Origin: Lepidodermella squamata
Lineage: Eukaryota; Animalia; Gastrotricha
Assembly (NCBI GenBank): GCA_047495785.1
Contig: JBLDXI010000032.1
Location: 434,001 to 498,000 of the forward strand
DNA length: 64,000 nt
Direction: 5' to 3'
Shown: in pieces, positions 1 through 64,000 of the stretch
Layout: each line of letters begins with the position of its first letter
How positions within the stretch are numbered: the stretch's first letter is position 1
The notes under the pieces: generated by a model
Seen by the model: the letters and a program-made list of their open reading frames with translations, nothing else
Databases searched by the model: none
What the model was told of the DNA's origin: nothing
Program-made: the position numbers and the translations under genes

Positions 1-56
1 AGAACCAAGAGGGAAAATTTCGGAGTTCCCAATTTTAACCTGATAAAGAATTTGGG

Positions 57-240
57 CACAGCGACAAAACAGCAACTGCACGAAACAGCGAATGCGACAA
101 AACAGCAAATTTTTAATTTCGCGACAAAACAGCGAAAACTTATAATGCAAAGATGAACGTGTTTCTGCTGTTATGTCGCAAGTTGAAAAATTTGCTGTTT
201 TGTCGCTTTTGCTGTTTTGGGTGTTTTCTGTTATGACGGT
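57..240. repeat. Palindromic MITE-like remnant built from GCGACAAAACAGC sub-repeats
   Basis: Three direct copies of GCGACAAAACAGC (about 62-133) are mirrored by reverse copies such as GCTGTTTTGTCGC (about 168-235). The arms aaaacagcaaattttt / aaaaatttgctgtttt pair. Confidence 0.6.
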
Positions 241-308
241 CTTCCAGAATTTGAAAGAATTAAAAAATATATGAATTCGAATTTTATGGATAATTTTTTT
301 TATTTCAG

Positions 309-2475
309 GCTGGCCACGTCACTCTTCCTCCAATTTGTACAGTTATGGAGCCTGCTCCTCCGTCATCGCTCGACCAGTTGATAGCTGGTACGGCGAATAT
401 TCATCTGAAGCCGACGTATTCCTACTCGCAGTTGATCTACTTCGCGCTGACCAGCTCGCCGGACAAGCCGCAGATGAGCCTGCAAGAGATCTACGACTGG
501 ATAATGGACAACTACCCGTACTTCCGGTCGGCGGACCCAAGCTGGCAGAACTCGGTGCGGCACAACTTGCAGCTGAACCGCTGCTTCGAGCGCGTGTCGC
601 GGAAACGCGACGCCACAACGGGCATGCTGCTGCCGACGCAGAAAACGTCGCTGTGGCAGTTGTCGCGCAACTACGCCTTCCTGCTCGAGAGCGCCGGCGA
701 TGTCGGCGACGACGAGCTTTCGCCTCGGCGCCGCTTCGGGGCCATGGACACCCTCGAAGAACCTAGCAAGCGCCTCAAGGTAATTGCCATCGGCCAAAAT
801 ATTCGCACCCTATAATTGAGATTCCAGTCTCAAATTTGAGCGCTCGAGCTCTAAATTTATTGCGTTTTCGAATTTTTCTTGATCGATGACGATTGAGCAA
901 ATTACCCTTGGATTTTTATTTTAGCTACTTGGGACCCTCAGGTATATAGGCAATTTTTTAATTTTGGCTGCTGATATCGGAAAAATCACTGATTTTGAAA
1001 TTCGATATACCTATTTCGCATATTCGGTACTTGAAAAGAGGAGAAAAACCATATTTTGGTGAAATGTTGAGCTGGAGCCTCAATTTGACTTATTATGGCC
1101 AACATTTATCGGCACCCGCTAAAATAAATTAATGAACTTTTACAGAAATTTTACTGAACGGCGAAATTCGATTTTTATTTCTATAAACTTTCTGCTGGTC
1201 ACATTTCAAAGAAACATTGCCATAGCCCTTAAATTATTGAGCAACGATTGAGTTGGGTGACCAATTTCGAAATCAAATTTAGTTTTTATGTGAGATGCCG
1301 ATGTCTATTCGATTTTCGTCTATTTAGAGGCTTCTGGAGTAATGACTGCATTATTTTGGCAAATTTTTCTAACTTTTTCTATTTTTTTTTACTTTTTTTA
1401 CCGAACCTATCACGTAAGATGTTTTTGCAAATTTTACTGAAATAGTCGATGCCCAAACTTGGAAACATTATAGCTGTAGTTCCCGAATAGCAAAATGTCA
1501 ACCACGCAAACTTATACCTGGCTATTCTATAGTATACCTATACCATATAATGAGCACATGTTTTTTTACCACTTTATTACGGGTTTTACCGAACATATTA
1601 TTGTAGTGCGTGAGTGCTTTCTGTATATTCCCCACATACTGCCCAACCCATATCGTTACTATGTAAATAGCCCGGTTAGCTCAGTCGGTAGAGCATGGGA
1701 CTCTTAATCCCAGGGTCGTGGGTTTGAGCCCCACATCGGGCGTTTCATTTTTTTATTTTTTTACATTTTTTTCTCTTCCCTAAAATTATTCAGAATTTTT
1801 TTATTTTAATAATTTATGATGATTTTATAGGTTTCCGGTGACCTGACGGATTTATTTGGTCCTGAATTAATAAACGATCTACTATCGGCCGAATCGGCTC
1901 TCTTCACGGATTTGGCCACGGACGGTGAACATCCCGGCTTACTAGGTGCGCCCTCTGCTTTCAACATCCCGCCGCTGAACCTGGGCGGCGGCGGCTCCGC
2001 CTCGCACCACAACCACAACCACCACGGCCCGCACCGCGGCGGCAACGGCGGCATGGCGGGCGCGACGCCGTCGTCCGAGGGCGACACGGACTCGATCGAG
2101 GAACTGCTGCTGCAGGACATGGTCAACGAGATGAACGGCCAGACGCCAGTTGATTTGCTCACCGGTGAAGCGCTCGACCTGACGGTGACCGGCATCAGCC
2201 TGCGCCCGCCGCCCGACTGGTGGGCGCCCGAGGTCGCCGAGCTGCTCATGGGCCCGCCGCCGCAGATGGGCGCCGGCGGCAGTCAGAACCAGCCGGGCAA
2301 CAACGGCGCCGGCATCGACCCGCTTGTCAACTCGCTAACAGCGTCCTTCTTCGCCTCCGACGGTTCTATCTGGGCCAATGCCGACTGGGACCCAGAGTCG
2401 CTTGACACCTTTCAACCAGCCGCTCCGGCTTCGGGCAATAGCGGCAACGCGAATAAGCACAACGCCGCCCAATAA
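309..2475 (+). CDS. Forkhead-box transcription factor (FoxJ/FoxN-like); exons 309-779 and 1831-2475, 5' end possibly upstream
   Basis: Forkhead signature KPTYSYSQLI...IYDWIMDNYPYFRSADPSWQNSVRHNL.LN.CF.RV. Acceptor tttcag at 308, donor AAG|gtaatt at 780 and acceptor ttatag at 1830 are all phase 0 and join ORFs 345-815 and 1912-2475. The C-terminus is acidic. Confidence 0.9.
1670..1742 (+). tRNA. tRNA-Lys(CTT) inside the Fox intron; T-loop variant
   Basis: GCCCGGTTAGCTCAGTCGGTAGAGCATGGGACTCTTAATCCCAGGGTCGTGGGTTTGAGCCCCACATCGGGCG, 73 nt, folds as a cloverleaf with anticodon CTT and is followed by T-runs. Confidence 0.93.
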
Positions 2476-3803
2476 ACCAAAAAAATACCCCACGAGATCG
2501 AAAAAAACCGCAACACAAAAATTCGACATTATTTTGACAAAAATAAGTATTTCAGTTACTGCTTTTAATTGAAATCAAATGTTGTGTTGATAAAACTTCT
2601 CTCTCATTTATAGCTCGCTAGTCGAACGAAAAAAATTGATAATTTTTTCGCCCGACTCTCGTTAACAAATTTTATTTATATTATGGCGATATCACCAACT
2701 GATCTTCATTTTCTCAGAAAAAATCTGGCTGGTACCCCGTGATGCGTGGTGGGTGTTTCGATATATATTATATTTATTCTAAATTTTATACACACTCGAC
2801 ACACGTATTAAAAAAATTATTGTCTTTTTTACAATAATCATAATCATAATTTTACCTAGTAATTATTTGCGCAAAGGAAATTTTATTGGCGCGCGTTTTT
2901 GTTGTCGCGTGCGCGCCCTTCAAGCCGGCCGATATTTATCACACGCGCACCTCCTTCTCCCCCAACTCTCCTCTCTCTACCCCGTCGATAATTTCCTATT
3001 AATTATTAACGAATCAATTCAGTCGATGGTTTGCGCTAGGGACAACACTGTTGTGTTCCAGCCACTTTCGCCCTGTAGTTGCACGGAAACAAACACACAG
3101 CTTGATATCTCGATAGCTATTTCACGTTTTCATTCTTAAGGTGGCTAAAATATCAACGCGATTATTGCTCTTGCGCCAAATATATGCTGCGATAGCCGAA
3201 CGTGTCGATCAAACCTCGTATAATATAGTTCAACTTTTAAAATGTGGCATACCTGGCTGCTTGAAACGAAAAAAAATCAAACAATATACATTGAAAAAAA
3301 TAGACAATGATGTGATGGTAAAATTTGCTGCACCTACAAGGTGCGCACATTTTCAGTTCAATTTTTCATGTGATTTTTCAGCTAGAACAAATCGAAAATG
3401 TTCTTTCGCTGTTGATGTTGTTGTTGTTGCTGCTTTTTTTCTGACTTGATGATAACTACAGCACTTTTCTTGAAATCGAATCTTCTGGAAATGTAGTTCT
3501 ATTTTTTGGGCATAATTTCAACTGAAAGTTTGTGATAATTCGAAATTTGGTATTATCATATATTGATTATGCGAGAAATGTGATAAAAATATAGGAGAAT
3601 TTTCTATTCGTCGTTTGAACACAAAAACCTGATAATATATTAATTCGTTTGATATAAAACATAATATATTTCTATTTATTTCATCATTATGTAATTATGA
3701 TAATATAATTATGGTGTCTGTGAAGCGACACAACACAAGAAGATGGCATTAAAATGGACGAAAAATAAAATAAAATGAAATGTTCAAAGTTCGAGTCTTT
3801 TAA

Positions 3804-4915
3804 TCATGTTAAATTCACGATAGTAGTACCATCGTTATTCAAAGGCTTGAGTACCAACTCGTTGGTGAGATTTTCGAGTTCCTGGGTTAAATTCGCGTTC
3901 AAGTCGTTCCAGGTCGATTCGATGAAATTAGGCACGACCTCGGCTAAATGAGCGGCGCCATTGAGGAGGCCGTTATAGCGCGGCATGGCGACGGTCGTGT
4001 AGCAGTAATAAAGCCCAGCCATGACCAGTGCCCAGGTGAGGGCCATCGTTAGCCCACTGAACGCCAGTGACAAGCGCCGTTTCAGCCTATAAATATACAC
4101 CAAGGAAACAAAACGAAAATTATGAAACCGGGCGGAAAATTTTATTCAAATTTCAAAGTCACGAATTTTGGCAGTGTGCGATGCGACGGGTCATTTGCAT
4201 TTTAATGACACGCCCCAGCGTCCGAGCGAGCACATACTCGCTAATTGTAATTACAGGTGCGGGTTTATAAGACGGATCCAAGGACCCCCGCTAAGCAAAC
4301 GCCGAGATTTTCGCCCCCGATGCGCCTTTGACTTTTCAGCAGCCCAGTTGCCTGTTAACCAAGACTCAACCGGTTGTATGTTGTCGCAATTTTCAGAACA
4401 AACCGGTTTAGCTTAGTTAACTGGCATAAACGGGACAATTTTTCAGCACTTCTTTTATATTTCTAAGATTTTCATTTTTCGGTCTCGATCGAAAGTTCTT
4501 TTGGCTTATAACTGATAAAAATTATTTTCTACCTTGAGCGACTACTGTAGGCTAGGTAGAGAGCGGGTAGGCTTGTGAAAGGTACGAGAAAGCCGCCAAA
4601 TAGAAACGAATACGCTGCCATCTTTTTTGTTGATAATTGCGCTTCGATAGGCGGCCATTCATCGATTTCGATATTGCTCTTCTTCACCGGGTTTTCAACT
4701 CGAACTGGCTTGATTGTTATTATTCGATCCAGCAGGTTGGCTGTCGTATCCACCTTACGAAGGTTCGACTGATTTTCATCGGCCGATTTTCCGAGAAATA
4801 TGTTTCCGCAAGATTTAGCTGGTTTCAGCTCTTCGGCCCCGGGCGGTCGAGGTGGTGGGGGTCTATTGGGTGGCAGTGCGGCCACTTTGTTAGATCTTAG
4901 TTGCTTGTTAAACAT
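3804..4915 (-). CDS. CD225/dispanin-like membrane protein with Pro-rich N-terminus; exons 4915-4533 and 4086-3804
   Basis: Phase-2 donor AG|gtagaa at 4532 and acceptor ttatag|G at 4087 fuse two ORFs into hydrophobic segment YSFLFGGFLVPFTSLPALYLAYSS, a basic loop RSRLKRR and a TM helix LSLAFSGLTMALTWALVMAGLYY. This matches the dispanin topology; family call is tentative. Confidence 0.6.
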
Positions 4916-5509
4916 TTCAAAATTTTGATTTTCTTCCAACTTTTACTACAAAGCTGTTTCCCACTATTCGGCACGCGTTTTATCAACATTTTCCACGCGC
5001 TTGGGGTGTTTTTTTTATTCCCCACTCCGCCCGAGAAGATGTTCGGGCGGTCTGGGTCGAATAAATGAACAGTGTGGGCAAGCCGGGTCTAATAAAAAAA
5101 AACTCGAAAATTTAAATTTTTATCATGAATGGAGCATTTAACCATGTGACGTAGATGTTGACGGACGCAAGACTGGGCCGATTTTTTGCCTGAGCCACAA
5201 AACACGAATATTCAGATCATGTTCGAATGCAAACAACTGTAGCTGTATTTTTTGTTGCGAATAAAAAACCGGTTCGGCGAAAAGGATATCGTTCGTGTTG
5301 CGCGTAAGGAACCCACAGCACACAGAATCCTAATATATACCTATGTAGTAATATTACCGATTGCATCTCTATTACCGAGCCTCCGCAAATGATCATCCGG
5401 TATCTGGTGATTACCTTCTCACAACAGACCTGGTATTGTGGTTTTTGGGTTTTATTATCTTTCGTATTATGGCCGTTGAATTTCTTGCTACGAAACCATG
5501 AATGTTCGT

Positions 5510-5900
5510 GGTTCGAATTAAGAAAAAGTGTGACTTTTTTCATTCGACAAATGTCTTTTTTTATCCGACCAATGTCTTATTTCATCCGACAACCAAAAAT
5601 GTGACTAAAATCATCCGACATGAAAATATCGATTTTCTCGTATTTTCCGAGTTCGATTTTTCCGAAGGAAAGTACCCCTTTTATGCACCCTAATTTGGCC
5701 CCTGAACCGGCATAATTTAATGGGGAAAGATTTACTGCGATCCGAGTTGTCACTTTTCTACTGTAATTTTTTGAAAATATGAAAAGTAAGTCGGCAGGTT
5801 TTAGTCCCATTTTTGCTTGTCGAATGAAATAAGGCACTGGTCGGATGAAATAAGTTTTCCCCGAGAACGCAGTATCAAAATTAGTCACAAGAATCGAAGA
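5510..5900. mobile_element. Degenerate MITE with internal inverted repeats
   Basis: About 50-bp inverted pair: 5563-5610 (atccgaccaatgtcttatttcatccgacaaccaaaaatgtgactaaaa) versus 5799-5853, with repeated (T)CATCCGAC units. Outer ends uncertain. Confidence 0.6.
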
Positions 5901-5928
5901 TAGTCAGCATAATCTATTAAAATAAATA

Positions 5929-6675
5929 TCGCATATAAATATAAATTAGTTGGTACAGTAGGTATTGAGGCTAGGATTTAGAGCTCGAATAAATAATTTT
6001 TCGGTACGTAGTAAACGATATGTTAACAATGATGTAGAATTTGTGTAGTGAACGGTGGATCAGATTTTGTACAAGTTCATTTTACAAGTTATTCCTACAT
6101 GCGCATAGTAAAATTTAGCCATTGGGAAATTGAATTTATGTATGGTTGAATAAAAAATTTCCGGAGATGGAATTGTTATTTCAATTTTTTACGCTATTTT
6201 AACTGTGGTATGACCCTTTAACACTCCAAAAAGTCGCTCCAGATTATGCGCATATACTATAGAGGCTCATTACACTTTGATATAAGATGAATCATATTAT
6301 AATGTTTTTTCTGTTGACTTTTTTTGCCTTCGCTACGCTGCTCTTCGAGAAAATACGAGGATTATACATCATTACTAGTATAACTACTAGCATACTAGTT
6401 ATTCTGCGCGTTTTTCTCTCCGGTAGTTTACTGCGATGAAGCTAGCTTTCGGAGGAGCACCCCGGCTCTTTGGGGAACTGGCTGGCAGCTTTTTGAAGAC
6501 CTTTTACCAGGTCTTCAATAAGCCGCTTTTCCAGGTTTTCCCAAGGGTGCTCAGGTGCCCCTTTTTAAAGCTAGTTTTATCAAAGTGTTTTCATTTATCA
6601 AAGTCTAGGGTATAGCCATAATAGAGTATTCCCTTAATACCTACTGTACCAACTAATTTATATTTATATATGCGA
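5929..6675. mobile_element. Non-autonomous DNA element with about 42-bp terminal inverted repeats
   Basis: tcgcatataaatataaattagttggtacagtaggtattgagg (5929-5970) is a near-perfect inverse of 6632-6675. No clear TSD. Confidence 0.7.
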
Positions 6676-6703
6676 CTGTATTCGTTTTATAGTCATTAAC
6701 ATA

Positions 6704-7034
6704 CCGTACTGCCCGGAACAAAAACCATGAAATTTGGTTTTTTTCAAACGTTGATGAACCTCTAACATTTAAAAGGGACTGACATTTATTTATTCGAGCT
6801 AACTATAGTAACTTGCCTAGGTACCAAAATGGCATACATTTTCCTGAGATTCTACGTATTTTTACCCAAAAAATTGGTCCCTGACCTTTCTATGTGCCAA
6901 GAGTAGAAATTATTTCCATTCAGAATGGCTATAATGATCTCATTAGTGATCTTCAGTACTGTCCCCGCCATTGATCTGACATTTATTTGAGGCTGCCATT
7001 TGTTCGAGGCTGACATTATTTTCGGGCAGTACGG
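6704..7034. mobile_element. Tc1/mariner-superfamily (pogo/Tc2-type) MITE
   Basis: TA|CCGTACTGCCCG ... CGGGCAGTACGG|TA: 12-bp perfect TIR, TA target duplication, internal CTGACATT(T)ATT repeats. Confidence 0.85.
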
Positions 7035-7140
7035 TATATTATATTACCTATTTTTCTATTATTTCTTTAGATTAATTTTTTAAGAATATAGCTGAACACA
7101 CACCCTTTTTCAAAAACTGTATTATCGGGCTCTTATTAGA

Positions 7141-8096
7141 ATGGATAACTATTCGATAGATTCACTTCGACAAGCGCTTCAGACCTACAAAAATGAGAGT
7201 TGGAGCACTATTCGTGAGCTTGAAAGCATTAGTCGTTTCGTGCAAAATTCCCACAAAGGTTCCAATATTGTGAAAACTGTTGGAACCAGCGCTGGCGTAG
7301 CGGGCACCGTGGCGACTGCCGGACTCCTCTTTGCGCCTCTAACGTTTGGTCTTTCTGCCATTGCAGCCGGGGTAGCAGTTGGCGGGGCAGCTGGCAGCAT
7401 TGCTGCTACTGTCTTATGCGCATTTGGTGATAGCCATGATGGCAAAATCGCCATAAGAAGAATCGAAAAAGCTCAGAGTGCTCATCAGCGAAGTGTCAGT
7501 AAGCTGAACGAAGAACTGGAGAAGTGGAATGAACTAGTGAGCCACTTGCAAAGATCTTGTGAAATTGATACCGATGCAGCTCTATTCAGCGTGATTGCTT
7601 TCATTTTCGACACGGGTAAGAAAGTTTACAATTTGACGAGTCTCGCCAGCCAAGTGTCAAATGCTGTAAAAGTCGGCAATATCACGAAGATTTTGCAAGC
7701 GAACAAAGTCGGTCTCCAAATTGGCAAATCGATCACCGGCAAAGGAATCTCGGTATCTTTTCATCCTGAAGTAATGGGCTTACTGTCACCAGCTCAACAA
7801 CAAATGCTTATTAGGACACCTGAAAAAATTATGAGCGGGAGCGGTTTGTCCTTCCTTGCCAAGGGCATGTTTGTTGTGAGCATAGACAATAATACTATTA
7901 TAATGTATTATTGTCTATGGTTGTGAGTGTCTGCTTCACTGTTGGCGACGTTTATTCTCTGGTCAAGTCGTGGAAGTCCAAGCACCCGTTATTCGCTCCT
8001 ATCGATACGTTCATTGATGACATAAAACGCTCAATTGAATCAACTGACGCTATGATCAAATTGATCGACCACATGAACAGCTCGATAAAAAAATGA
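7141..8096 (+). CDS. Apolipoprotein L-like protein (two coding segments, junction near 7876-7927 unresolved)
   Basis: ApoL-type hairpin HKGSNIVKTVGTSAGVAG...GLLFAPLTFGLS...GAAGSI, a coiled coil, and C-terminal DVYSLVKSW followed by an amphipathic helix. Confidence 0.75.
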
Positions 8097-9496
8097 TGAT
8101 GATGATGATATTATGATAATAATAATAATAAACTAGACTCACTAGCTAAAAATCATGATATTGCCTACTCACTGTATAAAACAAGAGAGCAAAGAAAAAT
8201 TCCAGATTTATTATTAGCCGATGAAGCACGTAAAATAGCATTAGACCCAATTGCACACCCAGCATAACGATTTTGTGGGCATCGACAGTTGTAAAAATAA
8301 TTGAAAATAATGGGGTAGCAGATCCATTAAGATGGCTCCATTAAGAAACACAATAGGTTAGTCTGATGAATTCTGAGACTTGACCCCGTAAAAGATGGTG
8401 AAATTGTCGAACCTTCAGGTTAAGGGATCGAATGGCCGCTTCATATTTCCGTCATCACGATTGCAGGGTTCAATGAGCTCCCAAAGCTTCGAAAGGGCAA
8501 ATTCGAACAAATTGAAATTTATCCAATAATTTAATATGAAATTTCAAAAGCATTTTCGGGAGGCTTAATTATTCGTAAGCTGGTTCCGCTTCCGGCTGAA
8601 TTTGCTACCGCTAAAAGTGAGACCCATGGCCTATTTATGTGATCCTTAAGGCCAATAAAAAACACTAGGTTAGACCAAAATTTTGAATTTTTATTCATTA
8701 TAATCATTATTATCATCATTAGAACAAGTTTTTTCCATCAATTTCCAGCTGAGATTGTTTCCTTTTTAAACAAAGATTACAACATGACCTGACACGATCT
8801 ACATACACCCTTTAGCGTCGAGCGGTGTGCGAAGCACGAATACATCAGCTCAACAAAAATGTGTATATTTAGGTATAAAATACAAACAAGACTGAAAACT
8901 CCGGCTTTCAATAACAATTCAATGTATAGATATAGAACAGCGCACAGTGAGATGACGCCATAAAATAACGGGACGAAATTTCAATTAAAAAATTCGACCC
9001 ATATAACATCCGAGTTTACTCGTAAATTTGTACAAATGCACACAATTAACAGCTTGTAGTTCTTGATGTCCCAAAAAATTAATATAGGGGTTAATAAGGT
9101 TCATATAATTTTTCGATAATATAAAGAAAATTTTTACAAAACACAGTTTTCTTGCACAATTTTCTCGTTTTAGCTAGGTATTTTTCTTCATCATATTTGC
9201 TGCACAGGTAGCGTATGAAATGGCAAGATTTACGCGCGCCGTATAATATCAGTCATGATAATAATAGAAAAATTCAGGCAAAAAAATCACCGATTAAGAC
9301 GACATGATATAATTTGTTTTAGTAGTAGTAGTGTAAATAATCGGAAGAAAAAGAAAAAAACGTAAAATTTTTAACGTAAGATCACACTTTAAAGGTATAT
9401 AATATTCTGTACAGATTCTTTTAATATGAGACAACAAGCTGTCGTCGATCATGGCTAGGAGAGATAGAGAGATAAATTTGAGGCAAATGTTGTTTT

Positions 9497-12271
9497 TTAG
9501 GCAAGTTCAGCTTGTTGAACGAGTTGTTGCGACAGCGAAGGCAATGACGGCATTAGATTCAAAAAAGCTGAGGATAAAAGCGAGTTCGTGTTGTTATTAT
9601 TGCTCGATGACGATGAGCTGCTCGTCGAACTGACTGTCGACGAAGCGCCGGATGCTGCTTGATTGCTGTTGTTGCTGGTGGCGATCTGCTGCACCTGCGC
9701 CATGAATGTTTCGAGTTCATCGGCGGCTTTTGTTAGAAACGAGGCTGATTCTCGATAGCCGGCGATTAGTGAACGAACCCGGCCGACGTCGCCGCCAGCT
9801 CCGAAGCGAGGCGCCATGGCGTTGAGAAGCGATGAGGTGGCTACGCCAGGGGGCGGCATAGAGAGGAGAGGCGTGGGTGGCACCGGCAGATTGCGAACCG
9901 ACAGGTCGAGAGCACCGGCACCGAGTTGAGTCGCCACTGGGGTTCCTAAAAAATGGACAAATCAAAAATTAATATGAGGCTAATTAAATTTGAAAGCTCA
10001 TTAGAACATAAAAATTCCAGGAAAATCCTAAACTAAATAGTCTAAGAATTCCAAGAAATGAGATTTTGTACTTCAAAAGCTAGGCTAAGGTAGGAAATTA
10101 TCAGGATTACTCAATAATATGACTAGTATAGCGTAGGAGGTTTGGGTCTTCAACACCCCAAGAGAAATCCTGAAACAAGGTCACCAAGTGCCTAATTGCT
10201 TAATTTTTGGCACTTCGTCTACCTCAACCAATCGAAAGACAGCCCGAAATAATTCACGTCTACTACGCCTATGCTAATAATAGGAAATTATTGGTGAGTA
10301 CAAATCTTAGAATAAACGATTTTTTAGAAATCCCATCGAAAATAAAGAAATCGATTAATTTCAAGGGAATCAATCTGAAAGCAGAACGAACTTCGACCAG
10401 AAGGGGAAAAATCTTTGAACAATTCATTCGCCGAAAAATGCTTTTCCGTTATTTCCGGCAATGCCATGATAAATTTAAAAAATCCAATTTTCAGTGTAAG
10501 GTCATCACTCAGATCACCGCTTCGAGAACACAAAATTTAACAAAACCTGGAAATATTTCAACAATCTCAAGTTCCAAGCATTTTTAGACATTTTTCATGG
10601 TAACAACCTAAAATTGTTGCTCGCTTAAGCTCGCTAACCATTTTTCCTATTTCCTTCGTGTGAAATCTCGAAATATGCCATCATGCAAAAAAATAGTCAT
10701 AAATCAGCTAAAAATCTAGACATTTTATAATGGTTCCCTGGAAGTCGCGCAAGTTTTGCAGCCATGATTCCATTCTTTTCGAATTAAAGATTTTGCTGAC
10801 TAATTTGAAGTAGGGCGCCATGCAAATTTGTTCAATCTTGTAAAATTCGTTTAGAAATATTCGGGAATCTTCCAAAATGATTCTCCCTTATCCTGCATTA
10901 TTCGGATAAGTCTCAGATTTTTCGTCAGACGACTACAATGTGTAAAAAAATTGAAGACACTCATAATCCTAACCCTTTCAATGTCTAGTATTTCGCTCGC
11001 TAATATAACAGGTTTATAAGGAATAAAACTGACCTGAACCGAGTCGATCCTGGTTCTGGAAAGCAGTGAGAAAATTTGCACCCCCAAATAGCTGACTCAT
11101 AAAATTCGCCGCCGCAGCCGCTTGTTGCTGTTGCGTGAGCTGTTGCTGGTTCTGCTGCTGCTGCTGTGGTTGCGGCGACGGCTGAGGCATGCCGCCGACC
11201 TGTTGGTTAGGCGAGGCGCGAGACTGACGCGGCAGAACAGCTTTCCGCTGCCTTGGCCGCCGCATCTGCGTCAAATGATGCGGCTGATGCATTTTCAACA
11301 GGTGATGATGGGCGCCGTTCGCCAACGGGTGACGCGCATAGCCGCTGCCCGGCATGTTCTGATCGCCGCTGATGGCCGGCGATGACCGGTAGCGCTTCGC
11401 ATCAGGCTCAACAGACCCGTCGACGTTCACCTCATCAGTTTCACCATCGATCATATCGTCGTTGTTGCAAACAGCGACGAGAGGAGACGATGAAGGCAGA
11501 TGATCATCACCAGCCATCATGTGACCGTTGTGACCGCCATTTCCGGAAACAGTCGACGAAGCGCCTGGCGTCTCGGCAGCACTTGGAGACCCCTGAAAAT
11601 CAGAAAAAAATTGTTACAAAAAATTAAAAAATCCAGCTTAATTTTAAAATATTATTATCGAATTATTCTAAGCCTATTTAAGGTACCAAAGATGAGGCTA
11701 AATCGTAGCGCTGCTTAAAGCGATGAAGCCAGCCGGTCGAAGCGCCAAAGCCTTGAACCCCAAGCCTGGCCGCGATTTCGGTCGCTTTTCGCCTGATCAT
11801 TTCCGGTCTCGGTAAAGCACCGCCATTCAACACGCGACCATCAGTTTTAATCCAGCGAACGAGCTCTTCCTCAACCTGTTCGAACTGGCCGGCTCGAAGT
11901 CGCTTGCGTGATGTCGGAACACCGTTCATTGTCAAAGCGCGTTTTATGATGAACTTCTTACGGCGGAGTGTCATCGATAGGGTTGTTGAGCTGAGGCCGG
12001 GAAATCGGCGTAAAATAACCGATCGCGGTAGTTTTTCCGCTTCGACCATTCCAATCCATCGCAGTTTATCTTCAATGCTCCACTGTTTGCGAGAAGCAAC
12101 TCCACTTCCGCCGCCGTGGCCACCAGTCGACGACGAGTGGGGAGAGGGCGCGGTTCCGATATTACTGCAGTGATTCACATCAGAAAGGGGCGAGTCGACT
12201 GTTATTTCGCTCGAACTGCCATGTTCGCTTCCGTTTTGACTGTGGTTATCTTGCTTTACTTTAAGCGCCAT
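9497..12271 (-). CDS. Isoform B: CENP-B/pogo (Tigger/jerky-type) double HTH plus the same shared tail; exons 12271-11687, 11592-11034, 9945-9497 (530 aa predicted)
   Basis: RKQWSIEDKL...STTLS..LR and RKRLR...VEEELVRWI...IRRKATEIA..LG...F.ASTGWLHRFKQRY are CENP-B N-terminal and HTH_Tnp_Tc5-type motifs. No DDE domain follows. A weak donor TTG|gtacct at 11686 is phase 0 and gives a 94-nt intron to the acceptor at 11593. Confidence 0.72.
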
Positions 12272-15077
12272 GTTATTTTTAAAAGATAACGCTTGATAGT
12301 AGAAACGAAAGCCATGACTTTTTTCATTTTCAAGGTTACAAAAATAACCATATTTGTCGGTGGTTTTTCAGGGGTAATGATGCAAGTTGAGTCACATGTT
12401 GCTGTAACGCAGCGTTAAATTTATTTAAACGCGAAAACAAGCAGTTGAACTAAGCTAGCGCTTTTAGCTAAAAATAGCGTAAATTGGGTTATCAAACATT
12501 ATACTACTGCACGATGTTGAAATTATCGCGCTACAATACCGGCGCTGAGTCAAACGAGTAACGAGTGCGCGCGCTCACGTGAAAGCTTCAATAGAGGTGG
12601 CGTGTTTTTTTGGCAGCATCAAAAGCCCCCGTGAAAGAGATTGGTCACCACATACCGACATTTTTCACCATTAATAGCTCGGCTATTGAAAACATAAGAA
12701 GTTTATAGATCCGCCTTAAAAAATCGCAGTGGCGGGTAGAATAAGAGCAGCTGAAAGTTGATTAGATGTGTCAGGTCTGCACCGACGAGGTTGGCGTCAA
12801 ATCGCCGATTTCAGCTAAAAATAAAGTGAGCAGTCCCAAGCCGCGAAGCATGGAAAGTTGATATCTGCACGTGCAAGCTATTCATTTCTAAGAAAAATGA
12901 AGCAGCCAGCTAGTAATAAAGACATGTGAAGGTGTTTTATTACGCAGGGGTCTTCTAACGGCTAGTTTTTATGACACTGTAGCTCGGGTAAAAAGTGCGA
13001 CACCGAAATTAATAAGCGAGAGCGTCTTGTAAAGAAATCAAGTGTTGGTAAACAAGATTTCAGGAATGGCTGTTATTTCGAAAATAGAAGCAGTTATAGC
13101 TGGCAATTTTTACGATCGTTTACCTACTACGACTACTACATGACGTTAACGGAAACGCATAAAACTTGAGCGCAATAAATGTTGGCGCGTTCGCTTTGTA
13201 GATGCCGCGCATTTATGGCACCGCGTGTGCATTGACTGTAAGCGGAAGTCGAGCAGAGAACTGTTTTATTAATTAAGGCGCGATAATCAAGTCGCATCGC
13301 GCGCGGGCTTTTCACGGAAATTGCGCCTGATTCGCGGGATTTTTATGCGAATAACTCGTAACTGTCTGTTGAGAGAAAATTTATTATAACGCATAGTAAA
13401 TAAATTTATTGGCGGGCAATAATAATCGCATAACGGCTAGGTAGTTTATAGCAAGTAGCGTGTAGTGCACCTTGCCTTCTTCACGCTGGCTGGGCCGAGG
13501 GAACCTGGTTGGCCGCGCGAGAGAGGTCGCACCCATCGCAAGTTGTACCGCATACTAATAATATAACGCAGGGCGCACTTTTTGAGAACAAAAGAGGTGC
13601 GAGTTTCGTTGCGCGCATCTACATCTCGCCCGAGACATCTTTTCCACATTAATCACACGCGACAATGATGTCTCATTACAAGATGATGATGATGAGTGCA
13701 TAAATCAGCGCATCTTTTATCAAATTTAAGGTAGATATGAAAGGCTTCGCAAAAAAGGAAGTTGTTTTGCGAATCCTCACAAAACATTGGCATTGCATAC
13801 TACGATGAATTTATTTCCTGACGTGGGCTCTTTTGTTATTATTGTATTATCGCCTTACCTCAAGCGTTATTATCTTTTTTAACCGCAGTAATTTTGCGGA
13901 TGGCGTTTTTTTTACGAAATTTAGCGCCGTCTTGATCTATTTTCGTACACGTGAGCGCGTTATAATGAGTGCCGTGGCATCATCTGTCATTGTAGCGAGA
14001 AAAACATGCGAAGGCGAGATGTGGAAAAAAAAACGCCCAGGTAATCGAATTCGCCTCAGCGCCATCACCTTTCGCTTCGGAATAGCGCATGCTACGTGCA
14101 TCCGAGCGTAGATTATTTCATTAAAGTGTTAAATTCAATAAAAAAACGCAACCGTATCGCAATGTAATATGATTCGTTTTGTTACAGCTTTGCACCGAAT
14201 GTCGAGATATATCTAGAAAAATGCAGTCATCCTGACCGGACATCCAACTTCAAGACAAACGTGTAACAGTTATCGAAATTGTCACGAAGTCACACAAGAA
14301 AAATGACCGAAATCTGTCGAAAAAGTGTGACAAACGCACAGCGCCTACGACAGTAGGGCGAACTAAAAAACGATCAATCGTCCTTTTCGAGGTGATTAAT
14401 TATAACTCGCAAATACTTATCAGTATCTATGTAGTTTCGTTAATTAAGAAAAAAACGGAACTTACTTCGTAATTATCACCTGACCGCCGAAGGTCTTCAT
14501 GGACATGCGGCTTCATGTCGTCGCCAATTGAATAAGGAGAATCGATCATGTTCTTGCCATCAGGCAACAAAGACCAGCGGGTCGATGGAGGTCCTGATCC
14601 CTGCTGGTTCTCTTCGCCGTTGTTGTTGTTGTTGTTGTTGTTGTTAGCGTTGTGGTTGTTATTTTTCATAGACAAGTTTGCAGGCGATGCAGCGCTCATT
14701 TTCGCAATCATCGAATTAGGCGTTGTAGGTTCCGCCTTCAAAGCCCGCAAGTCATCGGTCGACAAATTGTGGAGCGGGAAAGCTGGGAACATGGCTTGAA
14801 CGTTATCGGCCGGGAAGTTGAACAGCGACGGCACGGCGGTTCGTTTCAAGACACGCCGGCCGTCTTTATGAACGACAAAATTATCGAGTTCAAAATGCTC
14901 GGAACAGATTCGGAGATTTCGCGACAACGGGTAATTTGTCACGCCAATCTTGGCGACCCAGCTTTGAAGCAGGTTTAGATCGGAAACCGGGAGACGGTGG
15001 AAAGACACTCCGCGGCTTCGGCAATCCTCACGATCAGGTCGGTTCTGGCAGCCCCAGACCATGCAGCAGTAAACCAT
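9497..15077 (-). CDS. Isoform A: THAP zinc finger plus shared NOL4-like corepressor tail; exons 15077-14466, 11592-11034, 9945-9497 (539 aa predicted)
   Basis: Complete THAP domain (MVYCCMVWGC..FHRLP..W..RICSEHF..LK..AVPSLF). Donor GAA|gtaagt (phase 0), acceptor ttttcag|GGG at 11593 (phase 0), donor CAG|gtcagt and acceptor ttttag|GA (phase 1) are all in frame. The tail has ALDLS and VRSLIAGYRESASFLTKAADELE. Confidence 0.8.
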
Positions 15078-17783
15078 TTTTTTTACAAAGTATTAACACA
15101 GCTATTAATTAAAAAGAGATAAAAAATTAAGGCGACCATTTCTCGGTGCATAGTGTTATTGAGATGGTAACTTTTCAGTACCATTTATGCGCGAGTTTTT
15201 TGCGTCTTTGACGCATCGCGCTGCTAAGCAACTTTGAAAAGTTGAAACTGCTGGCGTCTATGAGCGAATGAATGGCGATCGTGGCGCCCCTCCTTTGAAA
15301 AAGTGCCATCATCACCATCATAGTCATAGTCATAATCGGGTGCACGCATTAGCGCCGCCGCAATTCAGGCTACGGTGCTGCACCTAATCCGGTGTGAGAA
15401 GAAAGGCGTGCCCGAGAGGCCCCGCGCGCCCGTTATGAAAAGACCGCGTACAGTGGTGGCCAGCCAAAGTTCACTCGCGATGGATGGGACAGGATGCGCC
15501 CTGTGTCTGTTACACAAAACGTGTGTCGACGATGGCGAACGGCGATAAAGGTAATTCATCAGATTTAGCAACTCGAGCGCCCGGGTGCTATATAACAATA
15601 ATAACACAACTAAACGCGAAGTAATAATAGGACTAATCTCTTAAAAGCGCCTATTATTATTATGTTATTTCCAGCATGGCTTTGGGCGTTTGAAGTTTAG
15701 GGAACGCACGTACCGGGCTTAAATGAAACGAAAACAATTCACGCTGAGGCTTCCATTGCACCTTGCGAGGCTCGCGACGAAGGTGGTGGTAATGATGCGA
15801 CAGCGGCGGTGGCGGGTTTAGGGCCCACGATACGATGGAACGCGCGCACGCTTCTCAAAATATTGCAATACGGCAGCCCCTGCTGCTAAATAACTGTACG
15901 GCAGTACTAAAATTATTGTCAACCAACCAAACCAACGGTCGGCAACAAGCGAGCGAGCGAGCGGGAGGAGGTGGCCAGGTCTGGGTTGGCTTTGCTCGGC
16001 CACATTACTGCGAAAATAATTACACACCAGGCAGCCGCCGAGCGAGAGGAGACAAGCAATAAACGCGCGTGTGTTTTCTGCAGCGCCAGAGTGGCTGTCG
16101 TGGTCTTCTTTATTAATGGGCACCGAGAGCGCGGGATGAGCCCGCACCACACGACCAGCACGTGGCAGTGGCGAAAAAACCATAATAAACGACGCGTTCT
16201 TTTTTAATGACCCCCTCGTGCAGCAGTCGACAGGCGCCCTAGAAATTATAAAAACAAACACGGTTCTGCCGGGTTGTTTTATGCGCAGCGAAAAAAAATG
16301 ACAGAAAAAACGATATTTAAGGAGGACTTTTCATTTTAATACCGGAAATTTATTGCAGAAACAGAACATGGCAGTGGAACTAGTACCTCGTCGATTAACG
16401 ACTTCAGCAATCCTCACGGCCCGTTAAAACTGACGATAATGAGCCAAGGCATGTTTTGAATGAATATTGTCGTTCAATAAAGCCGCCGCCGCCAGGCCTG
16501 GTTCGCGTGGTGACCTGCAGTGCGTTTGTTGCTGTTCGACGTGGGTATTACTGCGTAGCCCACCAATACGCACGACGCGACTGGCGGCGGCGGTGGCAAT
16601 AAACCAGTCCCTTTGCGAAAATTATTATTTGAAGCTAGGTAGGTATAGATGATATGTGCGCGCAATCTCCAATGGGTACATCTCTCGCTGAATTTCTGCC
16701 GGCTACCGCGCGGTGTCGTTGTGGCCAATCCTCTTAACATCGCCACGTTATGCTTAACCCCAAACAAGGAGCCGCGCTTTGGTTGTATTGCGCGCCGCCG
16801 ACCTGCAATGATATGACGATGATGATGATGATGATGACGAAGTACAATTCGGGTGGGTTTTTGCCGTGTAGAAAGCATAACAATCAATTTCGCAATATGA
16901 TTCTAAAAACCGGCGCGATTTCCCACCGAGCGCGGCTGGTTGATGCTCCATTAAGTTATGTAGCCAGTCTGGCACCGCTGGGAAAAAAAGCGTCGAGTAG
17001 AGGATGAGTAAAGTGCGCGGGGTTTGAATTTTTAATGGGCAAGCGAGTAAAAAGCTTCCGCGCACTACTACCATCACCTCACCTCCACGATTGTGACGGA
17101 TCTCAGGGCGTCGGCGCATCAGCATTAGCAGGCGCAGTGCTCGCTTTTTTGTATAGGCAAACAATAAATAGCACGAAAAATACGTGAATAGAAAATGCGA
17201 ATATAGCAGCTTATACCAGCTGCGGTGTTGTTCGGTATCACGGAGAGGTCTTCACTTTAGGCCGATAGATTATAGCCGCTCCGGAACGTGGCAAAACTGA
17301 CAAATAATGATCAAAATGGCAATAAAACAAAAATTAAAACTTAGCGCCTCCAAATTTCCAATTTTTTAAACAGAAAAAAGCCTCGCAATAAAGGATGACT
17401 TGCGATAATGCAACGGTTTTGTCTGAATTGGAATCCCGCTCTTTTGAGTTTTCATTTTCGTTTTACCTAAAAATACCGTAAGCTGGCCTAATTTCGGACA
17501 AAAACGTGTTTTTCGGGCTTCGTTTTGTGAGGTTAACGAATTTCTTTACACGCTTTATGTCAAAAGATGCGCCTTGAAAAACTGCATAGTCTAGCATCAA
17601 CTCCGGTAAACAAATAATTTTCCCTGTACAGGTATTGAAGGAAAACTGATCCGGCTAATTTCGGACACAACTGGAGTAATTTCGGACAGCTCAGTGTGAA
17701 TATTTAGATTGGGGCCAAAGTTCACATTAAAGCGAGATAAAATTTGTGAGCAGATTAAAAGTAAAAAAAATAAAAAAATAAAA

Positions 17784-17860
17784 TGCATGAGAGGGATTCG
17801 AACCCTCGATCGTGAATTGTGCTCCCAACGCAGCTGGTGCTGTTCTCACTGAGATATGGA
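17784..17860 (-). pseudogene. Degenerate tRNA-like / SINE-head sequence inside the MITE
   Basis: Intact T-arm GAGGG-TTCGAAT-CCCTC (B box), a weak A-box-like TCTCAGTGAGAACAGC and a downstream T-rich terminator. No convincing acceptor or anticodon stem. Confidence 0.5.
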
Positions 17861-17916
17861 TTTTAAAAAATGTCACGGTCAAGTGGCATACCTATTTTTA
17901 AATTCTTTGTAGTAGT

Positions 17917-18982
17917 CATAGATAAATAAGTGAGAAAAGATAGGAAACTCCTGCATGAGCATTGTTCCGAAATTCGGCGTCAGCTGTGACCAATGGTTGA
18001 ACGCTCGTCCATTTTCGTTTAATCGAAATTTTGGCATTTTTTCAAGCCTCACTTCTCATTCTTATTGCATAGCCCACCTGGCAAACGCTGCGCAAGACCT
18101 CAGTCTATATTCAAGGGCATCTTGCCCAGATACCGTATTTTTTTGAATTTTGTTCATAGCGTCGAAATTCGAAATTTGCATCTCAGCCGCGCGGGATTGT
18201 CGATAAAAAATTTCTAAAAAATCGACCAACTTTGGAATTTATTTGCCAAAATGGTAAGTCGAATTTTTCGCCGCACGGCGGCCCATGATGCTATCACACC
18301 TTCGTCTACATCCTGTAAAAGTTTCAGACTTGGCTTTTGAATCAGGGCGAAATGGGAGTTGATCTAAAAATGTCGACTTTTTACTTGCAAAATCGCGAGA
18401 ATCGAGGAAAATGTTCCTCACTTTTAAGTTGTGCGTGCACCATGTGGCTCACACAGCTACGATGAATCATGCGCATACGATGACCATTTTTAATAAAAAT
18501 CAATGGCAAAGATTAGGAAAAATCACACTTCCAATTCCACTCTACCGCTCGTCTCACTTGCAGAAGCCAAAGTTGCTGTTTTGGCTGGTATTAGAACATA
18601 GGCAGATGTACCTATAGCCAAAAGGAAACGCCAAAATACGACTTACCATTTTGGCAAAAAAATTTCAAAGTTTAACAACTTTTTAGATTTTTTTTAACAA
18701 CGCTTCCATACGGCTGAGCAACAAATTTCGAATTTTGATGCTATGAACAATATTCAAAAAATACGGTATCTGGGGAAGATGCCCGACCATTAAGACTGAA
18801 GCCTTGCGCAGCGTTTGCCAGGTGGGCTATGCAATAAGAATGAGAAGTGAGGCTTGAAAAAATGCCAAAATTTCGATTAAACGAAAATGGACGAGCGTTC
18901 AACCATTGGTCACAGCTGACGCCGAATTTCGGAACAATGCTCATGCAGGAGTTTCCTATCTTTTCTCACTTATTTATCTATG
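17917..18982. mobile_element. P-superfamily-like (foldback) non-autonomous element with about 350-bp TIRs, nested in the previous element
   Basis: Ends CATAGATAAATAAG...CTTATTTATCTATG; perfect 8-bp TSD GTAGTAGT (17909-17916, 18983-18990); CANRG terminus. Arms about 17917-18267 and 18633-18982 explain the duplicated ORFs 17955+ and 18944-. hAT cannot be excluded. Confidence 0.88.
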
Positions 18983-19507
18983 GTAGTAGTTTGAAGCTGT
19001 CCGAAATTAGCCGGGACAAAATGGGTTTTCTAAAGCATTTCCTGATCAAAATTTTCGTTTAAAAACGGTTTGAACATTATAACAGCATTACTAAATCGAT
19101 GGCGCTCTATATTTTCCGCTTCTTTCCACCAAAAAATACCTACTTGGTGAAAAGTTAGTAATTTTGGGTTGCGGGACATGCCTGCGAAGAAATTGGGCCA
19201 TTCTTCGCATCCATATCCGTTTTTCATCTTTCATGTGTCATTTGAAAGACAAGACTCAGGACTATCTTCTGCATTTGAACGGACTCTAATTTGCCCGGGT
19301 TGAGGAGAAATTTAATTTCAAAGTCATAAGTGTCCGAAATTACCCCGTCCGATGAAATTAGACCAGCTTACGGTACTGACAGAAAACGGTGACTTCTTGT
19401 ATTTAAGTACAGGAGTTTTAAGAAATTGAGGAGTTCCATTGGCAAAAGAATGCTTGAAATTCTTCAACTTCTTAAAGATCCTCATTAAATTGACGCGCCT
19501 TCTGCGG

Positions 19508-19527
19508 AATTTTTCGGCCACCCTGTA
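19508..19527. mobile_element. Solo Tc1/mariner-like terminal repeat
   Basis: tttttcggccaccctg|TA matches the common TA-CAGGGTGGCC terminus; no partner end was found. Confidence 0.4.
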
Positions 19528-20385
19528 AAGAAATTTCAAGTTCAAATAGACATTTTTTGATCAAACTCAGATTTTCACGGCATAAACAAGCTCGTTTCTT
19601 GTATCTTGTATATTTTCAATATTTTCCTGTACAGTATCCAACGACCATATCTTGCGAAATTTCGGCTAAACCCTTCAGAATGTTCAGTCGTAAAGAACGA
19701 AATTTGAACCGTTTACAACGCAAACAAGGTGCATGAAATGCGCCGTTCCGAAAAAATTTCTTTAGGAAGCTTTCCCCTGCCTGTCGAATTCGCTCGCTCG
19801 ATTTATAATTTATACGAATAATTTTTGACTCTTGGAATTTCGAATAATTTCCCCCTGAAATTGATTGAATTTTAGGCATAGGTATGAACTTCACTGAAAT
19901 CACTTTGATTCAATAGATATGGGCTTGGGACTAATAATAATATGACCATTATTCCCAAGCTCGAGTGCACACTGCTGGCCAAACGACACGGTGGAAATGA
20001 GACCGTTTGTAAGAAAGCGACTGATATCTTGAAAAGTGCCGCAATGAATCACAATCAAAACACCATTTACTACTAATAACGGACAATTTTTAATCAAATC
20101 GCCACGAAGTAATCAGCGGTTTTCTATTTATGGCAGTACCATAATGATAAAAATAATGTTTCCCCGCGCAGAAAAAACCATGGCGTGAATCACGTACTCA
20201 AACATATGGACAAAGTACCGGAGTATGGACAATATTGCATCATAATAATTAGTTCAGTCGTTATTCATCAGGATAAGGTAATCGCAAACAGTTCCGCCGC
20301 AATTTATCGTGCTCTATATATTGGATTCCTTTTGCCACATAAACCGCATTGTAATACATTTGCGTTTGAATAAAAACCAATACTC

Positions 20386-22183
20386 ATGGCAATCATCTCA
20401 ATACCTTGGGGCGGCATTTTGGCTGCAACAGGGATTACAGCGATTTTTGCTTTCATAGCAGCTTACCGATACGTGAGGAAGTACAGGAACATCTTCAAGG
20501 AGATCGGACTTAACGAGCTGCCTCAGAAAGGATGGACGGGAGGCTGGACTTTGTGGATGGAAAAGGTATTTGAAGACCATTAATCTGCTTATAGAATAAT
20601 TCATCCTCCTGCAGGGAGACAACTTGTTTGAGCTTGAAACGGATCTCATACGAAAGCATGGGAAAGTGTTCGGCTATTTTGAAGGACGCCAGCCTGCAAT
20701 TATGATGGCAGACCCTGATATGCTGAAACAGGTCATGATCAAGGAACACGATCACTTCATTGATCGAAGGGTTTTCTTCGCTGCGAGAGATCGACCAATG
20801 GACCTTCAGGTAACAAACCTGACCGGCCGGCGATGGAAGCATGTAAGGCAGCAGTTGACGCCAGCGTTTACCCCTGCGAATATGAGAAGAATGGAGCCTT
20901 TGATACAAAAGGTCGTTGACCAGCTCTATGTGAACATTGAAAAGCAGGCGCTAATTTCGAAGCCATTCGATGCTAAAGAGTAAGATGCGCTTTTCTTATT
21001 CTGCGCACTTGGTTAAATTCCGTGACATCGCATTAGATACGCCGGGTTTTATACTCTAGATGCAGTCGCATCAGTGGCATTCGGTTTGGAAATTGATTCG
21101 TTCAACAACCAGCAAAACCCCTTTGTAACCAATGCGAAGAAAGTGTTCTCAGTGGTTCCGCTAACAGGCTCATTCATCGCCTCATTACGTAATCATAGTT
21201 TCCTATGCTAGGCTTAATTGCTAGAGGTAATACATTAATTTTGATAGTCCTCTTCCCTGGGTTCACGGAAGCGTTGTTGAAAATGCTTCCGATCTGGTCA
21301 ATGGTTGCTAAACTTTTCAAACTTTTCCAAGACGTAATTGAAGAGGAAATTGAGAGGCGAAAGCAGCCAGAAGTGGCGGCTCAGCGTCATGACTTTCTGT
21401 CTATGGTGATACCGCTCGAAAGAGATCCCAAAGACCCGAAAAACAAGGAATTTGTTGAATACGACGAGCTCGGAGGGGTTTGGCTTCGAAATGGTCTTAC
21501 GAGAGATGAAATAATCGGACAATCGGTCCTGTTCTTCCTTGCTGGCTATGAGACAACCGCGACTACTCTTACTATGGCCTTGCTTGCACTATGCGAGAAT
21601 CCTCATGTTCAAGAGAAGCTCTACCAAGATTTGCGCAAAGCTTTCCCGGAAGATGGCAAGGCATTCACGATGGATGCCTTGAATGAAGTACCCTATCTCG
21701 ACATGGTCGTGAATGAGACGCTGCGCTATTACACGCCTGTCCTAAGGTAACATACCGCCAAACTTTGGTGGCTAATTTTTCTGATGAATATAATTTGTTT
21801 TCAGGGTGGATCGAATGTGCACCTCCGAAACAGTTATCAGTGGTATAACTATACCAAAAGGGGTCACTGTTATCATTCCAGTTAGTGCTGTACATCATGA
21901 CCCTGACTACTGGACTGATGTCGATAAATTCATACCTGAGCGATTTTCTGCAGAAAACTCGGAAAGCCTGATACAGAATGCTTTCATTCCTTTTGGAGAT
22001 GGTAACAGGCATTGCATTGGGATGAGGTTGGCTCTTCTAGAGCTCAAAATGGCACTAGCAAAGCTAATCCTCGGTTTTAAATTTACGATTTCCCCCGAAA
22101 CTGATTTGCCCATTAGGTGGTTGCCCACAGCGTTCAGGACTCCCCATTGTAGCATCATGCTCCAACCAGAACGAAGACTATGA
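20386..22183 (+). CDS. Cytochrome P450, clan 3 (CYP3A/CYP5-like), 5 exons
   Basis: N-terminal TM anchor, WKHVR, I-helix FFLAGYETT, K-helix ETLR, PERF and heme motif FGDGNRHCIG. Short GT-AG introns link the ORFs. Confidence 0.95.
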
Positions 22184-23707
22184 ACCTTTCATAGATTTTC
22201 TTGGCAGATTAACGGCTTTATAATCAAAAATCAACCTCAAGTTGTAATCATCGGCAATTTATTATTGCAAGATTAAGTACTCGCTTCGCTTGACGTGAAT
22301 TAATTTAATATCACGCCCGGCGGGCTGGGTAAAGCGGAGAGAGTTTTATTTTATCATTTTTCCTTCTCATTTTCTGTATAATACTGTCATTTTCTTTGTA
22401 AATGCTTTTATATTGTTTATTCGAAGGAACAAATGACCAAATAAAGAGAATGTATGATTAGATATAAAGCATCCCTATTTGACTGTACTTGCGTTTGAAG
22501 GCGAGTTGACTCTTCGAACATCGAATGGAGTTTTTTCTATCTAGCCGAGTTCCATGCAGATTGGTATAATAATTTGTGGGATATTTTTGAAGCGTCTGAT
22601 GTTGCACAACCTGATAGGACCATTCAGAACATTCTCCAGAATTGGGCTTATGATGCCGATGACTAAAACTGACAAAAGGAAGCGCGTTTTTGCAAAAAAT
22701 TACGTTCCAGTGTGTTTGACTATTATTTCATTATCTACCGGTTTCAACAAAAAGGTCGTGAATGAATTGAGACAGTCTAAGCTGACTAAAGTTTTGTAAT
22801 ACATATATAAGATCAAAACAGAGAATTATGATACAAGGATGCCAAGGATGTACAAAACCATGTATTTTATGTTCAGTGCAAGTTTTCAATATCAATTGGG
22901 CCCTCGTGACTGCCTTCGACACCGTTAAGGATTCCTTAATTTTTGCTCTAAATATCTAAGGATTCCTCAATCACGTATTCATCAGTTATCAAACCGCAAA
23001 GTCTCCTCTTTGATCATGGTTCGTTCTTCTTTATTTTTTCGAAAGCTGCATAGGTTGCGATTCGCCAACAAAAGGACTGTCAATTTTTTTATTACTCCAT
23101 TCATTTTTTATCTTCGCTTTTCTTTTTTTGAATAGAGCGAGCAGGTTAAAGGAGGTTTTTCATTCCCGAAAATCGTTCGCACTCCACCAGAATATAACGT
23201 ATAATGTGACAAAAATGCATTTTTGTTTGTTTGTGGAAATATCTTTTTACGTCGCTTCAAGCAAGTGATAAGATAAGTGCGGAATATCTGATTGGCTCGT
23301 TGAAATAGGTCGGTCAAACTTATGCTGAGGATTCAGTCTGGAAAAATCTCAAGAACAAGACTACTCTTGCTACATACATATTTATATATGCTGTCTCACG
23401 CCCTTATTCTCTCATTTTCCTATAGCTTTATCTGGCCAAATTTCCAAAGAAGGGCTACAACGCTCATCTTTGTTATCGATTACGCCTCGCACGCTTGCAA
23501 AACTTGATCGACACCGTAAACAACACGCACATGTAATCAAATATTTAATATTTTTTATTGCTTTTCGCTACTGCAGCGCTATAACCATCAAGGTACCTAT
23601 TTTACCTGTCTGTCGCTTTACTAGCTACAAACAGTTACTGGCAGCTAGTTTATATTATATAGACACATCGATTTTGTCACTCGTAGTCACACCTTTTCTA
23701 CCTTAAA

Positions 23708-24325
23708 ATGTCACCAAATCAAACAGCACAAAGCAAGACCGATGGAGGAGGATTCAGGAAAAGTTACACCGATCAAGGCGTTGAGGGGTACTATAGAAAA
23801 TCCGGAAGTTATTACCGCAACCCTCACGAAGCAAAGATTTCAGACGCAATAAAATACTGTTTCAACGAGAGAAAATGGCTGAAAGATGATTTGATTAAGA
23901 CCGATTTGAAAATACTGGATCTAGCCTGTGGCAGTGGCGAGGCAACTTTGGCCTTTCAATCTCTAGGAATCACCGATGATATATCCGGAATCGACCCTTT
24001 TACAGCCGATGCTTATCTAGATAGAACCGGCACGCGGGCTGAGACATTCACCTTTTCAGACATAGCTACACTGGGAGTTCTCGAGGGTCGTAGCTACGAT
24101 TTAATCGTATGCAGCTACGCCATGCATTTGTGCCCTCAATCGCTGTTAGTTTTGCTGTGCTATAACCTAGCGATGATCTCGCGATATCTCGTCATTAGTT
24201 CGCCTCATAAATTGCCGCATCTGGAAGGTTCCAACAGCTACGGTTGGCAACTCATCGACCATGTAGTACATGAACGCGTTCATTTGAGACTATTCAAGTC
24301 AACTATTCTTGATGAATCATCCTAA
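23708..24325 (+). CDS. Class I SAM-dependent methyltransferase, intronless, 205 aa
   Basis: Motif I ILDLACGSGE, post-I GIDP, motif II YDLIVCSYAMHL; N-terminal YRNPHE. Confidence 0.88.
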   Translation: MSPNQTAQSKTDGGGFRKSYTDQGVEGYYRKSGSYYRNPHEAKISDAIKYCFNERKWLKDDLIKTDLKILDLACGSGEATLAFQSLGITDDISGIDPFTADAYLDRTGTRAETFTFSDIATLGVLEGRSYDLIVCSYAMHLCPQSLLVLLCYNLAMISRYLVISSPHKLPHLEGSNSYGWQLIDHVVHERVHLRLFKSTILDESS

Positions 24326-24625
24326 TTTTTCAAAATCTGTGATTTGTGATATTTTTTAAATAAAATCAGCAAAATGATGTGATTAGTAATTTAATTGAGC
24401 TAGAATGCTGCCTTATATTCACCCACGCAACCATCAGACTTATAGAGCATTTTTATATGCCATAAGCAACAATATTCTTCCCTCTACGTGCAAACTCCTC
24501 AACAAAAAACTCAGTAAACAAAAGGTTCAAGCAACACGCGCTATGACTATAGCAAGTGTATATGTATACACAAATTACAGCCATCTTAATTGATGTTAAT
24601 TCAATGTAAAATACACCCAGTCGCC

Positions 24626-25294
24626 ATGTTTATTCAGGCTCTAGTTGTTTCACTAGTGTCAATTTCCTACTTCGAAATTTGCCTCGCTGACGACCCGTGC
24701 GTCAGGCCAGCTGGCTGTATTGACCCGTGTTCAAATGCAAAGTGCAAAGGTGTTAAATTTCGCAATGAAAACCCGCCTTAGAAAAAGTGTTTTGTTTTAA
24801 CAGCCTATCCTAATGCCTTTTGCATGCCGTATTTCTGCGGTGGAGGTTGCGATTACCTGTTCTACCTGAACGGACGTCGCGTTATCTGCGACCCGGTTGA
24901 AACTACGACGTCCTCCTCAATTGAAACAACCACAGCGCTGATGCGACCCGAGTGCCCGGAAGTTCCATCTGGCATTGTTGGCACGTGCGCTAACTTGTGC
25001 TTCAACTGCGCGGATCGCCAGCAACTGTGCTGCTCGAACGGCTGTGGCACGCTGTGTAAAGACCCGATAATGGTGCCGTACAACGGCACTGACATCACGA
25101 CAACGGAGCCTATACCGCTAATTTTGCAACGCCTGAAATTGCAAGTCAGTGGCTCGTGCCCGCCGTTGCCGCCGGGCCAATGTCTGCCCGAGGTACCGAG
25201 CTGCGAGTTCATTTGTCCGATTCGAGGTCAATTATGCTGCTCCAACGGCTGTGGCAGTAAAACGTGCATGGACCCCAGCTTTTACAGCGTGTGA
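24626..25294 (+). CDS. Secreted cysteine-rich protein with two WAP (four-disulfide core)-like domains; exons 24626-24749 and 24804-25294
   Basis: Signal peptide MFIQALVVSLVSISYFEICLA, an in-frame phase-1 intron, CP...C...C..C....LCCSNGCG..C.DP twice, and Thr-rich linkers. Confidence 0.85.
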
Positions 25295-25953
25295 GAACAA
25301 TAAAAATGCCGAAGTTTTTCATTCAAAAATTTCCTTTTTTTATTGATATCGAACAAAAAAACACGTGTCCTTTGAGTGTGACAACCTTAACAATTTTGCA
25401 AAATATTTCGCTCAGCCCATGAAATGCTACATTAACGCGGATAATACACATGATTATTATGGATTTGGATAATGAGAGTATATACGTTCAAGGAATAACA
25501 GCACAAAGGATGGCCCAGCACCTATTCGGCAGAATAACGAGCCACAAAAAATAACATGTTAGAGCGAAAAAACCGAAACATTGAAAGAATAAACGCACAC
25601 CGTAAGTCGTTAACAAGCAGTATCGCATTAGGTATTTTTGATGATAGTCTCGAGGAGAAAATGCAGATATTTTAATGGTTAAATGATGATTTTTCTCGAA
25701 CTCAAAATCGTATCAACAAAAACTGAATTTTACGTTTTAAACCGTTTCACAATGAAAGAGAGAATTAATATATTTTTTACATAATATAGTGTAGTATTCA
25801 TCATCAGCTCAAACAACAAGATCTAGGAAAACAAAGATTTTGGTCAGTCAACTCAATTCAATAAAAAAAATAGTAATGTTTTTGGTGATGTTTTCCTGTC
25901 TGCGTTCAACTTCTTGATGGGCGATAAAATATAAATAAAAATACTACACGATT

Positions 25954-28900
25954 TTACTCTTCGCTATTGTTGGACTGTTTATCAATTGGTGTAGGCTGGG
26001 GCTGAGTTAAGGTAGAAGGTGGTGGCGTGTTATCTGGCGTTGGCCGCGGTGCGATTCCGGCCGGTCGCAGCGATTCAACTGGGGTGTTGGTGCGCTTCGG
26101 CGGCGAATTCGCACTGACCTGCTTGCAGTAGTAGCCTGAAAGTGGCGGCTCGTCGCCGATGCACGACGCCGCGCGGTACACGTGGATCAGCAGGCGAGGA
26201 AAGCGGTTCGTGAAAAACGTCAAAAACCCGTCTGGAATTTCACCAAGCGCCAGTTTTACCGGCTCAGGCAGTTCCTTTAAAGATTATATGAAAAAAATGA
26301 ATTTCCAATTAGCAAAAATGAAACTAAAATCTTAGTAAAATAACGAAATTAGAAATAAAAATCCTCCTTAAAATGTTACCTGATAATGATGCTTTTTGTT
26401 GCGAATAGCGCGCATCAAATCGCGAACTGAATTGCCGCGATAACTGCGGTGCGATCGCAGTTCAGCTTGCAATTCGTCGCCGACATGCCGCCGCCAGTCG
26501 TGGTTGACAATGTAAGAGGCGCCGCGTTCCAAATTGGTCAGTGCCGGGCACCCATCGCCCGGTTGTACTTTTTCCAACCGATCAGAAACGTCGAGCAAGA
26601 AAGACAACTGTTTGCCTAGAAAATCGATAAAATAAGTTGAAATGAAAATCCTCCTTAAAAATGAATAAGCCAATCAAAAATTCGAAATATATCAGAAAAT
26701 TGTTCAAATTCTTTTGAATTTATGTTTAATCAGTAATATCGAGTTATAACTTACCATTTGGCCAAAAAGTAGGGTGAACAAGGCATTCCTGTACAGTTGG
26801 TCGCTTCTGCGGGTCGAAAACAACCATCCATTCGCATAGATCCTTCGCCGGGTAAAAACCGAGCTGTTGCAACTCGAAAAAGTCAGCCTTGCCCGATTGA
26901 ATGTTAACCTGGCGACGCAGCGGTTCGCCAAACGGGTGTTTACCACTCGTCATTGCGTAATAAATCAGACAACCGGCTGAAAATATGTCAACAGCCGGCG
27001 TAATATTCGGCATTTTACTCGTTTCAACAATATTTCCATCCCCAGCTCCAGTGCCATTCGCCGGGAAGCAGTGCAGCAAAATCTCTGGGGCGATCCAACC
27101 CTCAGTTCCGCCGATTGTTCGGCCCATGGTCGATGATTTTGCGACCCAACTTGACGAATGCGAAATCCGTTTGCAAAGCCCGAAATCGCTGATCATCGCC
27201 CGAACTCTCGTATTTGTCTTACTTTCAGGCATTGAAATCAACACATTAGCTGGCTTCAAATCGCGATGAACGATTCCAAGGCTATGCAAATGTTGGAGCC
27301 CATGTAAAGCCTGTTCAATGATGGTCAACGGAGGCAATGGGCAGGTTTCGGTTAATTTCCCTTCAACGTAATCTGCCAGTGTCCCGGCGGCTAGTTCAAG
27401 TGCCAAATAGCAGAAATGCGAGTCAGTTTCAGTCAAAAAATAGCGGATCACATTAGAATGTTTATCAGATAACCGGAGTAATTGCGCTTCTTTCTCGGCT
27501 AGGCCGCATAATTCAGGTACAAGTCGCTTGACAGCAACTCTTCTACCATCGAATTTACCCTCGTAAACAATAGTGCCAGCAGAACCATAGCCTAAAATGG
27601 TATCAGGGTAGAATTCGAGTTTGCCAACGTGGTACACTTTGCGACCAGACGAGTCTGTATGATCCAATATCGTGCTTTTTGTGGTTTGAGCCCCGGTTGA
27701 TGATGAAACTGGCTTTTTACGACCACGAGTGAAATAGAAAGAAGTGCCAACTGCAACCACGACCGCGACTAATAGCGACGATAAATAAAAGGCGAACCCC
27801 ATTAAATGATCAGTATCAGGGGTCGCATCGTCGCCGGCAGTTGGCCCGGGCAATCGAGGTACATTAGGAATGAAACTAGGGTAACTGAATAAATCGCCAT
27901 GAGCTGGTATCAACTCGAGCGCAGTTTTATCAGGCATATTGTAGTAGCCCTGTAAATACGACCCAGTTTTCTCTTCTTCGACACTTTTCGGCATGTTAGT
28001 CGGATGAGGTGCAACTTCCACAGAACCACCGGCTAATAGCTGCTGTTTGTCATTCGCCAACAACTTAATGGAATCTTGCATTAGACCAAGGGTAGGCATA
28101 GTATAGGCACCGTATTTTGACGAGCCGACAAACAAAATGGCTTGGATACTTGGCGCTAATAGTGCAGTTCGTTGACGAAAGGAGAGATCTTTCAGCAATG
28201 AGGACGGCCCTTTAGGGTTTAACAGTAGATTTAAGGCGTCTGGGACGAATGTATTAAATGGAACTCTTTGCAATCCAGCAGCTTCCCATAGAAAAATTCC
28301 CGCCACCGGAGATCCGAAATCTTTAAACCACAGCAGTTCGCCCGTGGTTTCATCAGCTGTTGCTAATATTCCTCCTGTGCTGGTGGTTAAATGACGCAAA
28401 TCGTAGTCTTGAACGTCGAGATTTGCGTGGGATGAATAATCCATAAATGAGCCGAACCACTTCTTTTGACGTGAGTTAGAATCGAAAACGCCCAGATTGT
28501 ACTCACTTCGTCCGACGTAAGCTATTTCACTTGCTTGCGATGGATGTTCATTATTGGCGGGGCACATTTTCTCGAAACCACGATCCAGCGTTACTGTCTC
28601 CACTTTCTCGCCACTGGTCATATCTAAAAGAAATAATTTTCTATAGACTAGTCATTTATTGAAATTGCAATTCTTACTGATGGCGATCCAAACATCCCGC
28701 TTTGAGCCGGCGTACAAGTGACCATTCGCAGTCCGTGAAGGAGACAACGCCACGAGTTGTGGTATAGAAAAAGGGTATTTTGACAATTGGTTGCCATCAT
28801 AAGCGTATAAAGAGCCGTCTTTAGGGTTTGGAATGAGCAAGAACTCTTTCACGCTGTCTTGTGTGACCTGAGTGTGAAATTGAGAAATAACAGATGAATG

Positions 28901-29260
28901 ATTGATCAGTTGACTGCAAAACGCACTTTAATCAGAGGTTCTTCTGTAGTTTTCCATAACAAGCTACCACTTCGCTGACCGACACAGTGTAACGAGCCAT
29001 CCATCGTCAATACGACCTGAAATTATATGCGTGAACCAGGAGTGTTGAAACACACGCCATGCTGAAATTACCATATGTCTGTCTACATTAGTCGTCTTAA
29101 GTTCTTGAGGAGCATTGCCGACCAGAGAACTCGCAGGTGACGGAAAGTCATCAACGGCAACGACGGATAAATCGGCACTCTGGTTAGCTCTAGCTGTTCT
29201 TGAGCAGATTAAAAGCAGGAGCGCCAACAATGACGCCAAGGAAGGTAGATCAGACCGCAT
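25954..29260 (-). CDS. IRE1: IRE1 ER stress sensor (luminal domain, TM, kinase, KEN RNase), about 6 exons
   Basis: Signal peptide; luminal IPNPKDGSLY..PFSIPQLV..SP; kinase LGYGSAGTIVY, VAVKR, HRDLKPAN, ISDFGLCK, GTEGWIAPE; RNase FLLDVSDRLE, SVRDLMRAIRNKKHHY, FFTNRFPRLLIHVY. Confidence 0.97.
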
Positions 29261-29909
29261 GCCGGAATCGTTCGCGTTCACATATCATTTTCAATTATTC
29301 AGTACTCTCTGAACTCATTTTGCTAGCTAGAAAACGATGAAAAATATAAAGAAGTTATTAGCAACCAGCTGATGAGCATGTGTGAAAAGCTGTCCGCTGT
29401 CTCAATTATTTTCAAAATATTGTTCATGCGGTGACGAAAATCAAACGAGAGTTCCTGCATAAAGACATAAATAGCTGAATTTCACAAGCTGAACCAAAAG
29501 TTGAACCAACACCATTTACGAATTTCACGGCTCCGAGGACGCTCTCGGCCTCTTAGACGTCCCTTTCATGAATTGAGTTCAAAGCAAAACCACAAGATGT
29601 AAACAGTTATACTAACAAGAGTTAAAGCCATGAATCAGCGGCCACGTATGAAGGAAACATCGAGAGCTTCGCATCATGATGCAAGAGCCAAAAAAAACAG
29701 GGTGACCTCACAAAAGTATTCCCGCGTAAATTCAAATCATTTTCAACGAAGAATTTTATCCACATGTAATCCTTGTTTTAATAGAAATTTTTATATGAAA
29801 CTGAATTTCAGCTATTAAAAAAAGCAACGCGTTTTTTTGTAGGCGCAGCGGCGCCGGCATGTTTTCTTTGTTTTTGTTCAGCTTTTTCGGCAATGATCGT
29901 GCCCCTATG

Positions 29910-29920
29910 TGACGTGTCAT
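29910..29920. promoter_or_regulatory. Candidate XBP1/CREB3-type (UPRE-like) site in the IRE1-cyclophilin divergent promoter
   Basis: TGACGTGTCAT lies between the head-to-head start codons at 29260 (-) and 30208 (+). Confidence 0.4.
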
Positions 29921-30207
29921 CACAGCATGTGACATGATCCTTCTTTCGTAAATTCGCGTGATTTTCTGCGCCAAGTATTTGCAGTTTTTAGCTTCAAATC
30001 GTATATCCATCAACCCGTAAGCGCGGCGTTTTTAAAATGTAGTTCGCGACTTTCGACTTCCTCTAGTCTTCAATTTTCGGCTTGGAATTTAGAATTACTA
30101 TTTTACATTCCCCCCGCTGCTGAGTCATAATTTCATGGAACTTGACATTTCTATGTTCAATTTTCTCACTAATAGGCTTGAATTTATTTCTCCTGGTATC
30201 GTTAGTA

Positions 30208-30781
30208 ATGGCCAACCCTCGTGTCTTTTTCGACATCTCCATCGATGGCGCCAATGCTGGCCGCCTGACCTTCGAGTTGCTCGCCAACGACGTTCCCCGC
30301 ACCGCTGAGAACTTCCGTGCCCTCTGCACCGGCGAGAAGGGCGTTGGCAAGTCTGGCAAGCCCCTTCACTACAAGGGCAGCGCTTTCCACCGGTAAATAA
30401 ATACCTCAACTTGTAATGATTTGTATTTCATAATCTCAACATCTTCGTAGTGTCATCCCCGACTTCATGTGCCAAGGTGGTGACTTCACCGCTGGCAACG
30501 GCACTGGTGGCGAGTCGATCTACGGTGCCAAGTTCCAGGACGAAAACTTCAAGCACAAGCACACCGGCCCTGGCCTCCTGTCCATGGCTAACGCTGGCCC
30601 CAACACCAACGGTTCGCAGTTCTTCTTGACCACCGTCGCCTGCCCGTGGCTCGACGGCAAGCACGTTGTCTTCGGCAAGATGGTCGAGGGCCACGACCTC
30701 CTGAAGACCATCGAAAAGTGCGGCAGCAAGTCCGGCACTCCTACCAAGCGTGTCGTCATCGCTGACTGCGGCCAACTGTAA
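30208..30781 (+). CDS. Cytosolic cyclophilin PPIase, divergent-loop type; exons 30208-30392 and 30451-30781
   Basis: [69 protein letters not shown]; strong codon bias. Confidence 0.97.
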
Positions 30782-31055
30782 ACATGACATCGCAATTCCA
30801 CAATTTATGAAGCGTTGTGAACGCTTAAAAACAAGGACAATATTGATCAATATGAACCTATAAATGATAAATATTAGTCATGCTATTGCAAATAATGTCT
30901 ACTATTGAATTATATTGAAACTGCTTTGCTATAGTCAGAGGACCGTTGTGCGTAATAAGTCTTTTTCCTGATTATCTTGCCTGGTGATTTCGTGGAAGTA
31001 AATCTTTCGTTGGCTAAAAACGCTGTTTGTAATTGATAGAGTTATGTAACTGAAA

Positions 31056-32531
31056 ATGACGTCAACGGAACTTCAACATTGCTTGACGCTGGACGCGAGG
31101 TACGCCCCACTGCGCTTTCAGGATTCATCATTTCGCACATTATATCTGCGGCGACGGCGTCAGTTGCTTACAGGAGCTTCTCGGTCAAAAGATTATCTTC
31201 AGCTTAGATCACAAATGCTCAAAGTGCAGTTCGGCAATACAGGCCAAGGATCGATACGAGGTTCTATCACCTCGTCACAACAAGACAGCTTCAATCAAAG
31301 CTTTGTTCATAGAACTACTAGTGCGAGTAGACCAATGAGAGGTCCACCATCTATCAATTCGATGATATCAGATACGCCCTCAAAAGCCGGCTCGCCTAGT
31401 CCAGCATCGAATCCAAATAGGCCACCGCCACCTCCAACTTCGTACACATTCAACGGCGTCTTTCACATTTTCGACGACCATACCCAGAAAGTTACCCGGC
31501 TTTTCTTCCTCAATGACGACAAATCTCGCTTGGCAACAGCGTCTAGTGACGGTAAAGTCGTGATTCGTCAAGTTCTTCCGCCCCCAGCGTCGACTGTTGC
31601 GGTTTTGAAGCACAGCTGCGGGGTTGTTGACATGGCTTGCTCGGAAACGAATGAACTACTGGTAACTGCGGCTCAAGATGCTACCGTCAGGCTATGGAGC
31701 CTCTCCCACGCGCAATGCATGCGATCTATAATGTTATCATCGCCTCACATGCCAACTTTGACGCGATTCGTACCGTTGAATAACAACTTCATCTTGGTCG
31801 GAACTTCAAAACAAACCGTGCAATTAATCAACATTTCAACTGGCAGATCGGTGAAGAGAGGAACTGGGAAAATTGGTGGACAGGCTCTATCAATTTGCTT
31901 CCAGCGAGATTTAAAAACTTTTTGGCTCGGCGATGATACTGGATCGATTTACTCCTTTGTAATTGACCCGGCTGTTAGTTCACTGACTCGGATTCATAAG
32001 ATTACAGTTGCTGAGGGAATGCCGATTAATTCATTGGGTTGCCGCATTTTACCTACTTTAAAACGACCGCCTAATTCTACCAAAAAATCTACTTCGACCG
32101 AAGATTCATTGTTATTGATTGGGGCAGGGTCGAATTTATGGCTCTTCACCATTGGCTCGAGTTCATCTAGTTCGAATTCAACTTTGTCACCGCTTTCTGC
32201 TAGTGGAATGAATTCATTAGCGCCTAGACCTGTTTGCCAGGTTCCGATTAGGCTGGACGGAGCTGCTTCATTCGCGCCGCTTTTGACCTCATCGCGTTGG
32301 CTGGTTATTGCTGCTGGGACCGGGGATCCGCACCGAGAACACCTAGTCACCTTGATTGCGGTCGATTCTGCTGCGGCGGTGCCTGATCTGGTTTTTACGG
32401 CCGGGTCTCCAGTTGTGCTAACGGCTCTACCCGGCCATGCGTCGCCTGTTTGCTGCCTCGATTTTGCGTACGACGAAAGCTTGCTAGCCTCTGCCGACAG
32501 CAGTGGTACCGTTATTGTTTGGCGTCGATGA
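31056..32531 (+). CDS. WDR13: WD repeat protein 13, intronless
   Basis: N-terminal LTLDARY...FRTLYLRRRRQLL, Y.F.GV.HIFD.H, WD40 repeats, and C-terminal F.YDESLLASAD.SG.VIVWRR. Confidence 0.9.
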   Translation: MTSTELQHCLTLDARYAPLRFQDSSFRTLYLRRRRQLLTGASRSKDYLQLRSQMLKVQFGNTGQGSIRGSITSSQQDSFNQSFVHRTTSASRPMRGPPSINSMISDTPSKAGSPSPASNPNRPPPPPTSYTFNGVFHIFDDHTQKVTRLFFLNDDKSRLATASSDGKVVIRQVLPPPASTVAVLKHSCGVVDMACSETNELLVTAAQDATVRLWSLSHAQCMRSIMLSSPHMPTLTRFVPLNNNFILVGTSKQTVQLINISTGRSVKRGTGKIGGQALSICFQRDLKTFWLGDDTGSIYSFVIDPAVSSLTRIHKITVAEGMPINSLGCRILPTLKRPPNSTKKSTSTEDSLLLIGAGSNLWLFTIGSSSSSSNSTLSPLSASGMNSLAPRPVCQVPIRLDGAASFAPLLTSSRWLVIAAGTGDPHREHLVTLIAVDSAAAVPDLVFTAGSPVVLTALPGHASPVCCLDFAYDESLLASADSSGTVIVWRR

Positions 32532-33169
32532 TGGAATTCAATTTGTTTTGTAAATTATTCCAGATTATTATGTGCTATTTTTTGTAACTTGCTGTCACTT
32601 CTCAATTCACGTAGTGTTGTTTTTAATGTTGAAAAAATCAAAGCTTCGCACTATTGAAATTTTGAATATTTAAATAAATTTGACCATTGCCTTTCAGTTT
32701 GCTGTTTTGTGACTCATACGAGACTTTGGGTCGAATTTTTGGGAACGTTGGAAACTGATTTACGGAATCGTGAATATTTGCACGTGAAAAAATTGACAGC
32801 ACAAAAAAACTTGGAAAACTTCAATTTCGAAAAGGCTCATAAAATCGTCTAAAACCGATATTGAGACAATTTATTCCCTTGAAATCATAACATATTTTCA
32901 GCACGACGAAAATAAGAATTTGAACTAGAATTCTCGGATAGAGATAGTAAAGGCGAGGTAGGACATTGAAAGCTATGCTTTGAAATTGATATACAGCTGC
33001 CGCGGTACTGACGTGAGCTGCTAATTACAGCAAATTATATATTATAAATTATAAACCGATGTAAGCGAGACCGTAACTTCTTGTCCAATGAATATCGCGC
33101 TCATAGAAGAAAGGATAGAAGGATATGTCTGCTTCTTAAACTGCCTTCATTTCTGATTTTCAAGCTAAA

Positions 33170-34366
33170 ATGAGCTGCTTCAGCTTCAATGCTACAGCTT
33201 ACAACGTTTCGCAGGAAAACACAACAACTGTCGGAAACTTTTCTTGTCCGAAGGCCAAAATGATCAATGGAGGCTGGATCAATGTTTATCTGCCTGAATC
33301 GGGCTACGATACTGCGAGACCGCAATTCATCGGCTGGTACCACGATCTTGATGTCACAATCAACAGCCGACTCGCTCACTTCGTGATGTTTGTTATCACC
33401 TTAGTCCTTGTGGCGCTGGTAACAATCATTAGCTGTATCGATTTGTACAAACGTCGAGTAAAACGCAATTTTCTCATGCTTATCGCAATAAATGGGGCTA
33501 GAAATATCGCTTTCACATCGCTCTACACAATCGGTCTCGCGATTAGTTTGAAAACTGGCTCGTGGGAGGCGAATCATTGGACTTGCCCGACTGTATTTTG
33601 GGCTCTCTTCGTCCAAGGAGCTTTTGGAACTTACATGAATGCCTTGATCTCATATGAACGCCGTCTTTGTATTCTGTCAAATAGCCCAAATTATCAGACT
33701 AACACAAAGCGGCTCCTCTCATGGGTGTTGGGCATCATCTGTTGCTTCACTGTAGTAAGTTTCTTTATGGGAATATGGCCTCATCAAGTCTGGCGGAATG
33801 AATTGATTGAGATCGAAGGGTTCAACGATGGCAACCCCGTTTGGATTTGCACGGGTTTTCACTACAGGCTTACTGCTGACCTCGACTCAAGCTTCCTACT
33901 GTTCCTGTATTACTTGACCGGCGTCGCGTTTCCGGCATGTTTCCTTGCCAACAATTACTACAGAATTTTTCGATGTATTCGAGATTCAAAGAGACAAATG
34001 ATGATTAGTTTTAGCACAGGAACAAGCAGTTTGAATTCGAATGCGCAAGCTCGTTTAGTCAAGCTGGCTAAACGGCGTGATCGAGAATTTTTCTTTGCTC
34101 AGCAGTCAGTTGTGGTTTTTGCCATATTCTGCACTTTCCATCTGCCTGGGTTTCTCGCGTTCACCTTAGAAATGTTCTACCCTGAGTTGGGCCCGCGTCA
34201 TGCCTCAAGTTGGCTGCATAAGCTAGGAATGTTTTTCATTTTCTTGCAGGCCATTGTAGGATCTTGCATTCAGATGATCAAGCCTGGCTGGACTTCGAAA
34301 TTTTCATTGCTTCTGTCAAAACGAAAAAACAACATGGTCACAGCACAGTCGCTGCATCAGGGCTAA
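33170..34366 (+). CDS. Orphan rhodopsin-like 7TM receptor, intronless
   Basis: N-terminal N-glycosylation sequons, seven hydrophobic segments, W..C before TM3, ALISYERR (DRY-like), ECL2 Cys, TM5 P....NYYRIF, TM6 F..FHLP. Confidence 0.82.
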   Translation: MSCFSFNATAYNVSQENTTTVGNFSCPKAKMINGGWINVYLPESGYDTARPQFIGWYHDLDVTINSRLAHFVMFVITLVLVALVTIISCIDLYKRRVKRNFLMLIAINGARNIAFTSLYTIGLAISLKTGSWEANHWTCPTVFWALFVQGAFGTYMNALISYERRLCILSNSPNYQTNTKRLLSWVLGIICCFTVVSFFMGIWPHQVWRNELIEIEGFNDGNPVWICTGFHYRLTADLDSSFLLFLYYLTGVAFPACFLANNYYRIFRCIRDSKRQMMISFSTGTSSLNSNAQARLVKLAKRRDREFFFAQQSVVVFAIFCTFHLPGFLAFTLEMFYPELGPRHASSWLHKLGMFFIFLQAIVGSCIQMIKPGWTSKFSLLLSKRKNNMVTAQSLHQG

Positions 34367-36289
34367 AGGTTTCTTTTAGCACAAAGCATTCTTTGACTGA
34401 TATATTATAGTTGAGGCAAACAGTTTCTCGGTATTATTTTTGATAACATTAAAAAATACTCCCGCCAGGTTGCTCCAGCCACCGATCAAAAGAACTTTGC
34501 TATCGTACTGGTTATCGCATGTAATTGAGGTGTAACGACGCCTTGAGAATCATTGCAGTTATGATTTCCCCAGCCGCGGACGATAAGCAATCGACCTTGA
34601 CAGCCTGAACATACCATGTTGCTGACCAGTCAAATCTTCGGAAGGGGGAAAATATTGTAAACTGGCGAAAGTATTGCGGCAAAATTCGGCCTGAAGATGT
34701 TTAGGTGATTAGCTACCTTTATTCCGGCAGTTTGGTGTCTAAAGACCGCGAGTACAACCGGCAGCTGGTGACACGCCGCTTGGCAATTGTGGATGTCACT
34801 GTGTCGAAAAGGACGTTTGAGATGAATAATGAGGCAATCCCGTGATAACTTCGTCATATTCTCATATATATTAGTGATATTAAGCAAGTTGTTGTCCGAA
34901 GGTGAGACGGTGGAGGGGTTTCGTACACTTACCTATTACCTACTATTGTACTCAGTGTTTTTTCGGACTTTTTCCGAAGTGCGAGTTCTCCCGCGACTTG
35001 AACGAGTTGCGTGCCCGTTTGTTACACAGTGAAACAAGAAAATTCTAAAATAAAATCTGGCAGCTCATAGCTTAGTTTCCGCTTATATCGAAATACCACG
35101 TTCGGTACGATTTGCCCTCGCTCCTTCCGGCCACTCCGTGTACTTTGAAGCATTGAGGATGTCGCTGCCAAGGAGCAACGATCCCTCGGCCCCCAATTTA
35201 ACTTAACTAAACTATCCTGATGTTGTTTCTTATCAAAACCCCCTGAGGTTTTTATTAGTTGCTAAGCTTCTAATCAGACCCCAAGGCAACTGTCTTACTT
35301 GCCCAATGGATGACCCGGCCTTGCTTATCTAGTGCCAATGGTCCAACGCAAAAACTGACAACAAATCATTCATACCCGAGAAATTCATTCATTTTCATTA
35401 ATTTACCTGTCACCGATCACTCGACGACTCATCGGAGACCCTTCACCTTTGTGCATCGCCGTTGTTACAGTCGACCCTATGCCTCAAGTGTGAGGGAAAT
35501 CGAGTCAATCTCGGGAAGATGAATCCCCGCAATTATCTTTTTCCGAGGATTTAATGGGCAAAAGAAGGGGATTGCACAAATCAATTTTCTGGGCAAAACG
35601 CCTCAAAAAGCATTAACAAGAAACGAGATGCTGATTGGCCTATTTGCTGCAAGATTCGTTGTCTCCCTCGAGTCGTAGCATTAGCGGTTCAAATCAAGAT
35701 CAAAATTTTTTTAATAAGATGCGGCAAACCTAAATCAAATAAATTATTTAAAATTTTCAATAATAATCTAAATTGAAAGTTTCTGCTCAAATTAATAAAA
35801 ACATTTATATATTTACAAAATTTTGTTGTCCTTCGCTGGTGGGAATAATGGGTATTTTTTCTCTTTTTCAGTGGGCGAAGTTGATGCGTCACGAATCCTG
35901 CTTGGCTTTGTTCAGGTTTTGCCCTCTGTATGTGATACCTTTAACCCATGACCTGCATTTTTGTGTGCTAATTTTCTGTTACATTGTTTTTCTCAATCAT
36001 GCGCTATAATACTTGTTTATTTATCCCCGCATGTGATCCTGCATTTATGCGGACATCGATCTATGATCTATGATTCATTTTTGGGCCACTATAAGTGCGA
36101 TAAAAAACATCCGACTTGAACCAGCAGTTATCTCCTAAACATTTTTTGTTATCTTACTAGAGTTATTGCACTGAACGTAATCAACCCCGTTTATCTTCTT
36201 GGTTGGTGAATGAAAGAACCTCCTCCCGTATCGTATCTATCAAGCATATCGCTACCAGACCACTTGTTTGCCACCTCGACCGCGACAAC

Positions 36290-39200
36290 ATGTCTACGGC
36301 ATCTTCGGGTAGCTCGGATACCATCCCGGTCGGTACGCGTGGCAAGAAGCGTCGCAAAAAGCGTAATAAAACCACAGTTACAACGGACGCAGAGGAGCCA
36401 AAGGTTACTGGAGAAAACTTACCTCTGGCGTCAAAATCGGCTTCCGATTCCGAGGAGGACTTGCGCGAATCCTTGTCATCCTCGAGCTCAAGCAGCAGTT
36501 CAGAGTCTGAGTCGGACTCTGAGTCTATAATTTCACTCCCTCCTCCTCTTGACGGCGGATGGGGATGGGTAGTTGTGATTGGTTCTTTTTTTGCACACTT
36601 CCTTTGCGATGGTCTTGCCTATAATGCTGGGATCATCTATGAACATCTACATGATACCTTCCACACTGGCGCAAGTGAAACCGCCTGGGTATCGTCTGTT
36701 TTTCTCGCTGTTCCTTACCTTCTTGGCCCGTTTGCCGGCGCATTTACTGATCGTTATGGATGTCGCGTGGCAACAATTACTGGGGCAATTATCGGCTGTA
36801 TCGGCTGCGTCCTTAGCTACTTCGCGGATTCACTGGCTATGCTATGTATCACATTCGGTGCGATATTTGGTCTTGGCCAGGCTCTTGTGCTATTTGCATC
36901 TTCGGTCATTGTTCCCTACTATTTTGAGGAACGTAGATCTTTAGGTGAGTTTCAGATGAATACAATTTTTTGTTAATAACTTATTCCAATTTAATATGCA
37001 TTACAGCATATGGCATAGCGGTTTCTGGATCTGGAATCGGTACAGCAGTTTTAGCTCCACTTCTTAAAATGCTGATGCACGAATACGATTGGCGTGGTAT
37101 GATGCTGATTCTCGGTGGCATGTCTCTAAATCTCGTTGTCTGCGGCGCTTTGTATCGCCCGTTGGCTACTCGTGAATTCAAACGAAAATTCCGGAGCAAG
37201 AGGAATTTGGAAAAGTTTGAAAACATGTCTCGTATGTCACGCGAGAGCAGCCTTTTCGTAGCTGGTACCCCACCTACCGCACGGTTACCAGATTCAGAAT
37301 TTATCGGCGATGACCCATCTGCCAACGTCGCCGATAAATTATCGCCTCATAGCCATTTTCAAAATTCTGGAGATCTTGAAATTATCGCTGAAGATCTGAT
37401 CACTATCGATGTACCTGGAAATTCACTGGGGGCAGCGCCGCCTGCATTTACGCGCTCTTGCGATGTCGTTACTTTCGACAATTACACCTCAACCGAGCTA
37501 TCATCTCAGCTATTGTCGAATGTGACGAATGTCGAGAAAGCTCATCTTGGTCGTGGTAAATCTCTTGAGCGGCGTCGCAAGCGATCGAAAAATCCCCGGG
37601 AAGTCCGCTTGGTCCCGGTCACACGCCGCCAGCCTCACACCATCGCACCCTTATCACGGGTCGATATTTTCTACCGAGGCTCGGCTTTGAACAACCACAT
37701 GCAGAAAGTGAAAACAACAAACTTGGCCGATCAGCAACGCGCGCTTAGTTGCCCTCATTTGGCACCTCGTGAACCTAAGAAACCACGCTGGCATGCGCAA
37801 GCCACCGACTTTTTCACAGAGGTAAGTCAATATTTACATTCCCTTAGCGCTCTTATTATTTATTGTCATTGATGCGGTGTAAATGAAGATCAAGATAGGG
37901 CGTTTTTTTCTCTTCTGGAAACATCTACGGGGCGTGTCGATCGCAGCAAGGCGCGTTAGCATGTTTACATGCGGTATTACAAAGGCGAAAAAAATGTTTA
38001 TGGTTTAGCGATTGATAGTTTTTTCTTAGCCCCACCCTGGCTGCACGTGCTTTGTTGCCAGGGATGGAACATTGCGCGCGCACATGAAAAAGCTCGTTTT
38101 TTCATCTTCTCGTTAAATCTCTATGACTCGCAAGTGTTTCCCCCTCCGGCTAATCACACTAATAAATCAGCTTTATGTCATCGCGCACTTACAGCACGAA
38201 TATTGATTTGACCCCTTTAACCGCAGCCTAGATGAATGCAGAACGAGAGTGCGAATCAGCGTTTTTCTCGGCTGAATGCCACACATAGAAAAAAACTTGA
38301 TGCGAACTTGAATTTCAACACGCGAATGATGATAATGAGTTGCGACGTGCGCGAGCCGGTGTTTTACCAGAGCTATAGCATTACATGCACACATTGGCTA
38401 CCTCAAGTGCAAATTTACTTTTTTTCACGTTCGTTGTTACTCGAGAGAAGCTTATTAGCTAGCGTAGGCTTATCAGCCGTCATAGGTTAAATGGTAAATG
38501 TAGATATCGTTTGCAAACGACCCCGCCAGGTCCTGGTGGGAAAACATTGATAGAAAGTAAACATTTAAATTTAATCCAGAAATGGCAAATAAAAAATAGA
38601 GCGAAAATGACTGGAAATTAAATGATGAGAAAAACTTTTTAAGGTGGATTTTTTAAAATTGGCTTTTTTTGTTTTCAGGTCGGTGATTCGCTGCGGCGAA
38701 TGGGATCAATGTCAATCATGCGCCGGCCGTTGTTTTTCTGGTTCTGGCTATCGAACTTCCTGTTCTACATGTGGTTCGAAGTGCCGCTGAACTACATTCC
38801 AGAATTTACGACGAAACTAACCGGCTCCGAGCATAATGACGTAATTGTCATAATCATAGGTCTCGTCACCTGCGTCGGCCAAGTTATCTTCGGCTGGCTG
38901 GCCGACCAGGAGTGGATGTCCTCACTGTTGCTGTACGGCGTTGGTGTGTCGATAACAGGCATTTCCACGCTGTTTTTGCCGCTGATTAAAGACTACTGGG
39001 GCTTATCTATCTATGCGTTCATTTTCACGATTGGCTCCTGCGGCAACACGGCACTGGATACGACGATTCCGACCGAGATTCTCGGCATCAAACGCCTGAC
39101 TAATGCTTACGGCCTGCTGATGGTCGGGCAGGGCGTGGGCTCGCTTTTCGGTGCACCACTCGCCGGTTATATTATCGACCTTTACGATGTGGAGACATAC

Positions 39201-40857
39201 GGCGAGATGCAAGGGTTTGTGACTTTTCTCGCGTATTTTTTGCTTTACTTGATAACGGCGAACTCTCTGCTCGCACTCCAATTAATAATGCATTAGTCTG
39301 GACAGTATAAGATAAACACTTTTGTTAACAAGGCGCGCGCGCGCTCGTTGTGCAATACAAAGTGAGGCCTAATTGATACTGCTATAGTAAACAATAACGC
39401 GACTGGCGACGAGACAGACGCCCGGAATGTGGACTGTAACCTTGACGTAGGCGGCGGGACAAAAACTAAGAGTGACGTGCCTGGCGTTAATTGGCCTAGG
39501 CTGATAACACATGTTTGTTATCTCAGTTTGATTTGACGCGGTTCAAATTGATTGAAAATTTTGCAATAATTTTATAATCAAATGAGCGATAAATGCCGAA
39601 ATGTCGCGATTTGGTAATCAATTTCAAGGATAGCCAAAGATGGAGTCATTGGTAACAGTCTCCTATAGGTCGATTACTTTCGAGAGGGTATTGTGGTATT
39701 ATTTCCTTGTTAAAATTGGAGAAAATTGAAAACTGAAGCTGTCATTTTTCTTCATTTCAAAAAAGAAAATGTTTGTCTTCTGTCATATTTCATTAGCATT
39801 TCGATGATCTCAACTGTCACCTCAAGCTATCAGATTGTTTATGACATTTTGGGTTGTTTCAACGTTTTTGGCGTCGGCGTAAATTGTGAGGAGCTGCGGA
39901 AATTCCGAAAAATAGGTCAACAAATTAAACTTAACTGTCCTCGAGGAACAAAGATACGAGTGATCAAATTTATGTCCAACCATTTTTTCAGGCAGTAACT
40001 TGACCCCCTTGCTAATGTCCTAAAATTAGTAAATGTTCTTAGCAGGTTAATCAAACATGCTAAGGTTTATTGAGTGCGAGTCTGGTTCTCGCTAAATATG
40101 AGTCATTAAAAAATTCGCTAGCATGATTAATGAATAAGTGATAAAATTTGGCGTTGCAATCTAATGATGTGTTTTGTGTGTTTGATGCAGATACCTGGTG
40201 TGTTTCATGCACACGGGCGCTTGGCTGCTCGTCAGTGGCATTATGATCGGCGTGCTGACGCCGTTCTACCGCCGCTTGCGCCACTGGAATCCGTGCAAAC
40301 GCGACGAAGACGACGAAGAAGAGAGCAGGGATGAGGACGAAACATCCGCCACTCACCACTCGCTCAGCAACCGAGATCTGGAAGCCGCTAAGCCGAGCAG
40401 CGGCAAGACGTCGCCGGTTTCGCGGAAGAACGCGCCGCCGGGAGTTGCGACGACGGCCAACTCGGCGAAACTTGGCGTGGTTCGCGTTCACAAAAACGGC
40501 GGCAGTTCAGGAATCGTCACCGACCAGTCGCGGCAAACGTCGCCCTTCGACTGCGGCAGCCACGGCTCGTCGCGGAGCCGGTCGGTCTCGACGAGCGACC
40601 TCACCGCCTTCCCTCCCGGATCTGCGAAAGAATCTGATATTAGTCTTAAAAATCGTGAAGAAGTTTCAGGCAGACTGGCGGCTAGCGAAAAGCGTGAAGC
40701 CGTCCAGGAAACTTCGCTAAGCCAGTCACCATCGTCGGCCACTACCGGCCTGACCAACTCGCCGGCTACTTACGCCGAAACCGCGGTTGGCTACGCTGAA
40801 AATCGCGAAGGCTGGGCCGATACGGTCTACAAAGACCGCAGTCTCACCGTCATATAG
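36290..40857 (+). CDS. SLC16/MCT-family MFS transporter; exons approx. 36290-36943, 37007-37821, 38679-39214, 40191-40857
   Basis: PPPLDGGWGWVVV, DRYGCR, YFEERRS.AYGIAVSGSGIG, LNLVVCGALYRPL, a long central loop and LGIKRLTNAYG; the last junction is in frame. Confidence 0.93.
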
Positions 40858-42277
40858 TCACTTGAAATAGTCATAATTTTCGGAAGAAAAAGGAACAAAG
40901 CGAGAGGAACAAACGACAGCCCTGGAATGGTTTTCTTGTTTCATTGTGTTAATTTAAAAAAAATCCCATTGTCTTAAAATTCGCGTCTTGATTTGGCACA
41001 CGTTCTGACCGTCCTAGCGATTATCTGTGGAAAAAATACCTTCATAAACACAACCCGATTTACGGCTTTTCAACTTCTCTTCATTCTAACGGGTGTGCTC
41101 ATCCATCATCCATGTTGATTTGTCTAGGCTGCTGATATTTTTTCATTATTTCATTCTCCGCGCGCCCGAAATATTGTTTCAGCAAGAATTTGAAAAATTC
41201 AACAAATTGTTAAGGTGGATTTTTTGATCTTGTAAAAAAAAATCACTGCAAGTGCCACGGATGTCCAATTTCAAAGTGGTGCCAAGCTTACTTCTTCATC
41301 ATGCCTGCATAGATATTCACCGTCTAGCTAGCTCGTGAAATACTATATTATAACAGCTTCCGTGTTTGCCCGCTATGTGTCCGCCATTTCAAGACGTGCG
41401 TTTTTTGAATTTAGTCCCTATCGTGTGCGAAAAAAGAACCGAGACACGTCGTCGATATTTTATTATTCACTCTTGAACACACATTATTTGATTTACTCTT
41501 CGTTTTCATTCCTTTATTGTAAAACACAATCATACAATATGATATCAGTTAAAAAAAACAGCTTGAGATAGGCTCCTTCTAACGTCTGTCGCTGTCGTTT
41601 TTTTCTTACCCATGGTATTGTGTAAACTTAACAATTTGGTTACAAAAAAACGAGACAAAACCACCTTAATGTTGATGATGATGAATGATGATAATAATAT
41701 AATTGATACGTGTCTTTCTTGTCGCCGGAAATTTTCTTATCCGTTTCCATTTGACGACTAATCTTTTTAAAACTTGGACAGAAAAAAAGAAATGTAGCAG
41801 AGATTTTTAGTTTCCGACTCTGTTAGTATTCCGCGTTTGTGCACATTTTTGTAAAGGCCTTTTTTCTCTCTTGATGGAGATAACATTTGCCGTGTATAGA
41901 AAAACTTGGTGAAACATGTCTTAGCAAGAACCTCTTGTTTAATTTTCGGACTTGTATCATTTTTGCGCTTTTACGGGGAAAACAGACGTAGCAATATGTA
42001 ACCAACATGAAACTACATCTATTATTATTTATCCATCATTACATCCGCAATTCTTTGCTAAATGTCTTCGTTTGTCTATTGCGTTGAAATTTCAATATAC
42101 TATTTACCTGATCATCCAGACGTATGATATATACAAAGTTGAAAGTGTTCATAATTACAAATAAAAAATAATCTGTGCAAGTCATCGGTCTTTTTATTTT
42201 CAACTCATTCGAAATCACATTTGCAGTTATATTATAATTTAAAATTTTATTGAAAGCATCGTTCCAAGAATGTAGGA

Positions 42278-43866
42278 TTAAATTTCCAGAAACAGAATGT
42301 CTGAAAACGTTGAATTTGAAAGTTTCCGCAGCTCATCTGAAAGAAGATAAAGGGTCAAAAAGGAATTATTTCAGGTCACACTTGAATTACCTGCAACGTG
42401 AATCAGCGTGCACGTGCCACGTTGCCGAGTTACGACTAGAAATAGCTGGCGCTGGGCGGTTTTCTTAACAACAATCCAAGTGTCGTTCGAGACGGAAGTA
42501 GCAACTTCAACGGGCTCGACAGGCCCCAGATAATCTGACAGCATCGTTAGCTTAGCAACGGCGTCCATGGGAACGATTGCGCGATCAATCAAATGCGTCT
42601 TCTCGTCGTGAATTGTCGATTTGAGAGCCGAATTCGATGAATTATAATATATGAACTTGAAATTCGTCTCGTCTTTGCTGGAAAAATAAACAAAATTATT
42701 AAAAAAAAAGTCCATCATCGCCGAGCTCGAGCTAACCTTGATGAAGAAACAGGAACGACAGTTTTCACCAAGTCCGAGGCGAGAATAAGCAGATGTTCCG
42801 AGAAGAAATCCGACAAGTCATGAACAAATTCCTCGTTGATATCACTTTCATTGGGCACGATTACGAATACCATAACCGATAGCATTCGATAAATTAGCAA
42901 GCAGACCGGCTGCTTGTCTGGGTAGGTCGTTAAATAGGCCCGAAAAACCACATGATAAGGACCGCCATCGCTAAACACCGGCTGAACGAAACGGCCATTC
43001 GTCAACGGCTTCGATTTATCGTTCATATCATCCTTCGTAGGCTGCAAGAATCGGCTCGCGTAAAAGAAGAGGGTTTTCGTATCGTCTTGATTAAGACCGG
43101 ACCAAGTTAAGAAATTCGAATGGAAAAACATCGTAGCTTCAATCTGGCTGAATGTACATTCCAAGCGGTTCCTGAAACTCTGAAATGAGAGAATGATTGT
43201 TGAAAATCAATTCCAAGTTCGGGAATTTACATGTATTTTGAGATACGAACTGCGCTCCAATGGGAGAAAAGATACGCCCGAAAAAGTATCGAGCAAACTC
43301 CAGGTAAACGATTGAGCTTCGTTAAGTAGCCGATCGAAAAAGTTTTTCAAGTGATAACGGCAATCCTGAACGCCATGAGCAGTTAGCACGTTTCCAACTG
43401 AATCATAATGCAAGTGCCAGAGCTGCCAGAACATCGATAGCAGAGTCGATAGCACGCCATCAGAAACAAAAGACGTCATGTGCAGCCATCCCGTTGAACT
43501 TGGAACACCTGGCGAACCTTCCGGCCGAACTGATGGGAACTTGATGGTTAGGCATAGCCAAATCGATGGCTCAGGCGAAAACAAAGCTTGTCTTCCATCA
43601 GCGGTTCTTAAAACTCGATACTTTCCATGTGGCGCAAACGTACTATTTGAAAGATGAAAGTGTTCATCAGGATAATTATTTGTTGAATTTTACTTGTAAA
43701 ATCGGAAAAATGCTTCCGCAAGACCAACGTCTTTCAGCTGATCGTCGACAGATCTTGATGATGGATAGCCATATAATATTTTCTCGTGTTCGCGTCCCTC
43801 GTGATTACCGAGCTCTTCGCTAAACACATAGAAGCGGTAGGGAAAATCTGCCAACGAGTTTAACAT
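42278..43866 (-). CDS. CCZ1: Vacuolar fusion protein CCZ1 (longin domains), multi-exon
   Basis: FYVFSEELG..EGRE.EKIL..YP...QLKDVGLAEAFF.F, EP.IW.CL, GVSFLPL....YLKI, FKFIYYN..N.A.KSTIH, WIVVKK...RQLFLV; the last exon ends F..ILFLEI*. Confidence 0.9.
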
Positions 43867-45666
43867 CTATAAAACAGAAAAATACGCTAGAGTTTTAAAA
43901 TGGCAGCAGGAGGAGTAGAGGATATTGGATACTTATTGTTAACTACAAAACACATACAGTCAAACGTGCTATCTACCCTCGAGCGCGGCTAAACTAAACG
44001 ATCTCCGATGGCAATTGATAGCTTGTATTGTTTATAATTTATATAATTGATTGTTGTATAATTGATAATCGTAAATGATCTCCGCTAACGAAAGCATGTG
44101 AATGACAAAATAATTTTAATAATGTACCTCTCTCTGCCGCCTTACCTCTTGTTTTATATTTTCTGGCTACATACAGAAAAACAAACGTACACTATAGTTA
44201 TATAGTTATGTGGTTGTCGCGCCGCGAGCGTCTTTGAGACGGAGGGCAGACAAATGAAATCGTTGACACGCAAAAACTCGAGTCACTGGATAAAACCGCG
44301 CATCAAAAGGAAGCGGAAACCCGACTGAGAATGTTTCTCAGGGCAAGAAAATAACGGCATTGCGAAGAATCACCACAACTGGCGCTGTTATAGAAGAACT
44401 AATTATGTTTTGTCCAAGCTCTTACTAGTTTCACGTCAGAGGGAACATGCCGACATATGAAACAATTCATCCAAATATCTGAGAGCATAGCATTCAATCA
44501 AGAGCGGATAATCATTTTCGCTCGATGAGCACTGCTTATCAAGTACTGAATTCAAATAGATCGGCTACAAGGTGGGTTCTTCCGGTAATGAAAGTTGAAC
44601 AGTTAACGGAATCGACAAAATTAAATAGCGCTCTCTTCGGTGGTTTCTCAGCGCAATCCTCGGGAACAATTTCTTACCACGACATCACTCGAGGGTTTTG
44701 TGTGCTCATGCAACGGTTTCCAGTTTGATGCGAATTTTTAATAAAATGAGCATAATTGATAAGCTGAAATTTCCTAAAAACAGATAGCCAAATCGACGAT
44801 GCATTCCTCGAAACCTGTATCGCATTGTAAAAGCTTCAAGCTTTTTGGAATCCTCCGATTTCATGGGCCCCGATTTTCTTGAGAAAAGTGAAGCAACGCT
44901 ATGTGGCAATCTCAACTGAACTATAAGTTGAGGCAGCTATCCGTTGACCATGAGTTTTTGCATGCGGTTTGCGATAGGCGGGAGACAGTTCGCCCGGCTG
45001 CCGCCTGACAGTTACCTGGCATTTCAGTCTTCAGTCGCGGGATCAAATCTACCGGTGCTGAGGCCCTGCCAAAATGCGAAGGTCAGCAGCTGACTCATAG
45101 CGGAATAAAAGTTATGTTTTTTTGCCAAATTTATTGGGCAAAATCGAATTATGGAATATCGAATAATAAATAACGTGAAAAACAAAAAACGCCTATTAAA
45201 GAACAAAGAACAACAAAGAAAAGCCGGCGGTACGGCAGAGTGCGACTGGCAACCTCACTGTCAAAATCGGGTGTAATCAGCCCAGTGATTATTGTTGCCA
45301 ACTTGGTGATGCCATATGTGCTCATGGGCAACCGGTAGCATCACTCGTTTGAGTTTGCTTATATGGAAATACACCCAAACTGTCTTTATCTTTTGCTTTC
45401 AAGATTTACTCATATTTTTCTTTATTTGGCTCGGTTCCAAGTTTTTGGCACGAGGCCAGTTGCACTCCGTGCAAGGGTTTTAAGTACTTCAATTGCATTT
45501 TATGGTTTTTTCTTTCTTAAATTTACTCAAGGAACAACTTTCTTTCCGAATATTTCGCCACCGTTGTCCTTTTATACTTCACTCTAATTTGACTAATGAC
45601 AAATCATTTTACCTTCCTTTAATTTTGATTAGGCTATAACTGTTTGTTCCGAATCCAAGTGGTGAA

Positions 45667-46133
45667 ATGGAAGACGCCAAACGCCAAATGATCATCATTA
45701 ATCAAGTAAGGTCCAACTTTTGATGTTTAATACTTCATTATATTATTATTTTGACTAGTTCATGCATGCTACCGGCATGCGGGAGGACGAAGCTCGGCGG
45801 TTGCTGGAAGTGTGCAAATGGGATACTCAAGTAATTTTTTACTTTTCAAAATCTCCTGCTTGATTCATGTCATTTTCAGGCTGCTCTAAGTATGTTCTTC
45901 GAACAAGTTCCTACTCTTCCCGTGTGCAAAACGTGCAATACTATTCATCCACCCGGTTATCAAGTGAGCTCATTAGATTGAATTGTTTCTCGAAAAATTA
46001 TGCCTTCATTTCTCAACAGGTCTGCGTCCCTTCCAATACACCTGCTACTCCGCCATCTTTCGACCCATTGATCCTCAACTTGAGTCGCATCAATGCGAAA
46101 CCAGCTCCCTCTCCGCTTTCAATGTCACCATAA
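45667..46133 (+). CDS. UBALD1: UBA-like domain-containing protein (UBALD/FAM100), 102 aa; exons 45667-45705, 45759-45830, 45880-45963, 46020-46133
   Basis: Three phase-0 GT-AG introns give MEDAKRQMIIINQFMHATG...ARRLL...W..QAALSMFFEQ...CVPSNTPATPPSF, matching the family motifs INQF, ALS.FF and P.NTPATPP.F. Confidence 0.88.
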
Positions 46134-49100
46134 ATCATTAAACCAGTGCGTCTGACGCTCATAAAGTGGCCAGCCTATATATAAAAAACTATGTACCTCA
46201 TAAAAGACTTGAAAAATGAAGATGTGGAAGTTATCCTGAACATCGATCAGCTCTTATCCATGTAGATGTTGGAAATTGTTAATCTGGATGATGGACAGAA
46301 CTGAACTGATGTTCTGCGGAGCGAAGGAGTTGTAACGTTAGATCGTTGTAAATAGAAGCACATTTTTCTCACTACGACACTGTCTCATGTCTGTGTTATT
46401 TCGTTCTTTTCTTCAGTTCTTGTTTTCCTTTCTATGCGCGTCATATAATTTCTTTATAAGGCTGAAACTCTCATAGAGAAATTAGCAATTATTTAGGGGT
46501 ATGTCATATCTGCGAAATGTTGCCCCTTAGTTTTTCATGCAACGGTCTCTTATGTGGAGAGGCAAGTTTTCTCATTGTTATCGTTGATCACACAACCTTA
46601 TATAAGCTCTCTCGGTAGCTCTGCAATCGTTGCTTGCGTAATACTGTAGTCATCAAAGCTGCGGGTAAAACTGCTTCACATTTCCAGGTGTGTTGTGTGG
46701 AACAACTTGTCGACTCAGCGTTCGGAAGAGCTTTTTGTTTTATATGACAACTTATAACCTTTGTTTTAATGGTTATCGGCGATCGTACTGAGAAATAACA
46801 GAAAGTTGTTGTTAAGCGAGGTTCATTTTTAAGTATTCTCTTTAAATGGGTCTATTGAAAGCCCTCGCCCAGACATAACTTTAGCTCCCAAAGTTCAACC
46901 ACTTCCCTTGTTCACAGCAGGCTTTTAAACGCCGCTTTTCCAATGCTGCTATCAATGATTTGAAACTGAATAATTTTGTTATATTTTATGTAATAATATC
47001 AATGAATCATGTGTCCTCTTGATTTTTAATGTTTATGATTCGTCCGATTAGTGTCTTCTTTACAAAGCCTCTTAATCATCTCTCACGTCGAGTCGTCTGT
47101 CTTGTGAGACATGACCGGTGAACGATCAAATTACGTAAATGTTTCTAATTCAGTTTCGCTCTCTCGCTATCTCTCGCTGTTAAGCTGTTTTTCTTTAGCA
47201 ATGTGTAACCCTCTTTAAAAATTTGCAAACCGTAGTAGGCGCGAAAAAATCATTTATGTGCATCAATTTTCGGTGGATACTATCACTCAACTTCTGTTTT
47301 GTCCATGATGAGGTCGCAGTCGTCGGCAAATCATTCAAGTCGTCGATGATTGGAGAAAGAAAAATATATATAAATTCAAATATATATATATTGAAAAATC
47401 TAAATATATATACACTTGTTTTACTGAAAGATGTAGCGGCGTTGAAAAAAATAAAGCCGTTTGTTTCTTGTGATTTTTCGTGTTTTGTTGTCCATTATGA
47501 GTCAGTTATCAGGCAAGTCCGGCAGCATAGTATCATTACTTATCGCTGTTATTGAGTGATGGTATGTATTGGATAGCAGCATGCATAAGGGTATTTATTA
47601 TACGCCTATGCATGCGGGCATATTACCTACATCGTGCTCATTTTGAGCTCTCTGTTTTTTTTCTATTCATTGTATACCAAACGCATTTTATACGTTTTTG
47701 GTGTTAGCTGGCTGTTCCGCGTGCGTGGTTGCCATTAGTTCGGCCGCCTATATTTTTTAGGGTGGCTGCGGCTGCTGCTGCTGCTGCTGCTGCCAGGGTT
47801 GTGCGCCATTTTATTATTTACCTTATTTTTTACGCCGAGAAAATTCCTGCCAAAATTTATAATTTGCCAATAGGAGTGATGCCAATTTTATTCATTTCAT
47901 TCATTGGAATTGCTGTCCTGAAAAACGCCGGCGGGTTTTTTAGGCGCTGGACGATGTTGAAAGACCGCCTTTCATGACGTCGCGTAGCAGCTGAGCTCAC
48001 GCGTGTACCAATGCGGGATGACGCAGGGCGAAAAAACATCATGGTTCAAAACCAATAACTCGTTTTTTATTTGAATTCCGTTGTAAATAATAATTAATTA
48101 ATAATAATAAATTAGCAAAAACTACATCATCATCATCATCATCATTCGCCGAGTACAAAAATAAGATGAGGCATAAATACTGAAATAAAGAAACCCAACA
48201 ACATTTTTGAGACATCACACCGGTGAATTCGATTATTAGTATTATTTGATTTTCCTCTGCCGCTTGACTAGCACACGGGTAGCACCACAAAGACCGGAAG
48301 ATGGATAAACAGGGTAAAATCATGAATAAATAAAACAATTTACAGAAACGAACGATGAGTCAATAGAACCGTGCAGGAGAATATACTAGCTATTATTCGA
48401 GCAATTCAATCGATAAAAAGACACGGGTAAACTAGAATATTGAAAATCAAGAAATCGCACCACCTCCGCGTAAAATAATGGAGCAATAATAAAAATTTTG
48501 CTTGCTGGCAACAATTTTGGCACAAAATAACTGGAAGCTAACGACGGGTGTAGTAACGTAACGAGGGAAAGAACAATTAACTGTGCGTAGTAACCCGAAA
48601 TCAAAGACTAACGAGGTAACAAGTTGGGACTAAAAATAAGCAATCACTTAATTGGTGAAAATAGATGTTTTGCACCGAATGCCCCGGATGGGCCTTGACA
48701 TTGCGCAGGACTTGAGAAAAATACAAACACATACATGCACGCACATACATCATTCGTTAAAACATACCGATCAGAGCGCAGACGTACAAATAAAACGCGC
48801 GCATCGATCGTGCGTAGGCAAACTAATGAGAGTGAATTAATACTCGACTTCCAGGTTCGATAGGAAGATTTTCGTCATCATCATCATCACTCTGTTGCCG
48901 CAGTATCAGGTAGAAAGAAAATAATTTGTGCGAATAACTGGACAAAATAAAAACATGTCATGACTTCGTTTTTCCGCAAACCAGACAAAAGCGACTGACC
49001 AGAAAAAAAATAAAGCGATGTGGAAAACTAAGCGCAATAGAAAGAGTTTCGCATCTATAATCATGTAATTTATGAATCCTCATTCACAACTTGAGGGAGA

Positions 49101-49176
49101 TCTGAAAATAGCAAATGTCAGAAATTCACACGGCTGAATTCTTATCGGGTAGCAATTAATGACCGCAAATGCCGGG

Positions 49177-50108
49177 CTATTTCACACTTATTGATTGTCG
49201 AACCAAGTACTGTTCGATTGCGTTGTAATGAATGCGGGAACCTGAAAATGCGACATAGCTGATATCATAATAAGATATTTTTTCAATTTCGTACCTAGGA
49301 TGACAAACACATGCCAAATCGCATGAGCAAATGGTACTCGTCCGTCTAATTTGAAAAAGCATAGCCCAATAACATATACCGCCCCGCCTAGGGAAAGTTC
49401 CAATATTCCTGACATGTCGGCCAGAACGAAGAGCAAAGTCAGCGCGGGTAGCAAGCCAACAGTAACATAAATCAAAGTTTCTGAAAATACACGCTTATAT
49501 AAATATATTCCAAGGCTTCATTAACACATACCTTTATGCTTGTATTTTTCGTAAAACGTATATTGATACAAAACACCGAGAAATGCAAAAATCCAAATTG
49601 CCCACATGAAGAGTGACCTCGCGAATGATGAGCTCAACGGATATGTTGCGTATTCATCGAGCTCTTTAAGCTGAATCCAAGGCGAGTAAGATGCGGCAAT
49701 GAAAATAAAAATCATCGTTCGATCTGACAGGTGCAAGAAATATCGCCATTTACTGAAGAAATACCATATAAATAAATTTATTTTTCATGACTGAGTTTAC
49801 CTATCATAGCTGGCAAAAAATGACACAGCATGAAACACCGTCGACACCAGAAAGAGCAGTATGAGGGATATGCCATAAATAGTTACCGGAAATAGAGCAC
49901 CATTATCACGCGCCAATGATATCAAATGCAATACCGATACAGTGGTCGGTACGATCCATAACTTTTTGAGAAAATAACCCTGTTGCAATATATGTTTAAT
50001 CACAGGAATATTACTTACCCCGTGTGTTAAGATATTTGCAATCTGTTCATTCCTGGTCGGAACATAAGGACTGTTGCAGCAAGTTGGGCGCCGAACATAT
50101 GTGACCAT
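49177..50108 (-). CDS. MMD: MMD/PAQR10-11 (hemolysin III family) membrane protein, about 5 exons
   Basis: Y.PT..E..AN..THG, LFLVSTVFH, DRTMIFIFIAASYSPW, FFKLDGRVPFAHAIWHVFV, IHYNAI..YL. Confidence 0.92.
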
Positions 50109-51416
50109 CAAAAACACGGGTATATCTACAGTAAGAAAATATACAATTTCACTTGAATAATCCACAGCATGAAGCGAAGAACACGAATTTCAATGATCCA
50201 TGTCGCTTTTAATTATCAACGAATGGCTTCAAAGAATTTTAACGATAACTAGGTACCAGGAGAAATTCAAATAATATATCAAAGGGAAGTACTATTCAAA
50301 ATTGGCTAAATTGCGATATAAATGACGGGGAATTTTTCTGACATTGAAATTACCATAGCAGCAACACACGTGGATCTATTTTCAATCTCAAATCCGCGAA
50401 GGAGGTTCTGGAAAGGAGGGTGCGCAAAATGCGTAGGGGGCTACGGTAAAATGAAACTCAAATTCAAATGATCCAGGTAACGTTCAGGGTTCAGGGTTCA
50501 GGGCAAACCGCAGAAAGTCAGCTGAGTTTTCCGAGGCTCAAAAAAGTGCCCGCAACAAATTCACGGCGAAGGTTTTAGAAACAAATTAAAATTCTTTAAT
50601 TTTCGTTGAAAATATTAGTAGGATAACATTTTAACAGAAATTTAAATATTAAATTTGATAGACTTAATCGCAGTATTTTTAGTGGATTTGGAACCTCCAA
50701 GTCCATTGGCCGCTTTGGTCTCCAACCTCTAAATCATAACTCCTTTCATTTCCACAAACAAAAAATTCTTTGGTTGCTCAACTTCCCATTAGTAAGCTTA
50801 TGTTTATGCTTATGATCTCACGGCAGAAGTGCCCAACTTAGAAATTCACTGAGGAAATCAATTCGGATGTTCACAAATCTATTTTGACACATCGGCAAAA
50901 TATGCGGCGTCGTGTAGACCATAAACTTCTGAGAAAAACGAGGTTAGACAGTAGGTGTCCCATATCTAGTGGGTCAGCTGTGTGGGCTCAAACAGCAACA
51001 ATTGGCTGACAGCATGTTCGGCCAAGCACTTTTTCGCAGGGATTTCATTCTAGCAAGAGTCTGTTATCACGTAAATATGATCACTGATCACCCCAGCTAG
51101 TGATATTTCTTATCTCCAACACATGCTCCCCCACATATCGCGGGGTGGGCGCCGTGACGACTCGCTTAGAATGGCGTATGAACTAAACGACCAGGCGCGC
51201 GAATGACTTGGGGAAGATGAAGAAAATTACTTTTACGCCATTTGTTTTTATTCTCTAGGCCGTACTCTATGGCACCCACCCCTCGATATTTTTTTATTCA
51301 TATAGGTATGCATCAGCTGCTGCACTCTCCATACATGTCTCCATATACTCTCTCTATAAAGATCCTGACGTATAACGTGCTCAAGGCCTGTGTTTTTAGT
51401 TATTCTCATACGTATA

Positions 51417-52292
51417 ATGTCTACCAAATACAAGCTACATTATTTCGAGGTAACTTGACAGGGTTGAAAAAGCGAGAATTGTAAATATGTTTGCTTAATT
51501 TAGGGTCGCGGCCGGGCGGAAGCCATCAGATATTTGTTTCACTACGCTGGTGTTCAGTTCGAGGATTACAGATTTTCTATTCCACAATGGGTGGCGAAAG
51601 ACCCGACAAGTAAGCCCTGTGTCCCGTGTGAGAGTTCCAGTGTAAATCGAAAAATTCCCCCTTTCAGTTCCATTCTCTCTCTACGAATATGGGGAAGTTC
51701 CTGTCCTGGAGATTACCGAGAATGGCACCACACATAGATTAGCTCAAACTCTGGCGATTTCTCGTTTCCTGGCGAAACGATTCGGTGAATGAAGTCTTTT
51801 GCCTTCCGACTGACAACAACTAATACTGTTTTTCAGGTATGTGCGGCTCTTCTGAATTCGAAGCAGCGTTCTGTGATGAAATCGCCGACGTCCTGCAGGA
51901 GCCTTTCAACAAAGCTGTGCCTGTATACTACAGCGATGACGAGCACTTCAAGCAAACGACAATTGAATCACTCAGAACTGAAGAGTATCCCAGAGTTTTT
52001 GGTGCATTGGAAAAGCGCCTTGTCAAAAATGGCGGCAAGTATATTGTTGGAAATCAAGTAAGGAATACTTGAACAATATCCTTTTATATTGTATGATTCA
52101 TTCTTCGCGCAGCTAACATGGGCTGATTTTTGCGTCGCCGGGTTTCTTCGTGGTTGTCAAGATTACGTCAAGTGTCTGGCTGGTTTCATCGAATCGGAGT
52201 ACCCAAGTCTTGTAAAATTGGCCAAGTCAATTGAAGAAATTCCTGCAATTGCCCAATATATTGCCGAACGACCAAATACGGATCGCTTTTAG
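51417..52292 (+). CDS. Glutathione S-transferase (sigma-like), 5 exons
   Basis: MSTKYKLHYFE|GRGRAEAIRYLFHYAGVQFEDYR, GEVPVLEI, LAQTLAISRFLAKRFG, YIVGNQ|LTWADF. Confidence 0.93.
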
Positions 52293-52719
52293 ATACCGCT
52301 TAAAAGCGGTGCCGGACTAATAGCTGAAACTCGATTACAACATAATATAAGAGACACACAAGAAAAGAGGCATGAATGTAGGTCTGCTAACCCCCGAATT
52401 ACATCCGAATTACGACATGCGAAAAGAATTCGGGGAGAAAATTAGACCGTAAACTGAAATCCAAGGACCTCATGGCCCGAATTCACGCTTTTACACTGAA
52501 GATTATAGTAAATCATAGGCATAATTCTGATCCAACACAAATGATTCAGGAGCGCTCCGGATGAATGCACGAAGGCATAGCTTCACGTTTTTCCTTTTAG
52601 AATAATCTGCTACATATGAGATGACTTCTATCGTTGATTCAGCCATTTCGGAAAATGATTTTCCGCTATTGAGTATATTATGAAGAATATTATGGTGAAT
52701 AAAGCTAGGGTTATGAGCT

Positions 52720-53001
52720 CCATCGCATCTGCAAATGCCGGCCAATATGGGCCGACTTCAGACTCCGCCGACTGCGCTGGCTAGGACAGGCGCACTCCCC
52801 GAGTAGCCCTTCGGCCACGCCACAGGGTAAACGGGCTGTCGGGCGGCCAATAACTACTTGGCGGGTCACGATTGAAAACGACCTGCTTGAGATGGGGTTG
52901 AGCTGGGGTTCGGCGCTGTTCTCGGCCAGGGAACGGGACCTGTGGAGACGGATTTGCGTGGAGGCAGTCCGCCCCGAAAGGGGACAGCACTAACCTACTA
53001 C
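52720..53001 (+). mobile_element. 5'-truncated RTE-clade LINE remnant
   Basis: Broken frames read RRLRWLG and GKRAVGRPITTWRVTIENDL..MGLSW..A...ARERDLWR (RTE ORF C-terminus); a CTA-repeat tail; 8-bp TSD TATGAGCT at 52712-52719 and 53002-53009. Confidence 0.82.
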
Positions 53002-55076
53002 TATGAGCTTCTTCGGTTCGGGGTATTGAATTTATTACACGATTCGTGATTCTTACCCGATCTTCAGATCGAGTTTCAGTCAGATGCTCTGCTGTTATCA
53101 AATCGAATATGCCTTGTTCATAATTACCACGCATTACTGTAGAGACACGTGCTTTTGGGTGGAGAGTTGTATGTGAATTCCAGTCGAATTTCGACTCGGC
53201 CAATACGGGAATTAACGATCTCAATTTCAACCAAACTGTAATTTCTTTTCGGTCAAAACAAAACATTGAATTTAACTCACACGAGCCAGTTTATTTGTTA
53301 TTGTGTATTATCAGTATGCTTTCGATCATACTGGATAAGTGATATACCGTATTTACACATGATTTAGAAGAATGCGAAGTTGCTATGATCAATCAACATA
53401 AGGACCATTATCAATAATCATCATCGATCATATTAATTATTCCTCATTGACCAAAACCACTAACACAGCGAATTCATTCCTTCGTTTATTATCGAGAGCG
53501 AGAGAGATATATAGAGAAACATCTCCGTTTGTACACAATGGTGTGGTGGCATTGCAACAATGCACTGACGCGCGCACAAATTGTACACGAAATATTTTTT
53601 ACAACGATCAGCGAGAGAAAACTCATCTTCAACATCATCATCAGTCATGAGATATATTTACACTCTATATTCATTTTTCCCAAGGTCAACGTTAGCTATA
53701 GATATAATATTAACGTTAATAAAAACTCAATGTACATTGCGGTAAAGTGTTGGATCGGGGATACGCCTATACATTCGCGTTAATATAGTTTTCTTTGTAT
53801 GTGGCGGGTTGGTTGCTGAAGAAGAAGAAATTGTTGGAACGAGAAATAATAATCGGCAAAAAAGAAGAGAACGAAGTTCTGAAAAACATTTCAAATTACA
53901 ATACAACATAATCATCATCATCTAGCCACGACCTCTGCGTTAAGGCAGCTCTTCCGAATAAACATAGTGTATAAAGTAATATTTTGAATAATAAATCCCT
54001 AATTAATCACTTTTCACCAATAATCGCGATAGAATTATCCAAAACTAGAGTCGTATATACGCTTCTTTCTATCATGTCTTTTCAACGGCGTATCAAAATT
54101 CACGAATTTTAGCGACAAAATTATGGCGGGGAAGAACTGAATGATTCATGTACTTGCCTCATCATTGAACCAAACGCAACACAACACTCCATCATAGAAA
54201 GCAGAAAAAAAAGAAATGAATTTCGAAGCTCTTCTTTAACATAGAAATAATTTCTGCGACTTGGATAAAAGAAGAAAAATTAATTCCCGCTTAAATGCCA
54301 ACAATATAGGTAGTGTAATTCAATAATTTTTCGAATGAAATAACGTAGGAAATAAAGAAAGCGAGTAATAACGACAGTGGTAATAATTATAATAAAGCAA
54401 GCAATCATCGAATCGATATTAGACAGTTAATTACGTGATAAGGCTGCGATAAAAGCACAATGATGCAAGATAATCAAGAAAAGAAGAAAATTTAAGAAGA
54501 AGCAACTTTGCGCAAAGAAAAACAAAAATGCTGACGTCTGATTCTAAAACCAACAATTTGCAGCCACAGCCGAATCGCAACCACGATTGAATTTTTCGTC
54601 AATAGTTTAATCACTAGCATCCTCTGATAATATGGTTTCGTGTATTGTATAACTAGCGGTATGTTGGGGTAATTTTAATTACCACTGCATCTTTGATTTG
54701 ATACAAGGTTTTATCGATAAATCAGGCTCTTATACATAATCATCGTATTTTTGAAATAAAAGAAGAAATCGAGCAAACGTTTTTGTCGTCGTTCAACCGC
54801 ATGCAACTCAACTAGAGCATCATTATAGTGAAATGAACGGATAAGATCCAACGCGTCACTGTTTCGTGTGCTTTCTACGTATCCCGCCAACGTGAGAGAG
54901 AGAAGAGAGAGAAAGAAAATATAACAACGTAAAGAGAGAATTTATAACTCCACTGGAGAACGATTAGCATTGAACAAAGAAAACGTTGTTTAGTATGCAA
55001 TTCCTTTTCAGCTGTTGATTACTACCGCAAGAACCAGGTAAAAGAAACTTGTTTATTGGCATTCACCCGACCCGAC

Positions 55077-58000
55077 TTAGTTGTCTTGCCACTGCTGAAT
55101 TAAAAAAACAGCAATTAAAGAATAATGCAATTTGATGGATCAAATGTCATACCTGATCGACCGATCGGCCCAAATCGAACATCATATTGTTTTGCTGTTG
55201 AGGCTGAGGCACCCTACCCGACATGTGGGATGGCATGCCCATGCCATAGCGACCGAGGGCATCAGCTGCGTTCAAATCGAAGGGCGACTGCATCCCGCCG
55301 AGCCCTGAGCCGTCGCCCGACCACATTGGCGGCTGTTGCTGCGGCGGAACCTGCTGCTGCTGGTCCATTCCGTAGCCGGGTTCCGGCATTTGATGCGGCG
55401 GCGGCATTTGCGGCATCGGACGACCCCGCGACATGGCGAAGAAATCCGCCATTTTATTCGATCCAGCGGTTGAGTCGACGAACTTCATCGGAGATGGCAT
55501 AGCCGGCCCGGCGAAATCAGGCGGCGGCGGCATGCCAGGCCCAAACGGAGGCATGAAGCCCGGCGCACCTGGTGCGATGAAATCGCCGAGTTTAGACCGT
55601 TGCGGCTGTGGCGGTTGTTGTTGTTGTTGCTGTTGTTGTTGTTGGAAGTGGCGAGCCGCGTTGAACTGGTTCTGCTGTTGCTGAGCGAAGTGCGACTGGT
55701 CCATTGAATTCGGACCGGGCTGCTGCTGTTGCGGCGGAGGTGGTGGCACGCGGCCGTACGGGCCCATTTGCTGCGTCGGCGGCGGCGCCATTTGCTGAGC
55801 AAACCACGGCGGAATTCGATTGTTTTGGTTCATATCGTTGTTTTGAACGGGCGCAGATTGCGCTGGCATTTGAAAGTGGGACGGCATTTGAGGCGGTTGT
55901 GGCTGGCTAGGCTGTTGCTGCTGATGAGGAGCCTGCTGCTGCTGCTGTTGTTGCTGTTGCTGCATCATACGTTGCTGGTTAGCCATACCAGTCAATTGAC
56001 TCAATTGATTCAAAGCAGCCTGTAAAACACAAGAATAAAGAATACGTTAAAAAATGTCAATATTCAAAAATTCCACCTTAAAATATCAGAAAAACCGAAA
56101 TTTTACCTGAGAAATGTTCAAATTGCTCAGTTGTTGCTGTTGATGCTGCTGTTGCTGTTGCTGATGTTGTTGTTGTTGCTGCTGCTGTTGCTGTTGTTGC
56201 TGTTGTTGTTGCTGGCGTAGCATAGCAGGTAGGCTATTTGTGGGCGCAACAGCCTGGTTCATCGAGTTCGAATCATTGCGGGTCGATGGCGTGAAAACCG
56301 GCACGTCCGGATTCAGCGCCGAGTCAATTTTCGGCAAACCGAGCGCCATCGAGACGTCGCTCATCGCCGAGTTGACGACCGGCTTGCTCGCCGAACCAAA
56401 CGCGGCCAACTGCTGCATTTGATGCAGACCAGCCAACTGCGGCGGCATCATCGGCGGCAACTGGTTTCGCGACGGTGTCGACGGCAGAATCAACGGCGTC
56501 GAGCCAGACGCAGCGGAGGGCGGCGGGGTGGCCGGCGATAGCGAATTGGCACTCTGCCCGGGTTGAGGCGGGCTGATGTGCTGCCTGGGTTGTTGATTGA
56601 AATGGCCGTTACCGTTATTGCTGCCCACCATACTGTTCGAAGCACTCAACATCGCCGCAGCGATTTCGGTCAACTGTTGCTGCGACACGTGATCGGCGCG
56701 ATGCGGGTCGTACGGGCCGTTCTGCGAGAAATTCTGGTCGTAATCGCCCGGTTGCAACGCCTTACCCGGCGAGTTTTGCGCCTGTTGTTGCTGCTGCTGC
56801 AGAACATACGCCAACTGATTGACCTGTTGTTGTTGACGACCAGCAGCCACAGTTGCGAAATCATTGCTAGCATTCGCCTGGTTTTGCGCTTGTTGCTGCT
56901 GTTGGCGTTGCTGCGACGTGAAAAGGGACGTTCCGACCAGGTTCGGCGGTCCGCCGAATAAACTGAACCCGCTCGAGGCAAGACCGCTGGAGAACAGCGA
57001 GTACTCCTGAGCAGCTTGTTGCTGTTGCTGGGTCAGCGTTTGCTGGTTCTGCAGTTGTTGCTGTAATTGCTGTTGTTGTTGCTGAGACTGTTGCGCTTCG
57101 TACTGTTGTTGAATCAACGGCGAAACCTGTTGTTGCTGCATCTGGTTTTGGCTGTTCGACGCAACCACCGCAACTTGAGCTTGTTGCTTCGTTGGGATAT
57201 CGATATTTCTCGGCGAAACTAGCGGCTCGCCCGGGGACGCGTTCGACCCACTGGATCCGACTGAAACGACCGACGTAGCAGAAATCGAAGCGTTCGGCCC
57301 TTGATTCTGCCCTGACCCAGTAATAGACTGTTGTTGCTGGAACAGGGGTCGAATGCCGGTTCCGCCGGTTGAATTCGACGCGGCTGTTGTAGTTGAGGTC
57401 GCAGCCGAAGTGCCGCCACTCGCTGCTTTCGATGCGACGGAAACGTAGTCCAAAGCTGGTTTATCGCCAAAATGAGGTGCAGCCGTCGACGGGGTGGTAG
57501 CCGCAGACCCGGACGACCCGCCCGAGACAACGGAGGCAAAGGCCAAAGGTCGATTAGCATTCGAAGCCGTTTGAGCCGCCTGCTGGGTCGAATTAGCATT
57601 CGGTTTCGATCCCTGTTGCTGCTGAGTTGTCTGGTTAGTCGTCGCCGTGGCGTTAGTCGTGGCCGGGGCAGGCTGAGCCGGCGGTTGGGCCGGTGGTTCA
57701 CTCTGCCCGGTCGCCTTCAAATAGTCCGGATACTTCGCAGCTAACCCGGTGACGTCAATACCCGGCTCTTCGATAACCGACCGAATCAAATACTCAGCCA
57801 TCGCCATTTGTTGCGGCGTGCCTTTCAAAGTGGCGATATGGTCGTTCGTATCATCGCTGATCCGATCGACTTGAACACTCGAGCCGGAGAGGTCGCGAAT
57901 CTTCTTGATATTAGCACCCTGGCGGCCGATCAGTCGACTCACAACATGAGCGGGCACAACAATTTTCGGATTGATAGGCACTTTACCCGAAGTTTGACTG

Positions 58001-61000
58001 CGTTTAACCTCTCGCCAGCCGACAGTCTCTTGCTGAGCAGTGGCGTCTTTAACCGGAGTTCTGCCGGGTGATTTCGACGAAGTAGTACTGGTAATAACAG
58101 CAGCGGCCGCTGAAATAGTCGGCAAAACCTTGCCAACCGGCTTGCTGTTCGGAGTAGTCGGGTTGGTCTGGACCTGCCCGGTTTTCTGGGCCGAGTTGAC
58201 TTGACTTGAGACGCCCGATTGATTGGTAGACGAGGAAGATGCTACAACCGCTGGAACGGTTGGGGTCGATGATGTTGACGTAGTCGTGACTGTCGCGCGG
58301 GTCGAAGTCGCCGATGCAGACGACCGCGATTCGTTCTGACCCGATTTCGGCTGCAGAAGAGGAGGTGGGAAGTTGTTGGATTGTTGAGGCGGAGGTGGCG
58401 AGGACCGCTTCGCCATCTCCTTCTGAGGTTGCTTCGCCGGTTGCTGCTGCTTCTGAAAAAACTTAAAAATAAAAATCCAGCTTAAAATTAAATTTGCGTT
58501 ACTAACCTGTTTTCCGCCCTTTTTCGCCTGCTGCTTCGAAGTTTTGCCATTAGCCGGCGCTTCTTCGATCAGAACTTCCTCGACTAGCTCGATCTCCTGG
58601 ACAGGAACGCGATTCGACGCCTGGCCCCTGGACTGGTGGCTGTTTTGAGGCGGAACTCGGCTTGTGGTAGCGACTTGAACGGGCGCAACCACCTCGGGCT
58701 GGTCGTCATCGGCCAGACTCGACGCCTCGCTCGACTCGGACGAAGCCCGTTGCTTCGCGGCATTGTTCTTCGCCGTAATTTCAAGCTCTCGCAACTTCTG
58801 CTGGACCTCTTTCGTCGACTGAGTCGACCTCTCAGGCGATCGATCATCTTCGCTGTAGGACTGAGTGTCGGGGGTGTCGCGGCCTGTCTTTTGCGACGTG
58901 GCAGCGACCGCCTTGGCCGGGCCCTTTTGCTTGTCCTTTTTCCGCTTACGCTTCTCGCGTTTCTTCGCCTGTTTCGCTTCCTCGCGCTTTTTCTCAATTT
59001 CAATAATTTCAAGCAGCTGTTTTGCATTTCGTGACGCTTCAAGCGCCTGCTGCTCCTTAGCCTGGCCGATAATTTCAAGGCACTTGCGGCAGTTGTTGAG
59101 GAGTTCCTGATCAGTCAACGTGGTCATATAACGCTCACACTCCTGGTCCGACGGGAACTGTTTGACGTAGTTGACGAGGTAATTCACGACCTTGACGTGG
59201 CCTCGCCTGAACGCGGCCATCAGGCATGAAATCTTGCGATTGTCATCAGAATTCACATCGGCATCAGCCGCCACGAGCAGTTTCACAACGTCGAGATGGC
59301 CGCCGTTGCAAGCCAACCACAGAGGCGAACATCCCTTCTTGTTCTTCACATCAACCAGCGTGCCGTGTTCGAGCAGCAGCTGCACGAATAGGGCGTGGCC
59401 TTTATCGGCAGCGATGTTGAGGGTCGTATCGCGCGACAACGGGACAGGCTGAGCGTTCACCTCAGCGTCGTGAGCGATCAAGATCTTCCCGACCTCGACA
59501 TAACCGCCAGAAGCGGCTTCCATGAGAGGGGTGAGGCCGGTCTTGGCACGATGTTCGATGTTAGCGCCATGCTCAAGGAGCAATTGAACGACTTCATGAC
59601 GACCCTAAATTACAAAATATTGAAAATAATATTTTTAAGGAGGATTTTTTATTTACCTGGAAGCAAGCAAGAGTTAAGGCTGTGTTGCGGTTGGTTTCGA
59701 TTTGCGCGTTCACGTCACAACGATTTTCGAGTAGCATTTTAACGGCTGCAGTGTGGCCGTTCATCGACGCCAACATAAGGGGCGAAATGCCGAGTTTGCT
59801 ACCCGTTCGCGAGTTGATTTCAGCGCCGTGGTCCAGCAGCAGCTTGATAATCTGGCAAAAGCCGCCCGAAGCTGCCAAACTCAACGGCGTGTAGTCGGAG
59901 ACGTTGCGATGCTCTTTATTCGCGCCGTATTCGAGGAGGAGTTGAACAACCTCGAAGCGGCCGCCTGAGCAGGCGAGGGATAGAGCTGTGTCTTTCGTCC
60001 GCTCAGCCTCGGCTTCGATTTTGGCGCCGTGGTCGAGAAGAAGTTTACACACGTTCGTATGACCAGCCATAGCCGCGAGAATTAACGGGGTGAAGCCTTT
60101 TTTATCGCGATGTTCGATATCGGCACCGTTGTCGATCAGGTACTTGACCAGATCCACGTAACCACCAGCACATGCCAGAGTTAGAGCGGTGTCGTGATTC
60201 GACTCAGTCTGCGCGTTCAGGTCGATTAGCGGGGGCGGACAGGCTTGCAGGGTCTGGGCAGCAGCTGCGGCGGCTGCGGCTGCAACGGCGGCAGCAGCGG
60301 CCGGCGAAGCAACCCTGGTGTTATTCGGCTGTTCTGGCGGTAGGGCGACATTAGGCGAGGCGAGGGCGACCGCGTCGATATCTGACGTTTGGTCGTTATT
60401 CGGTAGAGTTTGCGGAGGTTGGGTGGTGGACGACGCTTTCGGCCGCCGCAACAACGCAGCCATTCGCTCTTTCAACACGCGACCCTCCGGGCATTGCGCC
60501 GCTTCTTCGATGAATTTCGACAGTAACTCCGGGTTCTGCTCGGATTTGAAGTACTTTTCGAGGATCGAAGGCAAATCGGCGAGATTTGCGTGCGGGTGCC
60601 GGGGACAGCCGGCGTGCGACGAGGTTTGAGGTTGCAGCTGCTGCTGTGACGAAGACGATTTCGCTGATTTGGCCGGTTTGCTGTTGCTTGCGGTGCTGGA
60701 ACTCGCCGATGTTACCGACGACTCGGACGAATTTGACGTCGAGGTGGTGGTGGTAGACGAAGTCGAGGTTGCACTGACACTGACACTCGTTGTAGTGACA
60801 TTGATGGTATGTGTCACCTGAGTGCTCGATGCAGGCGGGGTAGGCGGTGGAGCGGCGATTGCCGGTACTACCGGCGGCGGTTGGATAGCGACCGGAAGCG
60901 GGGCTTGAAGGGCTCCGCTTGGTAACGATGTGGCCGGTATCAGAGTCGCGGTGGTGGGTGTAGTGCCAGGTGGCACGCCCGTGGGCGGATTTCCCACGAT

Positions 61001-64000
61001 GCCGAGGACGACTTGCTGGTTGTTCTGCGAACCGATCAGCAAATGCTGCCCGGTGTGCGTCACGCCGATGTAGAGAGGCTGGTTCGATTCGACCACCGTC
61101 GAATTACCGCCAGAGGTCGTCAGTAGCAATCCCTGTAAAAATTCAGAAAAAATATATTATAACACCCAGCTTAATAATGTTGAGATATTTAACATCTTTT
61201 CATTTTTCCTGGTTTTGCTCAGAGCAAATATCATTTAAGACTCAAATAAAAGAGCGTCTTCAAAATTTCGGCCAACTATAGCGCCGTTGCACAAAGCGTA
61301 AATAAATTGTTTACTGTAATGCGATTATTTCAGTATCCATGTCCTGAATAATTGGGTCAAAATTTAAAATCTTACCTGAGAATAGAAGGGGTGCTGTTTT
61401 TTGAGGTCTTCGTCGGAAATAGAGCCTTTCCGGCTCGAGCTGTCCGAGTCGCCGCCTTGCGAGGACGAATCCGCGCCGGGTGGAGGCGACAGGAAGAGTT
61501 GCGGCGGTGGGACGACTCCCACGGTTTCGCCACCCGCCGTCGCTTGCGTGGAGCTAAATTGCAATTGGAAGGTGGTAGTCGTTGCGATAGGCATAATGAC
61601 GGCCTGGGTTGCCGCCGCGTTGGCACCGCCGGGGTACGATACGATGGCAGCGAGTTGTTGCTGCTGCGCCGGGTCGATCGGAGTAACGACGTTTTCCAAC
61701 GAAATAGGCACGGTTTCACCACCAGGCTGCGCCAGGTCCAACCGCAAGGCACCCCACATTGCCGGGTCGACGGCAGACGATAGAGGCACGATGGGAAGTT
61801 GAGGCGGTACCGGCGGAGGTGGAGGCGCAGGAGGCGGGGTCGATGTCGAGGTCTTATTCGGTTGTGGCGCACCGCCAGTTCTTTTCGCGGTCTGCTTCTT
61901 TTGATCAACCGAAGGCGCTGGCATGGGAGGCAACGGAGGCGGTGGTAGAGTTGGCACGAAAGGTGTTTCAATACCCTCTTGTTGTTGTTGCAACTGTTGC
62001 TGGGCCGCTAAGCCAGCCATCCCCTCCGGGTAGCTGTAAAGCAACTCAACAATCTTCATATGACCACCCTTAGCCGCCTCGATTATCATCGTCGAACCGT
62101 CCTTCAGCTTGAAAGTCGGGTCAGCTCCATGGCTCAAAAGAGTCTTCACCACCTCGTAATGACCGCCATAACATGCGATTGAAAGGACGTTATGTTCACC
62201 GTTAGATGTAGTCCGGTTCACGGAAGCCCCCTTAGCAATCAACATACGCACGGTTTGCACATGTCCCGCTCGAGCAGCCTTCATCAACGGAGTCCGGCCG
62301 CCCTCGGATTCGTGCTCGATCTCAGCACCATGCGCCAATAATAACTCCGCAACGCTAGTATGGCCATTCTCGCACGCCATCGTGAAAGCCGTGTCGTTGT
62401 TCACCGACTTGGCGTTGACATTTGCCTTCATTTTCAGTAGATACCTCACGATTTCTTCATGACCCTCTTGACTCGCTTCCATTAGCGGGGTCGACGGGCC
62501 TAGTTCGATATTAGCGCCGGCTTCAATCAACGTTTCAACAACGTCGAGATAACCGGAGCCACATGCGAGTGTTAAGGCGGTTTCTTGCGTCTCCTCAGCT
62601 TGCGCGTTGACATTCGCGCCATGCTCCAGTAACAGCTTCACCATATCGACATGGCCCTCTCGAGCCGCTTCCATCAAAGGCATGTAACCTTCGTCGTTAG
62701 CTTCGTCGACATTTGCGTTGCGCTCGAGGAGCAGTTTGGCTAGTTCGATGTGGGCACCACAGGCAGCGAGGGTTAAAGGCGATTCGAAGCTATCAGGCGG
62801 CATGTTGACTTGCGCACCTCGATCGATTAGAAGCCGCGCCACGTCGGTGTGGCCGTCCATGGAAGCTTCCATCAGAGCCGTATGCAATTCTTCGGCTCGA
62901 TGCTCAGGGTCGGCACCGCCAACGTCTAAAAGATACCGCACAACTTCGATGTGGCCTTTGTAGGCCGCGAGGGTGAGGGCACTTTCTTTGTAGTCGTCGG
63001 AATGAGCGTTGACGCCCGCTCCGGCTTCCACAAGCGCTCGGCATAGCGATAAATGACCAGCGCCCGCAGCATCCATCAATGGAGTGTGGCCGCTTTCATT
63101 CTGCTTCTCTAAATCGGCACCAGCTTCGATAAGAGCCTTCACAATGCCCTCATGACCCGCTTTAGCCGCTATGTGAAGCGCGGTATCACCATTTAGAGTT
63201 TGAAGATTCGGATTTGCGAGGTGCTGAAGTAGAAGGCGAACGATTTCTTCATGGCCACCACTAGCGGCAGCCATTAGAGGAGTAAGGTCACCTTTGGCTC
63301 CTCGGTCATCCACAGGTTGCCTCATGTCAAGTAATACCTGAAAATGAAAAAATGATGACTGCTTCGATTCAACATTGGTGACTAAACGCTTACATGAACA
63401 AGCTCATAACAACCTGCGGAACTTGCGAGGACGAGGAGAGAGTCGCTTTCTTCATGCGGACCTTGGCACTCAAGAAATGTTCTCAAAGCATTGAGGTCGC
63501 TTTCAGCTGCCTCGGGAAAACAGTTATCATGATTATGCGCTTCGGCATCAGAGGCGAGGGCTGTAGCGTTAGCCTGATCAATCATCTGCTGGAAGCAATT
63601 TAGGAAACTCTCGGCAGGAACACTATCGATGGCTATAAAATAGGTAAACCAATCGCTAGATGTTGAAAGCGATGTAGAATAGTTTGACATACCTTTCATC
63701 GCCAGCATTTCACCTAATCGCGTAGGATTCGGCAGAAGCTGGGGAATGACATAATGAACACTATCCGACGAGTCGCCCCTTTCGCTGTTTGTCTAAAAAC
63801 GAAAAAAAATATGATTGAGCACCTTAAAAGCGCCAAGATTCATGAATCTTACACCAACAGCAGCACAATCTGAAAAATTCGAGTCAGCAGGGCGCTTGCG
63901 ACTATCGCGAGAAACGGATTTAGGCTGCAGTGTGCCTTCACTATTACGAAAAACTTTAACACGTTTAGCCAATGCTTTCTTTCCGGCTTCTTCGGCTGCA
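55077..64000 (-). CDS. ANKHD1: Ankyrin repeat and KH domain protein (MASK/ANKHD1/ANKRD17); the 5' end probably lies beyond the window
   Basis: Two ankyrin blocks (TPLMEAAREGH; TESNHDTALTLAC, RNVSDYTPLSLAASGG, RAKTGLTPLMEAASGG), a basic coiled coil, a KH domain (VSRLIGRQGANIKKIR) and a Q/P-rich tail. The last micro-exon QWQDN* ends at 55077. Confidence 0.96.

Follow-up and report, generated by a model that had tools for sequence, protein, structure and literature searches.

Can one gene direct a single effector to different DNA sites by exchanging its entire DNA-binding head, even when the heads have unrelated folds? This question is raised by a locus of Lepidodermella squamata (assembly GCA_047495785.1, contig JBLDXI010000032.1) within the window, i.e. 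the whole stretch of 64,000 nt analyzed here (434,001-498,000 of the contig); all positions below refer to the window and all features to its minus strand. In Drosophila, genes such as lola, mod(mdg4), fruitless, broad, and tramtrack join mutually exclusive exons for DNA-binding domains (DBDs) to a constant effector part. The locus described here is a real gene and a novel form of this known variable-DBD type. The explanation that we consider probable as a whole is one gene in which two mutually exclusive first coding exons alternate on a two-exon effector tail.

The minus strand contains four coding exons, comprising two head exons, which encode a THAP domain and a double helix-turn-helix (HTH), respectively, and two shared tail exons. 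Exon A (14466-15077), identified as the alternative first coding exon of the THAP form by reading, Pfam, a match to THAP1, and a cDNA joint, starts with the ATG at 15077 (aaaaATGG), spans 612 nt or 204 codons, and ends at 14466 in phase 0 with an adjoining GTAAGT donor. Exon B (11687-12271), the alternative first coding exon with the CENP-B/pogo-type double HTH (reading, Pfam, cDNA joint), starts with the ATG at 12271 (taacATGG), spans 585 nt or 195 codons, and likewise ends in phase 0, at 11687, with an adjoining weak GTACCT donor; without splicing, its open reading frame (ORF) meets a stop three codons further on. The acceptor common to both heads (ttttcAG, 11594-11593) sets the start of exon 3 at 11592. 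This shared exon (11034-11592; reading, alignment) ends at 11034 in phase 1 with a GTCAGT donor, and exon 4 (9497-9945; reading, cDNA), the last shared coding exon, ends with the TAA at 9499-9497. The spliced frames are open over 539 amino acids (aa) for the THAP form and 530 aa for the HTH form, and the two products differ only in their DNA-binding head. All exon coordinates, phases, and start contexts given in a first-pass annotation of this DNA hold on this reading.

Evidence for splicing comes from one public run (X1), which is cDNA-like, labelled only 'RNA?', and derived from a strain or close relative, with about 98-99% identity to the locus in exons. The evidence consists of assembled contigs rather than reads, and each joint is represented by a single contig. 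The exons are covered and the introns hardly so, with near-nil cover of the long intron; a gap in the cover extends over 15026-15200. As the first-pass annotation had proposed, both heads join the acceptor at 11593 and continue into exon 4, and all three GT..AG joints are present in X1 contigs. The THAP joint 14466^11592 was found at a depth of 23.6. It is listed as 11589->14465 with 'GC' in between, which corresponds to 11592^14466 combined with a synonymous change at position 11590, and the corresponding intron of 2873 nt (11593-14465, GT..AG) encloses exon B. The HTH joint 11687^11592 (depth 8.6) lies at the exact predicted bases and removes an intron of 94 nt with GT..AG ends (11593-11686); hence, the GTACCT donor is in use. 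With 35 letters on its short side, this joint has the shortest anchor of the three and also the lowest depth. The shared joint 11034^9945 (depth 31) removes the 1088-nt intron between exons 3 and 4 (9946-11033, GT..AG). The depths of the two head joints add up to roughly that of the shared joint (23.6 + 8.6 ~ 31), which is suggestive only. None of the three joints was present in the DNA run X2. The first-pass annotation had named the detection of only one junction as the outcome that would speak against a head swap; X1 contains both 14466^11592 and 11687^11592.

The THAP domain occupies aa 1-89 of exon A (14811-15077; Pfam, THAP1 match) and was recognized by Pfam PF05485 with an E value of 4.4e-16 and 59.8 bits against a gathering cut-off of 23.9. 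THAP domains are characterized by C2CH zinc ligands and a C-terminal AVPTIF-type box. Correspondingly, the ligands C5, C10, C58, and H61 and an AVPSLF box align with THAP1, residues 1-81 of which match exon A with an E value of 3.7e-12. Further downstream, exon A contains the putative motif PANLSMK (14664-14684; alignment), which fits PxNLSxK, presumably a variant of the CtBP-binding motif, and has the counterpart PHNLSMK in a second species. In addition, a conserved motif of 26 aa, STRWSLLPDGKNMIDSPYSIGDD.KP (14508-14585; alignment, blastn DNA block), is identical at 25 of 26 residues between both species.

The double HTH DNA-binding region comprises aa 60-193 of exon B (11693-12094; 1HLV match, Pfam). 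Exon B aligns over both CENP-B HTH motifs in a phmmer comparison with residues 4-129 of 1HLV (E 9.5e-11), and its aa 130-193 match HTH_Tnp_Tc5 (PF03221) with an E value of 7.5e-14 and 51.9 bits against a gathering cut-off of 22.2. Hence, the THAP and HTH_Tnp_Tc5 assignments proposed for a HMMER check were borne out, whereas the first HTH has no Pfam match to CENP-B_N up to an E value of 10, although the phmmer alignment covers CENP-B residues 4-60. In agreement with the first-pass annotation, neither head is accompanied by a catalytic transposase domain, as no Pfam match to DDE_1 or a P-element transposase core was obtained in any exon or intron ORF; moreover, the locus has no terminal inverted repeats. 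An identity as pogo/Tigger or P-element transposase was rejected on these two grounds. The cDNA joints 14466^11592 and 11687^11592 splice these transposase-type heads to the tail exons. It is from the domain family only that we infer a transposase origin of both heads: P transposases bind DNA through a THAP domain, and pogo/Tigger transposases through the CENP-B-type HTH (PMC10027918).

Exon order and phases are identical in the second, deeply diverged species, which is represented by metagenome contigs (L001-L003). The weak HTH donor (GTACTT, sharing GTAC.T) and its location just before the shared acceptor are also kept, and an AG precedes each head ATG. The tail is a single exon in this species and lacks the 1088-nt intron. 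Between both species, the THAP domain is 96% and the double HTH region 79% identical, and DNA similarity detected by blastn is limited to coding blocks. The first-pass annotation had called for dN/dS and synteny in related species as a check. The proportion of nonsynonymous differences, pN, amounts to 0.18 in the THAP exon and 0.24 in the HTH exon, in both heads far below a saturated pS of 0.77-0.85, and the layout is kept. Moreover, the variants between haplotypes or strains are without exception synonymous, 14/14 in the THAP exon and 9/9 in the HTH exon. Judged by these substitution patterns, strong purifying selection maintains both forms over a very deep divergence. Within the searched collections the gene was found in this one other species only, and the family appears undescribed since no annotated relative is present in the protein collections searched.

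What might the shared tail do? Exon 3 contains the conserved motifs SP..A.TPGASSTVS, AKR[YF]RSS, and RRPRQRK, the last resembling a nuclear localization signal. An AF2 model of the orthologous tail predicts disorder except for one C-terminal helix. Exon 4 encodes the putative CtBP-motif-like site ALDLSVR (9893-9913; alignment), in which A replaces the usual P of the consensus PxDLSxK/R. It is identical in the second species, and NOL4-family fragments have PTDLS.K at the aligned position. The C-terminal amphipathic helix RVRSLIAGYRESASFLTKAADELETF... (9683-9781) is assigned to a NOL4-type module by its match to the last exon of a NOL4-family gene on contig L004 (67% identity over 36 aa, E 9e-15) and by the orthologue model, where it is predicted with a pLDDT of 93-97; it was also matched in the representative search. 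The comparison gene belongs to the NOL4 family by PF23079 (HTH_NOL4_2nd, E 4.4e-12). As read from its sequence, heptads run through the helix without a break, which fits a coiled coil. Thus, the 'NOL4-type tail' of the first-pass annotation stands for the C-terminal helix but not for the remaining tail, which has no NOL4 similarity, and PF23079 is absent from all four exon products. As in NOL4/NOL4L, an x-DLS-x-K/R site is followed some 30-40 aa later by a helix of the type ..LI.GYRESA.FL..ADELE.., with which the protein ends; in contrast to them, the gene has no NOL4 helical domains and the rest of its tail is dissimilar.

We propose that the tail acts as an effector whose disordered chain carries several short motifs, namely the nuclear-localization-like basic patches, ALDLSVR as a site of the CtBP-binding type, and the NOL4-type coiled-coil helix. 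Through this tail, a common partner, most probably a corepressor, would be recruited to two distinct sets of DNA targets. Possible, if rather doubtful, is a different function, in which the tail would be a NOL4-like adaptor or dimerization module whose effect is set by partners of the LCoR/E93 family, and in which the isoforms may pair via the helix. NOL4, a transcription cofactor whose C-terminal coiled coil is conserved, has splice forms that differ at the N-terminus and suppress Mlr1/Mlr2 activity, and NOL4 variants can lower or raise Mlr activity (PMC5343783), which suits an adaptor, as do the confinement of NOL4 homology to the helix, its heptad pattern, and the deviation of ALDLSVR from PxDLS. 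However, ALDLSVR is unchanged between the species despite saturated synonymous sites and aligns with PTDLS.K of the NOL4-family fragments, and a second site, PxNLSxK, is conserved in exon A. Together, these two conserved sites point to CtBP-type corepressor binding, as putative as the sites themselves. A THAP or CENP-B-type head on NOL4 is not described in the literature searched, including PMC5343783.

How the two 5'-ends arise bears on the choice between the isoforms. A lone AG after a T-rich tract (15102-15103; reading), a candidate spliced-leader or 5'-UTR acceptor, is located 24 nt upstream of the THAP ATG, and its equivalent in the second species (ttttAG) 8 nt before the ATG. Likewise, a lone AG (12292-12293; reading), a candidate spliced-leader acceptor, is located 20 nt upstream of the ATG of exon B. 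The first-pass annotation regarded the latter as a cis acceptor and noted that joining it to exon A meets a stop within 12 codons. The stop is indeed reached at the 12th codon, and at the 6th codon of the equivalent junction in the second species. Read-through from A to B is therefore shut by stops in both species, which supports mutually exclusive first coding exons. Rather than a cis acceptor, however, the AG at 12293-12292 is more likely a spliced-leader acceptor. Since a lone AG adjoins each ATG, each head exon would have its own 5'-end, with the AG probably receiving a spliced leader, and the isoform would be chosen by an internal promoter or by acceptor choice.

It is unlikely, in our estimation, that there is only a single promoter upstream of exon A and that the HTH isoform is made by leader trans-splicing to 12293-12292 in competition with cis-splicing from the exon A donor. 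This would be a variant of the mechanism and not of the gene model. It agrees with the lone AG before both ATGs in both species and with the near-nil cDNA over the long intron; owing to this almost absent cover, X1 gives no sign of an additional non-coding exon upstream of B. However, in animals where trans-splicing is well studied, an acceptor that follows a donor on the same transcript is normally used in cis, which would here yield a stop-containing RNA, and no joint of exon A to 12293-12292 is among those listed from X1. An extension that we regard as quite improbable combines such competition between spliced-leader trans-splicing and cis-splicing, as the determinant of the isoform, with a portable NOL4-type tail for effector function and dimerization, through whose C-terminal coiled coil the isoforms would form homo- and heterodimers that read three types of composite sites. 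If this were true, the poorly understood NOL4 C-terminus would acquire a clear function, that of a regulatory module which can be transferred.

Very little speaks for a function in genome defence, in which heads derived from P-type and pogo-type transposases would bind the ends of those transposons and the tail would silence them. The heads do belong to the DBD types of P and pogo/Tigger transposases (PMC10027918), but their extreme conservation between very distant species suggests that they bind stable targets in the host and not the rapidly evolving ends of transposons, and the locus contains no transposon remnant. Least probable of all, the HTH exon would be an independent or decaying gene, its joint splicing noise and the THAP form with the tail the sole real product, as the weak GTACCT donor, the nearby stop of the unspliced ORF, and the low depth and short anchor of the joint might suggest, but its 9/9 synonymous variants, a domain 79% identical across saturated synonymous divergence, the phase 0, GTAC.T donor, and position before the shared acceptor kept in the second species, and a cDNA joint at the exact predicted bases speak against this.

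The preferred model of two alternating heads on one tail resembles lola-type loci in that one gene yields many transcription factor isoforms through alternative DBD exons on a constant part. Those loci have a constant N-terminal BTB domain and 3'-located variable exons, all variants being of one domain class (C2H2 or FLYWCH). Here, by contrast, the variable first coding exons lie 5', the constant part is C-terminal, the heads have unrelated folds, and Pfam detects no BTB domain in the gene. In vertebrate host-transposase fusions (KRAB or SCAN with a DBD, e.g. KRABINER), each known gene has captured a single domain, in most cases fused downstream of KRAB or SCAN. These fusions share with the present gene a transposase-type DBD that lacks a catalytic domain and is spliced to host effector exons (putative effector exons here), forming a sequence-specific regulator, whereas the invertebrate gene alternates two different domains of this type on its NOL4-type tail. 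C. elegans CTBP-1 reportedly has a THAP domain fused to CtBP, with isoforms that carry or lack the THAP head (Nicholas et al. 2008, as cited in PMC10027918). Both genes connect a THAP finger with CtBP corepression, here via a putative motif; however, the THAP domain of CTBP-1 is located on CtBP itself, whereas the tail described here has only a CtBP-motif-like site, and its alternative isoform swaps in another DBD instead of dropping the head. Finally, the heads match CENP-B, Jerky, TIGD, and THAP1 proteins in sequence (1HLV residues 4-129; THAP1 residues 1-81), but these are single-head proteins with C-terminal parts of their own, either a DDE-derived domain and a dimerization domain or a coiled coil and HCF-1 motif, which are absent here.

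To our knowledge, the domains exchanged at known DBD-swap loci are all of one class, and captured transposase domains have mostly been described as single fusions in vertebrate genes. The present invertebrate locus alternates between two transposase-type folds that are unrelated to each other but share one tail. The locus thus offers a natural test of the independence of an effector module from its DNA-binding head, links the uncharacterized NOL4 C-terminal helix to sequence-specific DNA binding, and lends itself to studying how an intron-nested exon acquires its own 5'-end.

The minus strand between positions 15400 and 9300 was read directly for the exon limits, and all coordinates of the first-pass annotation were borne out. 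The THAP head exon (exon A, 15077-14466, 612 nt) starts with the ATG at 15077 and ends in phase 0 before a GTAAGT donor. The CENP-B/pogo-type double helix-turn-helix (HTH) head exon (exon B, 12271-11687, 585 nt), located within the intron of the exon A isoform on the same strand, starts with the ATG at 12271 and likewise ends in phase 0, before GTACCT. The sole strong acceptor downstream is a ttttcAG at 11594-11593, and the shared exon 3 therefore begins at 11592; it ends at 11034 in phase 1 before a GTCAGT donor and is followed by the shared exon 4 (9945-9497), which terminates with a TAA. Upon joining of the exons by a script, both frames were open, A-3-4 encoding 539 aa and B-3-4 encoding 530 aa. 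ORF scans revealed no additional head exons upstream in the window species or in the second species. Moreover, we found no transposase remnants in the intron ORFs, no terminal repeats and no Rfam families within the introns. A scan for bacterial promoters and terminators was set aside, being inapplicable to an animal gene.

The junctions 14466^11592 and 11687^11592, put forward in the first pass as the RNA check, are both present in contigs of X1, a public run labelled only 'RNA?', whose contigs match the exons of the window at ~98-99% identity. The RNA evidence derives from this single run, in the form of contigs, with one contig per joint. Depth in X1 is roughly 10-43 over the four exons vs 0-5.6 over the introns, and three joints that skip introns with GT..AG ends agree with the prediction to the base: 9945^11034 (depth 31), 11592^11687 (depth 8.6, with a shorter side of 35 letters) and 11592^14466 (depth 23.6). 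The latter was listed as 11589->14465 with 'GC' in between, which corresponds to 11592^14466 combined with a synonymous G-to-C change at 11590 (coding strand). In a second run, X2, introns and exons are covered alike and none of the three joints was observed; X2 is accordingly a DNA run, and X1 behaves like cDNA. RNA thus exists for either alternative junction: there are two mRNAs that differ in their first coding exon and share one tail. The depths of the two head joints sum to approximately that of the shared joint in the X1 contigs; since contig depth is a poor measure, this is read as being in keeping with two main isoforms and no more. Separately, low cDNA-like cover (depth ~5.6, three short contigs) was observed at 12892-13085 within the long A-B intron. 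This region is without an Rfam family or a notable inverted repeat, and the signal may stem from a non-coding 5' exon that belongs to the HTH isoform, from pre-mRNA or from noise.

Joining exon A in cis to the AG that precedes exon B at 12293-12292 leads to a stop at the 12th codon, in agreement with the earlier statement that the frame closes within 12 codons, and the equivalent join in the second species encounters a stop at the 6th codon. No joint of exon A to this AG is listed in the X1 and X2 contigs. An AG precedes both head ATGs in the window and both in the second species, where on contig L001 a ttttAG is found 8 nt ahead of one ATG and 14 nt ahead of the other. As an AG thus stands ahead of every head ATG in both species, the AG at 12293-12292 is, judged from the sequence, better read as a spliced-leader acceptor than as a cis acceptor. 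With a spliced leader, each head exon would have its own 5' end, and that of exon B may arise from an internal promoter or from a leader competing with cis-splicing on one pre-mRNA.

Homology searches were made exon by exon, without spliced full-length proteins. Exon A matched Pfam THAP with 59.8 bits (E 4.4e-16) and exon B matched HTH_Tnp_Tc5 with 51.9 bits (E 7.5e-14), both far over the gathering cut-off. In comparisons with solved structures, residues 1-81 of human THAP1 align to exon A, which retains the C2CH ligands as well as the AVP..F box, and residues 4-129 of the CENP-B DNA-binding region align to exon B over both HTH motifs (E 9.5e-11). These matches confirm the THAP finger of exon A and the second HTH of exon B; the first HTH of exon B, for which Pfam gave no separate call, is indicated by the CENP-B alignment. 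The tail exons matched no Pfam family.

In a full HMMER run, exon 4 as the query gave seven matches among 1.84 billion representatives. P0002, a 1905-aa Heliothis match, was dropped as repeat-driven and false. P0001, a tail ORF, lies on a metagenome scaffold of 12 kb; the metagenome contigs L002 (18 kb out of a 30-kb contig) and L003 are from the same organism. In this second, deeply diverged species a THAP ORF, an HTH_Tnp_Tc5 ORF and a tail ORF, confirmed by Pfam, are present in the window's order on a single strand. In L001, both head exons end in phase 0, the THAP exon before a GTGAGC donor and the HTH exon before GTACTT, the unusual donor type also seen in the window. A ttttcAG acceptor opens the tail, whose first residues form the conserved peptide that also begins the window's tail. 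The tail comprises one exon in L001 (6255-7187) vs a tail split by a 1088-nt intron (9946-11033) in the window. The window's intron is therefore lineage-specific, and so was gained or lost within a conserved gene.

Inter-species DNA similarity is limited to the coding blocks. The comparison of synteny suggested in the first pass revealed no shared neighbourhood: the flanks of the window (ApoL-like, forkhead, P450, kinase) and of L002 (EFTUD2, C2-kinase and chromo genes) are entirely different, and the conserved part is the gene itself only. In the collections searched, the gene is carried by only one other species. On the plus strand of the window, downstream of the two-headed gene, we observed a forkhead-domain ORF (345-815, E 9e-29) and, convergent with the gene, an apolipoprotein-L-like ORF (7141-7926, E 5e-7); a tRNA gene is located at 1670-1742 (+; Rfam RF00005, 67 bits). 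A GC-rich block (56086-63325, minus strand; 51-56% vs ~42% elsewhere) has very long open frames, including one of 1165 aa with ankyrin repeats and a KH domain (ANKHD1/MASK-like). In L002, a tandem cluster of short HP1-like ORFs, with domains of the chromo and chromo-shadow types, lies at 14391-17143, downstream of the orthologous locus.

Between the species, the proportions of synonymous differences are saturated (0.85 in exon A, 0.78 in exon B and 0.77 in the tail), and the non-synonymous proportions are 0.18, 0.24 and 0.44, respectively. Identity is 96% in the THAP domain and 79% in the HTH region. Within X1 and X2, which represent the window's species or close strains, the variants are synonymous in 14 of 14 cases in exon A and 9 of 9 in exon B; the tail has 8 synonymous and 2 non-synonymous variants. 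Taken together, the saturated synonymous sites, the conserved heads and their exclusively synonymous variants indicate that both head exons are maintained as coding in these frames. At 11723-11903, a part of exon B, X2 contains a second haplotype at about half depth that differs by ~5%, with 9 changes over 181 nt, each of them synonymous, and X1 has the same changes. At 11172, in the glutamine-rich part of exon 3, the X1 and X2 contigs both diverge from the window, which hints at an allele whose repeat tract differs or carries an indel.

The tail contains conserved islands: SP..A.TPGASSTVS at the splice junction, AKR[YF]RSS, RRPRQRK, GALDLSVRN and the terminal RVRSLI.GYRESA.FL.KAADELETF. The orthologous tail P0008, as modelled by AlphaFold from a shallow alignment, is disordered except for one ~45-residue helix (pLDDT 93-97) over the last motif; the hydrophobic residues of this helix follow, by reading, a continuous heptad pattern. 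Two candidate sites resemble the CtBP-binding motif PxDLSxK/R: PANLSMK, which lies in exon A, and ALDLSVR, which lies in the tail and is without the motif's proline.

The exon 4 matches P0003 to P0007 are short ORFs in which P.DLS.K precedes a stretch of 23 residues. Of the contigs L004-L006, the analysis used L004 alone, the Logan contig of one such match, in a single Pfam scan and in two pairwise comparisons. On L004, an ORF located 1.3 kb upstream of the match and on its strand matched PF23079 ('Nucleolar protein 4, helical', E 4.4e-12), and the last exon is 67% identical to the window helix over 36 aa (E 9e-15). An Atlas lead likewise indicated NOL4. The NOL4-family gene of L004 (1160-2933) is compact, its introns being very short; as it also differs from human NOL4 in sequence, it was not taken for human. 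In this gene the helical domain is followed by an AKRMRL-type basic patch and a DLS/helix exon, and the window tail likewise has a basic patch, then a DLS site, then the helix. Exon 3 showed no similarity to the NOL4 exon tested, and the NOL4 helical domain is absent from the window gene. Thus, the designation 'NOL4-type tail' holds for the C-terminal module but not for exon 3 or the helical domain.

No annotated proteins with a window-type tail or HTH exon were found in the collections searched. ORFs of the single metagenomic species were all that word-indexed protein searches with the tail, the tail motif region and the HTH exon retrieved, an Atlas search with exon 4 gave no usable match, and the JGI metagenomes gave none with the THAP and HTH alignments as queries. 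No relevant description came from literature searches that paired NOL4 with THAP or with CtBP/PXDLS, and a metazoan survey of transposon-derived factors does not mention alternating heads. In line with the first-pass annotation, which knew of no such locus with a NOL4-type tail, the literature searched contained no description of one. The nearest systems are the loci with variable DNA-binding domains (lola, mod(mdg4)) and the vertebrate host-transposase fusions; the window locus differs in its reversed polarity, in heads of unrelated folds and in its NOL4-type tail.

A C-terminal coiled coil is common to the NOL4 proteins, which bind Mlr1 and Mlr2, two factors of the LCoR family; the N-terminally different NOL4 splice forms suppress or raise transactivation, and CtBP1 and CtBP2 were recovered in the same interaction screens (PMC5343783). 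In the two-headed gene, the NOL4-type helix is predicted to serve partner binding or dimerisation, and the tail would most likely act as the common effector of both heads, probably a repressive one through a predicted CtBP-type contact.
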